NCBI GenBank assembly: GCA_014729675.1
Contig: WJJM01000005.1
Coordinates: 1-52,488 of the forward strand
Direction: 5' to 3'
Origin: Candidatus Woesearchaeota archaeon
GTDB taxonomy: Archaea > Nanobdellota > Nanobdellia > Woesearchaeales > WJKL01
Length of the DNA: 52,488 nucleotides
In this document: in pieces, positions 1 to 52,488 of the stretch
Numbering within the stretch: position 1 is the stretch's first letter
How the letters are laid out: each line of letters begins with the position of its first letter
The notes under the pieces: model-generated
Seen by the model: the letters and a program-made list of their open reading frames with translations, nothing else
What the model was told of the DNA's origin: nothing
Database searches by the model: none
Translations under genes and position numbers: made by a program

Positions 1-47
1 ACTGCTCAAAGATTCGAAAGTTTTTTGTATGAATGATGTTATTTGTA

Positions 48-113
48 CCATGGTTTATTTCGCAAATTAAACCATGGGCTTCTCCTATGTGCTTTTTTCT
101 GAGCACTTAGGAG
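48..113. repeat. Two adjacent hairpins
   Basis: CCATGGTTTA (48-57) pairs with TAAACCATGG (68-77). CTCCTA-t-GTGCT (82-93) pairs with AGCAC-t-TAGGAG (102-113). Confidence 0.7.
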
Positions 114-200
114 GAGTCATTTTCTAATCGGAGATACTGAACTTAAAACCCTTCTTATTTAATAGGCGATTTGGGAACTTGCTTCCGCTTCGCTCCAGCA

Positions 201-291
201 CCTTTCCACTCTCAATTTCTCAGCCTATGCTCACTCTCGTTCGCATGGGAGAAATTGGAGGTCAGGGGAAAAGAACATCATTAGGCAAAAT
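201..291 (+). repeat. Cassette-boundary element 1 (CCACTCT hairpin plus core site)
   Basis: CCACTCT at 206, stem CAATTTCT/AGAAATTG, core AAGAA-CATCA-TTAGGCAAAAT; homologous to 758-851 and 1484-1576. Confidence 0.7.
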
Positions 292-306
292 TGAGAAAGG
301 GTAAAT

Positions 307-687
307 TTATTCTCTAAGTTTAAAATTTAATACTAATGACTCAAATGCAGAAGGTTCAATTTTTTCTTGTATTTTACTTTTGTTTAAATAAAGATAACAA
401 CATAATTCTTTGTATTTTTCAGGTGCATCATCTGAAATTCCTATAAAATGAATTGTAGCATCTTTAAATCCAGCATCTGTAAGTTGATGACCAAGAAATT
501 CAGGTCTTTTATTTTTATCAACATAATTTTTCCACATGTCAATTAAAACTTCACCATGTTCTTTGGGAGAATATTCAAATCCTTTTTCCCAACCACCTTG
601 CGGTTTTGGGATATAACCCCAATATCCACCATGACCTGAACCAAAACGAAGATCAACACCATCTACATTATCTATATTTATAGTCAT
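307..687 (-). CDS. Hypothetical protein (cassette gene 1)
   Basis: ORF 307..726. The ATG at 687 (MTINID) is preferred because a TTTATA box lies ~25 nt upstream and the 726 ATG falls inside the flanking inverted repeat. Confidence 0.65.
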   Translation of the reverse strand: MTINIDNVDGVDLRFGSGHGGYWGYIPKPQGGWEKGFEYSPKEHGEVLIDMWKNYVDKNKRPEFLGHQLTDAGFKDATIHFIGISDDAPEKYKELCCYLYLNKSKIQEKIEPSAFESLVLNFKLRE

Positions 688-757
688 TATTAAACAAAAG
701 TAAAACAAGTATAAATATTTTACCATTTCTCAACTCAAAATTTATTTCATAAATTTT

Positions 758-851
758 GCCCTTCCACTCTAAGATTTTCAGCACTGACCTCCTTATCAGT
801 CGGTCGTGGAAAATCTTGAGGGTAGGGTTGCCTAATACAATTGTGTCCAAT
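758..851 (+). repeat. Cassette-boundary element 2
   Basis: CCACTCT at 764; bulged stem CTC-t-AAGATTTTC..CAC-t-GACC / GGTC-GTG-GAAAATCTT-GAG; core CCTAA-TACAA-TTGTGTCCAAT. Confidence 0.75.
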
Positions 852-889
852 AAATCTGGAGTCCTAAATCTAGAAAGGGGCAAGAAAAC

Positions 890-1357
890 TTAAGAAAATA
901 ATCTTTTAAACCAATTTATTATTTTCTGTAAGAAATTTAATTTACAATCCTCAGGGCAATTACATTCATTTTCAATTTCACTATCACAAATCTCATCTCC
1001 ACAATTAGAACATATTGAAAGATAACCTGTAGGAGGATTCCAATTACATTTTGAATCAAAATATTCTTTCTGTTTTATAGCAACCAAACCTTCACAACAA
1101 GTATTTTCTGTTGGTGCAATTCCAAGCTCTGCACAAGGCAGTTCTGCATATTGACTGCATGGCTCTCCTCTTTCACCCCCTTCACCATCCATTGGATCAC
1201 ATTTAATTCCGCTTTCTAAAGTGCAGCTGTTGTTGTATGCATCATTATATTGACCACCATAAAGTCTACATCTTGTCCATGCAGGATTAGGTATTGCAGA
1301 AACTAATATTGCACCTAAGATAAAACTAATTGCAAAGGAAATAAATATTTTCTTCAT
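890..1357 (-). CDS. Secreted Cys-rich protein with DUF333-like N-terminal motif (cassette gene 2)
   Basis: Signal peptide, NPAxxxCxxxGG motif, CGDxICxxxxENxxNCPEDC motif, amphipathic C-terminal tail FLQKIINWFKRLF. Confidence 0.75.
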   Translation of the reverse strand: MKKIFISFAISFILGAILVSAIPNPAWTRCRLYGGQYNDAYNNSCTLESGIKCDPMDGEGGERGEPCSQYAELPCAELGIAPTENTCCEGLVAIKQKEYFDSKCNWNPPTGYLSICSNCGDEICDSEIENECNCPEDCKLNFLQKIINWFKRLFS

Positions 1358-1483
1358 TTTATGATATTTTATACCTTCTTATTTATTAAATTTTTGTTTT
1401 CTTGCCCTTACTATCTTTTATTAAGTATCGCATTCGCTCTTTTTATTTAACGGACTCCAGATTTACTCCTCCGCTTCGCTACG

Positions 1484-1576
1484 GTCGCCCCACTCTAAGT
1501 TTTGAGAAGGTCAAATGCTTCCGCTTTTGTCCATCAAATCTCGAAGGCAGGGCTACCTAACATCATTAGTTGCAAT
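1484..1576 (+). repeat. Cassette-boundary element 3
   Basis: CCACTCT at 1490; imperfect stem closed by GTCGCCC/GGGCTAC; core CCTAA-CATCA-TTAGTTGCAAT. Confidence 0.7.
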
Positions 1577-1600
1577 TAAGACTTCGGCAGTTACCAAGAA

Positions 1601-1828
1601 TTAAAATAATTTATTGACTATCTGTTCTATATTACTACAAAATTCTGGATTTGCTGTATATATGGTGGCCATCATCACAGGCACACTCTGGTAGTAAGTG
1701 TATCTCTTAATCTCTTTTTTACTCATATCACTTTTATCTCTAGGAATAAATGAAAAAAGTCCTAAATAAGGTATTTTGTCTACCCAGTTGGGCACATAAG
1801 AATTTACAAATTTTTCAAGTTTTTCCAT
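1601..1828 (-). CDS. Small hypothetical protein (cassette gene 3)
   Basis: 75-aa ORF with an upstream TATA-like AT box, enclosed by inverted repeats. Confidence 0.6.
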   Translation of the reverse strand: MEKLEKFVNSYVPNWVDKIPYLGLFSFIPRDKSDMSKKEIKRYTYYQSVPVMMATIYTANPEFCSNIEQIVNKLF

Positions 1829-1943
1829 TCTTATAAAATCATATAACCTCTATTAATAAATTTTTCTATTATCACCTGCCTTAGTCTTAAATTGCTCTGT
1901 TTTTCTCCGCAATCTTTTTAAAACAATATTCTTAATTTAACAT

Positions 1944-2867
1944 ATGCCAAAGCTCCCAAAAGAATTAAAACTTTTATTAGAAAAACAGCAGAACGAGGTC
2001 ATAGGAGAACATTCAGCTGTAAAGATATGCACCTGGACAAAAAAATCATTGAAAGACGAAGGAGTCTGCTATAAGGAGAAGTTCTACGGCATATCATCCC
2101 ATAGATGCTGCCAATTAAGCCCGTCTATGAATTTCTGTCAAAATTCTTGTATCTTCTGCTGGAGGCCTATTGAACACACCGTAGGAACAGAGATGAAGGG
2201 CAAGATTGACGACCCAAAAACTTTGATAGACAACGCGATAAAAGCACAAAGAAAGCTTCTTAACGGCTTTCCGGGCAATCCAAAAACAAACATGAAAAAG
2301 TTCAAACAAGCTCAGGACCCCAACCAGTTTGCCATATCTCTAAGTGGCGAACATACAATCTATCCAAAACTTGGAGAACTTATAGCTGAAATAAAAAAAA
2401 GAAAAGCAACGTCATATGTTGTTACAAATGGCATGCTCCCAGATAAGATAAAAACATTATCTCCTCTCCCGACCAACCTATACATATCCTTAGATGCACC
2501 AAATGAAACAATATTCAAAAAAGTAGACCGACCAAAGCTAAAAGATGCATGGAAAAGATTGAACAAGTCCTTAGATATACTAAAAACACTAGACACAACA
2601 ACTGTCCTAAGGGTAACTATGATAAAAGGCATGAACATGATAAAGCCGGAAAAATACGCAGAACTAATAGAAAAAGCACAGCCAGATCATGTAGAGCTAA
2701 AGGCCTATATGTTCGTCGGCTCCTCAAGACACAGGCTAACCATAGACAACATGCCTCGCCATCATGAAGTAAAAGAATTCACAGAACTCATCCTAAAACA
2801 TCTAAAAGATTACAGCTTAAAAGACGAAAAAAAAGAATCAAGAGTAGTTCTTCTCAAAAAACTATAG
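1944..2867 (+). CDS. taw1: 4-demethylwyosine synthase (radical SAM, Taw1/TYW1)
   Basis: HSAVKICTW, CYKEKFYGISSHRC, CQNSCIFCWRP (CxxxCxxC), ELKAYMFVGSSR, SRVVLL. Confidence 0.95.
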   Translation: MPKLPKELKLLLEKQQNEVIGEHSAVKICTWTKKSLKDEGVCYKEKFYGISSHRCCQLSPSMNFCQNSCIFCWRPIEHTVGTEMKGKIDDPKTLIDNAIKAQRKLLNGFPGNPKTNMKKFKQAQDPNQFAISLSGEHTIYPKLGELIAEIKKRKATSYVVTNGMLPDKIKTLSPLPTNLYISLDAPNETIFKKVDRPKLKDAWKRLNKSLDILKTLDTTTVLRVTMIKGMNMIKPEKYAELIEKAQPDHVELKAYMFVGSSRHRLTIDNMPRHHEVKEFTELILKHLKDYSLKDEKKESRVVLLKKL

Positions 2868-3959
2868 TTTGATGATCTGTGATTCTTTAACTCCTCTTTT
2901 TAACAGATATTTGTAATCCCTATTTGAGGGATTCAGCACATAAAGTTCTTTTTTCTTTTCTTTTGCAATGCCTGAAATATCTCCCAATACATTCTTTCCT
3001 ACAGAAGAAGCATAGTTAAGATCTATGAACAGGTCTTTATCATTATATCTTTTAAGCTTTTTCCTCAGTCTTTGAACCTCTTCCTGCAGTTTCTGGGGAT
3101 TTTTATCATATTTCACCATGACTTCTTCTTTTTCAAAAGAAAGGAATCCTTTCGTCCTGAATGAGACAACAGTCAGAAGCTCCTTGTATTTTTGCGCATC
3201 TATATCTACAGTCAATTTTATAGGTTTGCCGTTTGCTCTTTTGAACTGAAATGTTTTGTCTGTGACATCTCCTCCGCTTCTTGCTATCAGAAGATAGGCA
3301 TCAAACAATTTCTGGTTTATCTCATCATAGACTACTTCTTCATAATCTTTTTTCATGATGCCAGAACATTCATCATAACCCAATATCTTTCTGGCATTAT
3401 CGGTTACAGCTCGTATCTTATTGTCCCCATCTAAAAATATGACATTCTTGGTCTTGTAAGCAGAGAATAGGGTGTCCACAAGCTCTAAAGCGCTGTTTTC
3501 AAGAATATATGATTTGCTGGATATGTTGTCTTCTCTGCTCTTAAAAGATCCGTATTTGTTTTCAAGATAGTTGTTTATCTTTTCAAGTTCTGATACCTGT
3601 TTATCTCTTTCTTTAAGTTCATTCTTATATCCGAATAAAAGAGCATAAAGGCTTATTTCTTCTCTAAGATGTTTTAGTTTTGTCCCATCTTTCTGTTTGG
3701 TCATCTCCTCTTTTTCTTTTTCCTTTGTCCCAAGAGCATGTTCAAGATTCTCTATAACTTCCTCATCTCTTGTATATCTCTTCTCAGCTGCCTTGAAAAG
3801 CTCTTTGATCTCCTGCCTGTTCTTCTCCTGTTCTTCTATATGTTCGATCAGATCGTCCCTTAGTTTCTCTAACCTTTCTGTTCTTCTTTCCAGATCAGAA
3901 TAAGATGGCTTATCTTTCCATTCCTTAATCCTGCCTAATAATCCTTTTCTCTCTCCCAT
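2862..3959 (-). CDS. Coiled-coil + PAS-like + STAS-like domain protein
   Basis: N-terminal heptad-rich region; VIFLDGDNKIRAVTDNARKILGY is PAS-like; C-terminal LFIDLNY...LYVLNPS resembles STAS. Confidence 0.55.
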   Translation of the reverse strand: MGERKGLLGRIKEWKDKPSYSDLERRTERLEKLRDDLIEHIEEQEKNRQEIKELFKAAEKRYTRDEEVIENLEHALGTKEKEKEEMTKQKDGTKLKHLREEISLYALLFGYKNELKERDKQVSELEKINNYLENKYGSFKSREDNISSKSYILENSALELVDTLFSAYKTKNVIFLDGDNKIRAVTDNARKILGYDECSGIMKKDYEEVVYDEINQKLFDAYLLIARSGGDVTDKTFQFKRANGKPIKLTVDIDAQKYKELLTVVSFRTKGFLSFEKEEVMVKYDKNPQKLQEEVQRLRKKLKRYNDKDLFIDLNYASSVGKNVLGDISGIAKEKKKELYVLNPSNRDYKYLLKRGVKESQIIKL

Positions 3960-4094
3960 AATCCATAATATCAGAAAAAATCTAGTTTATATTTCTTTCT
4001 AAAATCTGTGCATTAGTATCAACAGCAAGATTTAAATACAATCTCTATCTTTTTGATAATATTATAACTAAACACTAAAAACGAGGTGCATACA

Positions 4095-5450
4095 ATGAAA
4101 AAAACATTGACTTTTTTTACAATCCTGATATTAGCTGCTAGTCTGGTTTCAGCGACAGAAACAAATCCAGGTCACTCAGCAGATGAGATAGGCGGGACAG
4201 ACATAGCAGACAGAACATTCCAGGATGCAGATTATTCTTTCCAGGATAATGTTGGGATAGGGACAGACAGCCCGACAAGATTATTGACTCTATCGGGTGA
4301 TGGCCCGGATGGCCTTAGGATAGAAAACAGCGGAGGAGACCCTAAAGCAAGGATTCTTGTTGATTCTAGTGACAGAGGTTTGCTTACATTATACAACTCA
4401 ACAGGTTCAGAAATAGTAAATCTAAGGACAGAAGGCGACAGCCATATCCGCGGCGGCAACGTAGGCATCGGAACATCATCTCCAACATCTAAACTCGAGG
4501 TAAAATCAGACCAGGGAAATGTTTTCATACTGAAGAACTCTTTAGACAACAACATATTCAGAGTATATAGCAACGAAGACGACCCCATTAATAATGGTGT
4601 CGTATTGCAGTTATCAAACGCATCAGGCGACATAAAAGCTGTAATAAGTTCAAGGGCAGAGCAGGACACTTATTTCAATGCAGGAAGCGGAAGCAACGTC
4701 GGCATCGGTACATCTTCACCATCTACCCCTTTCCATGTTTTGAGTGGAAGCGGTAATGAAGGAATCTATTCTCCAAGTGGATGGACAGTGGGTTTATTCC
4801 AGAGAAATGATGATTCTAATTACCATGCCAGAGTATCCATCTTAGCAGGTACTTCACAGACTGCAGGAATCTGGATGGGTGATAAAGATAATGAAGACAA
4901 TGGGGCCATCTGGACAGACAATTCAGACAATTCTCTTAATCTTGGAAATGGCCTATCCAATGCAGTCATAACTATAGATTCATCAGATAATGTCGGCATC
5001 GGAACAACAAGCCCAGGTGCTAAACTACAGGTGGGAGACATAAAGATAGGAAGCAAGCCTAGTGGCCTAGCAGGTCCTACAGGAGGAGATGGCATACATG
5101 CAGATGGACATCTGCATATCCAAAGTGATGGAAGTAATAATGGCAATGGAGATATTCAGTTGAATAAATGGTCATCAGGCGATGTATTCATGGTATTAGG
5201 TGGCGGAAGTGTCGGCATTGGCACAAATTCTCCAAGCTACAAACTGCATGTTGAGGGAAGCCTTGGAGCACATAACTTCTATGACGAACAGTCTCCTACA
5301 TATTACCTTAATCCTGGAGAGGCAGGCACTTCAGCTAACCTCAGGGGAGATATCACAGCAGGAGGGCTTTCAGGTACAGGCACAGCAAGAGTTTGTGCAT
5401 TAAGCGATGGAACACTGTGCAGGAACGGAGATTCAGGCTGCAGCTGTTGA
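4095..5450 (+). CDS. Secreted fibre/adhesin-like protein with five (N/S)VGIGTxSP repeats
   Basis: Signal peptide from MKKTL; five VGIGT.SP repeats; Gly/Ser/Asp/Asn-rich; Cys-rich C-terminus. Confidence 0.75.
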   Translation: MKKTLTFFTILILAASLVSATETNPGHSADEIGGTDIADRTFQDADYSFQDNVGIGTDSPTRLLTLSGDGPDGLRIENSGGDPKARILVDSSDRGLLTLYNSTGSEIVNLRTEGDSHIRGGNVGIGTSSPTSKLEVKSDQGNVFILKNSLDNNIFRVYSNEDDPINNGVVLQLSNASGDIKAVISSRAEQDTYFNAGSGSNVGIGTSSPSTPFHVLSGSGNEGIYSPSGWTVGLFQRNDDSNYHARVSILAGTSQTAGIWMGDKDNEDNGAIWTDNSDNSLNLGNGLSNAVITIDSSDNVGIGTTSPGAKLQVGDIKIGSKPSGLAGPTGGDGIHADGHLHIQSDGSNNGNGDIQLNKWSSGDVFMVLGGGSVGIGTNSPSYKLHVEGSLGAHNFYDEQSPTYYLNPGEAGTSANLRGDITAGGLSGTGTARVCALSDGTLCRNGDSGCSC

Positions 5451-5485
5451 TATTTTATATTATTTTTTTATCTTTTTTTCAAGAA

Positions 5486-6073
5486 CTATATTTCTATTAT
5501 CTTCCCGTCAGGACCAGGATTTACAACAACACAATCTTTTATCTTATCCTTCTTTCCGGAATTCTCATGAAGGTGCCCTGATATCGCCAACAATGGCTTG
5601 GCCTTCTTGATAAACTTTGTTATGCTTTTATTGCCCACATGCTCATCAAGTACAACATCTATCTTTGTACAGTAAGGAGGAGCATGCGTAACCAGCACCA
5701 CCTTCCTGCCTTTATACTTATCAGCCCATTTAGAAGAGATCCTTTCAAACCTTTTATCTCTTAGACTAAATCCTCCCCCTCCAAATCCAAGAAAAACATA
5801 ATCTCCCATCTTAAACACTTTTCTGTGTATGTCCTTAAGGTTTTTAAACATCCTGCATCCTTCCTTTATCTCAGAAACAGTCTCATGATTTCCGTGTATC
5901 ATCAGAACCTTCTTTCCGATCTTGTCAAGCTCGACCATCATCCTCTCAAGACCGTCTCCAAAAAGAGAGATGTCTCCTGCATTGATCAATATATCAGCCT
6001 TCTTGGCCTTCTTCACGATCCTTTTGATAGCAGCCTTGTTCGCATGCGTATCTGCAAAAGCAAGTATTTTCAT
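5486..6073 (-). CDS. Calcineurin-like metallophosphoesterase
   Basis: DxH (ADTH), GD, GNHE, THAPP, GHLHE, NPG motifs; start MKILAF. Confidence 0.92.
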   Translation of the reverse strand: MKILAFADTHANKAAIKRIVKKAKKADILINAGDISLFGDGLERMMVELDKIGKKVLMIHGNHETVSEIKEGCRMFKNLKDIHRKVFKMGDYVFLGFGGGGFSLRDKRFERISSKWADKYKGRKVVLVTHAPPYCTKIDVVLDEHVGNKSITKFIKKAKPLLAISGHLHENSGKKDKIKDCVVVNPGPDGKIIEI

Positions 6074-6113
6074 AAAGAAAAGAAAAAAATAGTGCAATAT
6101 ATAAAAGTTTACA

Positions 6114-6731
6114 TCATTGTCTTGAATATTTCAATGCATTCTTAGGGCAAACATCGATGCACCTGCCACACTTTATACAGTCAGGCTTATATTTTATCTC
6201 ATTTACTTTTAGGTGCATCGGACATACCTTGCTGCAAAGACCACAATCGATGCATTTTTCTTTGTCTACAACAATTGTATTCTTCTTTAGGTCAAACAAT
6301 CTCTGCAAGGTGCCTGCTGGGCATATTTGGCACCATGCTCTTGGACTGACAAATATCGCTATGACTGATATGATCAATGTTTGCATTATGTAAATTCCTA
6401 CAAATATCCCTCCTAACTTAACAAATACACCTTCAGATCCAATTATCCTGAAGACCATAAATCCCATCATAATGATAAGCAAAGCAATCCTGAATCCAGA
6501 ATTATAAAACAGTTTAGGGATCTTTATCTTTCTTGATATCTTGCTTAATACAAGATCATTGAAGATACCCCTTGAACAAAGATTTCCGCAGAACCACCTT
6601 CCCTTAGAAGGAGAGATTCCTATCAGAAGCAGCATATCCAAAAGCAAAAGATAACCTAAGATAGGATATATCAATCCGCCTATCACTACAACAGGGATTA
6701 TTATGGGGCATATAAGGCGTATTCTTAGCAT
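6114..6731 (-). CDS. Membrane polyferredoxin (NapH/MauN-like 4Fe-4S binding protein)
   Basis: TM helices, RWFCGNLC and RAWCQICPAG motifs, two CxxCxxCxxxCP motifs; start uncertain. Confidence 0.85.
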   Translation of the reverse strand: MLRIRLICPIIIPVVVIGGLIYPILGYLLLLDMLLLIGISPSKGRWFCGNLCSRGIFNDLVLSKISRKIKIPKLFYNSGFRIALLIIMMGFMVFRIIGSEGVFVKLGGIFVGIYIMQTLIISVIAIFVSPRAWCQICPAGTLQRLFDLKKNTIVVDKEKCIDCGLCSKVCPMHLKVNEIKYKPDCIKCGRCIDVCPKNALKYSRQ

Positions 6732-6732
6732 T

Positions 6733-7554
6733 TTATATCTTCTTCTTAAGAATTTCACACATCCTGCAAACTTCTTTCCTGCTTGGCTCTCCGCATTCGC
6801 TGCAGTACCTCAGCTTCTTATCACTCTTAAATTCTTCCTTCAGCAAAGGCAGGAACTCCATAAAATTTCTTACTATATTCTCTTTGACCTTATCACCCAT
6901 ATCATCAAGGATACCTCTCACTTTCCTCCTGAACACGTCAGCAGAACATGGGCATGGTTCATACACAACAGGAAACTTCTTGACTTGAGAATACCTTCTT
7001 ATCTCATCATTTGAACAGAAAAACAAGGGTTTTATCCTCTGGACAAACTTCTTATCCTTCAATGTGCCTGACTTCGGCCCCATCCCCAATCCAGCCTCAA
7101 GATTGCTCTTAAGCAGGTTCATCATCACAGTCTCTGCAGTATCATCAAGATTATGGCCTACTGCAATCTTATCCCCTTTAAGCTCCCTCGCTTTTTTGTT
7201 AAGAAGCCATCTTTTTATTATCCCGCATATCATGCAGTTGTTCAGCTTTGTCCTTTCCCTGATATAGCACATAGATGATCCTATCTCTTTTCTTATATCG
7301 ACAATATTAAGCTTTATCCCTTCCTCCCTGCAAAACTTTTTGACATTAGCAAGATTCTTCTCAGACCACTCACCTATCTTAAGATCTATAACCATACCCT
7401 CAACATCATAGCCAAATTTATTAAGAAGATAAAGAACAGTTGTAGAATCCTTGCCCCCTGAACAACCCACTATTACTTTATCACCCCTTCCTATCAGGTC
7501 ATGCTCTTCGATAGTCTTTCTTACTTTCTCCTCAAATTCCGCAGCATATCCCAT
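6733..7554 (-). CDS. tRNA 2-thiolation protein, TtuA/Ncs6/TtcA family
   Basis: SGGKDS PP-loop, CMICG, GHNLDD, CPC, C-terminal CxxCG..CxxC zinc finger; start at MGYAAE chosen. Confidence 0.9.
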   Translation of the reverse strand: MGYAAEFEEKVRKTIEEHDLIGRGDKVIVGCSGGKDSTTVLYLLNKFGYDVEGMVIDLKIGEWSEKNLANVKKFCREEGIKLNIVDIRKEIGSSMCYIRERTKLNNCMICGIIKRWLLNKKARELKGDKIAVGHNLDDTAETVMMNLLKSNLEAGLGMGPKSGTLKDKKFVQRIKPLFFCSNDEIRRYSQVKKFPVVYEPCPCSADVFRRKVRGILDDMGDKVKENIVRNFMEFLPLLKEEFKSDKKLRYCSECGEPSRKEVCRMCEILKKKI

Positions 7555-7616
7555 CTGGAAAACACACCCTTCATAGTTTTTAAAGCTTTCTTTGAAACCA
7601 AGCGACAAACCAATCC

Positions 7617-7750
7617 AGAATCCTATCGTCTTGCTTCTGCGGCAGGATTAGCGAACGAAGTGAGCGTTAGAGATTAGGATTGAAAATCCTGATCGCAAGG
7701 CAGCTCGTTTACATAGGGATAATTATCGCAAGGCAGTTTTCCGTCTTATT
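7617..7750 (+). repeat. Dispersed palindromic intergenic element, copy 1
   Basis: ATTAGGATTGAAAATCCTGAT (7673-7693) is identical to 29781-29801; two ATCGCAAGGCAG units. Confidence 0.8.
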
Positions 7751-7890
7751 GAGCATGGTTAAAAAATGTTATGCAAAAGATTTTCATGACTTAAAAATCA
7801 AGATGAAAAATAATATGTGCTTAATGAACAACTTTTAAACAGATAGATTTAAATAATAACAAGATTCTCATGTTCAACAGGGGAGTCTAG

Positions 7891-10095
7891 ATGCACAACA
7901 AAGAGCCTTCATTGATACTTACTATGGGCACTTACCCTCCGAGGGAGTGCGGCATAGCTACTTTTACAAAAGACCTTGCTGATTCTATAAACAGAAAGCT
8001 AAATTCTCGCCTTAAAAACAAGATAATAGCAATGAACAGGAACGGCGTTAATATCTACAACTATCCAAAAGAGGTTCTTTTTCAGATCAACGATGTAGAT
8101 ATAAAAGATTATAAAAAAAAGGCAGAGATGATAAACCAGATGCCGAATGTCAAGATAATCCATATCCAGCATGAGTTTGGCATCTTTGGAGGAGAATACG
8201 GAAGATACCTCTTGCATTTTCTGAACAAGATAAAAAAGCCGGTAATAATGACCTTCCATTCTGTCCTTCCCGATCCGGATGAAAAAAGAAAAAAGATAGT
8301 GAAAAAACTTGCAGAAAAGGTAAGCTGCATAATAGTGATGACTGAAAAGGCTGTTGAGATATTGAGAAAAGAATACCAGCTGAAGACAGACATACAGATT
8401 ATCCCTCATGGTATCCCACATACTCTTTTCCAGAAAAATAAAAAAGAGAAGGAGAAGATAGGGTATAAGGATAAGATTGTGCTTTCATCATTCGGACTTC
8501 TGAGCAGGGGAAAAGGATATGAATATGTGATAGAAGCTCTTCCCAGGGTGGTAAAGAGATTCAAGAATCTAAGATACCTCATAGTGGGCCAGACTCATCC
8601 TGTTGTAAGGAATGAAGAAGGGGAAAGATATAGGCATATGCTTGAGAAAAAAGTAAAGGAGCTTAAGCTTGAGGCCCATGTAAAGTTCTACAACAAATAC
8701 ATGACATTGAAAGAGATAATCCAGTATCTTAAGGCTTCAGACATCTATATCTCTGCTTCTCTTGATCCAGACCAGATAACTTCAGGAACTTTGGTCTATG
8801 CGATGGGTGTCGGCCGCGCAGTCGTCTCAACCCCATTCCTTCATGCAAAAGATATTGTAGATGCAGAAAGAGGATGCCTCACAAGATTCAGGGATCCAGA
8901 TTCTTTTGCAGAATCTATAATAAGCATATTAGATGACCCTGAAAAAAAGAGCATGATGGAGAGAAACGCATACAACTATACAAGATCTATGATCTGGCCT
9001 AATGTCGCTATAGCTTATCTAAAGGTGTTCAACAGATATGAAAGGATAAAAGATGCATATGAGAAGCAGTTCCCAGAGATACGGCTGGACCATCTTGAAC
9101 GTTTAACAGATGATTTTGGAGTTATCCAGTTTGCTGACAGGACAATGCCAGACCCAAAGTCAGGATACATGTTGGATGACAATTCAAGGGCATTGGTCGT
9201 AGCCTGTATGGATTACAGCATCTTTGGAGACCCGTACAGCCTTGCCCTTGTAAGAAAATATCTTAATTTCATATCCCATACTCAAACAAAAGATGGAAAG
9301 CTCTACAATTTTGTCAGACAGAACAGGGAGATAGATTTTAAGGACTGCAGCGAGGACGCATACGGCCGTACTTTGTGGGCATTAGGCTACCTTATGTCCT
9401 TGGATGAGATTCCTCTTGCTTTGAAGGAAAAGGCAGACACAATATTCAAGAGCTCCCAGAAACATATAAAAAACATACACTCTGCAAGAGGCAAGGCATT
9501 TTCGATAATAGGCCTTCATCATTATATCCAGACAAAATCCTCAAAAAGAGCAGCAAGACAGTTAAATACGCTTGCAGAATCCTTGGCAGCAATGTACAAC
9601 CAAAACTCTACAAACAAGTGGAAGTGGTTTGAAAGACATATGACATATTCCAATGCAAGAATCCCAGAATCTATGTTTTTTGCATACCTTTCCACAAAAA
9701 AGAAGAGATACCTTGATATAGCAGAATCATCCATGGATTTCTTGAGAAAAAAGACCATAGAAAAAAACTCCTTCTTCCCCATAGGACAGAACGGCTGGTA
9801 TTTTGACAGTAAAGAGCGTGCTTATTATGATCAGCAGCCTGTAGAAGCAGCTTCCATGACCCAGGCTTTGATAGCAGCATATACTGCAACAAAGAAAGCA
9901 AAATACAAGAAAGATGCATTAACAACATTCAGATGGTTTCTTGGAAAGAACTCTTTGAACCAGATGGTCTATGACGAATACACCGGAGGCTGCCAGGACG
10001 GACTTGGAGAATCTTCCCTAAACTTCAACCAGGGAGCAGAGTCAACTATTTCTTATCTGCTGGCAAGATTGAATCTTACTGATTTTGAAGACTAA
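7891..10095 (+). CDS. GT4 glycosyltransferase fused to a six-hairpin glycosidase-like domain
   Basis: GTYPPRECGIATFT, QHEFGIFGG, QITSGTL, VVSTPF in the N-terminal half; DDNSRAL, SEDAYGR, DQQPVEA, NQGAEST in the C-terminal half. Confidence 0.88.
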   Translation: MHNKEPSLILTMGTYPPRECGIATFTKDLADSINRKLNSRLKNKIIAMNRNGVNIYNYPKEVLFQINDVDIKDYKKKAEMINQMPNVKIIHIQHEFGIFGGEYGRYLLHFLNKIKKPVIMTFHSVLPDPDEKRKKIVKKLAEKVSCIIVMTEKAVEILRKEYQLKTDIQIIPHGIPHTLFQKNKKEKEKIGYKDKIVLSSFGLLSRGKGYEYVIEALPRVVKRFKNLRYLIVGQTHPVVRNEEGERYRHMLEKKVKELKLEAHVKFYNKYMTLKEIIQYLKASDIYISASLDPDQITSGTLVYAMGVGRAVVSTPFLHAKDIVDAERGCLTRFRDPDSFAESIISILDDPEKKSMMERNAYNYTRSMIWPNVAIAYLKVFNRYERIKDAYEKQFPEIRLDHLERLTDDFGVIQFADRTMPDPKSGYMLDDNSRALVVACMDYSIFGDPYSLALVRKYLNFISHTQTKDGKLYNFVRQNREIDFKDCSEDAYGRTLWALGYLMSLDEIPLALKEKADTIFKSSQKHIKNIHSARGKAFSIIGLHHYIQTKSSKRAARQLNTLAESLAAMYNQNSTNKWKWFERHMTYSNARIPESMFFAYLSTKKKRYLDIAESSMDFLRKKTIEKNSFFPIGQNGWYFDSKERAYYDQQPVEAASMTQALIAAYTATKKAKYKKDALTTFRWFLGKNSLNQMVYDEYTGGCQDGLGESSLNFNQGAESTISYLLARLNLTDFED

Positions 10096-10140
10096 AGATT
10101 TATAAACACATTCGCCTATAATAATCTAAAAAAGAGAAAA

Positions 10141-11232
10141 ATGATACACAAATGCTATGAAAAGTCTAAGGAAGTCATAAGGATATGTTCTACTAAACAC
10201 GGACTTTTCGCTTCTGGAGGGAAAGAAGGCTATGATGCAGTCTGGGCCAGAGACAGCGTAATAAGCATGCTTGGAGCTTCCCTGGAAAAAGAGTTCAAAC
10301 AGGTTTTCAAAGCTTCATTAGATACAGTAGCAAAACATCAATCTAGTTCAGGCCAGATCCCAAATGCAGTAGATAAGTTCTCAAAAAGAAAACCCCATGT
10401 CGATTATGCTTCTATAGATTCAACATTATTATACATAATTGGAATACATTTATACTCAAAAAGATACAAAGACAAAAAATTATTGAAAAAACATAAAAAA
10501 AACATACAGCTTGCACTTCAATGGCTAAGGTGCCAGGACTTTGGAGAGAAAGGATTATTGGTTCAGCAGCCAACATCAGACTGGCAGGACGCTTTCCCTC
10601 ATAAATACGGCTACACAATCAACACTCAGGCATTATACTACAAGGTTTTAAACTTAACAAACAACAAGAAAGATGCAAAAAATCTGAAAAATACAACCTA
10701 TTGCTCAAAAGACGACTGCCTTTGGAACAAAGATTTCTATTTGCCATTCAGATGGAAAAACCATGGAAAATACAAAGAACAGGGAGATTGGTTTGACACA
10801 TTAGGAAATCTTTTCGCAATAATCTTCGATTTGGCAGAAAAAAAGCAGGCAAAAAAGATCTTAAGCTATATAGAAAAGAACAACATTCACAAGCCTTATC
10901 CTATAAAAGCTATCTATCCTCCGATAAAAAAAGACTCAAAACACTGGCAGGATTACTATAATGACTGTGATGCAAAAAATCCATACCATTATCTCAATGC
11001 AGGCATCTGGCCGTTTATAGGAGGCTTCTATATCTTAGCTTTGATAAAACAAAAACAGTTCAGGAAAGCGCACCAGCAGCTTGAAAGGCTTGCAGAATCC
11101 AACCTGAAGAACAACTTCCCGGAATGGATCAATCCCCTGACAAGAGAAGCCTTTGGAAAACTCCAGGCATGGGATGCAGGAGTATACATGCTTGCATACA
11201 GGTCATTAAAGAAGAAAAAAGTTTTGTTATAA
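10141..11232 (+). CDS. Glycoside hydrolase, alkaline invertase (GH100)/amylo-alpha-1,6-glucosidase-like
   Basis: YDAVWARDS, GQIP, IDSTL, DWQD, YLNAGIWPF, FPEW, QAWDA. Confidence 0.8.
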   Translation: MIHKCYEKSKEVIRICSTKHGLFASGGKEGYDAVWARDSVISMLGASLEKEFKQVFKASLDTVAKHQSSSGQIPNAVDKFSKRKPHVDYASIDSTLLYIIGIHLYSKRYKDKKLLKKHKKNIQLALQWLRCQDFGEKGLLVQQPTSDWQDAFPHKYGYTINTQALYYKVLNLTNNKKDAKNLKNTTYCSKDDCLWNKDFYLPFRWKNHGKYKEQGDWFDTLGNLFAIIFDLAEKKQAKKILSYIEKNNIHKPYPIKAIYPPIKKDSKHWQDYYNDCDAKNPYHYLNAGIWPFIGGFYILALIKQKQFRKAHQQLERLAESNLKNNFPEWINPLTREAFGKLQAWDAGVYMLAYRSLKKKKVLL

Positions 11233-11958
11233 CTCAGAAGCAGCCCCCTTATCAACAATCCAAACACAATTCTTATGCTTCCTCAACACACTTGCAGGAA
11301 TCTCTTCAGAAATATCAGAATAGACTATCTTCTTCAATATCTCAGCCTTTCTCTTGCCAGAAACAATAAACACTATCTTCCTGCTTTTCATCCCTGTTGA
11401 AATCCCTGTTGTAACAGCATATTCAGGAACATCCATCCCAGTTAATTTCTTATTCACTCTAAGAGTATCTTCATCCATCTTTACTTTCCTTGTAACAGAA
11501 TCAAAACTACTTCCAGGAAAATTAAATCCAAATATATGCCCATCCTCTCCGCAGGCAACCAGACAAATATCTATCCCTCCTTTTTCAGCAATAAGCCTAT
11601 CATAGGCCCCTTCCTCAGAGATATTCTTCTCAGATGGAAAATAGCTTTCAAGACAGTCTATATTATCAAAAATATGTTTCTTCATATAATACTTGTAGCT
11701 TCTGGGATCGTCCTCTGGCAGAAGCCCGCCCTCTGTGCAGTATTCATCAAAATTAAAGAACCTGACATTTTCAAACACATCTTTTCCACTAAGTATTTTA
11801 TATATCCCTTTTGGTGTCGTTCCAGTAGGAACAAGAAGGTTGGTCTCTTTAGAACCTTCAATACTTTTCAATATTATCTCAGAAGCTATCCTGCACATCT
11901 CAGGATAATCATCAGCAACAGTAATTTCAATATCATTAAAGAACTTTTTCTCTGCCAT
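11227..11958 (-). CDS. nagB: Glucosamine-6-phosphate deaminase/isomerase family
   Basis: PTGTTP, FNFDEY, GEDGHI..NFPGS, T.GI..M, GKRKA, PASVL. Confidence 0.85.
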   Translation of the reverse strand: MAEKKFFNDIEITVADDYPEMCRIASEIILKSIEGSKETNLLVPTGTTPKGIYKILSGKDVFENVRFFNFDEYCTEGGLLPEDDPRSYKYYMKKHIFDNIDCLESYFPSEKNISEEGAYDRLIAEKGGIDICLVACGEDGHIFGFNFPGSSFDSVTRKVKMDEDTLRVNKKLTGMDVPEYAVTTGISTGMKSRKIVFIVSGKRKAEILKKIVYSDISEEIPASVLRKHKNCVWIVDKGAASEL

Positions 11959-13098
11959 TTAATCAAGCTTAAGCCTTTGTTTGGTTATATCCCTTATCTT
12001 CCTTCCTATATGCCTATAGTCAAGATTATCAACAGAATGTTTTCTTCCAGCCTGACCCATCCTTTCCCTAAGCTCTTTATCCTGCATCAGCTTCAATGCA
12101 TATTCTTTAAGCTCGTCGACATCAGCCCTATATGCAAATGTTTTTGGGGAATCAAACTTAACAACCTTTTTTTCGTCAAAGCCCATATGTGGATATACCC
12201 ATTCAGATTCAAGTTTAACTTCCCTTGCTACTTTTGCAAGGAATCCTGTCTTGTTATGAATGATAGTCTCACCAGGCCCCATCTTGTTGATAGAGATAAC
12301 AGGCTTTCCGCAGGCCATCGCCTCAACCTGTATCATACCATACCCTTCAAGCCTCGAAGGAGCAGCATATATATCACAGGCATTCACTAAGTCAGCCATA
12401 AACTCCTGGCTGAACTCGTCATCCATAAAAACAACCTTGTCCCTTATCCCAAGATCTTCAGCAAGTTTCTCCTCTTTCTCCCTCCATTCTGAAGCGCAGT
12501 CGCTTGGCCAGGACTTGCATACATATTTCCAGTTCTTGAATTCCTTGTTCGCTAAAGCCAAGGCCCTCATCATCTCCTGAGCACCTTTTGAGGTAACATC
12601 TCCCCCTACTGTCAGTATCATCTGCTCATCATCATTTACATTACACATTTTTCTTATTGCAGAATTGGCATTTGTATTGTTAGTGGGCATGAAAAGGTCA
12701 GTATCTATTCCAATATGCATCGGGACGATCTTGTTGACATTTACACCGTCTCTCTTGTAGGTTTGCTTTACCCATTCGCTTGTCGTGAACATCAGCTCAA
12801 GCTTGTCAAACTCTTCCTGATAATTGGCAACCCATCCGTCTGCATTGAACCACGGCACAGCAGGAACACCATACTTCTGCGGATGCCTTACGACCTCCTC
12901 GACATTTCCCCAGAATCCTACTCCAAAACTCACATCAATATTCATGTGCCTAAGATAGAATTTCTTCTGTATGCTTTCCCTATAATGACAGGGAAATGCT
13001 TTTTCTCCTGCCAGTTTAAGTCCTTTGAAAAGATGATCTCCCTGCAGGCTTGTCCCGTCCGGTTCTGTCGGATATGCATAAAAAACAGCGCATCTCAT
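11959..13098 (-). CDS. GT4 glycosyltransferase
   Basis: GIDT, KG, PSRLEGYGMIQVEAMACGKPVI. Confidence 0.9.
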   Translation of the reverse strand: MRCAVFYAYPTEPDGTSLQGDHLFKGLKLAGEKAFPCHYRESIQKKFYLRHMNIDVSFGVGFWGNVEEVVRHPQKYGVPAVPWFNADGWVANYQEEFDKLELMFTTSEWVKQTYKRDGVNVNKIVPMHIGIDTDLFMPTNNTNANSAIRKMCNVNDDEQMILTVGGDVTSKGAQEMMRALALANKEFKNWKYVCKSWPSDCASEWREKEEKLAEDLGIRDKVVFMDDEFSQEFMADLVNACDIYAAPSRLEGYGMIQVEAMACGKPVISINKMGPGETIIHNKTGFLAKVAREVKLESEWVYPHMGFDEKKVVKFDSPKTFAYRADVDELKEYALKLMQDKELRERMGQAGRKHSVDNLDYRHIGRKIRDITKQRLKLD

Positions 13099-13107
13099 AT
13101 TATCACA

Positions 13108-13665
13108 TTATAACTTAAAAGACTCGACAGCTCTGCAACAGATACTCTCAAAACTTTTTTTGTCAAATCCATAAACTCCCTCTATCAGTTTTTTCTTTTT
13201 ATCAAGAACATTACCGTCTAACTTTATAAATCTATCTGAATTCCTGCTGGGATAGCAATACTTTCCGTTTTTCACATAGGAAAAAAATATTAGCTTGCTG
13301 CAGTTTAACTCATCATGTTCAACCATCTCAACAACAGCATCATGGACATCAACATGCCTTTTATGGCCGTACTCTCCGTTCTTCCCATGCGTAAAAACAC
13401 AATCATAACTGCCGGCAAACTTTCTCAGTCTTTTTTTTATCTCATCAGAAGGAATATCCATCATCTTTTCGTCGTCAAGATCAGATATAAAAGACTTAGC
13501 TCCCAAAATCCTGCACACTTTCTTAAACTTAGGAGCCCTGTCCAGATCACCCTTCCTGCAAAGGCTGACTATTGTCCAGTCCCATCTCTTGTTCTTCAAT
13601 ATTGTACCCCCCATCCATATCGTCTCGTCATCAGGATGCGCAACCACTGCCAAAGCTTTCTTCAT
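13108..13665 (-). CDS. PIG-L/LmbE family deacetylase
   Basis: AHPDDE, THG..GEYGH..H. Confidence 0.9.
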   Translation of the reverse strand: MKKALAVVAHPDDETIWMGGTILKNKRWDWTIVSLCRKGDLDRAPKFKKVCRILGAKSFISDLDDEKMMDIPSDEIKKRLRKFAGSYDCVFTHGKNGEYGHKRHVDVHDAVVEMVEHDELNCSKLIFFSYVKNGKYCYPSRNSDRFIKLDGNVLDKKKKLIEGVYGFDKKSFESICCRAVESFKL

Positions 13666-13710
13666 GACCTCATAGAAAAGTTTTTAACTAATAAATCTTT
13701 CCATAATAAG

Positions 13711-14493
13711 ATGATATTAGGCATAGACATAGGCGGAACAACACTCAAGGCAGGTCTTGTAAAAGACAAGAGAATAATCAGGAAAAAAACAATAAAGACA
13801 GGCAGTACAAAAAAAGATATTATAGACAACCTTCTAGACCTTACAGATTCCCTGTTCGAAAAAAATATATCTCATATAGGCATAGGCTGCCCAGGTCCTG
13901 CAGATTATAAGAAAGGCATAATAGGAGACACTCCTAATCTTCCGTTAAAAGGCACTAATCTGAAAAAACTGATAAGACAAAGATTCAGAAAGAAAGTTCT
14001 CATCTCAAATGACGCAGCTTGCTTTGCTTTAGGAGAATCCATAAGACTGAAAAAATCAAACCTGGTTGCCCTAACATTGGGAACAGGGATAGGAGGAGGC
14101 ATAATAATAGACAAGAAGATATATTCAGGAAAAGGGAATGCAGGAGAAATGGGCCATACAACAATAAACTTCAAGGGCCCAAATAGCATCAACCATGGAG
14201 ACCTTGAGTCTTATATCTCAGCAAAAGCCATTGAAAGAGATTACAACCTGCCCCCTGAGAAACTCAAGTCAAAAAAAGCCTGGAACGAGATAGGAGAAAA
14301 GCTTGGCATAGGCATAGCTAATATAATAAACTCTCTTGATCCGGAAATCATAGTTCTTGGAGGAGGCATCTCAAATTCCTTCAGCTTGTTCAGGAAAGGC
14401 ATGCAAAAACAGATAACAGAAAGAGCGATAAGCAAAACAAGGACAATCAAAGGAAAACAGGAAAGCGGAATCCTTGGAGCAGCACTGCAATAG
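13711..14493 (+). CDS. ROK family sugar kinase
   Basis: GIDIGGT, NDA, LTLGTGIGGG, AGEMGH, LGGGI; true start MILGID at 13711. Confidence 0.92.
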   Translation: MILGIDIGGTTLKAGLVKDKRIIRKKTIKTGSTKKDIIDNLLDLTDSLFEKNISHIGIGCPGPADYKKGIIGDTPNLPLKGTNLKKLIRQRFRKKVLISNDAACFALGESIRLKKSNLVALTLGTGIGGGIIIDKKIYSGKGNAGEMGHTTINFKGPNSINHGDLESYISAKAIERDYNLPPEKLKSKKAWNEIGEKLGIGIANIINSLDPEIIVLGGGISNSFSLFRKGMQKQITERAISKTRTIKGKQESGILGAALQ

Positions 14494-15468
14494 TCATATC
14501 CTTATCTTTTCTATCTTTGCATCATCCATATTCTTTACTATAATGTCCTTATCAAAAGCTTTCTTTCCATAGATTATCTTAACCTTCCTCTGATCAGCAT
14601 CACAATATCTTGCAGTAAGAGAAGCAGCTATCTCTATAATCTTGTCATCAACTCTGCCTTTAACTATAGTTACAGGCCCTACAAAATCCTTAGCTTCCAG
14701 GATAAGATCATGTTTGGTCCTTTCCAGTTTCTCGTTGTCTTTCTCATCCTTTCCCACTATTATCTTTGTATCTCCGACCCTAAAATGCCTCCCGGTCTTC
14801 AGAAGAACGACATCTTCTTTTTTAATATCTTTATTATTCCTGAAAAGGTCCTTCAGCTTTTCTGAATATTCTTTGTTTGTAAGTATACATCCTCCTGCAG
14901 GAGTCTCATAATCTTTGACTCCTAATTTTCTGGCCAGTTCAATCTGCCTTTTCCTTCCTCTGCCTTTTATATCAAGAAGCTTCTCCCTGTCAACAAGGCC
15001 TTTTTTCTCAGCTTCTGTTTCCTCCAGCAGTTTTGCGCTTAATGGCCTTAACAGCTTTCCTTTCAGGCCAGCCTCTTCTTCTACAACACCTAATGCCTTC
15101 TTCCTCTGGCTCATAGGCCTCTCATCAAGAACTTCTCCTGTAAATATAAAACCTGCTCCTTCTGAATCCATCAGTTCTTTTGCTTTCCTAAGCATGAACG
15201 CATGACAGTCTATACATGGATTCATGTTCTTTCCATGCCCGTGCTTTGGCTTCTTTACCATATCAAAATAATCGTCCCTAAGCTCCATAAACCTAAGTTC
15301 AAACCCTTCTTTTTCAGCAACATCTCTAAGCCACCCTTTCTTCTCCTCGCTGTTCACAAAAAAAGGGCTTGTAAAAGCTACTCCGATAACTTCAATACCC
15401 TGCTCCTGCATAAGCTTCACAGCAAGTATCGAGTCCAACCCTCCTGAAAAAAGTCCTACTGCCCTCAT
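14494..15468 (-). CDS. PP-loop tRNA thiouridylase-like protein (ThiI/MnmA-related, DUF814 C-terminus)
   Basis: SGGLDS, NPCIDC, TGEV..RPMSQ, PAGGC.LT, GRHFR. Confidence 0.85.
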   Translation of the reverse strand: MRAVGLFSGGLDSILAVKLMQEQGIEVIGVAFTSPFFVNSEEKKGWLRDVAEKEGFELRFMELRDDYFDMVKKPKHGHGKNMNPCIDCHAFMLRKAKELMDSEGAGFIFTGEVLDERPMSQRKKALGVVEEEAGLKGKLLRPLSAKLLEETEAEKKGLVDREKLLDIKGRGRKRQIELARKLGVKDYETPAGGCILTNKEYSEKLKDLFRNNKDIKKEDVVLLKTGRHFRVGDTKIIVGKDEKDNEKLERTKHDLILEAKDFVGPVTIVKGRVDDKIIEIAASLTARYCDADQRKVKIIYGKKAFDKDIIVKNMDDAKIEKIRI

Positions 15469-15674
15469 AATCTGATCAAATAAACATTGCTTTTTAAAGA
15501 TTTGCCATTAAAATAAGCTTCAACACCCTTTGGCAATAACCCTTAATATCTATAAAAAGCATAATCAAAAATTTCAATCATATCCCTAAATCAGGCTTTA
15601 ATCCATACTATTGAAAGTTTCAGATTATATTCAATTTTGATAAAAAGTAAGATTAAACTTTTCAATCATATTGA

Positions 15675-16040
15675 TGGCACTCACAGCTTCGCTGTTCGTG
15701 CACAGCCCCTCTCCGCAGCTAAGTTGAGTTCTAACTTAGACTCTAATCTACCACTCTCTCAGTTAAGCTAACTTAGTTCTCAGCTTAAATCCAATCTTAG
15801 TGAAGCACAGAGCACTAAAACCTGGGTGGGAAAAAGAAAGATAGTTCTGCACCAAAAGGGGAGGAGCTAACTGCCGATAGGCAGTCTTCTTTGGCTATAG
15901 TGGCGAGCAAAGCGAGCGTTATAAATGATTATTGTTAAATTATTATTTTTGAATAATAATTGCAAGGCAGGTTTTCCTGACTTAGAAATTATTATTAAAT
16001 AATTATCGCAGGAAAATTTGTTAACATAGAAATAATTATG
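15675..16040 (+). repeat. Dispersed palindromic intergenic element, copy 2 (longest)
   Basis: GCGAGCAAAGCGAGCGTTATAAAT (15903-15926) is identical to 29759-29782; 5' part ACTCACAGCTTC shared with 29629; several hairpins. Confidence 0.8.
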
Positions 16041-16209
16041 GAATCTTATCTTTTAGGCAATTTAACTTACAGGCAAGATCTCTTGATCTATGAATCAATA
16101 TTGAACTATCTTATAAAAATAATTTTTCAAAATGATGCAAATCCAACATTAAAATAAAAAGATATAAAAACTAAAATCATTTTACACTTAAAAAAAAGGA
16201 GGATTAAAT

Positions 16210-16494
16210 ATGTTATCAAAAATACCTATAAACTTAGAAAAAGTAGAAAAGAAGAATATAGACACAGAGATATTAAGAGCGGCTATTATTGCAGAACTGG
16301 ATGCAGTTAATCTTTATGAGCAGATGGCTTCATTGACAGAAGACAAAAACCTTAAAGCCATCCTTATGGACGTAGCTAAAGAAGAAAAGACTCACGTAGG
16401 AGAGTTCCAGACCCTTCTCTTAAACAGGGACAAGCAGCAGACAGAAGAATTAAAGGCAGGCAAAGAAGAAATTAAGGAAGAGGTAGGTGAATAA
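16210..16494 (+). CDS. Short ferritin-like protein (encapsulated-ferritin/rubrerythrin half-domain type)
   Basis: AELDAVNLYEQ, EEKTHVGEF; GGAGG RBS. Confidence 0.85.
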   Translation: MLSKIPINLEKVEKKNIDTEILRAAIIAELDAVNLYEQMASLTEDKNLKAILMDVAKEEKTHVGEFQTLLLNRDKQQTEELKAGKEEIKEEVGE

Positions 16495-16684
16495 TATGGA
16501 AAAGAACATCGGAAAGACAGACAAGATAATAAGAGCCATAGCAGCGATAATATTCATAGTTCTTGGTCATATCTACACTCCCTGGTTTTATATAATCCCA
16601 GCACTGCTCCTGTTCACAATTCTGACAGGTTCATGCCTGCCTTACAAGATTTTGGGAATCAACACAGCCAAAAAAGAGAAATAA
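16487..16684 (+). CDS. DUF2892 (YgaP-like) membrane protein
   Basis: NIGKTDKIIR, two TM helices, G.CLPYKILGINT; start may be 16496. Confidence 0.85.
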   Translation: MNNMEKNIGKTDKIIRAIAAIIFIVLGHIYTPWFYIIPALLLFTILTGSCLPYKILGINTAKKEK

Positions 16685-16687
16685 TCT

Positions 16688-17722
16688 TTATTTTTTTCCT
16701 TTATCTTCCAGTTCATCTACAAGCTCATCTATATAAAGAGAAGCAGCTGCTATCCTGCTGTCAGCAGAACCATAATATATATACAGCTTTTCTCCGAAAA
16801 CAGCATGCCCTGTAGGAAAAACTACATTTCCTACCTCACCTTTTTGCTCCCATTCCAGCTCAGGACTTATCAAAGGATAGTCAAGCTTGCTTATTAGTTT
16901 ACAAGGATTTTTCTTATCTACCAATGAAGCAGCAGCCCTATAGACCTTCCCCTTCTCTCTTTTTTCAACAGCATGATATATTATAAGCCACCCTTTCTTT
17001 GTCTCGATAGGAGGACATCCTCCACCTACATGTCTTGATTCAAACCACTGGTCAGCCTTGATTCCAATATTCTTGTGCAGATTCTTGAAATGCTCTTTCC
17101 AGTAATCAATCGTAAGTTCACTAAATCTCTTGAATCTTATCAAAGGAGCATCAGGCAGTATCCTATGCATAAGAACATATTTTCCATTGATCTTTTTTGG
17201 AAATAAGATTGTATCCTTTCCCCAGACAGGCGTCGTTTTCTCTGTATCTTTCTCTTCTCTGTCATACAGGTCAAAACACCTATATCTTTTATTTTTCTTT
17301 TTTCCTATAAGCCTGATAGCTTCAGCATAAGGTATAAGCGGGACAATTACCCCTTTCTTATCAAAATTCTTAAGATCCTTGCTAACAGCATATGCCCCTG
17401 TAACATTCTTTCCGTCATAAGCCATATATGTAAGATAATATTTTCCGTTAATATATACAACTCTTGGATCTTCTATCCCATGTTTCTCATATTCATGCTC
17501 AGATTTTATTATAGGCTTTCTCCACCTTTCTTCAACATCCAGAGGCCCTTTAAACCTGCAGTACCCTACGCTTGAATGGTTTCCTTTAGCTACAGCCCTG
17601 TAGAACATATGCACATTATTTCCAACTTTTATACATCCTGGATTCAGGACCCCTTCTTCCTCAAATTTGAATTTTCTCGGCTCTAGAACTATTCCCTCTT
17701 TTTTTATAAGCACCATACTCAT
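16688..17722 (-). CDS. GH130/DUF377 beta-propeller glycosidase or phosphorylase
   Basis: VLNPG, YRAV, GIEDPR, KD..LFP.KING, HRI, GGGCPPI, YH, NVVFP.G, YYG.AD. Confidence 0.88.
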   Translation of the reverse strand: MSMVLIKKEGIVLEPRKFKFEEEGVLNPGCIKVGNNVHMFYRAVAKGNHSSVGYCRFKGPLDVEERWRKPIIKSEHEYEKHGIEDPRVVYINGKYYLTYMAYDGKNVTGAYAVSKDLKNFDKKGVIVPLIPYAEAIRLIGKKKNKRYRCFDLYDREEKDTEKTTPVWGKDTILFPKKINGKYVLMHRILPDAPLIRFKRFSELTIDYWKEHFKNLHKNIGIKADQWFESRHVGGGCPPIETKKGWLIIYHAVEKREKGKVYRAAASLVDKKNPCKLISKLDYPLISPELEWEQKGEVGNVVFPTGHAVFGEKLYIYYGSADSRIAAASLYIDELVDELEDKGKK

Positions 17723-17791
17723 TAGAATTAACTTCTCAAATATAAATCATTCGTTTTTGACATAAAAAAATAAAAAAATAATTTTAGCATA

Positions 17792-18175
17792 TCAGTTTTT
17801 CCACACTCCATGTACGTTGCAGTATATTCTTGCTTTCAGATCTTCAGTATCAGCAAGGCAGCAGAATTCAGCCTCTGGCTTATCTCCCTGCTTCAGCCTC
17901 TTTCCCATAACAACCCCATCAGGCCTTATGAGCTGTATTAGGCTTATAAAATGCATTTCTTCCATCGGGTGAGGAACTTCTCCCACTTTTACTTTTATCC
18001 CTGATTCATTCTTTTCTATAACAGGAACATGTTTTTCCTGTCCTTGGTCCATTGTCTTTTCAGAAAGGATTTCCATGGGCTTTCCACAGCACACAATTTC
18101 TCCATCATGGGCTTCTATCACACTGATGACATTTCCGCATATACTGCATCTATAGAGTCCATCTTTTTCAGCCAT
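17792..18175 (-). CDS. dfx: Desulfoferrodoxin (superoxide reductase)
   Basis: YRCSICGN..CCGKPM, EKHVP, HPM..HFI, CNVHG; start MAEKD. Confidence 0.93.
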   Translation of the reverse strand: MAEKDGLYRCSICGNVISVIEAHDGEIVCCGKPMEILSEKTMDQGQEKHVPVIEKNESGIKVKVGEVPHPMEEMHFISLIQLIRPDGVVMGKRLKQGDKPEAEFCCLADTEDLKARIYCNVHGVWKN

Positions 18176-18176
18176 C

Positions 18177-18722
18177 TTAGTTGCACACTCCGCATCCTTC
18201 TTCAAAACACATACATTCAGGCTCATAATATTCTCTTGCATGCTTGCATGAAGGACATTTCTCAGGAGGCTCTTCTCCTTCGTGGATAAATCCGCATTTG
18301 CTGCATTTCCATCTTATAGGTTTTTCTCTCTTGAAAACTTCCCTTTTCTCTACCATCTCAAGAAGTTTTTCATACCTTTTTGCATGATGTGATTCTACTT
18401 CAGCTATTCTTCTAAACAACTCAGCAGCTTCTTTTTGCCCTTCTTCTTCAGCTTCTTTTGCAAACTGCGGATACATCTCCATAGTCTCATGGCTTTCCCC
18501 TTCAAGAGCAGCCTTAAGATTTGCCTTTGTATCGCCGATGCCCTTCAGAAGCTTAAACTCGTCCTTTGCATGCTGTTTCTCATTCTCAGCAGCTTCCTCA
18601 AATATTTTTGCTATATAATGATAGCCTTCTTTTCTAGCCACTTTTGCAAAGAAAGTATACTTGTTCCTTGCCTGGCTTTCCCCTGCAAATGCAGCTTTTA
18701 GATTTTCTTCAGTCTTTGTCAT
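18177..18722 (-). CDS. rbr: Rubrerythrin
   Basis: AFAGESQARNKY, ENEKQHA, EVESHH, WKCSKCG..CPSCKH. Confidence 0.95.
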   Translation of the reverse strand: MTKTEENLKAAFAGESQARNKYTFFAKVARKEGYHYIAKIFEEAAENEKQHAKDEFKLLKGIGDTKANLKAALEGESHETMEMYPQFAKEAEEEGQKEAAELFRRIAEVESHHAKRYEKLLEMVEKREVFKREKPIRWKCSKCGFIHEGEEPPEKCPSCKHAREYYEPECMCFEEGCGVCN

Positions 18723-18879
18723 TTTATACCTCCTATTATTTCTGTATATCGTAAGGCCATTTAAATATTTTATCTTATCTCATGTTGTAAAGATAGTCTC
18801 ATGAAGATATTACCCTTGCATTATTGTACCTTTCATTCTTAACATAGCCTTATCTTGTTTTTTTGTATTGTACAGATTC

Positions 18880-19206
18880 TCATACATCTTTATCACTTTC
18901 AGCAAGGCAGATCAATATTGCTGTGTTTTCTTTTGCTTTCAGAGAATGCAAAGAATTTGCTGGCATAGATATAAATACTCCTTGCTTCATCTCAATCTTT
19001 TCACCCTCCAGATTAAATCTTCCTTTTCCTTTTAATACGACAACCACACCATCTTTTGAAGATGTATGCTCATCTATCTCAGTTCCTGCAGATAGACACA
19101 TCAGTGTATAGTCATAATTGTCTGCTTTTACAAGAACCTTGCTGAATATGCCTTTTTCAGGAAACTGCATCTCATCTTCAAGATCCTTAAACAATCCTTT
19201 TTTCAT
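18880..19206 (-). CDS. Cupin domain protein
   Basis: AGTEIDEHT, VLKGKG, MPANSLHSL. Confidence 0.88.
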   Translation of the reverse strand: MKKGLFKDLEDEMQFPEKGIFSKVLVKADNYDYTLMCLSAGTEIDEHTSSKDGVVVVLKGKGRFNLEGEKIEMKQGVFISMPANSLHSLKAKENTAILICLAESDKDV

Positions 19207-19244
19207 TTTTTATCTTTCTTTTTCTGGCATTTTCCGCATCCCAT
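19203..19244 (-). CDS. 13-aa CxxC peptide MGCGKCQKKKDKK
   Basis: Read from sequence; GGAGGG RBS 6 nt upstream; its TGA overlaps the cupin ATG (ATGA). Confidence 0.5.
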   Translation of the reverse strand: MGCGKCQKKKDKK

Positions 19245-19269
19245 GATTATCCCTCCTGTAATATTTAAT

Positions 19270-19310
19270 AAAAACCAGCTGCAGGGAAAAAGGGCAAAAA
19301 CCTGCAGCTG
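19270..19310 (-). terminator. Hairpin plus T-run, terminator/attenuator-like
   Basis: Perfect 11-bp stem CCAGCTGCAGG (19275-19285)/CCTGCAGCTGG (19300-19310) followed by a T-run on the minus strand. Confidence 0.6.
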
Positions 19311-19332
19311 GATTTTGAGGCGTTTTTAAACT

Positions 19333-19479
19333 TCAATTTCCATATAGATTAACCTTCCAAAGATCTTTTTCTATCTGCTCAACTATATTCTCATCTTCAA
19401 ACATCTCTTCTACTTTTCCGGTATTTGTTTTTCCTTCTTCCCAGCACTTTCCTGCATGGCAGGCAACTTTATTTATCAT
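19333..19479 (-). CDS. 48-aa micro-protein MINKVACHAGKCWEE...
   Basis: Read from sequence; GGAGGTGG RBS. Confidence 0.65.
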   Translation of the reverse strand: MINKVACHAGKCWEEGKTNTGKVEEMFEDENIVEQIEKDLWKVNLYGN

Positions 19480-19494
19480 AGTTTCCACCTCCAG

Positions 19495-19614
19495 TTATTT
19501 ATTCTTGAAATCCTTTGCTTTGCAAGATCCTTTTGCAGTCATAAATTTGCCATCTTCCCCATATACAAAAAATAAACTGCAGTTTCCGAACAATCTTTTC
19601 CCGTCCATACCCAT
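19495..19614 (-). CDS. 39-aa micro-protein MGMDGKRLFGNCSLFF...
   Basis: Read from sequence; TGATG overlap with the upstream ORF; may start at the second Met (19608). Confidence 0.5.
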   Translation of the reverse strand: MGMDGKRLFGNCSLFFVYGEDGKFMTAKGSCKAKDFKNK

Positions 19615-19700
19615 CACCTTATCTTTTGGCCAGACTCTTCAACCCCTTCAAGACCATGCTCGATATTTTCCCATATCTTTTCGGCTTTTTCAAGATCCAT
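19614..19700 (-). CDS. 28-aa micro-protein MDLEKAEKIWENIEHG...
   Basis: Read from sequence; overlaps both neighbouring ORFs. Confidence 0.45.
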   Translation of the reverse strand: MDLEKAEKIWENIEHGLEGVEESGQKIR

Positions 19701-19800
19701 TTTTATATACATATTTTTGAAAATGTTTCATGCAAAATCTTTCTAAAACAGCATCATTGATGCACCTTTCACCCATCTCAGTCTTTGCACAACATCTCAT
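19690..19800 (-). CDS. 36-aa C3H zinc-finger-like micro-protein MRCCAKTEMGERCINDAVLERFCMKH...
   Basis: Read from sequence; CxAxTxxGxRC-x9-CxxH pattern. Confidence 0.65.
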   Translation of the reverse strand: MRCCAKTEMGERCINDAVLERFCMKHFQKYVYKNGS

Positions 19801-19917
19801 ATTTTCCTTATCTATAAGATATACAATATCAGGAAGATATATAAATATAATTACTATAATTTATAAGTTATAATACATATAGACCTATAATAAAAAAGAA
19901 AAGCTTATATATTATCC

Positions 19918-20496
19918 ATGCATAACATATATAAAATGGTTAAAAAAACATTCTCAAAGATAGACGAATTCAAGAAAAAGACAAAGTTCAGTGACCACCT
20001 TAACTTAGACAAAAGAGACGACATGATATTGTCCCTTCTTCAGAAAGATCCACGTACATCCCAGGAAGAGATAGCAAAAGCTATAAAACTCTCCCAACCA
20101 TCGACCGGAGCAAGGATAAGAAAACTAAAGGAAAAAGGCATACTTTCCCACACAACAGGTATAAATTTCAACAAAGTAAACCTTCATCTTGCCAAGGTGG
20201 ATGTTTCAGCAAAGGATACGCAAGCAGTAATTGATGAATTCAGTGACTGCCCGCATTTTCTGAATGCATTAGTAACTTCAGGGAGGTTCAATGTCTGCCT
20301 TTTCTTCACAGGCGTCTCTCTTAAGCACATAGAAGGAATAGTCAATGAGCATCTAAGGGGGAACGAAAAGGTAAAAGAACTGGATCTTAGCATAGTGATC
20401 TCAACAGCAAAAGACATGATAATGCCTATGAACATAAATTACGATAATAAAGCACAGCTTTCATGTCCTCAGGATTGCAAGAACTGCCTGAATTAA
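19918..20496 (+). CDS. Lrp/AsnC family transcriptional regulator with a Cys-rich tail
   Basis: LDKRD..IL.LLQ.D.R.S..EIA...LSQPS...RI.KL..GI; C-terminal CPQDCKNC; start uncertain. Confidence 0.9.
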   Translation: MHNIYKMVKKTFSKIDEFKKKTKFSDHLNLDKRDDMILSLLQKDPRTSQEEIAKAIKLSQPSTGARIRKLKEKGILSHTTGINFNKVNLHLAKVDVSAKDTQAVIDEFSDCPHFLNALVTSGRFNVCLFFTGVSLKHIEGIVNEHLRGNEKVKELDLSIVISTAKDMIMPMNINYDNKAQLSCPQDCKNCLN

Positions 20497-20497
20497 T

Positions 20498-21118
20498 ATG
20501 AAATCTCTTATAGACGAGATAACAAGGATAAAGAAGACCAAAGTTAAGGATATTATAGATAAACGTATAAAAGAATTTAAGAGATTGAACAGCTCATCAG
20601 ACAGAAGATGGTTTTACGAACTTTGCTTCTGCCTTATGACAGCAAACTGGAAGGCTCAGGAAGGGATAGAGCTTCAGAAAGAGCTTTGCAAGGATGGCTT
20701 CTGCAACTGGTCTGAAAAAAGTCTTGCAAAACACCTTAAGAAAAGAGGCCACCGATTCTGGCCTCAAAGGGCAGAACGCATAGTCCTTGCAAGAAGATAC
20801 ACAGACAACATAAAGCAGATATTAAAAAAACAAGAAGACCCAAGACAATGGCTGGTAAAAAATATAAAGGGTCTTGGCTATAAAGAATCTTCTCATTTCC
20901 TGAGAAACGTAGGCTACACAGATTACGCTATACTTGACAGGCATATTCAAGATATCCTAAAAAAAGAAAAACTCCTTGAAGAATCAAAAACACTCACTCC
21001 AAAAAGATACCTAGAGACAGAAAGGGTTCTAAAAAAGATAGCACAAAAGACAAAACTCAACCAGGCAGAACTTGACCTTTATATATGGTACTTAAAGACA
21101 GGAAAAGTCCTCAAATAA
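20498..21118 (+). CDS. ogg: N-glycosylase/DNA lyase (archaeal 8-oxoguanine glycosylase)
   Basis: ELCFCLMTAN, GHRF, IKGLGYKESSHFLRNVG, AILDRH, LDLYIWY..TG.VLK. Confidence 0.93.
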   Translation: MKSLIDEITRIKKTKVKDIIDKRIKEFKRLNSSSDRRWFYELCFCLMTANWKAQEGIELQKELCKDGFCNWSEKSLAKHLKKRGHRFWPQRAERIVLARRYTDNIKQILKKQEDPRQWLVKNIKGLGYKESSHFLRNVGYTDYAILDRHIQDILKKEKLLEESKTLTPKRYLETERVLKKIAQKTKLNQAELDLYIWYLKTGKVLK

Positions 21119-22286
21119 CACTGTAATAATCTTCAAGCACTATCTCATCTACATCAGAAAGATTTTTCACTATATACAACCTTCCCTCTCCGATATTTAC
21201 TATATTCTCAGCAAGTTCTTTCCCTTTTTCAAGCCCTACACCTATAAGAGATACACTTATTCCGGCAGCCCTTGCAGCAGATACAGCCTCCAGAACATCT
21301 TCTTCCTTTCCGACAGTAGGCATAGCATCAGTAAGAAGCACAAGATGTTTTGTCACATCATCTTCAGAAAAAAGATCTATAGAATTCTTTATGGTCAACA
21401 CAAAATCAGTTTTCCTGCCTGCCCTTATAGCAGATATCTTCTTAAGAAGCTTTGGAAAATTCTTGCTCGGCTCTTCTTTTTCTTTTATCTCGCTTCCAAA
21501 CACTATCAGTCCAACCTTATCTTCCCTCTCGATAGCTTTATAAGAAAGCACAACCCCTGCCTTCTTACATGCTCCTATCTTCTCTCCTTTCATGCTTCCT
21601 GAAGCGTCTAGCGCATATATCATCTCTATGCTGCCCTTGCTTTCCCTTTCATAAGCTTTCAGGTCATCTTTTCTTAATCTATCATGCCCTCTTTTAACAG
21701 CAAGCCTTATACTTTTCTTTATAGAGATATCATCATATCTGTCTCCTTTCCTAAACTTTCTTACATCTCCTTTTTCTCCATAATAGCTCTTTTTTCTGCT
21801 CTCTTTCTCCCCTTTCATTCCCTTTGCATTCAGATTTTCAAGCTCTTCAGTATACATGACTAAACTTGCCAGCTCCAAAGCCTTATCAGTCATATTATCG
21901 TCTTTCAGAAGCTTTTCTTTTTCAAGTTCTTTTGTATTCTCATCCATCCTCTGTTTTAATTCCTTCTGAAATTCAGGAATCCTTATATTCTTCTCTACAT
22001 AGCCTTCTCCATAACCTGTAGCAAATCTTATTATCCTTTCTCCATATATCTGCTTTGCAAGCTTGAAATTCTTTACCATCTGATCAAACATAAGGTCAGG
22101 ATTAAAGCTGCTCAATCCTCTATTCACAGCATCCTGCAGAAGTTTTCCTTTTTCTATAGCATCCTTATCATTCTCAAGAACAGAATGCATTAGCTTATCA
22201 TTGATATTGCTGAACTCAAGCTTTCCTTCCAACTCTTCAATATCTTCCTTTTTCTTTATCTCTGTCTTTTTGTCACGGGCCACCAC
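21111..22286 (-). CDS. vWA domain protein (Mg-chelatase subunit D-like C-terminus)
   Basis: MIDAS DASGSM, T, LLTDAMP. Confidence 0.85.
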   Translation of the reverse strand: MVARDKKTEIKKKEDIEELEGKLEFSNINDKLMHSVLENDKDAIEKGKLLQDAVNRGLSSFNPDLMFDQMVKNFKLAKQIYGERIIRFATGYGEGYVEKNIRIPEFQKELKQRMDENTKELEKEKLLKDDNMTDKALELASLVMYTEELENLNAKGMKGEKESRKKSYYGEKGDVRKFRKGDRYDDISIKKSIRLAVKRGHDRLRKDDLKAYERESKGSIEMIYALDASGSMKGEKIGACKKAGVVLSYKAIEREDKVGLIVFGSEIKEKEEPSKNFPKLLKKISAIRAGRKTDFVLTIKNSIDLFSEDDVTKHLVLLTDAMPTVGKEEDVLEAVSAARAAGISVSLIGVGLEKGKELAENIVNIGEGRLYIVKNLSDVDEIVLEDYYSVI

Positions 22287-23190
22287 CTTTTGCCTTCAGC
22301 CCGCTGTATTTATTCTCAGCCAGCTTCTCAAACTTTTCCTTTACAAATCCTTCAGGACTCTTAAGGTATTTTACATTAGGTTTCAGCCTTATCCTATGAG
22401 CCAGAACAGAGACAACAGAATTCTTAATATCAGAAAAATCTACAGAACTTCTCCCGTTTACAAGAGCATTGCTTTGACTTCTTTCATAAAGCCCTATTGA
22501 AGCTCGGACAGATGGCTTTTTTTCAACATCATCGTCATCCCTTATCTCTCTTACAAGATCGATCATCAGATCCAGAAATTCTTCCTCTACCTTGGCCAAG
22601 CCTTTGTCCTTAATTGTTACGATATCTTTTTCTGATTCAGATGTTCCAGGATAGCCCATATACACTACATCAAACCTGTCTAGAAGAACATCACTAAGTT
22701 TCTCGGTAGAACTATCCTCTGGATTCATTGTCCCTATGAATATGAAATCAACATCAAAGTCAACATCATACCCCCCTATCGTAGCTTTTTTCTCTTCAAG
22801 TACCTGCAATAGGGCATTCTGCAGCTTTTCAGGACATCTGTTTAGCTCATCAAAGAACAGCACTCCTTTGTCAGCCTTGAATATTTTTCCTTTTGTGAAT
22901 GCTTCAATACTTGAAGCCCCGTATTTCATAGCTTTTATGGGGTCAATATCTCCAAGAAGGTCTTCTACCGTAAGATCAGGGCTTCCCTGTATCCTTACAA
23001 ACTTCCCCTCAGTCAACACATTTGCTATATTTCTTGCAAGCGTTGTTTTTCCTATTCCGGGAGCTCCAACTATAAGCAGGTTTCTTCCAGATATAAGCCC
23101 GCTTTTTATATTTTTCTTGACCTCTTCTTGTCCTATAATGTCTGTAAAAATATCTTTTCTGTCCAGCAGCCTTTTTTTGATGTTTTTCAT
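22273..23190 (-). CDS. MoxR/ChlI-type AAA+ ATPase
   Basis: GAPGIGKT, FFDELNR, QNALLQVLEE, TMNP, LLDRF. Confidence 0.9.
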   Translation of the reverse strand: MKNIKKRLLDRKDIFTDIIGQEEVKKNIKSGLISGRNLLIVGAPGIGKTTLARNIANVLTEGKFVRIQGSPDLTVEDLLGDIDPIKAMKYGASSIEAFTKGKIFKADKGVLFFDELNRCPEKLQNALLQVLEEKKATIGGYDVDFDVDFIFIGTMNPEDSSTEKLSDVLLDRFDVVYMGYPGTSESEKDIVTIKDKGLAKVEEEFLDLMIDLVREIRDDDDVEKKPSVRASIGLYERSQSNALVNGRSSVDFSDIKNSVVSVLAHRIRLKPNVKYLKSPEGFVKEKFEKLAENKYSGLKAKGGGP

Positions 23191-23245
23191 CTTGCAGAAT
23201 TTGAATATAGATAGATTTATATAACTTTTTATTTATAACAAAGAT

Positions 23246-24487
23246 ATGCAAAAATTTGACATAGCTATAGCAGGAGCAGGACCTGCAGGCTTATCTGCAG
23301 CTTCAAAACTAAGCAAACATTTTGATGTTCTTGTTTTTGACAATGCCCGGATCCCACATACAACCCATTCATGGTACAGCTATAAGGATCGCATTAAAAA
23401 ACACAATTTGGAAGATTCAGTCCTAAACAGCTGCAGTTCCCTGGTCTTTAAGGCTGTAACAAAAAGACACGTTATGAAAGACAATTGTGTGGTGCTTGAT
23501 GGAGATAAGATCCTGAAAAGATGGCATGACATTGCTCTTTCAAACAAGGCAGCTATAGGAAAAAAGAAGCTTAAATCCTACAGGAAAAATGAACAAGGCA
23601 TAAGCATCAAGACAGACAAGGGAAAAGTTGATGCAAAACTTTTGATCGACTGCACTGGCTGCAATTCTCCGATTCTTAAGAAGAATAGACTTATAAACCA
23701 CACCAATACATGGCTTTGTTATGGTTCAAGGATAAACAACATATCTGTAAAAGACAATGAACAGATAAAATTTCTTCCTCTCATGGACAAGCACAACACA
23801 TATACTACATTCTATCCCATAAGCAATAACAAGGCAGATTTTTATATATTCAGGAATCTAGAGAACAAGATCCCCGATCCAGAATCGCTTAAACCAATGT
23901 TCTCTCGTTCACTGAAAAAGATATTTCCAAAAGCAAAAAAATTGTCTGAGATTAAGGGAAACATAGTTTCAGGAGAGCTAAAAAGTTATGCATTGGATAA
24001 TGTTGCCTTTTTCGGAGAATCAGGCATGCTCACACCTCCTGCCTGCGGAATGGGATTCAATGAGATACTTATGAAACATTCAAATTTTTCAAAGGGCATA
24101 AAGAAATGTATGGACAACAACAATCTTGATAAGAAAAGCCTTAGCAATATATCTTTGAGCCTCAGGGACAGCAATATAGTGAACTTCCAGAGGATAATAG
24201 GCAAGTTCAGCTATTACTTCATAAACTCTCCCGACAAGTGGGATGGGGGAGTAGAATGGCTGAATTCCCTTGGAAACATGAGCAGATATTGGATGAGAAA
24301 TCAAGTAAGCCTGGAATGGATAACAAAAGCATCTTATAAGCTCTACAAGACAATCCCTTTTTCTGAAGCTGCAAAATACATGCCAAGAAAAGACCTCATT
24401 TTCATAGCAACTCAGTTTGCAAGGTTCATGAAAGGATCTATAATCCAGGAAGCAGAAGAGATTCTGAAGAATGTAAGATTAAATTGA
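23246..24487 (+). CDS. FAD-dependent oxidoreductase (lycopene cyclase/geranylgeranyl reductase-like)
   Basis: IAGAGPAG Rossmann motif, LIDCTG, GESG...P..G.G. Confidence 0.75.
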   Translation: MQKFDIAIAGAGPAGLSAASKLSKHFDVLVFDNARIPHTTHSWYSYKDRIKKHNLEDSVLNSCSSLVFKAVTKRHVMKDNCVVLDGDKILKRWHDIALSNKAAIGKKKLKSYRKNEQGISIKTDKGKVDAKLLIDCTGCNSPILKKNRLINHTNTWLCYGSRINNISVKDNEQIKFLPLMDKHNTYTTFYPISNNKADFYIFRNLENKIPDPESLKPMFSRSLKKIFPKAKKLSEIKGNIVSGELKSYALDNVAFFGESGMLTPPACGMGFNEILMKHSNFSKGIKKCMDNNNLDKKSLSNISLSLRDSNIVNFQRIIGKFSYYFINSPDKWDGGVEWLNSLGNMSRYWMRNQVSLEWITKASYKLYKTIPFSEAAKYMPRKDLIFIATQFARFMKGSIIQEAEEILKNVRLN

Positions 24488-25066
24488 TGCAAGTACCCTT
24501 ATCGCCCACACAGTGGCTCCTGCAGTGACAGGCATCAGGATATTATCATTTAAAGGATTCTCTTTCATCTTAATCCCGATACTTTCAACAGCCATTGCTA
24601 TTATCGCTGCAGCCAATGCTTCATACCACCCAATAAAAAGCCATGCTCCTAATGCTCCTGCAATAGCTCCGGCAATAATCCCTTCTATCTTTTTTTTCTT
24701 GTTCAGGGGATGTTCTATCTTCCCATATTTTCCGATCATAGGAGCAACAGCATCTCCAAGAGCAAGGATCATTATGGCTGCCATTGCTATATCTTTATCA
24801 AAGAGTACAAGTGAAAGAAATATGCCTGTCCCATAAAATACAGCACCTTTGCCAGGAAAAGATTTTATATCATGTTTCCTGTCCAGATATTTTAAAACAT
24901 TATACAGAACAGGAACCTTTATTTTCATACTCATCAGTGAGATAAGCAACCCCATAACAACTGCAACTGCAAAAAAGAACTTTCCTACAATATCATAATG
25001 TATCAATACCACAAACACTATGCCGCTTAGGATATGAAAGATCCGCCTTGCAGTTTCGTCCATCAT
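24479..25066 (-). CDS. Dolichol/phytol kinase-like membrane protein (CTP_transf_1 family)
   Basis: E..RRIFH, LALGDA.A...G, KK.EG, DNI. Confidence 0.85.
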   Translation of the reverse strand: MMDETARRIFHILSGIVFVVLIHYDIVGKFFFAVAVVMGLLISLMSMKIKVPVLYNVLKYLDRKHDIKSFPGKGAVFYGTGIFLSLVLFDKDIAMAAIMILALGDAVAPMIGKYGKIEHPLNKKKKIEGIIAGAIAGALGAWLFIGWYEALAAAIIAMAVESIGIKMKENPLNDNILMPVTAGATVWAIRVLASI

Positions 25067-25545
25067 ATCACCTTGATAAATAGGTTCCATGCTCCGTTTC
25101 CGGAAACACTTATCAGTGTAACTGCTATCCCTGAGATCAGAACCCCAATAATAGCAGCCCTTACATAATCTTTGAAATCAAATCCCAGAAGATAGGCTCC
25201 CAATCCTCCAGAATAAACTCCAGACCCTGGCAAAGGTATACCTATAAACAATGCAAGCCCTATCTTCCCGTACTTCTCCACATAAGGCTCAACTTTTTTC
25301 TGGTTGCTCTTTATAATCTTATCATAGTTTTTTTTGATAAATTCCACTTTAAGAAAAATATACATCAGTTTGTTAAGGAAGAACCATATGAAGGGAACAA
25401 GCACTATATTGGCCACTATGCATATTAAAAATACAGTCAGAACACTCAGCTCAGTCCTAAAAATCCCGTAAGGTATAGATGCTCTCAACTCAAGAAAAGG
25501 CATAAATGTCAGCAGTATAAGCAGTATTATATCGTTCATATTCAT
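25063..25545 (-). CDS. Small multidrug export-like membrane protein (COG2426)
   Basis: PFLELRASIP, LFIGIPLPGSG. Confidence 0.88.
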   Translation of the reverse strand: MNMNDIILLILLTFMPFLELRASIPYGIFRTELSVLTVFLICIVANIVLVPFIWFFLNKLMYIFLKVEFIKKNYDKIIKSNQKKVEPYVEKYGKIGLALFIGIPLPGSGVYSGGLGAYLLGFDFKDYVRAAIIGVLISGIAVTLISVSGNGAWNLFIKVI

Positions 25546-25581
25546 TTAGAATGTTTATCTATTTATATTCTTTTTGTTTAA

Positions 25582-26370
25582 TCACTTCATCATCTTAAGC
25601 GCATTCTCAACAGAAGAATTCTCAAAAATTATCTTCTTCAATGCAGCAGTAACTTTCATAGGGGTATCATGCTGCCAGACATTCCTTCCTACAGCCAGTC
25701 CGGAAACCCCGGTTCCCATTATATTTTTTACTTTTGTAAAAAAGCTGAGGTCATCTATCTTCTTACCTCCAGCAACCATGACTTTTGTATTGCCTGCACA
25801 TCTTACGATCCACTTAAACTCCTCAGGATTATCATTGTATTTTATCTTGATAAAGTCAGCTCCAAGCTCCAATCCCTGCCTTGCAGCATATGCAAGCATA
25901 GAAGTAGAGGTATCATTTGAAACATACCTCCCTCTTGGATACATCCATGCTATGACTGGCAAACCATAATCATGCGCTTCTTCCTGTACTTCTCCAAATT
26001 CCTTGAAGATATCTGGTTCTAGTGGAGATCCCACATAGACTGTATATCCCACTGCATCTGCTCCAAGATCGACAGCCTTCTTTACAGAGCACATCTGCTT
26101 TGCTATGGGGAATATTCTCGGGATATTACTTTTTCCGTTTAATTTTACTATAAGAGGAATCTTCTTGTGATAATGCTCATGATACTGTTCAGCTATACCT
26201 TTCTGCAATATCAATCCATTATATCTGCCGTGCATAGCTATGTATAATATGTAATTAGGGTCGACATTTCTTGTATTAAAATCAACAGGTCCGTGCTCAA
26301 GCCCCTGGTCATAAGCCAACAGCATGCTCTTGCCGTCTGTAAGAATCTTTTCTATCTTTATCCTTTTCAA
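25582..26370 (-). CDS. Class I fructose-bisphosphate aldolase (DhnA type)
   Basis: AYDQGLEHGP, LGADAVG.T.Y.GS, WMYPRG, ELGADFIK, AGG, GRNVWQ; TTG start with GAGG RBS. Confidence 0.93.
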   Translation of the reverse strand: MKRIKIEKILTDGKSMLLAYDQGLEHGPVDFNTRNVDPNYILYIAMHGRYNGLILQKGIAEQYHEHYHKKIPLIVKLNGKSNIPRIFPIAKQMCSVKKAVDLGADAVGYTVYVGSPLEPDIFKEFGEVQEEAHDYGLPVIAWMYPRGRYVSNDTSTSMLAYAARQGLELGADFIKIKYNDNPEEFKWIVRCAGNTKVMVAGGKKIDDLSFFTKVKNIMGTGVSGLAVGRNVWQHDTPMKVTAALKKIIFENSSVENALKMMK

Positions 26371-26389
26371 TCTATCAACCTCTTTTTAC

Positions 26390-27352
26390 TTATAACTCTT
26401 TTTTTACTATTTTAATCTTTCTCTTTTGAACTTCTTTTTTGGCATCTTTCCATCTAAGCAGATTGTTTTTTGCTCCAAGATGTGTTATTACGCTTTCTGC
26501 ATTAATTATACCCAATCTCAATGCAAACTCAATATCTTTCTTTTTTATCAGAGCAGCAACAAATGATGCAGCAAAAGCATCCCCTGCTCCAGTTGTCTCT
26601 TTTATCCTGACTTTATGTGGATTGGCCATATAAGCATTCTTCCCATCAGAACAGAATACAGATTTTGCTCCGTCAGTAACAGCTACGATTTCAGGTCCCA
26701 TATCCTTTAATCTCTGCAAGACTTCGATGATATTTTCTTTTTTAGACAGCATCTGAGCCTCTTCTTTGTTAAGCACAAGAACATTTGTTTTTGCCAGTAT
26801 TTTTTTTATTTTCCTAACACCCTTCTTTATAAGATAGCTGCTTGGATTATATGCTATATTTATCTCTCTATCTGCAGCAAACTCTGCTATCTTCTTCTGT
26901 GTGTCAAGGCTTTTCTTCATCATAGAGCTGAAATAAAACCATTTAGTCTTAAGTTTGCTCCATTTTACATCATCTTCCCTAAGATCATCGTTGCTTCCTT
27001 TATACACAAGTATGGTCCTGTCTCTTTTTTCAGCATCCAGCACCACAGAGAATCCAGTCCTAGCATCTTTATTTGATACAAGGCTGTCGTCTACCTTCTC
27101 TTTCCTGAGCATATAAGTTATCCTCTCAGAATTAGTTCCCTTTCCCATCTTCCCAAGATAAGCTGTCCTCAATCCCAATCTTGAAAAAGCCACAGCAGTA
27201 TTTGTTCCTCCGCCGCCAGTATCAAAATTAAGGTCTTCTATAAGCAATTTTGCACCTACAGGAAAAGAATAATATTTTCCCTTTACAGAACTCTTATCAG
27301 TATGCGCAAAACAATCTACAGTCGAACTTCCTACAGTTATTATATCATACAT
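26390..27352 (-). CDS. PfkB family carbohydrate kinase
   Basis: GGGGTNTA, NKEEA, TTGAGDAF; true start MYDIITVG at 27352. Confidence 0.92.
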   Translation of the reverse strand: MYDIITVGSSTVDCFAHTDKSSVKGKYYSFPVGAKLLIEDLNFDTGGGGTNTAVAFSRLGLRTAYLGKMGKGTNSERITYMLRKEKVDDSLVSNKDARTGFSVVLDAEKRDRTILVYKGSNDDLREDDVKWSKLKTKWFYFSSMMKKSLDTQKKIAEFAADREINIAYNPSSYLIKKGVRKIKKILAKTNVLVLNKEEAQMLSKKENIIEVLQRLKDMGPEIVAVTDGAKSVFCSDGKNAYMANPHKVRIKETTGAGDAFAASFVAALIKKKDIEFALRLGIINAESVITHLGAKNNLLRWKDAKKEVQKRKIKIVKKEL

Positions 27353-27497
27353 TTTCTTTAGTGGGACTGAGCGAGTGAAACGAGCGAATGTCGCACAACG
27401 GGTACCTATAACCTTTAGGTTCTTGGAAATCAAAGATTTCCAATAGGGTGTTAACCCTTAGCTACAATGCCCTTCCTACAGTTATTATATCACACAT
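27327..27497. mobile_element. 119-bp multi-hairpin insertion between 26-bp direct repeats
   Basis: CTTCCTACAGTTATTATATCA(T/C)ACAT at 27327-27352 and 27472-27497; internal palindromes such as TTGGAAATC-aaa-GATTTCCAA. Confidence 0.65.
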
Positions 27498-27541
27498 AAT
27501 CTTAACTCCATTTTATAATATAAAAAAATAAAAAAAGAATC

Positions 27542-27907
27542 TTAGTCTTTTGCCAGCGAGATTATAGTTTTTATAGCAACTACAATTGCCGCAGGCGAAA
27601 CAAACAAAACGACATTTACAAGCATATCACTCAATCCGCTCCATATAGCTGAGATGCTCACATAGCTCGCTGAACTTGCTATTATCAAAGACAATGCTGC
27701 AACTAAGAATCCTGTTGTCTCTTTTGCAGTAACATTAAGCAATCCTACTATAACTCCCAGAACAACTAAAGTCCATACTGTATATTCTACTCTCAATTGC
27801 GGAAACAATGCTAATGCAACAGCCAGAACTAATCCTGCTATAAACGCATAATGACCTGCTTTCTTAAGGTCTGCAGTCTGTTTTTTCTTTTTTGCCACTA
27901 AAATCAC
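27542..27907 (-). CDS. Small hydrophobic membrane protein, paralog of 28018..28374
   Basis: AFI.G, LG.IVGLLNVT.KE..GFL.A, PAA.VVA. Confidence 0.85.
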   Translation of the reverse strand: MILVAKKKKQTADLKKAGHYAFIAGLVLAVALALFPQLRVEYTVWTLVVLGVIVGLLNVTAKETTGFLVAALSLIIASSASYVSISAIWSGLSDMLVNVVLFVSPAAIVVAIKTIISLAKD

Positions 27908-28017
27908 CTCTTTTGATTATATCTCTGAAATAGGAGAACTAGTATATAAAGATTTCTGCTAAGAAATCTTTCTGCCTGAAAAATATAGAATCTAAAAAAA
28001 TAAAAAAACAAATTTGC

Positions 28018-28374
28018 TTATTCAGCAGCAAATCCATATACGGCTCTTAATGCTACGATCAAAGCTGCAGGCGCTACTAATACAACTGCCTTAGCGATGA
28101 TTCCTGCAAGGATTCCTCCCAGAGGATCAACAAGCGTATCTACGCTTCCAAGGTTAGCTGTATTTGCCATCAGTACTGCAACAGACGCAATTAAAAATCC
28201 CTGTACTTCTTTGGTTGTTATATTCACAAATCCCACAACTAATCCTAATACAACCAACAGCAGGGTTACCCATGCGCTTGTCCCCCATGCTGCATTAAGT
28301 CCAGCTCCAATTCCTGTTACAACTGCTACTATAACTCCGATCAAAAATGCCCATTTTCCTACTTGGTTAGCCAT
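28018..28374 (-). CDS. Small hydrophobic membrane protein, paralog of 27542..27907
   Basis: AFL.G, LG.VVGFVNIT.KE..GFL.A, PAA.IVA; GGAGG RBS. Confidence 0.85.
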   Translation of the reverse strand: MANQVGKWAFLIGVIVAVVTGIGAGLNAAWGTSAWVTLLLVVLGLVVGFVNITTKEVQGFLIASVAVLMANTANLGSVDTLVDPLGGILAGIIAKAVVLVAPAALIVALRAVYGFAAE

Positions 28375-28469
28375 TATTAACTACCTCCTTTTTGTTTAGA
28401 AGGGATAAAAACCCCTTTTACCTTATCTAGAGAATATATTATATAAACCTTAGTTACCATCAACTAGGA

Positions 28470-29483
28470 CTAATTCAAACTGTTCAGAATATCATGGCTA
28501 TTTTTCACATTCAACCTATTTTTTATCTCTTTCCATAATCCTCCTGCTTTTGCCTGAAATTTTGTGATAAAATATTCTTTTTCTTCTTCGCTTATCTTTG
28601 CAAACCTGTCAGCCATCAAAAGCCCGTAGGGATATCCTGGAAACCCCACATCTTTGGAATTATCACCAAGTTCCCCTGCGACAATAGGCACCATATCTTT
28701 CTGAGATTTGAAAACTTCAAGATTAAATAAATATTCGCTTCCACTGTTAAGTTTTACTATGCTTATCTCAGCCCTATAATTTTCGTCATCTATCTCAGCA
28801 ACAGGGTGATACAACCATGCGCCTTCAGGAGAAATAATATTTACAGAATTTAAAAGATCATTTCCTTTGTCAGTATATATACTGCTTGTCTTGTTAAGTG
28901 CAGCGACAACAGTATTCTCATGCATAGCATTTTCATAAAGCTGATCCATAATCTTTTTCTCTCCTTTCACACAGCATCTCAAGCTCCCGTCTAGAACAAC
29001 GATATCTGCATTTCCTGAAATCTCCCCAGCTATTTCAATCTCAGCAAACCTCCTCACGACCCCTCCTATCCTGCTGATATCTGCTTTATTTACTCCGTCT
29101 TTAAGAGTAGGATCGTCAGCATAAAAATCAAACCTCCTGCCCATAATGTCTCCTTTCACAGGAAATATCTCTGTCTTGTATTTCAATTTCCCATCTTCTG
29201 TATCAGAATGCACAAGAACATAGAATTCTTTTTTCTTTTCATCTATTTTTTTATTTTTCTGAAAAATATTTGCATAAATTCTAACCAGAGAAAGAGAAAA
29301 GTTTACAGCCTTCAAAAGTTCTGCATTCCCTCCGTCAACAAATGCAACCTTCTTGCCTTCACTCTCTTTGATTTTCTTGAAATTATCCCTGCTGAGATTT
29401 ACACCTCTTATCCCATGTTCCTCTAATATCGTGGAATCATCCTTTTCCATAAGCCTGCTTATCTTAGAGATTATCTCTTCCAT
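28470..29483 (-). CDS. nurA: NurA-family nuclease
   Basis: AFVDGG, RR.AE, VLDGSL, KTS, GYPYGL..AD..A.I; start MEEII. Confidence 0.8.
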   Translation of the reverse strand: MEEIISKISRLMEKDDSTILEEHGIRGVNLSRDNFKKIKESEGKKVAFVDGGNAELLKAVNFSLSLVRIYANIFQKNKKIDEKKKEFYVLVHSDTEDGKLKYKTEIFPVKGDIMGRRFDFYADDPTLKDGVNKADISRIGGVVRRFAEIEIAGEISGNADIVVLDGSLRCCVKGEKKIMDQLYENAMHENTVVAALNKTSSIYTDKGNDLLNSVNIISPEGAWLYHPVAEIDDENYRAEISIVKLNSGSEYLFNLEVFKSQKDMVPIVAGELGDNSKDVGFPGYPYGLLMADRFAKISEEEKEYFITKFQAKAGGLWKEIKNRLNVKNSHDILNSLN

Positions 29484-29624
29484 AAAAAGGTAATATTTGA
29501 CTATTTTAATAAACATTATGGTTTTTTACAAGACAAGAATTTCAAATAGCATTTTATATTTCTAAAAAGCAGAATAAGATAGCAAATATCCTTTTTTGCT
29601 TGATAAAAATCTCAATCCCATCAA

Positions 29625-29890
29625 TAGTACTCACAGCTTCACTACTCGTGTACAGTCCCACTCTGATCAAAGCCGAGTTCTGGCTTCGGGTTAATCAACT
29701 TAGCAATTCAGTCGCAAATAGAATTAGAATACATCGCCCCTGCTTCAGCGCTATAGTAGCGAGCAAAGCGAGCGTTATAAATTAGGATTGAAAATCCTGA
29801 TTGCAGGGCAACTCTGTTGACCTAGAGATTAAGATTGAATTATCTTAATCGCAAGGCAGATTTACTGACTTAAAGATAAGGATTCAATCT
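29625..29890 (+). repeat. Dispersed palindromic intergenic element, copy 3
   Basis: Shares 24-nt and 21-nt exact matches with copies 2 and 1; contains CCCACTCT and GCAAGGCAG units. Confidence 0.8.
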
Positions 29891-30052
29891 TATTTCTTAA
29901 AGCAACATTAATATACAAACTGCTGAATTAGAGAATAATATCAAATCCTATTTTCAATGATAAACTAGTCAATCTAAATAGATATAAAAATTTTCCAGTC
30001 AGCAATGCAAAAACCATAATTTTTTAAATCAACACTTGTTCCCAAAAAGCTA

Positions 30053-32341
30053 ATGTCTTATGAACTGGTAATATGCGAAAAGCCTGCAGCAGCAAAAAAG
30101 ATAGCTGAGTCTCTTGCAGACAAGAAGCCAACAAGAAATACATATACAAAAAAAGTCCCTTATTACGAACTGACCCATAACGGAAAAAATATCATAGTGG
30201 CCTGCGCAGTAGGCCACCTTTACGGATTGACAGAAAAAGAAAAGAAAGGTTGGGTCTATCCTGTATATGACATAGAGTGGAAGCCTCTCTCAGAGACGCA
30301 AAAATCTGCTAAATTCTCAAAACAATACCTTAATGCGATAAAAAAGCTTGCCAAAGACGCAGATGAATTTACAGTAGCTTCTGACTATGATGTTGAAGGA
30401 GAAGTTATAGGGTTAAACATAATAAGATATGCGTGCAAGAAAAAAGATGCAAACAGGATGAAGTTCTCCACATTGACTAAAGAGGACTTGGTAGAGGCAT
30501 ACGAGAACAAATCTCCTTCTCTTGACTGGGGTCAGGCTCATGCAGGGGAGACAAGACATATGCTTGACTGGTATTATGGTATAAACACTTCAAGAGCACT
30601 AACCTCAGCTATAAAGACAACAGGCATGTTCAAACTGATGTCTACTGGGCGTGTTCAGGGCCCTGCATTGAAGCTTATAACTGATAAGGAAAAAGAAAGA
30701 AGAAAATTTGTCCCAAAACCTTTCTGGCAGATACAGCTGATAGGAGAATCAGAGAGCCAGATAGACGAAGGCAAGTCAGGATCTTCACCCAAAAAAGAGA
30801 TAGACAGCTGGCACGAAGAAGGAAAGTTCTGGGACCAGAAGCCAGCTAAAGAGATATACAAAAAGATAAGCAAGGAAAAGATAGCAACCATAGATTCTGT
30901 AAAAAAGAAACAGTTCAAGCAATCTCCTCCTTTTCCATTTGACCTTACCTCTCTTCAGACAGAAGCTTACAGGGCGCTGCATATCCCTCCTAAGCAAACA
31001 CTGTCCATAGCCCAGGAACTCTATACAGCAGGATACATATCATACCCAAGAACATCTTCCCAGAAACTTCCTGCAAAGATAGGGTATAAGAAGATACTCA
31101 ACAAGCTTGCTTCAAGATTCCCTGAAACAAAGATCATATTAAACAAGAAACAGCTAAAGCCGAATGAAGGTAAGAAATCAGACCCAGCCCATCCTGCTAT
31201 CTATCCAACAGGAATCATCCCCAAAAAACTGGACAAGGATGAGAATAATGTTTACGAATTGATAGCAAGAAGATTCCTGGCTACTTTCGGAGACCATGCT
31301 GTAAGGGAGACTATGAACATAAAGATAGACTGCAGGGAAGAGATATTCATAGCAAAAGGCACAACAACTTTAGAGCCTGGCTGGCACAAGCTTTACGGAA
31401 GATTCACACCCTCAAAAGAAGAAGAACTTCCTAAGGTAGAGAAAGGCCAGACAATAGACATTAAGAAAGTGGAGCTGCATGCAAAAGAGACCCAGCCCCC
31501 AAAAAGATATACAGAAGCATCTATAATAAAAGAGCTTGAAAAAAGAAACCTGGGGACAAAAGCAACAAGAGCATCCATAATAGATACGTTGTTCCAGAGA
31601 GATTATACAGAAGGAAAGAAGATAAAAGCTACAGAGCTTGGAGTAAGAACCTCTGATACCTTGGAAAAATACAATCCTGATATAGTTGACGAAGCTCTAA
31701 CAAAAGAGTTTGAAGAAGACATGGAGAAGATAAGAGAGGGCAATGAAAAAGAAGAGACTGTCCTTGAAAAAGCTAAAAAAGTCCTTAACAAGATCTGCGC
31801 AAACTTCAAGAAGCATGAGAAAGAGATAGGAAAAGAGCTTGCTCAGGCCCAAAAAGAGACAAGAGAAGAACTCTCCACCTTGGGCCCCTGTCTTGTCTGC
31901 AATAAAGGCAATCTCCAGATAAAGAGGGGAAAATATGGATTCTTTGCAGCCTGCAGCAGATACCCTGACTGCGAGGCAACATTTTCATTCCCTTCAAATG
32001 CATTAGTAAAGCCTGCAAAAAAGATATGCGAGACATGCGGTTTTCCAAAGATACTGGTAATAAAAAAGAAAAAGCGCCCTCAGGAGGTCTGCTTAAATCC
32101 AAAATGTCCTGCAAAGCTTGAAGGCTATACAAAAAAGCAGCTCAAGAGACTGGAAGACATAGAGTCTGGCAAGCTCAAGCCTGTCTGCCCTAAATGCAAA
32201 AAAGGCCATCTTAAGGTCAGAAAATCAGTCTACGGTTCATTCATAGCATGCGACCAATATCCTAGATGCAGATATGTAGAACCTCTTGAAGGTGAGCCTA
32301 AAAAAGAAGAGTCAAAAAAAGAAAAATCTAAGAGATCCTGA
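30053..32341 (+). CDS. topA: DNA topoisomerase IA with C-terminal zinc ribbons
   Basis: ICEKP, DYDVEGE, STGRVQ, ISYPRT, AHPAI.PT, LGT.ATR, C4 zinc ribbons. Confidence 0.96.
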   Translation: MSYELVICEKPAAAKKIAESLADKKPTRNTYTKKVPYYELTHNGKNIIVACAVGHLYGLTEKEKKGWVYPVYDIEWKPLSETQKSAKFSKQYLNAIKKLAKDADEFTVASDYDVEGEVIGLNIIRYACKKKDANRMKFSTLTKEDLVEAYENKSPSLDWGQAHAGETRHMLDWYYGINTSRALTSAIKTTGMFKLMSTGRVQGPALKLITDKEKERRKFVPKPFWQIQLIGESESQIDEGKSGSSPKKEIDSWHEEGKFWDQKPAKEIYKKISKEKIATIDSVKKKQFKQSPPFPFDLTSLQTEAYRALHIPPKQTLSIAQELYTAGYISYPRTSSQKLPAKIGYKKILNKLASRFPETKIILNKKQLKPNEGKKSDPAHPAIYPTGIIPKKLDKDENNVYELIARRFLATFGDHAVRETMNIKIDCREEIFIAKGTTTLEPGWHKLYGRFTPSKEEELPKVEKGQTIDIKKVELHAKETQPPKRYTEASIIKELEKRNLGTKATRASIIDTLFQRDYTEGKKIKATELGVRTSDTLEKYNPDIVDEALTKEFEEDMEKIREGNEKEETVLEKAKKVLNKICANFKKHEKEIGKELAQAQKETREELSTLGPCLVCNKGNLQIKRGKYGFFAACSRYPDCEATFSFPSNALVKPAKKICETCGFPKILVIKKKKRPQEVCLNPKCPAKLEGYTKKQLKRLEDIESGKLKPVCPKCKKGHLKVRKSVYGSFIACDQYPRCRYVEPLEGEPKKEESKKEKSKRS

Positions 32342-33584
32342 TTCCTTTCACCCTTTCCTTAACATATCCATCTCTTAGAACATTCCTTAAAAAACTCTCA
32401 GCTTTCCTGTATTTTCTTTTGACTTTTGCATATAGCTTTCCATCTTTCACAAAAGTCTTACCTTCATAAATCTTCTTGAACTTATCAGCATGCTTCTTTA
32501 TCTTAGCAGGAGGACCCTCCTTTATTTCAAACTCTCTTAGTTTCTCATCCTTTAGGACGATATAAAACACAGCTTTTCCATCCCATTCCCAGACAGTATC
32601 TATAATTTCAAATCCTGCTTTTTTCATCTTTCTTTTTATGTGCTCGAGAACTTTTACCAGCTTGCTTCCTACAACATCTTTTTTCCCTTTTAAAGGACTG
32701 GCTTCTACAGTGATTACCTTTTTCCCATGATAATTTTCTTTTAGCTCTTCAACCCCTATACTTTTTTCTTCAAAAGATTCCTTGTCTGGCTCTTTGAGAA
32801 ACTTATGAGCAGATTTCCTGAACATATCATAGTTCTCTTTGCTTAACGCAGCAGCAGCATTCCTGTTTTTCTGGACAGGATCTACCAGCAGCAATGGCCC
32901 TTGCTGCTTGCTCTTGTTTATCCCCATCTTTACTTCAAGCCTGTTCCTATAATGTTTTTCAGTATCTATAATTTCTTCATCTTTCCACTTTGGAGCAGCC
33001 CTGAGCAGATTAACAAACCCCTTGTAATGTATCACAAGTATCTCGCATATATATCCGCTGAATCCATTGATATAACTCTCAGCCCCATAAATTCTATGCG
33101 CTTTGCAGAACTTTTTCATCAGCCTTATATCATCAGCATACTTCTTATGCTTCCTGACCCACTTTGCATGCAAAGGACTCACATCAGTTATATTGACAGC
33201 TTTCTCAGCTTTAGCTATCTTTAGCACAGGAACAACTTCAAATACAAATCCTTTCTTTTCTATCTGGAAATAATCTCTGCTTCCATGCAGCCTTTTTACG
33301 CCATCAAATTTCTTATTAAGATGCTTCTCAAGTATATCACTTAATTCATCGCTTTTGCCCTTATACTTCTCATAATTGAACTGAACAAAAACATCAGCAT
33401 CATGCGCCCCTCTCAGCCAAGTTCCCTTGGCTCCTGATCCTCCGAGAACAGCATTTGCATCCTTAAGCCCTTTGTTCAGTTTTTCTAAAAAAGAATGAAT
33501 CCTCTTGTTTACCTTTTCTTTTTCTTCCTTATCTGGCTTTATATCATCTAATACAGCATCCAGCACTTCATCATATTTCCTCAT
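32328..33584 (-). CDS. cca: Archaeal CCA-adding tRNA nucleotidyltransferase
   Basis: GGSGAKGTWL...DADVF, YGAE..I.GFSGY.CE, DPV..RN.AAA, GPP; start MRKYD. Confidence 0.93.
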   Translation of the reverse strand: MRKYDEVLDAVLDDIKPDKEEKEKVNKRIHSFLEKLNKGLKDANAVLGGSGAKGTWLRGAHDADVFVQFNYEKYKGKSDELSDILEKHLNKKFDGVKRLHGSRDYFQIEKKGFVFEVVPVLKIAKAEKAVNITDVSPLHAKWVRKHKKYADDIRLMKKFCKAHRIYGAESYINGFSGYICEILVIHYKGFVNLLRAAPKWKDEEIIDTEKHYRNRLEVKMGINKSKQQGPLLLVDPVQKNRNAAAALSKENYDMFRKSAHKFLKEPDKESFEEKSIGVEELKENYHGKKVITVEASPLKGKKDVVGSKLVKVLEHIKRKMKKAGFEIIDTVWEWDGKAVFYIVLKDEKLREFEIKEGPPAKIKKHADKFKKIYEGKTFVKDGKLYAKVKRKYRKAESFLRNVLRDGYVKERVKGIRIS

Positions 33585-33687
33585 TATATTCTGATTTATC
33601 TTTTCATTTAAATAAATTACTATACATACACCAATCAATACATTTATAAACAATATGATCCAAACGATATAAAAGAGGCAGGACCAG

Positions 33688-34890
33688 ATGGAAGAATCTA
33701 TAACGACTATAATCCTTATAGCATCAATACTTTTGCTTGGCTTAATCTCATCTATCATTTCAAGAAAACTAAAGATTCCAAATCTCCTCCTTCTTATACT
33801 GCTGGGGATGGGCCTTAGCCACATAAGTGTAAACCATCAGCCTTTGATAGACTTCCCTCCTTTGTTTCTTACATCGATAGCTGTGATAACTCTCGCATTA
33901 GTTGTTTTCGATTCAAGTTCAAAGTTCAAATTCAAGAAATTCGATTCACTTACCATCTCTGGGCTTAAGATATCTATGCTTTTCCTAGCAATTAATCTTG
34001 TCTGTATGTCTTTCTTGGCATTTTACATATTCAATCTTGATTCCATCTTTCTTGCTTTGATATTTGCAGCAGTCATCTCAGGAACAGACCCTTCTGCAAC
34101 CTTGATGATACTTGCAGGAGCAAAGACAAAGCTTTTCGAGCTGCTAAAGATAGAAGCCATACTCAATACACCTTTGATAGTGCTTATACCTTTTTTGCTT
34201 GTAGACATCATAGAGAAAGTGGGTGGGAGATTCACAGTTGATATACTTTCAGAGCAGTCCCTTCCATTCCTGCAGCAGTTCGTTACAGGGATAGGAACAG
34301 GGATACTTATAGCATTGATCTTTTTTAGATTCATGAAAAAATATTATTCTGCTACTCTATCCCCTCTTGCTATGATAACTGCAGCCTTGCTAACCTACAC
34401 ATTATCAGAGACACTCGGTGGAAACGGGGTTCTTGGAGTAACCACAGCAGGTCTTGTTTTCGGAAATCTTTATCATGTCAAGCACATGAAAACCCTCCTG
34501 AAATTCGGAGAGATATTCTCAGAAGTTCTTGAGATACTTGTATTCGTTCTCATAGGAACAGTCATAACATTGCCTTTGAGCTTTTCTTTCCTTTTCCCTG
34601 CAACCATCCTTTTCATAGTTTATCTTTTTATAAGGCTGTTGTCTGTTGAGATAGCTTTCAGAAAAGAATATTCATTCAAGGAAAAGCTCTACATGACCCT
34701 TAATACCCCTAAAGGCATAGCAGTTGCTGTTGTTGTTTTTACGCTTGCTACAAAATCTATTTCTGGATTGGACCTGATACTTGATATGATCCTATTATTC
34801 ATGATATACTCTATAGTGATTTCGACTGTAGTGACTCATTTCACTAAATTTTTTACAAAGACAGAGATAAAAGTAAGTGAAAAAGAATGA
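33688..34890 (+). CDS. CPA1/NhaP-type cation:proton antiporter
   Basis: Many TM helices, SGTDP, E..LN, PKG.A. Confidence 0.88.
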   Translation: MEESITTIILIASILLLGLISSIISRKLKIPNLLLLILLGMGLSHISVNHQPLIDFPPLFLTSIAVITLALVVFDSSSKFKFKKFDSLTISGLKISMLFLAINLVCMSFLAFYIFNLDSIFLALIFAAVISGTDPSATLMILAGAKTKLFELLKIEAILNTPLIVLIPFLLVDIIEKVGGRFTVDILSEQSLPFLQQFVTGIGTGILIALIFFRFMKKYYSATLSPLAMITAALLTYTLSETLGGNGVLGVTTAGLVFGNLYHVKHMKTLLKFGEIFSEVLEILVFVLIGTVITLPLSFSFLFPATILFIVYLFIRLLSVEIAFRKEYSFKEKLYMTLNTPKGIAVAVVVFTLATKSISGLDLILDMILLFMIYSIVISTVVTHFTKFFTKTEIKVSEKE

Positions 34891-35663
34891 AGATTCTATT
34901 TGGCTCAGCAGGGACAGGGGGACTAGGCTATGAAAGAGGTCTTGAAACTTGCAAAGATATGGGGCTTGATGCCATGGAGGTAGAATTCACATATGGTGTC
35001 AGGATGACAGATGCCCAGGCAAAAAATGTTGGCAAACTTGCAAAGGAACTGAATATAAGATTATCTGTCCATGCTCCTTATTATATCAATCTTGCCTCAA
35101 AGGAAAAAGCAAAGCTGAATGCTTCCAAAAAAAGGATCCTTATGTCATGCGAAAGAGCACACCACCTCGGAGCCTCTCCAGTTGTCTTCCATGCAGGCTT
35201 CTATCAGCAGAGAAATCCTGAAGATGTTCACGATATGATAAAAAAAGAGATAAATGCCTTAAAACAGAAGATAAAAGAAAAAAAATGGAAAGTCCGTCTT
35301 GCTCCTGAGACCACAGGCAAACCATCTCAATACGCTGGCCTGGACGAACTTTTGAGATTAAAAAAAGGAACAAGATGCTATCTCTGCATAGATTTTGCTC
35401 ATCTATATGCAAGAGCCCAGGGAGATATAGATTATACAGGCATAATGAAAAAGATAAAAAGATTTTCCCATATACATGCGCATTTCTCTGGAATAACCTA
35501 TACTTCTAAAGGGGAAAGATCCCATAAGCTGATGGAAAAAGACTTTTTCATGCCCTTGGCAAAAGCCATAAAAAAAGCAAAGCCAAGATCCATGACAATC
35601 ATTTGCGAGTCCCCAGATCCTATGGGGGACGCAGTTAAGATGAAAGAATGGTTTGAATCTTAG
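34887..35663 (+). CDS. nfo: Endonuclease IV-like TIM-barrel protein
   Basis: HAPYYINL, VFHAG, PETTGK, IDFAH, HAHFSG, ICESP. Confidence 0.88.
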   Translation: MKILFGSAGTGGLGYERGLETCKDMGLDAMEVEFTYGVRMTDAQAKNVGKLAKELNIRLSVHAPYYINLASKEKAKLNASKKRILMSCERAHHLGASPVVFHAGFYQQRNPEDVHDMIKKEINALKQKIKEKKWKVRLAPETTGKPSQYAGLDELLRLKKGTRCYLCIDFAHLYARAQGDIDYTGIMKKIKRFSHIHAHFSGITYTSKGERSHKLMEKDFFMPLAKAIKKAKPRSMTIICESPDPMGDAVKMKEWFES

Positions 35664-35664
35664 A

Positions 35665-36069
35665 TTATTGCATTATTAGTACAGTATTTCCAAGAAGAAG
35701 CAAATCATCTTTTTCCAGTTTGAATTCATCTGACCCTATTTCAAAAATCTTACCATTTCTTTTTATCTTTGTACCTGATTTTGAACCTAGATCTTTTACA
35801 TACCACCCTTTAAACATATGGTGAACTATATCGCAATGTAATCTTGAAACTTTGCTGTCATCAAGCACAATATTATTGATCTCATTTCTTCCGACATTTA
35901 TATTGTGTCCTTTTAATCTTATGACTCTGAATTCCTTGTCAAGAAACTCAATATTGTCTTTAACATGAGGTGATTCTATCAGCGAATTAAATTTGTTAGA
36001 ATATTTTTTATGATCTTTGTATATCCTTCTGAACCAAGTTCCTTTTAATATCTGCATCTTCAATTTCAT
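35665..36069 (-). CDS. FHA domain protein
   Basis: VGR, VSRLHC, DLGS..GT, D.L.LG. Confidence 0.85.
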   Translation of the reverse strand: MKLKMQILKGTWFRRIYKDHKKYSNKFNSLIESPHVKDNIEFLDKEFRVIRLKGHNINVGRNEINNIVLDDSKVSRLHCDIVHHMFKGWYVKDLGSKSGTKIKRNGKIFEIGSDEFKLEKDDLLLLGNTVLIMQ

Positions 36070-36176
36070 CCTTTGTCCACCTTTGATTATATATTATTAT
36101 CACCAGATATATAATTTTTTCTTTTTATCTTATTAAAATCGAATGATTTATAATATATTATCTATTCATAATTACC

Positions 36177-36560
36177 ATGAAAGAGATAATACTAGACACA
36201 AACTTTCTGCTTATTCCCGGACAGTTCAACATAGATATATTTGAAGAGATAGACCGCATAATCCCTGAGAAACACAAGCTATATGCCCTTGACAAGACTC
36301 TTGACGAGCTTAAAAAGATCCTGAATAATGAGGAGCAGAAGAAAAAGAATAAACATGCAGCAGAACTAGCAATACAATTGATAGATTCAAAAGATATCCC
36401 TATAATAAAAACAAGCTCTAATCTTGATGTAGACAGTATTCTGGTAAAAAAATCACAAAACAAAGATACCATAATAGCTACACAGGACATTATTCTTAAA
36501 AAAAGGATAAAAAATAAAGTAATAACTCTCAGGCAGAAGAAAAAGCTAATATTAGCCTGA
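36177..36560 (+). CDS. PIN-domain protein (Fcf1/Utp24-like)
   Basis: IILDTNFL, EL, VD, IATQD..L; conserved position before rpoE1. Confidence 0.88.
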   Translation: MKEIILDTNFLLIPGQFNIDIFEEIDRIIPEKHKLYALDKTLDELKKILNNEEQKKKNKHAAELAIQLIDSKDIPIIKTSSNLDVDSILVKKSQNKDTIIATQDIILKKRIKNKVITLRQKKKLILA

Positions 36561-36625
36561 TTTCACCACTTTTATAGAAAACTTTATAAAGCCCTGCAGT
36601 TCCTCAATTCAAGTAGGTAATCAAA

Positions 36626-37213
36626 ATGTTCTACAAGACAGAGATACAAGACCATGTAAGGGTGCCTCCAAGCTTGTTCAACCTGAGCAAGGACGAGGCA
36701 GTATTGAAGCAAGTCAAACAGGACTATGCAGGTTACATATCCCAGGACCTTGGAATCGTGATAGATGTAAGCGAAGTCACAGAAGTTGGAGAAGGCATAG
36801 TCATTCCTGGAGACGGAGCTTCATATTACCAGACAACATTTAAGATACTCACATTCAAGCCAGAGATGCAGGAGATTGTCATGGGAAGAATAAAAGATAT
36901 AGCTGATTTCGGTGCATTTATATCGATAGGCCCTATAGAAGGCATGATTCATATTTCCCAGACAATGGATGATTTTGTTTCATTTGCAAAAGATAAATCA
37001 TTAGCTGGAAAAGATACAAAAAGAACACTAAAAGTAGGAGACGAATGCAAGGCAAGAATAATAGCAGTATCCTTTAAAGATCTTACAAACCCAAAGATAG
37101 GCCTTACTATGAGGCAGGCAGGGCTTGGAAGGTTGGACTGGATTGAAGATGACCTTGGAAAAACAGGGGAAAAAGCTTCACAATCCAAAGAAAATAAAGA
37201 ATCAAAAAAATAA
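36626..37213 (+). CDS. rpoE1: RNA polymerase subunit Rpo7 (E')
   Basis: VRVPP, PGDGA, FGAFI.IGP.EG.IHISQ, KIGLTMRQ.GLG. Confidence 0.96.
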   Translation: MFYKTEIQDHVRVPPSLFNLSKDEAVLKQVKQDYAGYISQDLGIVIDVSEVTEVGEGIVIPGDGASYYQTTFKILTFKPEMQEIVMGRIKDIADFGAFISIGPIEGMIHISQTMDDFVSFAKDKSLAGKDTKRTLKVGDECKARIIAVSFKDLTNPKIGLTMRQAGLGRLDWIEDDLGKTGEKASQSKENKESKK

Positions 37214-37261
37214 AAGTTTTATAAATCCCCATCAAAATATATAAAAAATAAATACTTAAAA

Positions 37262-37450
37262 ATGGCAAAAAAGAAAGTATGCAAAAAATGCAAGATATTT
37301 GTTGAGGGCAATGAGTGTCCTGTCTGCAAGGGAAATAAGTTTTCAACAAACTGGCAGGGAAGGATAAACATCCTGGATACTGGAAGATCTTCAATAGCTA
37401 AAAAGATAGGCGTTCAAATGGAAGGGGAATACGCCATAAAAGTAAGGTAA
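37262..37450 (+). CDS. spt4: Transcription elongation factor Spt4 (RpoE'')
   Basis: CKKC..CPVC, W.G, S.IAKK.G...G.YAIKVR. Confidence 0.95.
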   Translation: MAKKKVCKKCKIFVEGNECPVCKGNKFSTNWQGRINILDTGRSSIAKKIGVQMEGEYAIKVR

Positions 37451-37457
37451 TTCTAAA

Positions 37458-37907
37458 ATGGCTTTCGATATAAAAGATCAAACAGAAAATAACCTGCTCT
37501 CAAGAAAAGAAATTATAGCAGAGATGATTTTCGAAGGTCCAACTCCATCAAAACAGGACGTGGCTAAGAAGATAGCCGAATCCCTTAAATCAGATGCAGA
37601 AAATATAGTTGTAAAACATATATACACAGAATTTGGAAAGCCTAAGGCAAGCATACTGGCTTATGTTTATAATTCAAAAAAAGACAGAGAGGAGATAGAG
37701 ACAAAGCACAAGAAGCAAAGAGAAAAAGAAGAAGCAGAAAAAAAGAAAGCTGCTGAAGAAGCAGAAAAAGCAAAACAAGAGGCTGCACCTGCTGAAGAAA
37801 AGAAAGAAGAAGCCCCAGCAGAAGAGAAAAAAGAACAATCACCATCTGAAAAGCCAGCAGAAGAAGCTAAAAAAGAAGCACCTGCCGAGGAGAAAAAAGA
37901 AGCATAA
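37458..37907 (+). CDS. rps24e: 30S ribosomal protein S24e with an E/K/A/P-rich tail
   Basis: N.LL.RKE, PTPS, T.FG, .Y; tail with repeated APAEEKKE. Confidence 0.9.
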   Translation: MAFDIKDQTENNLLSRKEIIAEMIFEGPTPSKQDVAKKIAESLKSDAENIVVKHIYTEFGKPKASILAYVYNSKKDREEIETKHKKQREKEEAEKKKAAEEAEKAKQEAAPAEEKKEEAPAEEKKEQSPSEKPAEEAKKEAPAEEKKEA

Positions 37908-38027
37908 TCAACATCCTAAAGGATGAATCAAGTTTGCCCGCTTCTTGTTTAGAAGTATGCATCTGGCAAACGTAAGAATAATATATATCGGGATTAAAAA
38001 ATATCAAAATAACAGTTCAAAATAAAA

Positions 38028-38255
38028 ATGGCAGACCAAAAAGAACAACCAAAACCAGAAACAAGAAAATCAGCAGTAAAGATTCACGAGCTTTATGAAG
38101 TCAAGGGAGACACTGTTGAAAGAAAGAACAAGTCCTGCCCAAAGTGCGGAAAAGGAACATTCCTTGCAAAGCATAAAAACAGATTAACTTGCGGCAAATG
38201 CGGCTATTCCGAGATGCAGACTTCTAAAGACAAAGAAGAGCCTAAAAAAGAGTAA
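38028..38255 (+). CDS. rps27ae: 30S ribosomal protein S27ae
   Basis: CPKCG.G.FLA.H..R..CGKCGY. Confidence 0.95.
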   Translation: MADQKEQPKPETRKSAVKIHELYEVKGDTVERKNKSCPKCGKGTFLAKHKNRLTCGKCGYSEMQTSKDKEEPKKE

Positions 38256-38286
38256 GTTTTTTATTTCTTTTACATTATCTATCGAT

Positions 38287-38580
38287 ATGCAAGACCTAGA
38301 AGAAAGAAAAGCACACAATATTCTCAGAAGATTTGCAGAACAGAACTCCATAGCTGCAATATTCAGAGGGGTAGATCCTGAAGACAATTCCAGAAAATAC
38401 TACATCTTTCCTTCTAAAAAAAGCTACAGCTCACAGCTGGAAGATTCTATCTCAAATACAGAAATTAAGATATCAAATGAAACAAAGCATAGATGCAGCC
38501 TTCAGGCATGGCCTGTTTCAGTTTCAGAATCATCGCAGTATGGGTTTCTAGAAGAGCCGATATATATGAAGAGTATCTGA
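38287..38580 (+). CDS. Hypothetical protein
   Basis: 97-aa ORF filling the gap; no motif recognised. Confidence 0.55.
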   Translation: MQDLEERKAHNILRRFAEQNSIAAIFRGVDPEDNSRKYYIFPSKKSYSSQLEDSISNTEIKISNETKHRCSLQAWPVSVSESSQYGFLEEPIYMKSI

Positions 38581-39462
38581 TTACTCAATCTCCTGCATAA
38601 TCAAAAGATCATCAGTCGTAAGCTTTTCTCCTCTTTTCATCTTCTCTTCAACTTCTTTTTCTTTCTCTTTAAGCTTTCTCTTGTCAGATTTTTCTTTTCT
38701 CTCTTTTTTATGCTTTTTTTCTATGCCTAGTTTCTGGTTCATCTCAGAAAGATCTGTAAGCTTTTTCTTAAGCTCATCATTTACCTTGTTGAACTCTTCC
38801 TTCTTTTTCCTGAACTTTTCAGCAGCTTCTTTTTCTTTCTTCCTGAGCTCATCTACTTCTTTGGAAGACTCTATAAGGCTCTCATGCTTTTCTTGGCTTT
38901 CTTTTGCTTTTGCCTGCACATTTCTGTGATATTTTTCAGATTCTTTCTTAAGTTCATCTATCTCTTTGCTTAACTTGTTTGCTTTATCAAAAACATCGCT
39001 TACTTTCTCAGCTTCCTTTACCTTTTTCTTAAGCTCATTTATCTCTTTCATGAGCTTTTTTTCTTTTTCAAAAGAAGGAGCCTCGGTCTCTATGACTATG
39101 TCTAACCTTTCTATCTGTTTCTTTATCTGGCTGGGGTCTTCTTTTATGCCGAATTTCTGCTGGATATTCCTCTTCTCTTCATTAAGCTTCTTTACTTCAC
39201 TTATCTTCTCTTTTATCTTATTGTTGAACTCTTCCCTTTTTTTCTTGCTCTCTCTGACTTCGTCTGTAAACTTATTTCTTTCAGCTTTATCCCCTTTCAA
39301 TTCGCCTATAATGTTAGAAATCTGCTTGTTATACTTGTCCTTTTCCTTAAATAGCTCTTCTTTTTGTTCGTTTAACTGGTTTAAACTCTTCTTCAGGTCT
39401 GATATTTCCTTTTTGCATCGGTCTAATTTTTTTATCAGTTCTTTATTTTCTTGTGTTGTCAT
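38581..39462 (-). CDS. Archaeal coiled-coil protein (COG1340-like)
   Basis: Long heptad repeats, ET....EKEK.L, C-terminal GEKLTTDDLL. Confidence 0.85.
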   Translation of the reverse strand: MTTQENKELIKKLDRCKKEISDLKKSLNQLNEQKEELFKEKDKYNKQISNIIGELKGDKAERNKFTDEVRESKKKREEFNNKIKEKISEVKKLNEEKRNIQQKFGIKEDPSQIKKQIERLDIVIETEAPSFEKEKKLMKEINELKKKVKEAEKVSDVFDKANKLSKEIDELKKESEKYHRNVQAKAKESQEKHESLIESSKEVDELRKKEKEAAEKFRKKKEEFNKVNDELKKKLTDLSEMNQKLGIEKKHKKERKEKSDKRKLKEKEKEVEEKMKRGEKLTTDDLLIMQEIE

Positions 39463-39494
39463 CTAATTAACCTGCTTGCTGGTCAAATTAAAAT

Positions 39495-39517
39495 AAAAAA
39501 ATGCGGAATATTTCCGC
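39495..39517 (-). terminator. Hairpin plus T-run after rpl12
   Basis: GCGGAA-tat-TTCCGC (39503-39517) followed by a T-tract on the minus strand. Confidence 0.55.
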
Positions 39518-39534
39518 TGATTTTTTAAAGTAAT

Positions 39535-39867
39535 CTAACCGAATAAAGCTCCTAGTCCAGCAGCAGCCTGTTCTTCTTTTTTCTTCTCTTCTTCAGGAGA
39601 TTTTTCTTCTTTCTTTTCTCCTTCTCCGCCTTCAGCTTTCTCTCCACCTTCAGCAGGTGCAGCAGCAGCTGCAGGAGCGGCAGCAACAGGTGTCGCAGCT
39701 TTTTCAACAGCCTCGTCTATATTGACTCCTTCAAGACTAGCAACTAATGCCTTTACCCTTGCTTCGTCAACATCTACGCCAGCTGCTTCTAGGACTTTTT
39801 TAACAGCATCTTCATTTACTTCTTTTCCTGCTTTGTGCAACAACATCGCAGCATATATGTATTCCAT
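39535..39867 (-). CDS. rpl12: 50S ribosomal stalk protein P1 (L12p)
   Basis: [11 protein letters not shown], Ala hinge, GLGALFG terminus. Confidence 0.97.
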
Positions 39868-39906
39868 TTTTTTGACCTCCTATTTCACTATAATAGTTTG
39901 TGAATA

Positions 39907-41772
39907 TTATTCTTTCTTTTTCTTCATCAGATCATGCGCGCTGGGCACACTATCCTTTGATTTTTCCTTCATTTCTTTTCTTCCTTTCTCTATGATATCC
40001 TGCGGGCTCATCGGCTCTTTAGGCCCTTCTTCTTTCTCTTCACCCTGTATTGAGCCTGTCTTCTTCAGCTGTTCATAATACTTCTCAGCCTCATCTACTA
40101 TCTTCTTTTTATCAGGATCAACTTTTCTTTCCTGTTTTTCTTGCTTTTTTTCACTTAGTTTCTGCTCAACTTTTTTCAGCAGTTCTTTTTTCATATTTTC
40201 TTTTTCACTGTCTTCGCCTATTACTTCCTTCTCCTGCTCAATACCTTCTATGTCTTCTTCAACTTCTTTTATCTTATCCTCGACCTTTTCTATATCAGCA
40301 GTCTTAGGCTCTTTTTCTTTGGATATCTTTTCAACATCATCTTTTATATCCTTAACTTCTTCTTTGATATCCTCTTCTCTTCCTTCAATCCTTTTTTCTA
40401 TTATCTCTTTAGCCTTGTCTTCTTCACTTTCATCTGTTTTTTCTTGATAATTGTCATCTGATCCAGTATTGGAATCTTTTTGATTATTATCTGCTTTTTC
40501 ATCATTTTCAGGCTTCTCTTCAGCATTTCCTTCTTCATTCTCAGCAGCTTCTTTTTGCCCTTCTTCCTCTGTTTTTTCTTCCTTTTTCTCTTCAGCCTCT
40601 TTTTCTGTTTCTTTCTTTACTTCTTTAGGTGATTTTTTAGGAATATCATTTTCTTTATCATTATCCTCAGTTTCTTCCTTTCTCTCTTCTGCAGGAGCTT
40701 CTTTTTTCTCTTCTTGCTCTTCCTTAGGCTTTTCAGAAGTTTCTTCCTTCTTTTCTTCAGTCTTCTCTTTCACTTCTTCTTTAGAAGCATCATCTTCTTT
40801 TGGCTTTTCTTCTTCATTCTTCTCAGCAGTAGCTTCTTCTTTCTCTTCAGATTTTTCTTCTTTAGGTTCTTCATCTTTTTCTGAAGATTTAGATTCAACA
40901 GTCTCTATCTTAGCTTCAGCTTTTATATTAAGTGCACATCTTTCAGCTTTTCCCAGAAGCTCTTCAGCAGTTGCATCATTCATAACTCTGCCTTCTAAAG
41001 CAACAGCTTTGGCTTCCCTGAAAGCTTTTGGAACAAGAACATTGACAGTTTCTTTTGTGAAATGTCCCATCTCCACTGCCAAATTGAAAGCCCATCTTGC
41101 AGCATTATCAATATCTGCTGCAAACTGTTCTTCATCTATAGCAAGGACATCTTTTCCATATATAACTCCGTCTTCATATACTGCAACAAGATCCAATCCA
41201 ACCTCCATAGGCTCTATCCCAAGCCTTGTAAGCATACCTGCAGCCTCAGCACTTATCTCATCGCCTTCTTTTGCCACTACACTATCTTCTTTAACAGCTA
41301 CTTTTCCATTCTCCACTCCAGCTTTTATACCTATAGAGCCAAGTTCAGATATAACCGGGCCTGGTGCAAATGGCGTTGGACCTGCAGGGACCACTATATC
41401 TTTTGGAGCTGTCTGTCCTGGTTTTGCAGGAGCAGGACTCTTGCTTTTTTCAAGCGTCTTGTATAATTTAAATGGATTTTCTTTTGTAAACAATAATGCA
41501 GGCATCCCTTTAAGCTTTTCCTTAAGCTTGTTTATTTCTTTCTTATCTTTAACCTTATCTAGAGCTATATTCATGAGCCTTCTTTTGGCCATCAATATCT
41601 CAACATCCCCTCTAAGCTGATCCCTCATCTTCTGAAGCTGTGGAGCAGGCATCCCCCCCATATTCAATACACCTATTATAGGGTATTCTTTCATAAGCTT
41701 TGCAAGCCTATCAACTACTTTTTGCTTGTATTTTGCTACTTCCTCTGCTTTATGGACTTTCTCTTCTGCCAT
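39907..41772 (-). CDS. rpl10: 50S ribosomal protein L10/P0 with a very long charged C-terminal extension
   Basis: Q..R..LR, NPFKL, APAKPG..AP.DI.VPAGPT.F.PGP, L..LGI.P; residues ~295-621 are E/K-rich. Confidence 0.93.
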   Translation of the reverse strand: MAEEKVHKAEEVAKYKQKVVDRLAKLMKEYPIIGVLNMGGMPAPQLQKMRDQLRGDVEILMAKRRLMNIALDKVKDKKEINKLKEKLKGMPALLFTKENPFKLYKTLEKSKSPAPAKPGQTAPKDIVVPAGPTPFAPGPVISELGSIGIKAGVENGKVAVKEDSVVAKEGDEISAEAAGMLTRLGIEPMEVGLDLVAVYEDGVIYGKDVLAIDEEQFAADIDNAARWAFNLAVEMGHFTKETVNVLVPKAFREAKAVALEGRVMNDATAEELLGKAERCALNIKAEAKIETVESKSSEKDEEPKEEKSEEKEEATAEKNEEEKPKEDDASKEEVKEKTEEKKEETSEKPKEEQEEKKEAPAEERKEETEDNDKENDIPKKSPKEVKKETEKEAEEKKEEKTEEEGQKEAAENEEGNAEEKPENDEKADNNQKDSNTGSDDNYQEKTDESEEDKAKEIIEKRIEGREEDIKEEVKDIKDDVEKISKEKEPKTADIEKVEDKIKEVEEDIEGIEQEKEVIGEDSEKENMKKELLKKVEQKLSEKKQEKQERKVDPDKKKIVDEAEKYYEQLKKTGSIQGEEKEEGPKEPMSPQDIIEKGRKEMKEKSKDSVPSAHDLMKKKKE

Positions 41773-41773
41773 C

Positions 41774-42430
41774 TTATGCCTCTATTTTCTTTGGCTTGCT
41801 CATAGTAAGCTTGATATAGACATTTTTTACGTTCTGCTTTCCACCTGGAAGATGGTTCATCAATGAATCAAATATAGCCATAACATTTTCTGCTATCTTT
41901 TCCTCTTCTTGGTCTTCTTTTCCAACAGTGTTCTGGCACATCAATGATGTTTTTGCAGTAACTCTTGAAGTGCTTTTTAATCTTGCAACCAGCTGTTTTA
42001 GGTTGGCATTTGGAGGAACAACACATCCAGCTTTAGGATTAGGCATTTTTCCTCTTGGCCCCAACACCTTACCAAAAGTACTTGCAACCTTTGGCATTAT
42101 GTTTGCCTGCGCTATAAAATAATCATATTCCTTGCTTAGCTTCTTGATAGATTTTTTGTCTTTTGCATATTTTGGAAATTCATCAACATCTATGACCTCA
42201 TCGCAGTTCTCTTTTGCACTTGCCTTTAATTCAGGCCCTGTAAAAGCAGCAACCTTGATGTCTTTACCAGTAGGATTAGGCAGATTTAGTGTAAAATCAA
42301 CTTGATTTTCTGATTTTTTAAGATCAAGCCCGCTTAAGGTAACAACTAAGTCAACAGTCTGCTTAAAATTACGCTTAGAAGATTTCTCCTTCAGTTCTTT
42401 TATTGCTTTTATTACGTCTTCTTTTTCCAT
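41774..42430 (-). CDS. rpl1: 50S ribosomal protein L1
   Basis: RNFKQTVDL, GKVLGPRGKMP.PK.G, KLTM. Confidence 0.96.
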   Translation of the reverse strand: MEKEDVIKAIKELKEKSSKRNFKQTVDLVVTLSGLDLKKSENQVDFTLNLPNPTGKDIKVAAFTGPELKASAKENCDEVIDVDEFPKYAKDKKSIKKLSKEYDYFIAQANIMPKVASTFGKVLGPRGKMPNPKAGCVVPPNANLKQLVARLKSTSRVTAKTSLMCQNTVGKEDQEEEKIAENVMAIFDSLMNHLPGGKQNVKNVYIKLTMSKPKKIEA

Positions 42431-42505
42431 TCTCTACCCTCCTATCCTATACAAAGATAGTCTCTGGGAACTCTTATAGCCAAGAAATCAATAGGTTATT
42501 TATAA

Positions 42506-42589
42506 AGATTGCGAAAATGCGTAGCATTTTCCAATCTCCAAGAATCTCTGATTTTTGACAGATTGCGAAAATGCGTAGCATTTTCCAAT
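42506..42589. repeat. Two identical 30-bp palindromic repeats with a 24-bp hairpin spacer
   Basis: AGATTGCGAAAATGCGTAGCATTTTCCAAT at 42506-42535 and 42560-42589. Confidence 0.9.
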
Positions 42590-42603
42590 ATCGCTAATAT
42601 AAT

Positions 42604-43275
42604 CTATACATACCTTTTATCAGCTTTAACAACATTATAGCTTAATTCCCCAAATTCACAGCTTTTGCAGGCAGCATCTAAAGCAACCCAATCTCCATCC
42701 ATCTTATATCTGTTCAAAGCAGAAGGAAGATACGCTTCTATATATACATGCCCCGGAACAAAAACAAACCTTGTTTCTACCCCTGCAGCTTCAAGAAGAT
42801 TAGCCAATAGCACAGAACTATCATCACAATCCCCTCCTCTTGAAACAAGACTTTCTTTGGCACTTTTCACATACTCTACAGATGCAGGATCATTTATATA
42901 GTTGAAATTATCTCTTACAAAGTAAAACTCAGCTTTTGCATGGCATATCTTATTCCCGGAACAACCGTAAGCAGCAATATTATCAGCCAGTTGTTTTATC
43001 ACAGGATCAGAGGATTTCATAAGTTTTTCATAATCATAAGGAGATTCAACAGAAAAATCATGCTGCCCAGCCTCAACTGCAGGAATTATATCCATCCCTG
43101 GAATCTCAGAAGGCCTTGGATCTAACTTAACACCATAATAAGGAACAGCCATCATTATAAGCAATAAAGCCAAAAATATCCCTAAGACCCACCATAATGA
43201 ATTTCTGGAATCTTTTTCAACATCTGGCTCTTTTTCTATCTCTTTAGCCTCTTTTAACATATCTTTTTCTTCCAT
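42604..43275 (-). CDS. Membrane-anchored transglutaminase-like cysteine protease domain protein
   Basis: N-terminal TM; GDCDD, GHVY, W..LD triad. Confidence 0.88.
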   Translation of the reverse strand: MEEKDMLKEAKEIEKEPDVEKDSRNSLWWVLGIFLALLLIMMAVPYYGVKLDPRPSEIPGMDIIPAVEAGQHDFSVESPYDYEKLMKSSDPVIKQLADNIAAYGCSGNKICHAKAEFYFVRDNFNYINDPASVEYVKSAKESLVSRGGDCDDSSVLLANLLEAAGVETRFVFVPGHVYIEAYLPSALNRYKMDGDWVALDAACKSCEFGELSYNVVKADKRYV

Positions 43276-43308
43276 AATCTTTATAAATATAAAATCACTT
43301 AAAAACCT

Positions 43309-43794
43309 ATGCCCAATAAAGATGAAGATTCACTGTCTCAGGAAGATGTAGACAGCCTATTAGCTGCTGTTCAGGAAGATCCAGCCGAAGAGAGTCATAC
43401 CCCTTTGCCAAAGCAAGAGCCACAAAAAACGTCAAACTTTAACATAGTCCGATATGATCCCGATGCATATCATGATTTTAAGACTCCGGTAAAACTAGGC
43501 AATTTAAGATCTCAAGAAGAGCATTTAAATGATAAGTACATCACATTTATCAGCAGAGAAGGTATAAATGAAACAACTATCCCCAAAAACATGCCTGAAG
43601 GTTATATACATATCACTACAGATCCTGTTCTCAAAAGCTATGGGGTAAGGACAAAAGATACTTATGTCAGCGAAAATCTGTTTAATATAAATACAGATGA
43701 AAAACAAGATGACAACTTTCACACCTTGGATTCTTTTGAGCTTGCTAAAGGGCTTATAAGAAAGATTCAGAAAAGAGACATAAATTCTGATTGA
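43309..43794 (+). CDS. Hypothetical protein with N-terminal LSQEDVDSLL peptide
   Basis: 161-aa ORF with an upstream TTTATAAA box. Confidence 0.65.
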   Translation: MPNKDEDSLSQEDVDSLLAAVQEDPAEESHTPLPKQEPQKTSNFNIVRYDPDAYHDFKTPVKLGNLRSQEEHLNDKYITFISREGINETTIPKNMPEGYIHITTDPVLKSYGVRTKDTYVSENLFNINTDEKQDDNFHTLDSFELAKGLIRKIQKRDINSD

Positions 43795-43896
43795 TCGCTC
43801 AAATTGGACCTCATACTTTGTAGCCTGCTGCAGTTGGGATTTTTATTGCTTAAATTGTATATTTATATCTCACCGCACATAAAATTAGGATTTTTG

Positions 43897-44598
43897 TTAC
43901 TTCCCAAATCTTCTCTCACGATTATTAAAGTTATTAACACATGCAATAAGATCTTCTTTTTCAAACTCAGGCCATGTTTTCTCTAAGAACATCCATTCAG
44001 AATAAACAGATTGCCATGCTAAAAAATTAGAAGTTCTATGATCCCCGCCAGTCCTTATGATAAAATCAGGATCAGAATCCATGTAAAGGAATTTTGAAAA
44101 CTTATCTTCATCTAAAGAAGCAGGATCTATCTTGCCATCTTCTATATCTCTGCCCAACTTCTTGACAGCATCGATCAACTCCTCTCTTCCCCCGTAAGCC
44201 ATAGCAAAATTTATCTTATAATCAGAATAATTCTTGGACACATCCATAAGATTCTTCATTTGTGAATATACTTCAGAAGGAAATAAGTTGATTCTGCCAA
44301 CAAAATTAACATGTATCTTATTGTCATGTATCTTTTTCAAAGTTTTTTCATCACTAAAAAATTCCATAAACACTTTCATAAGATAGTTAAATTCATGCTT
44401 AGGACGATTAAAGTTCTGCATAGAAAAAGCATACAAGGTCATCTCTTTTATCCCTAGTTCTTTGCACCAGTCAAAAAGATTATTGACCTTCTCAGCACCA
44501 TATTCATGACCTTTCCAGGGCTCTTTCATAAGTTTTTTAGCAAACCTTCTATTCCCGTCCAGTATGATGCCTATATGGTTTATTGAATTTCCACCCAT
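43897..44598 (-). CDS. uppS: cis-prenyltransferase (polyprenyl diphosphate synthase)
   Basis: HIGIILDGNRR, YAFS.QNF.RP, YGGR.E, IRTGG..R.SNFL.WQ; start MGGNS. Confidence 0.95.
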   Translation of the reverse strand: MGGNSINHIGIILDGNRRFAKKLMKEPWKGHEYGAEKVNNLFDWCKELGIKEMTLYAFSMQNFNRPKHEFNYLMKVFMEFFSDEKTLKKIHDNKIHVNFVGRINLFPSEVYSQMKNLMDVSKNYSDYKINFAMAYGGREELIDAVKKLGRDIEDGKIDPASLDEDKFSKFLYMDSDPDFIIRTGGDHRTSNFLAWQSVYSEWMFLEKTWPEFEKEDLIACVNNFNNRERRFGK

Positions 44599-44665
44599 AT
44601 TGCATATATTTTTTAAATCATTTAAAAAGTTTTTGTTATTAATGATATGTCTCTGAATCCTAACC

Positions 44666-45181
44666 TCATAGTCTGGACAACCCTTCCTTGCTGCAAAGCC
44701 CCACAAAAACCTCTTTAGGAACATTAAGCCCTGTTTCAACAAAAAGCTTTGCAAGCCTGTAAACATCTGATTCATCATTTTTCTTCCTGAAATTTATAAG
44801 CCTTCTTATCCCATATTCACAGAGATAACCTTCATTAAAAGCAAGAGCTGCCTTTGAATTTTTCTTGTTATATACTTTCTTTTTAGCAGTATCAACAAAG
44901 CATTCGTCTTTTCTCCATATACCTTCCTTTTGTTTAAATCCATGGTTGTAAAGCTCCCATTCTACTATCTCTTTGATTATCTCAGAACTTTTTTTTTCTT
45001 TGATATGCCCCATAACATCTACAATAGTATAGATATCAAAAAAATCAGATTCCTTCCTGTCAAACCTGTAAACCCTCCCCAGATATTTCCTTGATTTCTG
45101 CTTTACCTTGCCTCTGCTAAGCTTATTTGAAACAAGATAAGCATATTCATATCCTTTTACCTTTTTAGTCCTTATGAACAT
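44666..45181 (-). CDS. Hypothetical basic protein
   Basis: MFIRTKKVKGYEYAYLV..KQK..KYLG N-terminus, possibly nucleic-acid binding. Confidence 0.75.
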   Translation of the reverse strand: MFIRTKKVKGYEYAYLVSNKLSRGKVKQKSRKYLGRVYRFDRKESDFFDIYTIVDVMGHIKEKKSSEIIKEIVEWELYNHGFKQKEGIWRKDECFVDTAKKKVYNKKNSKAALAFNEGYLCEYGIRRLINFRKKNDESDVYRLAKLFVETGLNVPKEVFVGLCSKEGLSRL

Positions 45182-46388
45182 CAGATATTACCTCTAAAAA
45201 GCGTTTAGGCCCTTCTTTATTATATTTTTTAAGTGCTTCCTCCATATTTCCATGGTTCCTTATCCAGGTGATAGCATCAGGAACATATCTATAAGCCACA
45301 TTTCTGCCCATAACTCTCCCGTGATCATCTTCTATAATCCTAACACCATCAGGTATATTAAACTTTTTTGCCATTTCTATCGAAAGAAGATAGCTAATAG
45401 CTTCAGATATCGCTTCTTCTGCCTGATGAGATTTATCTACACCCATCTCACTAAAATAAAAAGAGTTTGTTGTTGCAGTTGTTAAAGGTATGACCTCAGA
45501 AAAAGGGCTCCTTAACGCACTTACCCCTGTTCCGATAAATATGCAATAATGGATATATTCTCCTTTATCCACCTTGGATATATTAAATCCTCCTTTATTA
45601 TGCCTATGTCTTGCTATACTAAATTCCTGTGCAGGATTCTCATTATTTTTAAGATAAACTCTCTCAACTATAAAATAATTCTTTCCAAAAAAAACCCTTT
45701 TATTGAAATCCTTGCTGTAATCATCTCCTTCTTCTATGATTATTTTTTCAAGATTATATTTCTTGATTCCTTTGACATTTTTATACAAAAAATCAACAGA
45801 CCTTTCAAAATGCAGCATAAGTTGTTCTGCAAACACATTTTCTTCAGGAACAGCATAAATCTGTTCAGTGGCATATCCTTCATATTTCCCATCAACATCA
45901 AAATTGTTCACCCTAGCATGAAACTTTACAATATCATTGGTTACACTCTTGCTTAAATCCTTAAACTGCTTACTTTCTTCATAAAGCTTTTTTTCCTCTC
46001 CTATAGGCACGCACTTAGATATAACCTTATCAACACTCCAACCAGTATAATCAAAATCCCTTTTAAGGAAAGCAAATTCCTTTATTTCATCCTTAACAGC
46101 GGAATCAACAGAAGGGCATTTCTTACCACGAGCATTACCAGAATTGTAATATAAAGCCCCAAATACACCTAAACTCAAGCTTAAAACACTCAATATTGCC
46201 AAAGAATTTGCATGTCTCAGCCCATCCTTCGGCTTGTCAGGAATAGCACTTGTTTCGCTATTTTTTACTGCAGATCTTCTTCCTTCCTTCCTTCCCATAT
46301 TCCAGTTAGGCACTATAAGGTTTATATATTTTTCCCTTTTAAGAAGCTCTCTAATACGCGAATTCATGCATTTCAGCAAAAATAGCAA
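45165..46388 (-). CDS. Hypothetical membrane-anchored protein
   Basis: Single TM segment near the N-terminus; start uncertain. Confidence 0.65.
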   Translation of the reverse strand: MLFLLKCMNSRIRELLKREKYINLIVPNWNMGRKEGRRSAVKNSETSAIPDKPKDGLRHANSLAILSVLSLSLGVFGALYYNSGNARGKKCPSVDSAVKDEIKEFAFLKRDFDYTGWSVDKVISKCVPIGEEKKLYEESKQFKDLSKSVTNDIVKFHARVNNFDVDGKYEGYATEQIYAVPEENVFAEQLMLHFERSVDFLYKNVKGIKKYNLEKIIIEEGDDYSKDFNKRVFFGKNYFIVERVYLKNNENPAQEFSIARHRHNKGGFNISKVDKGEYIHYCIFIGTGVSALRSPFSEVIPLTTATTNSFYFSEMGVDKSHQAEEAISEAISYLLSIEMAKKFNIPDGVRIIEDDHGRVMGRNVAYRYVPDAITWIRNHGNMEEALKKYNKEGPKRFLEVISDVHKD

Positions 46389-46393
46389 AAATC

Positions 46394-46984
46394 TCAGTAT
46401 AGCTTTTTCTCTACTACTCTACCTTTATCTTCTGTAAATACCTGAGCCTGAAACTTATACACATTTCTCTTCATATTGTTCCAGCAGTCAGGGGAAAGCC
46501 CTGCTTTTAAGCATGTCTGATTAAGAAATTCTTCAGGTCCCCAATCCCAGTCTTTAGCTACTTGTGGCAGCAATATACCATATCCAAACTCGTCTTTTAT
46601 AACAAGTCCATCTTTACCTATTTTTATTTTAGAAAGGTATTCAGAGGGTTTTTTAACATCTATCTCCCTGAGCTTTGAAAGCACTGAAATCTCTATCTTA
46701 AGTTTCTTATACTGCTTTTTGGTAAGTGGAGGAAATCTTGGGTCTTCAAAAGCTGCGCCTTGTGCAGCCTGTACAACAGATTCCCAGAGAGGCATAGTCG
46801 GCTCTACATATCCTATACACCCTACAAGTTCATCATCAATATAAAGGCTTACAAATACCCCTGATTTCTCATCAAATTCCTTTTTAAGGCCTGCACCTGT
46901 TTTTACATCTTCTCCTTTAAAATACGCAGAAATAGATTTTCTTGCAAGTTTCACTAGCTTCTCAGCTTGTTTTACTTCCATCAT
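46394..46984 (-). CDS. AMMECR1 domain protein
   Basis: GVFVSL, GCIG, AF.DPRF, EISVL, G.DGL, LLPQV, C.KAG, FQA.VF. Confidence 0.93.
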   Translation of the reverse strand: MMEVKQAEKLVKLARKSISAYFKGEDVKTGAGLKKEFDEKSGVFVSLYIDDELVGCIGYVEPTMPLWESVVQAAQGAAFEDPRFPPLTKKQYKKLKIEISVLSKLREIDVKKPSEYLSKIKIGKDGLVIKDEFGYGILLPQVAKDWDWGPEEFLNQTCLKAGLSPDCWNNMKRNVYKFQAQVFTEDKGRVVEKKLY

Positions 46985-47259
46985 TTGGCCGCTTTAGCAA
47001 AAGCAGATTTAAAATCTTCACCCTGTTTTTTAAGCCTTTTTACAGCATCATTCAATGCTTTCTTAGGGTTTTCTTTTCCGTTTGTTTCCACTATAAATTT
47101 TATCTCATCTATCAATGGATGTGTAACATCATAGCCTGCAACCTTTATGTTTGGATCCTGCCATAGCTCTTTCTTCAATGCATTGCACATTGTATGGTTT
47201 TCTCCTTTCAACTGAAATACAAGCTTGTTATTCTTTTCTTCTTTTATTTCTAGTTCCAT
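46981..47259 (-). CDS. rpoL: RNA polymerase subunit Rpo11 (L)
   Basis: GENHT.CN.L, AGY...HPL; start MELEI. Confidence 0.93.
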   Translation of the reverse strand: MELEIKEEKNNKLVFQLKGENHTMCNALKKELWQDPNIKVAGYDVTHPLIDEIKFIVETNGKENPKKALNDAVKRLKKQGEDFKSAFAKAAK

Positions 47260-47383
47260 TTTAGATAAGGAATCGATAAGGTGTTTAAAAACCTTGCGGA
47301 AATGATAAGCTTTTTGGCAGTAATTTCCATGCCTCATCAGCAGGAAATAAAACTTTTTTTTATATCGCCCCATAAGGACAAGA

Positions 47384-47461
47384 TTGTCCCAGATATTTAT
47401 TTCCTAAGTTTATCGTCGGGAAAACGCATATTCCCAGACATTCCCAGCATGGGAATGACAA
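47384..47461. repeat. TCCCA/TGGGAAT box cluster A
   Basis: TCCCA at 47387, 47432, 47442; ATGGGAATGACAA (47449) is identical to 48832. Confidence 0.7.
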
Positions 47462-47473
47462 TCTTAAATATTG

Positions 47474-48112
47474 CTAGTTGACTTTCTCCAGTCTCCAACA
47501 CCCCACTTCAATATGCTGTATCTTTTTCCTATGATGCACATAAACATTCTTCAGCGGGAACTCAAATCTCCAGAACCCTTCAACATTGAATCCATTATCT
47601 TTGCTTAACTCTTTGATAAATTTTACACTGTCAGCCTTGTGAAAGCTGTATATAACATCAGCTATTTCCATAGCCTTCACTAAGAACTTCCTGTCTGCAT
47701 GCCTTTCTTTTTGCAGCCCGAAAGGAGGATTCTGGACGACAACATCAACTTCCTCGTCGAAAAGCAAAACATCTTCCTGCAAAAAATCTGTTTTTCTTCT
47801 CAGTTTGATTTCAAATCTGTCCTCGATAATCTTAAGGTTTTCCTTAGCTGTCTGGATAGCATCTTCATCTTTCTCGACGAAAAAAACATGTTTGGCCCCT
47901 AACAGCAATGCACCTATTCCAAGAACACCTGTCCCTGCTCCGAGGTCAGCTATTGTTTTGCCTTCGATCTCTCTTCTAAAAAACGCGTTCCAGAGCACCT
48001 CAGCAGCGATATCCGCCTCTGTAGGATACTGCTCGAGCAGCACCTTAGGCTTTTCAAAACTCTTGAGTGATGACAATACTACTGCCAGCCCTTTTTTTGA
48101 CGAAATTTTCAT
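47474..48112 (-). CDS. METTL5-like N6-adenine RNA methyltransferase (COG2263)
   Basis: LEQYPT, DLGAGTG.L, NPPFG, D..F, YS.H. Confidence 0.92.
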   Translation of the reverse strand: MKISSKKGLAVVLSSLKSFEKPKVLLEQYPTEADIAAEVLWNAFFRREIEGKTIADLGAGTGVLGIGALLLGAKHVFFVEKDEDAIQTAKENLKIIEDRFEIKLRRKTDFLQEDVLLFDEEVDVVVQNPPFGLQKERHADRKFLVKAMEIADVIYSFHKADSVKFIKELSKDNGFNVEGFWRFEFPLKNVYVHHRKKIQHIEVGCWRLEKVN

Positions 48113-48120
48113 GTCAAGAC

Positions 48121-48615
48121 CTCACTTTTCCAGCACTTATTTTTCTTGATCTCATTTTTTCTGAATTCTTCTCAAGTATATCTCACTTTTTCCAGATATT
48201 TATAACTTTTCATTTCATCCTTATTTTTTCTTCTCACTTTTTCTGATCCTTTCTTTATTGTCTGTTTTTCTCCTCTAAAAATACTCACTTTTTCACCCAT
48301 AATCCTAAAATAACAAATTTATAGATCTTCCTGATAATACTCTATTATATCCAACTCTCACTTTTTTACCATATCTCCCTATATCTGCTTATTCTTTCCC
48401 ATTTTTGCATGTTGACGCTGCACCTAACTCTCACTTTTGCCTCTTTTTACCTTATTTCTTTTGTTTTTAGTGCCATTCTTCTCATATTTACTCTCACTTT
48501 CTGTATATTCTAGCTGATTTCAGCCTTATTTCACCCATTTTCCCTGAAATCAACTCTCACTTTTTGCCAAAATAGCCTTATTTTAGCATTTTTTCACCTT
48601 TTTTACTCTCACTTT
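48121..48615 (+). repeat. Array of nine phased CTCACTTT boxes
   Basis: Starts at 48121, 48182, 48233, 48284, 48357, 48430, 48493, 48556, 48608 in a pyrimidine-rich non-coding tract. Confidence 0.9.
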
Positions 48616-48780
48616 CATCTATTTTAAGTCTAAAAATTAGCTTTTTGATTCTATATTTTTGCATAAATCCTCCCCAAAATTTCAAAACCCTGCCTTGCTT
48701 TTTTGATCAAAATTTACAAAGAAAAACAGTTAAACAATATTCATCTCAGATATATTCTGCCTCTTTTTCTAAAATCTTTC

Positions 48781-48945
48781 ATTCCCAAAATATTCCCAAG
48801 ATAGTCCTGGGAATGTCCCAATATTGTCCCAATGGGAATGACAAATAAAGCCTAAAAAACTAAAATTTGTCCTCTAAAAACCAAATATATTCCCAGATAT
48901 AGTCCCAAGATATTCCCAAAATAATCCCATTTTTGTCTTGGGAAT
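48781..48945. repeat. TCCCA/TGGGAAT box cluster B (11-bp period)
   Basis: TCCCA at 48783, 48794, (TCCT 48805), 48816, 48827 and 48891, 48903, 48914, 48925; inverted TGGGAAT at 48808, 48833, 48939. Confidence 0.88.
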
Positions 48946-48985
48946 TAGAAAGATTTAAATAAATAAGAGATATTTTTATTTTAAA

Positions 48986-49642
48986 ATGGGAATATTTTCA
49001 TCATTATCACAGAAAGACAGCCATGTTCACAAGCTGCACCAGGCAGTATCATTTGCTTTCCAAAAAGTGAAAGATGACACTTCCCAGATATTCCAATGGC
49101 TGCAGCACTTTCATCAGAAGCAGCAGGATACTGATCAAAGGCTGGCAAGGATTGAAGAACACATAGCCAGCTCTGACAGTCAGGATTCATTAGAGCTAAA
49201 GCAAAGGCTTAGAAAGCTAGAATACCACACACAATATCAGCCTCAGATTTCAAGAGAAGAGATAAGAAGGATAGCTGAAAACTCTGTATCATACGATCAC
49301 ATATTAAGAAAGATTGAAGAGATAAATTTAAGGATAGATACATTAGAAAAGAGGAAATCTGCACAGAGAATAGAGAAAAAACAGTCCATCAAAGACAGGA
49401 TAGTCAAAAAGATAACAAAGAACAGCAAGGATTACATAAAAAGCGTTGTCTTGTCTCTTATCAAGAAATATCAGCAGATATCTGGCTCCCAATTAAGGGA
49501 AATAGTAGTAGAAGAGCAGGGATTGTGCTCAAAATCCTCTTTTTACCGTGCTTTGGAAGAGCTTGAACAATCTTCAGATATAGAGATGATGAAAAAAGGC
49601 AAGGAAAAAACATATGCTTTTAAGACGACGATCCAAAGGTAA
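48986..49642 (+). CDS. Coiled-coil protein with a C-terminal winged-helix-like domain
   Basis: Heptad region, then VLSLIKKY..IS..QL...V...GLCSKSSFYRALEELE...I...K.GKEK.Y. Confidence 0.75.
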   Translation: MGIFSSLSQKDSHVHKLHQAVSFAFQKVKDDTSQIFQWLQHFHQKQQDTDQRLARIEEHIASSDSQDSLELKQRLRKLEYHTQYQPQISREEIRRIAENSVSYDHILRKIEEINLRIDTLEKRKSAQRIEKKQSIKDRIVKKITKNSKDYIKSVVLSLIKKYQQISGSQLREIVVEEQGLCSKSSFYRALEELEQSSDIEMMKKGKEKTYAFKTTIQR

Positions 49643-49700
49643 ATAGAAAAGTTTAAAAACAAGAAGCATTTTGAAATTAATACCAAATGGGGTGGTGGTA

Positions 49701-50240
49701 ATGACAAATTTAGTATTAGACAATAGAGATTCTGCTCTAGCAGAACTAAAAAAACTGACTAAAAACGTCAAGATAGCTTTTTCTGAGGTGCACAACGAAT
49801 TCGAGGATCATCTGGAGGGTATAAATGAAAATACAAACGAGATACAGTCTAATTATGAGTACATCTGTGAGGTAGACAACAAGATATCTAAGCTAAATGA
49901 AAGGATAGATGATATCTACAATGTCCTGTCTAACATCACAGGCAAAAAGCTAAAAAAGATGCCTTCTTATGAGGATATAGATCCTCTAACAACAGAGGAA
50001 AAGAATGTATTTCTTAACCTTTACACAGAGCCAGAGTCCATTTCCTATGTTGAATTGGCTAAGAAGATGAACATGCCAATTTCATTAACAAGGCAGTACA
50101 TAACAAATCTGCTTGAAAAAGGCATACCTATTCAGAAAGAATACAAGAAAACAAGGCCTTTTATCTATCTGGACAAAAAGTTCAAAAACCTTCAGGCAAA
50201 AAAGAATGTTTTGAAGATTGAACAAAAAATATTAACTTAA
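49701..50240 (+). CDS. Coiled-coil protein with a C-terminal HTH (HTH_11/BirA-like)
   Basis: GGTGGTGG RBS; LT..EK.VF..LY...ISYVELAKKMNM...LTRQYITNLLEKGIPI. Confidence 0.78.
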   Translation: MTNLVLDNRDSALAELKKLTKNVKIAFSEVHNEFEDHLEGINENTNEIQSNYEYICEVDNKISKLNERIDDIYNVLSNITGKKLKKMPSYEDIDPLTTEEKNVFLNLYTEPESISYVELAKKMNMPISLTRQYITNLLEKGIPIQKEYKKTRPFIYLDKKFKNLQAKKNVLKIEQKILT

Positions 50241-50735
50241 AACTTTTAAGATTTTATTATTTATTTTATTCTCTATTTTTTCTAAGCTTTGCTTAAAACT
50301 TTTAAATATAGAATATTTTTAAAAATTTGATTATGACTTTTTATTTGCATACATCAATTTATATTTTTAATATTGAAAATAATCAGGATAGATTATACAT
50401 TTAAATCAACCCAAAATGCCTAACTTCTATAACCTTAGAATTAGGGCTTAATATGTTCAAATTCACCCTTTTTAGCCATTTTTATCATTTTTAGTGTAAA
50501 AACTGCGTTTAATGTACCTTAGATGCCGTTTTATGAATCTCTACAGAAAAATGTAAAACTATAATCTAGATCAATGAAATAACACAATTAATTTTCTATA
50601 TTATAAAACATTTAGTTTTTGCTTAATACTTTTATATTCTATTTATTTTAGTTTTTGCTTAAATGTTTTATACGCACTGACCACTGTTCAAGTGTAGGCA
50701 TAATATTTATATATACGAACATCTTTTTACTAATA

Positions 50736-51221
50736 ATGGAAAGAAATCCTAATCAAAGAAGAATAATAAAATGTGAAGGTTGTGGGGAAGAAAAAGAACA
50801 TCATGCAAAAGAGATGTGTTTGAACTGCTATAGGCGAATTGCATGGAAAAGAAAGAATGTTATCTGTAAAAATTGTGGAAGAAACTTACCCCACAAAGCA
50901 TATGGACTTTGTCAAACATGTCATATTAAGCTGCACCATTATGATAAAGTAAAAGCCCATAATTATAGAAAATGGCATAATGTAGATTTAGATTTATACC
51001 GAAAAATAATTAAAAAATGTCTAATATGTGATTTTGATAAAATTGTTGATTTACACCATTTAGATGGAGATCATAAGAATAATTCTGAAGAAAATCTTAT
51101 TGGATTATGCCCAAACCATCACAAATTACTCCATGATATGCGTTTTAAGGAAGAAACTCAGAAAGAAATAGATAAAAGGCTCAATCCTGAATATTTTAAA
51201 CGCACTTTTCAAAACAATTAA
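50736..51221 (+). CDS. HNH endonuclease with two N-terminal zinc-finger repeats
   Basis: Two CxxC..HxAxxxCxxC repeats; CxxC..DLHHLDGDHKNN..NL..LCPNHH. Confidence 0.88.
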   Translation: MERNPNQRRIIKCEGCGEEKEHHAKEMCLNCYRRIAWKRKNVICKNCGRNLPHKAYGLCQTCHIKLHHYDKVKAHNYRKWHNVDLDLYRKIIKKCLICDFDKIVDLHHLDGDHKNNSEENLIGLCPNHHKLLHDMRFKEETQKEIDKRLNPEYFKRTFQNN

Positions 51222-51251
51222 ATACTTCTAAGTTAATTATAATTAAAAAAG

Positions 51252-52100
51252 ATGGTGCTCCAAAAACTAGAAACAGAACTAAGGCTAAGAGGATTTTCAG
51301 AAAAGACAGTAAAAAACTATATTTTCTATAATCAAAAATTCTTAGATTTTATAAACAAGCAGCCAGAAGATATCCAAGAAGATGATATAAAATCATTCAT
51401 TGCACATCTGATGTCAGACAAAAACTATAAGCCTGCATCAACAAACTTAGCTATCTGCTCTTTAAGGTATTTCTATGAAAAAGTCCTTGAAAAAGAGATA
51501 TTTACAAAAATAACTCCTCCAAAATCAGAAAAAAAGATCCCTACAGTTCTAACAAAAGAAGAATTGAGCCAATTGTTCAATGCAATAAATAACAAAAAAC
51601 ACAGGATACTATTAGAACTCATGTATTCTTCAGGATTAAGGGTCAGTGAAGCAGTATCATTAAAGTTTGAAGACCTAAACTTAAATGAAAAAGTGGGTAT
51701 TGTACGCCAGGCAAAAGGAAGAAAAGACAGGATCATAATCCTCTCAAATAATACCGTAGACAAACTGGAAAAATATAAGAAAAAAAGAGATAAAAAGAAA
51801 CTATTCCCAGATAATCCTTATATATTCCCATCAAACAAACAAAAAGAATCCCATATGTCTATAAGGCAGGCTCAGAAAGTGATAAATGACGCAGCTAAAA
51901 AAGCAGGCATAAAAAAGAGGGTATTCTGCCATTCATTAAGAAGCAGCTTTGCAACACATCTGTTAGACTCAGGCACAGATATAAGAGTCATCCAGGAATT
52001 GCTAGGCCACTCTAACCTCTCTACTACAGAAAGATACACAAAAGTCTCTACAGAGCAATTAAAGAAAGTAAGATCTCCTTTTGATAATATTAAATTCTAA
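51252..52100 (+). CDS. xerA: Tyrosine recombinase, XerA/integron-integrase-like
   Basis: SAM-like N-domain (LRGFSEKT..Y), SGLRVSE, KG.K.R, HSLR, LGH, T..Y; no IntI-specific insertion visible. Confidence 0.88.
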   Translation: MVLQKLETELRLRGFSEKTVKNYIFYNQKFLDFINKQPEDIQEDDIKSFIAHLMSDKNYKPASTNLAICSLRYFYEKVLEKEIFTKITPPKSEKKIPTVLTKEELSQLFNAINNKKHRILLELMYSSGLRVSEAVSLKFEDLNLNEKVGIVRQAKGRKDRIIILSNNTVDKLEKYKKKRDKKKLFPDNPYIFPSNKQKESHMSIRQAQKVINDAAKKAGIKKRVFCHSLRSSFATHLLDSGTDIRVIQELLGHSNLSTTERYTKVSTEQLKKVRSPFDNIKF

Positions 52101-52117
52101 TCACAATATTTGAAGAA

Positions 52118-52163
52118 GTTTGTCTCCATCACATTTAGGACAATGTTACAGACAAACCTAAAT
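52118..52163. other. Overlapping inverted repeats just downstream of the recombinase
   Basis: GTTTGTCT/AGACAAAC and ATTTAGG/CCTAAAT pairs around CAATG-TTACAGACAAA. Confidence 0.45.
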
Positions 52164-52312
52164 AAAAAATAAATTATTGTTTTTAGATTAAAAAATAATA
52201 AGTCCACAAAAAAACATCAATTTTATAAATAAAATAAGAAAATTTATTAATATTTGAGCGGATTGTTTTTGGTTAGTGCTCGTAAATTTGATTCTTAATA
52301 AGGTTTTAGCAC

Positions 52313-52340
52313 TGGGAATTTGGGAATGTGCTTTGGGAAT
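52313..52340. repeat. TGGGAAT box cluster C
   Basis: TGGGAAT at 52313, 52321, 52334, directly before the ATG at 52341. Confidence 0.7.
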
Positions 52341-52488
52341 ATGGCAATACACAGATATATTGAAACAGAATCTCATAAAAGGATAAAAAAGACAGAAAGA
52401 AGAATAAAAAGAAAAGGCTATTCTATTACAAGACCTGCAAAACTTAACGGTATTGGCCAGGTTGACCTGTGTTTTATGAATCAACAGG
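52341..52488 (+). CDS. Truncated CDS, possibly a PD-(D/E)XK nuclease
   Basis: Read from sequence: MAIHRYIETESHKRIKKTERRIKRKGYSITRPAKLNGIGQVDLCF..., open to the window end. Confidence 0.5.
   Translation, partial: MAIHRYIETESHKRIKKTERRIKRKGYSITRPAKLNGIGQVDLCFMNQQ

Follow-up and report, generated by a model that had tools for sequence, protein, structure and literature searches.

Two phased repeat arrays beside a pair of winged-helix genes: a possible single-copy architectural site in Woesearchaeales chromosomes

In a contig of a Candidatus Woesearchaeota archaeon (WJJM01000005.1, whose 52,488 nucleotides are the window analysed here), we found two arrays of phased repeats that cluster together at one place in the 1.44-Mb, 92% complete genome (G000), adjoin two genes, p1 and p2, for proteins with a long N-terminal helix and a winged helix, and recur at the orthologous place in relatives spread over many families of the order. 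We tentatively favour the interpretation that this is a single-copy architectural site of the chromosome, coated through predicted binding of p1 and p2 and often linked to dif and xerA, rather than a replication origin. The first-pass annotation of this DNA had proposed that the two proteins read the two motifs as an undescribed replication-initiation or segregation system; the repeats are real, unique and co-occur with the gene pair, but the origin part of that proposal is unsupported. The locus is chromosomal core and not mobile, and the gene order UPPS-orf171-AMMECR1-MT / p1-p2-xerA recurs among the 20 related loci that we compared (Table 1).

Table 1. Features of the locus, in window coordinates
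Feature	Position	Strand	Details
Small TCCCA cluster between MT 3' end and rpoL	47387..47455	.	boxes 47387+, 47432+, 47442+, 47450-
MT, class I SAM methyltransferase	47474..48112	-	NPPF motif; Pfam MTS 2.5e-13
Array of 9 CTCACTTT boxes, all in the same orientation	48121..48615	+	motif scan
Two blocks of [T/G]TCCCA boxes, 11-bp period	48783..48993	.	blocks 48783-48838 and 48891-48945
p1, 218 aa, no known family	48986..49642	+	long N-terminal helix and C-terminal winged helix
p2, 179 aa from second ATG (ORF opens 49671)	49701..50240	+	N-terminal 80-residue helix and MarR/ArsR-like wHTH
Third motif, (TTTGC)TTAAAACTTTTA(AGCAAA)-type near-palindromes	50238..50671	+	at 50238, 50288, 50618, 50654
Candidate degenerate dif-like site	50499..50532	.	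AAAACTGCGTTTAA-TGTACC-TTAGATGCCGTTTT; arms match 11/14, 6-bp spacer
HNH endonuclease, double zinc ribbon	50736..51221	+	Pfam HNH_2 21.7 bits, cutoff 21
XerA-type tyrosine recombinase	51252..52100	+	NF040815 254 bits, cutoff 220
Three further TGGGAAT boxes	52313..52340	-	boxes 52313, 52321, 52334; 148 bp from contig end

Both arrays lie in a gap that is non-coding over 873 bp (48113-48985), since the start codon of MT ends at 48112 and the ATG of p1 stands at 48986; genes diverge from it, and the first-pass annotation had described its layout correctly. Its composition (A.28, C.225, G.074, T.42) is poor in G, the 7.4% ranking 17th among 13,875 windows of 800 bp. The CTCACTTT boxes, with the extended consensus tAAC[T/C]CTCACTTTt, make up all but one of the 10 matches in the window, where 3.2 +/- 1.8 are expected and none of 100 shuffles reaches 10; genome-wide there are 35 matches, and the array is their sole cluster. 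Start-to-start spacings of 61, 51, 51, 73, 73, 63, 63 and 52 bp are phased (Rayleigh R is 0.83 for a 10.4-bp period, a value that 1% of random sets of spacings attain), and phasing extends across 13 genomes with 66 spacings (R 0.53 at 10.6 bp).

The boxes of the first TCCCA block (48783, 48794, 48808(-), 48816, 48827, 48833(-)) and of the second group (48891, 48903, 48914, 48925, 48939(-), 48987(-)) are mostly 11-12 bp from their neighbours, and the last two, which are inverted, bracket the promoter and start codon of p1. A search of the whole genome for clusters of at least three ATTCCCA boxes returned only the gap, 47387-47450 and 52313-52334. MT is thus bracketed by TCCCA clusters; it adjoins the gap in 14 of the 20 related loci, and its NCBIfam matches are all below cutoff. 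On the far side of MT, relatives carry a '++--' cluster (L045, L046, L048) or a '++++' cluster (L047).

Both motifs, with order and strand kept, recur in the orthologous gap even of relatives with no more than 30-50% protein identity, and across Woesearchaeota the gene pair and adjacent upstream repeats do co-occur. Among the related loci, 15 carry p1 and 5 do not: CTCACTTT arrays occupy the orthologous position in 12 of the 15, and TCCCA clusters are present in 13 of the 15 compared with none of the 5. In a scan of 151 genomes of the order, the CTCACTTT array pattern occurred in 37 genomes (8 for the control), with 23 of the matches at most 2.5 kb from p2, and a phased TCCCA triple occurred in 43 (5 for the reversed control), lying within 1.7 kb of p2 in 35 of them. 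All 35 belong to the set of 50 genomes whose p1 match is strong (E at most 1e-30). In the other 101 genomes no array was found adjoining p2; in two of these, G055 and G138, an array abuts a weak p1-like match. Arrays and p1 are together present in just about a third of the sampled genomes.

The two proteins are probably paralogues of an undescribed family in which a helix of about 80 residues precedes a winged helix. AF2 models place this helix at residues 7-83 of p1, followed by the C-terminal winged helix (pLDDT 84.8), and at residues 2-80 of p2, followed by the wHTH (pLDDT 83.5), bearing out the common layout first read from the sequence; moreover, the N-termini are related to each other (hhalign probability 89.5%, E 1.9e-6). 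The recognition helix of p1, CSKSSFYR, is invariant in 53 sequences, paralleling the invariant core of the motif, and the N-terminal helices keep invariant residues as well (polar H37, N42, E47 and N51 in p2; F25 and W38 in p1). The most economical inference is that p1 and p2 read the two motifs, above all p1 the TCCCA boxes. Since p2 is nearly universal in the order (134 of 151 genomes) and stands behind ordinary short promoters in genomes lacking p1, it may have another main job.

If the site is architectural, p1 would oligomerise through its long N-terminal helix while its invariant winged helix would bind cooperatively to the TCCCA boxes, which their 11-bp phasing would place on a single face of the DNA. 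With their spacing in multiples of 10.4-10.6 bp, the CTCACTTT boxes would share one face as well, and either p2 or a second surface of p1 may bind them. The two proteins would jointly gather some 1-1.5 kb of DNA, the MT gene and the promoter of p1-p2 among it, into a single defined nucleoprotein particle that would autoregulate p1-p2, and probably MT too. This particle would give the chromosome a single marked position, in many genomes next to dif and xerA, and the mark might serve chromosome organisation or unlinking, as a roadblock, an anchor or a helper biasing XerA where FtsK is not found.

An unlikely but serious alternative is purely transcriptional, with p1 and p2 as ordinary autoregulated factors and the arrays as an outsized operator, or a region resembling an enhancer, that would serve the divergent promoters of MT and p1-p2 and have no role in chromosome mechanics. 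The MarR/ArsR-like fold of p2, its normal promoters where it occurs alone, the position of the arrays between divergent genes at most loci, and the inverted boxes at 48939 and 48987, which straddle the TATA region of p1 and recur as a '+++-' ending in L041, L045, L048 and L052, all fit such a role. However, in G016, G032 and G076 the p1 gene is inverted and the arrays have not moved, so that they now lie at its 3' side, which argues that they are more than a p1 operator. Against it also stand CTCACTTT copies that run on into the coding part of MT (relatives have antisense CTCACTT copies there) and the strictly single-copy nature of the site, which would leave p1 and p2 as factors with no second phased array in the genome. 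To our knowledge, known archaeal operators have far fewer sites than the 20 or more phased over 1-1.5 kb here.

The proposed link between the site and chromosome mechanics comes from the far side of p2, where a 495-bp gap of 78% A+T (50241-50735), noted as very AT-rich at first pass, holds the dif-like candidate, and where the XerA assignment of the recombinase gene stands. The candidate scores 11.5 with a dif position weight matrix (PWM), and 35 positions in the genome score at least as high, which gives a chance of about 0.01 of finding one in a gap of this length. In form it is similar to those of G146 and G016. As a candidate it is weak, and contig C37 of the same genome holds better PWM matches. 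The signal is sharper in relatives: 21 of the 151 genomes each have a single CGTATAAT-N6-TATRCG (control, 0 of 151), 16 of these sites lying at most 450 bp upstream of xerA and at most 6 kb from p2, and the best PWM match in the whole of G016 is separated from xerA by 1.3 kb and from p2 by 5 kb. The dif-like candidate, which the first-pass annotation had missed, and its equivalents in relatives shift the segregation half of the first-pass proposal towards chromosome dimer resolution or organisation.

This linkage has limits. Of the 151 genomes, at least 43 have a XerA-family gene no further than 5 kb from p2, but only 18 of the 35 array-bearing genomes do (hand count), and G134, G130 and G009 showed no dif-like site within the 9-kb locus, so cis coupling to dif is not obligatory. 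The whole block is syntenic, unrelated housekeeping genes included, and the adjacency may therefore be historical. In addition, the locus of G016 (431-438 kb) is away from both the skew-predicted terminus (about 50-150 kb) and the origin (about 700-764 kb). Counting against an architectural site, too, is the distance of 1.3-6 kb between arrays and dif, beyond the reach of known accessory sequences.

Such accessory sequences, cer and psi with PepA, ArgR and ArcA, span about 180 bp, abut the core site, wrap, and impose resolution selectivity without FtsK. The present locus likewise has extra, putatively protein-binding DNA beside a Xer core site, but at the distance just given and sometimes unlinked from it. 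MatP of enterobacteria, a site-specific coiled-coil binder, organises the dif region, and p1 and p2 would share with it a coiled coil, site-specific binding and that neighbourhood; matS sites, however, are scattered over hundreds of kb and MatP has a ribbon-helix-helix fold, whereas the sites here are packed into 1 kb. XerH/difH is reportedly a single-recombinase Xer system in which dif adjoins the gene. The same arrangement is described for XerS/difSL in PMC2958812, which also states that Thermococcales dif does not adjoin xerA, and PMC11840125 places haloarchaeal dif upstream of the xerA operon. The 11-6-11-type inverted repeat upstream of xerA in the 16 genomes above follows this pattern; the present genome departs from these systems in its degenerate candidate, in the HNH gene inserted beside it, and in that no FtsK was found in an assembly that is 92% complete.

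The nearest precedent is in Thermococcus kodakarensis, where, according to PMC11840125, a 1.9-kb sequence around dif is bound by the winged-helix filament protein TrmBL2 and makes an SMC boundary independently of XerA and dif. Our locus resembles it in its large stretch of non-coding DNA next to dif, a winged-helix protein (that would coat it), one landmark per chromosome, and SMC in the genome; TrmBL2, as characterised there (PMC11840125), differs in belonging to the TrmB family and binding with little sequence specificity. Here, in contrast, the motifs are two, discrete and phased, the proteins form a new family marked by a long N-terminal helix, two genes separate the arrays from dif, and in about half of the genomes the arrays have no xerA nearby.

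Iterons upstream of the binder's operon, with a binder that is also an autorepressor, are known from R1 parC/ParR (type II partition) and TubR/tubC. A centromere-like partition site of this kind, in which p1 and p2 are the adaptor and the pulling or anchoring falls to a division protein or to a motor whose gene lies elsewhere, seems improbable to us. The two blocks of 4-6 direct repeats of about 11 bp, on one helical face and upstream of the putative binder's own gene, match it, as does the single copy of the site, and the invariant N-terminal-helix residues suggest a partner surface. However, no NTPase turned up when six conserved neighbour genes were searched for across the 20 related loci, or when the genes around the locus of our genome were scanned with Pfam, and the locus has no ParM or TubZ motor; p1 and p2 are winged-helix proteins, unlike the ribbon-helix-helix ParR; and the site is chromosomal, core, far from orc1, and equipped with a second motif type spaced 5-7 helical turns.

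A Cdc6-independent origin initiated by p1 and p2, as first proposed, we consider very unlikely. Repeats adjoin the gene of a winged-helix binder at archaeal Orc1/Cdc6-ORB origins and at Sulfolobus oriC3 with WhiP, as they do here for a putative one; AT-rich DNA is close by, gene directions diverge from the gap, and cumulative GC skew on contig C61 declines steadily as far as a minimum at 49,114 and climbs after it, though only 3.4 kb are left to the contig end. The first-pass annotation was right that this contig has no orc1/cdc6, and there is no whiP-like gene adjacent, but both a canonical orc1/cdc6 (430 bits) and an ORB-like element with a G-string, differing from the motifs of this locus, are present on contig C28 (C28:1-1317). 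In four complete genomes and one near-complete one, the main orc1 is 198-402 kb from p2 (G016 328, G025 198, G085 402, G097 348 and G098 359 kb). The complete G016 has its GC-skew minimum at 705 kb and its gene-strand turn at 650-700 kb, near orc1 at 764 kb, and neither turns at its p1-p2 locus; in a 400-kb stretch of G078 neither turns within +/-200 kb of the locus. Finally, about two thirds of the order's sampled genomes yielded no arrays. Least probable of all is that the gap encodes a non-coding RNA or small-transcript array, G-poor as read on the + strand: its extreme strand composition and the uniform orientation of the CTCACTTT boxes, most followed by T runs, would suit one, but no Rfam family beyond two chance-level rows was found at E up to 1, nor any tRNA, only the 8-14 nt boxes and not the intervening sequence or the gap's small ORFs are conserved between genomes, and the boxes carry on within MT.

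The HNH gene, which the first-pass annotation counted into the module, is present in single copy between the dif-like site and xerA, but we rejected it as a member, as none of the 20 related loci carries it and the insertion is specific to this genome. The additional TGGGAAT boxes past xerA were also borne out; the nearest relative, L041, showed no counterpart on the downstream side of xerA. For the third motif, the pattern TTGCTTAA-N3-5-TTTWA has five matches in the genome, three of them at 50238-50671, and this near-palindrome also adjoins p2 and xerA in relatives.

The two motif arrays in the 873-bp non-coding gap between MT, a class I SAM methyltransferase gene, and p1 lie on one helical face, occur in one copy per genome, and are tied to p1, the first of two adjoining genes for proteins with a long N-terminal helix and a winged helix. 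The second gene, p2, is present in 134 of the 151 genomes sampled from the order (105 of the 116 of high quality), as a single strong match in most genomes; in the phylum sample, p2 is strongly matched throughout this order, and other orders of the class give weak matches to its C-terminal part only. These and the following counts describe a sample of the order, in which related genomes are non-independent, and hand counts cover the matches listed. The p1 gene adjoins p2 in 21 of 29 loci (19 of 27 without two unpublished genomes). Of 20 larger loci, 15 have p1, 14 have MT across the gap, 11 have xerA, and none has the HNH gene, so that the last is specific to the source genome (G000), where it apparently was inserted between a dif-like candidate and xerA.

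The first-pass annotation had linked the gene pair to its repeats, and this association is borne out across the lineage, since the arrays are kept at orthologous gaps. These gaps are 250 to 1400 bp long and G-poor, with both motifs retained in unchanged order and strand. The first box, CTCACTTT, which has a CTCACTT-type core, extends to the consensus tAAC[T/C]CTCACTTTt (79 copies from 13 genomes), and its phasing in relatives (66 spacings, 13 genomes) gives R 0.53 at 10.6 bp, a value that overstates significance because homologous positions are non-independent. The pattern CTCACTTT-N43-73-CTCACTTT is found in 37 of the 151 genomes versus 8 control genomes, with 23 matches within 2.5 kb of p2. 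The second repeat type, as the phased triple TCCCA-N5-7-TCCCA-N5-7-TCCCA, is found in 43 of 151 genomes versus 5 for the reversed control, and in 35 of these 43 (34 of 42 without unpublished G132) it shares a contig with p2 and is no more than 1.7 kb away from it. All 35 locus-associated TCCCA arrays fall within the 50 genomes with a strong p1 match (48 without unpublished G121 and G132), and two more adjoin weak p1-like matches (G055 and G138). At the locus level, TCCCA clusters accompany 13 of 15 p1-bearing loci versus none of the five p1-less ones. In G016, G032, and G076, which have p1 inverted, the arrays are unmoved, hence at the 3' side of p1.

In many relatives, several CTCACTT copies lie antisense within the MT coding sequence at conserved codons (loci L044, L045, L047, L048, L051, L052, L054, and L056); in G000 all nine are in the gap. 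Distant relatives share the codons concerned, which encode H-K-S-E, K-V-S-x-E-Q-Y, and V-R-H-A-D, and MT of G000 uses others. Such copies may represent dual coding for a DNA site.

The G000 genome comprises 1.44 Mb in 72 contigs at 36% G+C, and the window is one entire contig, C61, whose proteins have homologues labelled Candidatus Woesearchaeota at NCBI. Both repeat types that had been noticed there are real, and both arrays are unique in the genome. CTCACTTT has 10 copies in the window, nine of them in one cluster and all on one strand, whereas 3.2 +/- 1.8 are expected from shuffled sequence and 0 of 100 shuffles reach 10; genome-wide there are 35 copies and no other cluster. The spacings of 61, 51, 51, 73, 73, 63, 63, and 52 bp are whole helical turns (Rayleigh R 0.83 at 10.4 bp, attained by 1% of random spacing sets). 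The TCCCA boxes, mostly of the form A/T-T/G-TCCCA, make two blocks with an 11-12-bp period, and smaller clusters lie past the far end of MT and after xerA; beyond these places, clusters of at least three ATTCCCA boxes are absent from the genome. The plus strand of the gap contains 7.4% G, ranking 17th of 13,875 among 800-bp windows for depletion of G or C.

Coordinates of the locus features in the window
Feature	Position	Strand	Remarks
UPP synthase, orf171, orf407, AMMECR1, RpoL, MT	47474-48112 (MT, the last)	minus	six genes running up to the gap
orf171	44666-45181	minus	no family match
orf407	45165-46388	minus	no family match
ORF with repeated peptide	42509-42640		between two minus-strand genes
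Small TCCCA cluster	47387-47455		past the far end of MT
MT-p1 gap	48113-48985		873 bp, non-coding
CTCACTTT cluster	48121-48615		nine boxes
TCCCA blocks	48783-48838; 48891-48945
Inverted TCCCA boxes	48939; 48987		on either side of p1 promoter and start codon
p1	48986-49642	plus	first gene past the gap
p2	49701-50240	plus	after p1
dif-like candidate	50499-50532		in AT-rich gap
HNH endonuclease	50736-51221	plus	double zinc ribbon; single copy in genome
XerA	51252-52100	plus	NF040815, 254.4 bits vs cutoff 220; Pfam Phage_integrase, 5e-44, and N-terminal SAM-like domain
Small TCCCA cluster	52313-52340		after xerA

Searches for RNA genes returned two chance-level Rfam rows at E up to 1 and no tRNA. 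The small open reading frames of the gap are not conserved, and their weak tblastn rows are translated TCCCA repeats. A search for sequencing runs that contain 47300-50300 listed none, and so no RNA run. On the minus-strand side, orf171 is syntenic in 11 of the 20 related loci and orf407 has no relative in them. Further out, a listed open reading frame encodes the peptide RKCVAFSN twice, hinting at a short direct DNA repeat.

Neither p1 nor p2 belongs to any described family. Pfam gave p2 only a subthreshold HTH_24 match (20.4 versus a cutoff of 21.9), NCBIfam nothing significant for either protein, PDB sequence profiles coiled-coil noise only, and the ESM Atlas only unnamed clusters of Woesearchaeota/Nanobdellota (DPANN). 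In the AF2 models (mean pLDDT 84.8 for p1 and 83.5 for p2), about 80 residues at the N-terminus form a helix, and the C-terminal part is a winged helix. In Foldseek, p1 has generic winged-helix matches only (best E 2.4e-3), and p2 matches a MarR/ArsR wHTH core (E 4e-4, TM 0.32-0.37). Membership of p2 in the MarR family, which calls for a MarR domain with its own helical dimer interface, was rejected, as the wHTH core alone aligns and Pfam MarR gives no match; a TrmB/TrmBL2 identity for p1 and p2 was likewise rejected, with no Pfam TrmB match at E up to 0.1. By hhalign, the p1 and p2 families align with each other in their N-terminal parts (probability 89.5%, E 1.9e-6), and p1 and p2 are therefore probably paralogues. 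The p1 recognition helix, C181-R188, is invariant across 53 sequences, which fits a motif core constant across the order. No longer or fused form of p2 was found, a result to be read as weak evidence.

The first-pass annotation overlooked a candidate dif-like site in the AT-rich gap behind p2, and dif-like sites in the equivalents of this gap in relatives. A dif site is expected to be one inverted repeat per chromosome, about 28 bp long with an 11-6-11 layout. Inverted repeats so laid out, for example GTTCGTATAAT-GTATAT-TATACGAC, are found in the p2-xerA spacers of relatives, 25 to 120 bp upstream of the xerA start; we call them dif-like by layout, proximity to xerA, and uniqueness in the genome rather than by identity to a validated archaeal dif. 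A PWM built on seven such spacer sites recovered held-out sites immediately upstream of xerA in G141, G146, G018, and G085, and in all 1.3 Mb of G016 its best single match is 1.3 kb away from xerA and 5 kb away from p2. CGTATAAT-N6-TATRCG, a strict form of the site, is present once per genome in 21 of 151 genomes, versus none of 151 for the reversed control, and in 16 of the 21 it is at most 450 bp upstream of xerA and at most 6 kb from p2. By hand count of the rows listed, at least 43 genomes, some of them p1-less, have a XerA-family gene no more than 5 kb from p2 (41 without unpublished G132 and G112). The AT-rich gap of G000 itself (495 bp, 78% A+T) has a degenerate candidate whose arms agree at 11 of 14 positions around a 6-bp spacer; it scores 11.5, better matches being on contig C37, and the chance of such a match in the gap is about 0.01, because 35 positions genome-wide score as high. 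A third motif in the same gap consists of TTTGCTTAAAACTTTTA-type near-palindromes; it is rare in the genome and is seen again beside p2 and xerA in relatives. With only five matches in the genome, it was rejected as a general promoter.

On the reading that we consider likeliest, p1 oligomers would coat the TCCCA blocks, and the CTCACTTT boxes would be read by p2 or by a second surface of p1. Together, the two proteins could fold a stretch of 1-1.5 kb that includes MT into a single particle that would autoregulate the operon and mark the chromosome, often beside dif-xerA. In Thermococcus, according to PMC11840125, the winged-helix filament protein TrmBL2 stalls SMC at a 1.9-kb region surrounding dif, forming a domain boundary independently of XerA and dif, and in haloarchaea a dif-like element lies upstream of the xerA operon. 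The Thermococcus region is the nearest precedent among the literature consulted. The arrays with p1 and p2 might go further and constitute the first archaeal Xer accessory system, a phased nucleoprotein filter or division-site anchor replacing FtsK/KOPS and also a CTCF-like landmark; we regard this extension as improbable. If it were true, XerA would resolve chromosome dimers without creating them in a lineage in which no FtsK was found: G000, a 92%-complete genome, has SMC, and our search of it did not find FtsK.

A plain, oversized autoregulatory operator is a serious rival. Strict coupling to dif is weakened on several counts, and the operator therefore keeps its standing: xerA is within 5 kb in only 18 of the 35 array-bearing genomes, no dif-like site is present within 9 kb at the array loci of G134, G130, and G009, a distance of 1.3-6 kb separates the arrays from dif, and the entire block is syntenic with unrelated housekeeping genes. 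Moreover, G016 has its dif-like site at 430.9 kb, roughly 90 degrees around the chromosome from orc1 (764 kb); the skew maximum is at about 150 kb, and the site is outside the skew-predicted terminus region.

The locus had first been put forward as a candidate Cdc6-independent replication origin or partition module. The observation behind this, that orc1/cdc6 is missing from the window, holds, with TIGR02928 matches on contigs C28, C52, and C30 only; the origin reading itself is not supported. The main orc1/cdc6 of G000 is canonical (C28:1-1317, 430 bits), a second paralogue is on C52, and upstream of the C28 gene is an ORB-like dyad with a G-string and a second inverted half-site, the sole G-string ORB-like element seen. 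The gap boxes, CTCACTTT and TCCCA, do not form such elements on either side of an AT-rich unwinding element. In G016, G025, G085, G097, and G098, a distance of 198-402 kb separates p2 from the main orc1. The minimum of cumulative GC skew in the complete genome G016 falls at 705 kb, and the turn of gene-strand balance at 650-700 kb. Both places are near orc1, and neither measure turns at the locus (431-438 kb); nor does either turn in 400 kb of G078 centered on the locus. The one point in favor of an origin is the cumulative GC skew minimum of the window, at 49,114, which is 3.4 kb before the contig end and coincides with a local gene-strand switch. The likely chromosomal origin is cut by an assembly break, since the C28 orc1 starts 226 bp from its contig end, behind the ORB-like element; an overlap joining the end of C61 to that or any other contig end was sought, and none of at least 12 nt was found. 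As a separate observation, the given strand of the whole G016 sequence (L061-L126) shows a net excess, with 77,697 more A than T and 13,941 more G than C, and despite this excess the long open reading frames of the closed 1.30-Mb genome are balanced between strands, 623 versus 641.

With type II (ParMRC) partition systems, the locus shares iteron blocks of about 11 bp upstream of the p1-p2 operon. However, those systems have a ParM/NTPase motor and a ribbon-helix-helix adaptor, whereas here the operon consists of p1 and p2 only, Pfam finds no NTPase among the neighbors, and both models are winged helices. A CRISPR array, which calls for near-identical 24-48-bp repeats, unique spacers, and cas genes, was rejected, since only 8-14 nt are common to the units, the spacing is an irregular 51-73 bp, and the boxes are conserved across families and within coding sequence. 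An integrated mobile element or provirus, which would be expected to show sporadic distribution, a variable context, and genes of its own, was dismissed because the locus is core by its p2 distribution, single-copy, and kept in synteny.

DPANN archaea have small genomes and few known DNA-binding factors. To our knowledge, the organization, segregation, and unlinking of archaeal chromosomes are largely open, and we know of nothing established for DPANN; the literature searched, limited in scope, contained no paper tying DPANN or Woesearchaeota to dif/Xer or a replication origin. The locus offers a sharply defined cis/trans pair that is open to testing: two short motifs that stay the same in families between which protein identity is down to 30-50%, in strict helical register and one copy per genome, with two small soluble proteins for which E. 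coli can serve as expression host. It also brings the first candidate dif sites for the order, mostly directly beside xerA. Should the complex act on XerA or SMC, it would reveal how dimer resolution is controlled in an organism in which FtsK was not found.

Outside the window, G000 has a second XerA-family gene (C18:8515-9273). Its two best dif-like PWM matches, C37:9836-9863 and 10537-10564, are direct repeats 701 bp apart with the right arm and flank in common (ACGAACTTAGGCA). They lie in a block of about 15 kb whose genes, many of which are small, are on the minus strand. The GC skew of this block is the most extreme of the genome, and the block looks like elements integrated at a Xer site.

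Follow-up and report, generated by a model that had tools for sequence, protein, structure and literature searches.

A helically phased array of short boxes, conserved across Woesearchaeota, as the putative scaffold of a chromosome-organising nucleoprotein complex

Why should nine copies of one octamer stand in a row in a single gap between two archaeal genes, all in the same orientation and at distances that resemble whole turns of the double helix? The locus lies in a 52,488-nucleotide stretch of DNA (the window) that constitutes one entire contig (C61) of a 72-contig, 1.44-Mb archaeal assembly (G000) from Candidatus Woesearchaeota archaeon. A sequence-only reading of the window had proposed that the boxes are binding sites held to a single helical face, on which a wrapped or looped nucleoprotein complex would assemble. 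A motif scan of the window placed the CTCACTTT boxes on the plus strand with starts at 48121, 48182, 48233, 48284, 48357, 48430, 48493, 48556 and 48608, giving start-to-start distances of 61, 51, 51, 73, 73, 63, 63 and 52 bp and reproducing exactly the spacings and the shared strand that had been described. A tenth copy in the window, at 6917, is unrelated to the array. The array sits in a gap of 873 bp, flanked by a minus-strand methyltransferase gene (47474-48112) and the plus-strand p218 ORF (48986-49642). Drawn as arrows (5'-AAAGTGAG-3'), the boxes are aimed at the methyltransferase gene and away from a block of shorter repeats, the iterons. The features of the locus are as follows.

47431..47460, no strand assigned: outlying iteron-like group ATTCCCAGACATTCCCAGCATGGGAATGAC in the interval between the methyltransferase gene and rpoL, coinciding with inverted repeat I24; an uncertain member of the element.
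47474..48112, minus strand: gene for a small SAM-dependent methyltransferase, MTS/RsmD-like, with an NPPF motif.
48121..48615, minus strand: nine-box array, reading CTCACTTT on the plus strand and AAAAGTGAG(aGTT) on the minus strand, supported by orthologous arrays and a cross-species consensus.
48781..48998, no strand assigned: iteron block of ATTCCCA/GTCCCA units with an 11-bp period, including some inverted TGGGAAT copies that form dyads.
48951..48963, plus strand: TATA-like AAGATTTAAATAA at the proximal end of the iteron block, inferred to be the probable p218 promoter.
48986..49642, plus strand: p218, 218 aa, with long coiled-coil helices and a C-terminal winged helix.
49671..50240, plus strand: p189, 189 aa, in which a single helix of 80 residues leads into a winged helix-turn-helix; weak matches to HTH_24/HTH_11.
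51252..52100, plus strand: gene for a XerA-class tyrosine recombinase (NF040815, 254 bits against a cutoff of 220).
52313..52340, plus strand: three TGGGAAT repeats, opposite in orientation to the first iteron block and 150 bp from the contig end.

The clustering of the octamer is exceptional both in the window and in the genome. In 100 dinucleotide-preserving shuffles of the window, CTCACTTT occurred 3.23 times on average and at most 8 times, with at least 10 copies in none of them. Both strands of the whole genome (1,441,499 bp) hold 35 copies, nine of which lie in the array, and this is their sole cluster. These 35 copies compare with 33-35 expected under order-3 and maximal-order Markov models, so the 8-mer shows no genome-wide avoidance. 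The observation that the later boxes are extended was confirmed at the scale of the genome, all five copies of ACTCTCACTTT being the final five boxes of the array, and the tract is as pyrimidine-rich as had been noted (73% pyrimidine on the plus strand). A/T-tract periodicity within the window array was weak, with autocorrelation of ~0.1 at lags 11, 20 and 31.

Several more familiar identities for such a tract were rejected. CRISPR arrays have repeats of ~23 nt or longer, a near-constant period and unrelated spacers; here the core is just 8-13 nt, the period varies from 51 to 73 bp and spacers 1-4 are kept in a sister genome. The sequence-only reading had itself named a tract encoding a repetitive protein as an outcome that would refute it. 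That alternative fails, since only spurious ORFs of 42-59 aa overlap the box tract, no open frame runs through the repeats and, in other species, the motif occupies two frames of an unrelated enzyme, the methyltransferase. Tiny GTG-initiated ORFs (MRVN...) at each box were dropped for the same use of two enzyme frames, and because the array can lie between convergent genes. Searching the element against Rfam returned only U6 and snoR30, at E-values of 0.13-0.64, far under the gathering thresholds and within the methyltransferase ORF. A scan with sigma-70 and terminator models, which are not applicable to archaea, gave nothing notable.

So that the motif itself played no part in the selection, we used only the neighbouring protein p218 to retrieve 80 loci, each from a different species. 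Together these loci (589,663 bp) contain 363 boxes in the sense of p218 and 95 in the opposite sense. In 75 of the 80, between 2 and 10 boxes in one orientation lie at most 2.2 kb upstream of p218; the five loci that have no upstream boxes comprise three with no upstream DNA and two in which p218 is inverted. Measured from the p218 start, boxes extend from -1200 to -400 and iterons from -400 to 0, and the cross-species consensus of the box is 13 nt long, AAAAGTGAGaGTT. Across an order-wide sample of 151 genomes, two of which are unpublished, a pair of boxes 48-78 bp apart was found in 36, against about 8 for the reversed control, and many of these matches lie at most 1 kb from a p218 gene. The syntenic gap of the same-genus genome G001 holds ten boxes, spaced by 62, 51, 51, 74, 71, 73, 63, 62 and 64 bp. 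In more distant relatives the DNA match to the window is confined to the iteron block, yet AAAGTGAG arrays adjoin it; one distant-relative array (locus L005) comes from an unpublished genome, and no result rests on it. The surrounding neighbourhood of UPPS, AMMECR1, rpoL and methyltransferase genes is retained across many families.

In many species, another long gap follows 2-4 kb downstream from where p218 starts and carries boxes in the opposite orientation (+2000 to +3600 from p218). How this second array is oriented relative to the flanking gene varies, and in distant families the boxes diverge from a centre. The TGGGAAT repeats near the contig end (52313..52340) are probably the start of the inverted second arm known from these other species. 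A full-text literature search found no prior description of the element or of the p218 and p189 families. Judged by these sequence comparisons, the nine boxes represent this genome's instance of a hitherto undescribed non-coding DNA element that many Woesearchaeota share, next to two lineage-specific genes for putative DNA-binding proteins.

The relation of the boxes to the methyltransferase gene shows on what level the motif is selected. In the window the first box precedes the start codon of the methyltransferase gene by 9-16 nt, and the window's own methyltransferase has no box at any of the six positions described below. Most species have only a short gap, and in such compact genomes the boxes run on into the methyltransferase ORF, on its sense strand. 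We counted 160 boxes within this ORF, encoding K-V-R/S in 70 cases and K/E/Q-S-E in 90, at six recurrent positions, and both stop-free frames are therefore in use. That one motif is written into two frames of the same enzyme shows that it is selected as DNA, and likewise that the box tract is not a repetitive protein.

We then asked how firmly the spacing of the boxes is tied to the helical repeat. For the window, the Rayleigh statistic peaks at 0.93 for a period of 10.9 bp and is 0.90 at 10.4 bp; among 20,000 sets of uniform 45-80 bp spacings, with periods of 9-12 scanned, the fraction equalling or exceeding the observed value was 0.0001, and a position-based test gave 0.026. Phasing in the window alone is nevertheless the weaker evidence, because the paired equal spacings (51,51; 73,73; 63,63) may reflect duplication of units. 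Independent support comes from other species. Pooled over 79 of them, whose relatedness means that such statistics overstate independence and are not strict probabilities, 256 adjacent spacings gave a periodogram peak at 10.6 bp (R=0.48, z=16.5), against a maximum R of 0.206 in 400 nulls with +/-5-bp jitter. The pooled histogram has modes at 49-54, 61-66, 72-76, 82-88, 92-99 and 104-105 bp, the gaps between them being empty, and adding 49 degenerate boxes found with a PWM left the peak at 10.6 bp. The signal also holds for pairs in which both boxes are intergenic (n=100; peak 10.9 bp, z=6.4): 44 of 63 intergenic spacings of 45-125 bp fall within +/-2 bp of a multiple of 10.5, compared with 48% expected, and 67% are in phase when one intergenic spacing is drawn per locus (36 loci). 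Reduced to unique spacing values, the periodicity is modest (z 2.2-2.8), with 1-3% of nulls reaching the observed value.

Not every spacing in the element follows this rule. Among boxes in coding sequence, a handful of inherited spacings (177, 223, 136 and 104) prevail, and some of these (177) correspond to non-integral turns. The 37 spacings of the second, inverted array showed no significant periodicity, nor is there phasing across the stretch that separates the final box from the first iteron (R about 0.2, n=70). Hidden iterons within the spacers were rejected as the cause of the quantisation, the 63 intergenic units containing 14 T[TC]CCA that are unphased. A phase signal of CCC in the spacers is confounded by the box's own 5' flank.

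Phase is kept despite indels when the window is compared with its same-genus relative G001. Only units 1-4, those nearest the methyltransferase gene, can be aligned (61/62, 51/51, 51/51 and 73/74); the other spacers are unalignable, yet all ten units belong to the 51, 62-64 or 71-74 classes, so that spacers turn over and length classes persist. The spread of 1-2 bp within modes, which indicates that indels occur, together with the empty gaps between modes, suggests that off-phase lengths have been removed by selection. The boxes are spaced by whole helical turns, about 5-10 of them, at a period of about 10.6 bp, and the phasing claimed for the window at ~10.4 bp per turn is non-random both there and in the 79 other species. 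Each computational check put forward with the sequence-only reading came out in favour of its inference.

The iterons form the other half of the element. The genome has no other cluster like their block, which is situated in the interval from the array to the start of p218. Over 79 species, adjacent T[TC]CCA units are spaced by exactly 11 bp in 301 of 635 cases, and the distribution peaks again at 22, 33, 44 and 55. A k-mer of the TATA-like AAGATTTAAATAA recurs at ~-80 from p218 in other species.

Which proteins might read these two classes of site? p189 lies directly downstream of p218 in 76 of the 80 species. Neither protein matched a curated family in Pfam or NCBIfam; both are found only in Woesearchaeota, where they are annotated as hypothetical or as HTH domain-containing. 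Each is predicted to combine a coiled coil with a winged helix (pLDDT 86 for p218 and 88 for p189), and Foldseek places both winged-helix domains nearest to generic MarR/ArsR-type regulators. A search for relatives of p218 on viral contigs yielded 31 candidate stretches, none of which was confirmed. The length of p218 correlates weakly with box spacing (rho 0.30, n=73, uncorrected for phylogeny). The p218 recognition region, EQGLCSKSSFYR, hardly varies. In the distant genomes G032 and G017 the clustered short repeats differ (ATCCCGA, GTTCGRA and TAGTCGAC) and so does the p218-like helix, with AAAGTGAG unchanged; in genome G026 and locus L118 the TGGGA(A/C) iterons are kept and the p218 helix is unchanged. 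Iterons and p218 helix thus change together while the box stays constant, which suggests, from very few lineages, that the iterons are probably read by p218. The box is invariant, yet conservation of the p189 helix-turn-helix is only moderate, so that p189 is no more than one candidate for reading the box.

G026 and L118 are informative in a further respect. In both, p218 is inverted, with its promoter facing away from the array, and the iterons are still found beside the boxes, downstream of the 3' end of p218. That iterons stay with boxes under these circumstances indicates that the composite is more than a promoter operator. The composite also tends to travel with xerA: 44 of the 80 loci contain this gene, usually immediately behind p189, and among the 56 loci with at least 3.5 kb of downstream sequence the count is 34.

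We propose that the element is a phased scaffold for a wrapped or looped nucleoprotein complex that would involve p218 and p189 and would act as a chromosome-organising locus, a reading to which we assign a probability of roughly 55%. Its cis component is a composite of same-orientation 13-nt boxes (AAAAGTGAGaGTT) and adjoining 11-bp TTCCCA iterons beside the p218-p189 operon, which in many species is matched by a second, inverted composite copy beyond that operon. Sequence-specific proteins would occupy iterons and boxes, the box reader being possibly p189 or else a more conserved factor. With sites on one face of the helix, bound proteins could touch one another through their long coiled coils; by then bending or looping the DNA, they would build a single large complex at one unique place on the chromosome. 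That the composite remains intact without the p218 promoter, overrides coding constraint and travels with xerA points to a chromosome-organising locus rather than to an operator only. Its role is probably that of a centromere-like site, an SMC boundary or a Xer-associated site, and we favour this over the four alternatives weighed below. A bolder version, in which the two inverted arms together with p218 and p189 would form a Woesearchaeota-specific organising centre, centromere-like or serving as an Smc-loading or boundary site, coupled to Xer and built by the winged-helix pair polymerising along one face of about 1 kb of DNA, is put forward only tentatively and as the less probable form of the proposal. 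Were it true, the organising centre would be important enough for its sites to be placed inside housekeeping coding sequence where intergenic space is short.

One competing account treats the element as an autoregulatory super-operator, with p218 and p189 controlling their own operon and the divergent methyltransferase gene through phased cooperative binding and repression looping of the Lrp type. Winged-helix proteins encoded next to their own sites are typically autoregulators, and Foldseek's placement of both domains among MarR/ArsR-type regulators fits such a role; so do the iterons, which lie at most 400 bp upstream of p218 in 78 of 80 loci and abut the TATA-like element, and the first box, so close to the methyltransferase start codon. 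What makes the account unlikely in our view is the behaviour of the element away from promoters: in G026 and L118 the iterons stay with the boxes and away from the promoter of the inverted p218, and in G026 the genes on either side of the array converge on it. As many as 10 sites over 0.5-0.8 kb would moreover be excessive for one small operon, as would a second inverted array 2-4 kb away and the intrusion into a housekeeping ORF. Between those same convergent genes of G026 the array is downstream of both, a position that tells equally against the motif being read in RNA, as AAAGUGAG in the mRNA or leader of the methyltransferase, by an RNA-binding protein or a small RNA. In the common layout every box, whether in the methyltransferase gene or upstream of it, is indeed carried by that gene's sense strand. 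The second array, however, keeps no constant strand relation to its flanking gene, quantisation at ~10.6 bp belongs to duplex DNA rather than to RNA, and Rfam gave no match; given the convergent genes and the Rfam result, we consider reading at the level of RNA the least credible of the four.

A replication origin, either a second one or one initiated by p218 and p189, would have dyads and polar boxes flanking an unwinding zone, in the manner of ORB or DnaA-box arrays. In its favour, the genes flanking the gap point away from it, the boxes of distant families diverge from a centre, the iteron dyads (TCCCA-A-TGGGA) may loosely resemble ORB dyads, and a multi-copy TTTTC-N6-GAAAA dyad is found near the element as well as immediately upstream of cdc6 in G026. 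Along the contig, cumulative GC skew is also lowest at about 49 kb, a minimum that coincides with the switch in gene orientation and is not decisive. The usual, though not universal, place of an archaeal origin is beside an orc1/cdc6 gene. The complete genome G026, however, has the element at 438 kb and its only orc1/cdc6 at 765 kb, with detrended GC-skew extremes at 755 and 165 kb and no inflection at 438 kb; being far from cdc6 and from both extremes, the element is not the main origin or terminus there. In G000, orc1/cdc6 lies on another contig (C28), followed by polD and with its own inverted repeats upstream. The viral contigs, where none of the 31 stretches was confirmed as a p218 relative, offer the origin reading no help, and we rate it as improbable. 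Still more improbable is a fixed relic of a mobile element, whose two inverted multi-site ends would flank a cargo of p218, p189, an HNH protein and a tyrosine recombinase. Two composite arms do flank the module in inverted orientation, the recombinase and the HNH protein do lie inside it in the window, and GC content falls to 27-31% after 50 kb. Against these points stand the UPPS, AMMECR1, rpoL and methyltransferase neighbourhood, which is the same across many families, the boxes within a housekeeping ORF, the single copy of the element in G000 and the same want of a p218 relative on viral contigs.

For the phased scaffold that we favour, linkage to xerA raises the question of a dif site and of Smc. 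G000 encodes Smc and ScpA. It also has a second XerA-class gene, on contig C18, so that the recombinase linked to the element need not be the chromosomal resolvase. No unique conserved dif-like 11-6-11 dyad was found in the loci, although the filter may have dropped AT-rich candidates. The best conserved dyad, TATTTATTTTC-AATATG-GAAAATAATTA, is present in 26 loci but in 8-9 copies per genome, and the TTTTC-N6-GAAAA 11-6-11 dyad was rejected as dif for being multi-copy.

According to PMC11840125, dif lies within large intergenic regions in Thermococcus, Thermoplasma and haloarchaea, where the flanking sequence and not dif forms the Smc boundary, and haloarchaeal dif is upstream of the xerA operon. 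PMC2958812 describes Thermococcales dif as flanked by repeats, for which its authors suggest partner binding. In its long intergenic region, its unique site and its linkage to xerA, our element resembles boundary 1 of Thermococcus kodakarensis and haloarchaeal dif, and the architectural function carried by the non-dif flanks in T. kodakarensis is a further likeness (PMC11840125). It differs from dif boundary regions in having no unique dif-like dyad. In PMC11840125, moreover, the Thermococcus roadblock consists of TrmBL2 on intrinsic DNA structure, whereas the element consists of discrete phased boxes. Should the link to xerA and Smc be real, the principle of the dif-associated boundary would extend to DPANN, with discrete sequence-specific sites replacing intrinsic structure.

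The proposed scaffold can also be set beside better-known DNA-protein assemblies. Plasmid and phage centromeres or iteron arrays include R1 parC/ParR, pBtoxis tubC/TubR (with a winged-helix binder), pNOB8/AspA and F sopC. Like these, the element has direct repeats at helical periodicity adjoining the gene of a presumed binder, and its 11-bp TTCCCA iterons, tandem in 301 of 635 spacings and directly upstream of p218, fit this pattern closely. AspA (5k5o) and TubR (6tey) are weak structural neighbours of the p189 winged helix, at ranks 31 and 40 with E about 6e-3, a likeness that is generic. Unlike plasmid centromeres, the element is chromosomal, order-wide and syntenic with housekeeping genes, and it has a second, wide class of boxes 5-10 turns apart and proteins with long coiled coils; Pfam scans of 14 neighbouring ORFs in the window revealed no partition NTPase (ParA, ParM or TubZ) by the element. 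P1 parS has two motif classes in helical register around a bend, over about 80 bp. The element shares with it two short motif classes in fixed order and orientation, and in both helical phase seems to matter. It differs in its scale of 0.9-1.2 kb and in its unrelated proteins, and no IHF-like bend site was identified in it.

Archaeal oriC regions, with their ORB or mini-ORB sites for Orc1/Cdc6, are similar to the element in having clustered, partly dyad, polar repeats in a long gap between divergent genes. The element differs from them in the absence of a dyad from the box and, in the complete relative, in its distance from orc1/cdc6 and the skew extremes. In Lrp/FFRP arrays such as E. coli ilvIH and archaeal Ss-LrpB, sites lie whole turns apart and the DNA is thought to be wrapped on an oligomer. 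The element likewise has several sites spaced by whole helical turns; however, p218 and p189 have neither the Lrp fold nor a ligand domain, and the array is far longer, strictly polar and persists off promoters.

DPANN archaea are uncultivated and, to our knowledge, essentially nothing is established about the organisation, segregation and resolution of their chromosomes. The element offers experiment a tractable handle on these processes: a cis site of ~1 kb, unique and found order-wide, which combines a 13-nt box with an 11-bp iteron and comes with two candidate binders that lend themselves to recombinant expression. Spacing that is quantised over dozens of species is an unusually clear case of selection on DNA geometry, and so is a box written into coding sequence in two frames. 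One further feature of these loci is a palindrome of 8-1-8 geometry, GATTAAAA-S-TTTTAATC, which follows p189 in 57 of the 80 and may be a terminator or an operator.

Downstream of the phased boxes, past the second of the two coiled-coil/winged-helix genes (p218 and p189), and elsewhere in the same genome (G000) or in a complete relative, we located the following features.

50238-50248 and 50294-50304, window: near-palindrome TAAAACTTTTA, immediately past the p189 stop codon
50364-50379, window, and 762367 and 763696, complete relative genome G026: TATTTATTTTC-AATATG-GAAAATAATTA-type 11-6-11 dyad
1-175, G000 contig C28 (locus L001): orc1/cdc6 upstream region
8515-9273, G000 contig C18: second XerA-class recombinase gene (NCBIfam, 244 bits, above cutoff)

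The near-palindrome, whose extended form is GATTAAAA-S-TTTTAATC, was found in 57 of the 80 related loci, chiefly at +1250 to +1400 from p218, and has just seven copies across the whole of G000; an operator or a terminator acting in both directions are possible identities for it. There are 8-9 copies of the dyad per genome, and 26-31 of the 80 loci contain it. In G026, two of the copies lie closely upstream of orc1/cdc6. The dyad may represent a site resembling ORB or one recognised by a global regulator. On the G000 contig C28, orc1/cdc6 starts 172 nt from the contig's beginning and is followed by genes for both PolD subunits, and its promoter is flanked by inverted copies of ATTTCCA(C/G)ATGAA; positions 1-175 are probably the true oriC, truncated at the contig end. 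The second XerA-class gene, on C18, gives G000 two candidates for the chromosomal resolvase.

The remaining features lie at lower window coordinates than the boxes, in related loci or in distant families.

46305-46317, window, and many positions in the related loci L081-L160: GTTAGGCACTATG
45165-46388, window, - strand: 407-aa ORF
39907-41772, window, - strand: ribosomal protein L10/P0 ORF, 621 aa
47431-47460, window: iteron-like group ATTCCCAGACATTCCCAGCATGGGAATGAC, between the methyltransferase and rpoL genes
7260-7772 and 7905-8405, L012, and 7295-7795, L014: HTH ORFs, 166-170 aa

GTTAGGCACTATG adjoins a TATA-like box, and the start codons of several unlike genes are ∼10-15 nt away from it. 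It resembles a promoter or initiator-region element shared across the lineage. Since a copy of this promoter-like element sits at 46305, the annotated TTG start of the 407-aa ORF, which has no match in Pfam or NCBIfam, may be too far upstream. The L10/P0 ORF has no Pfam domain beyond residue 186, past which it is repetitive (tandem repeats at 40123-40882); an extension of this length is unusual.

In the distant families G032 and G017, the diverging boxes enclose the 166-170-aa ORFs, which carry a central helix-turn-helix and may be analogous readers. The iteron-like group at 47431-47460 is separate from the main iteron block.
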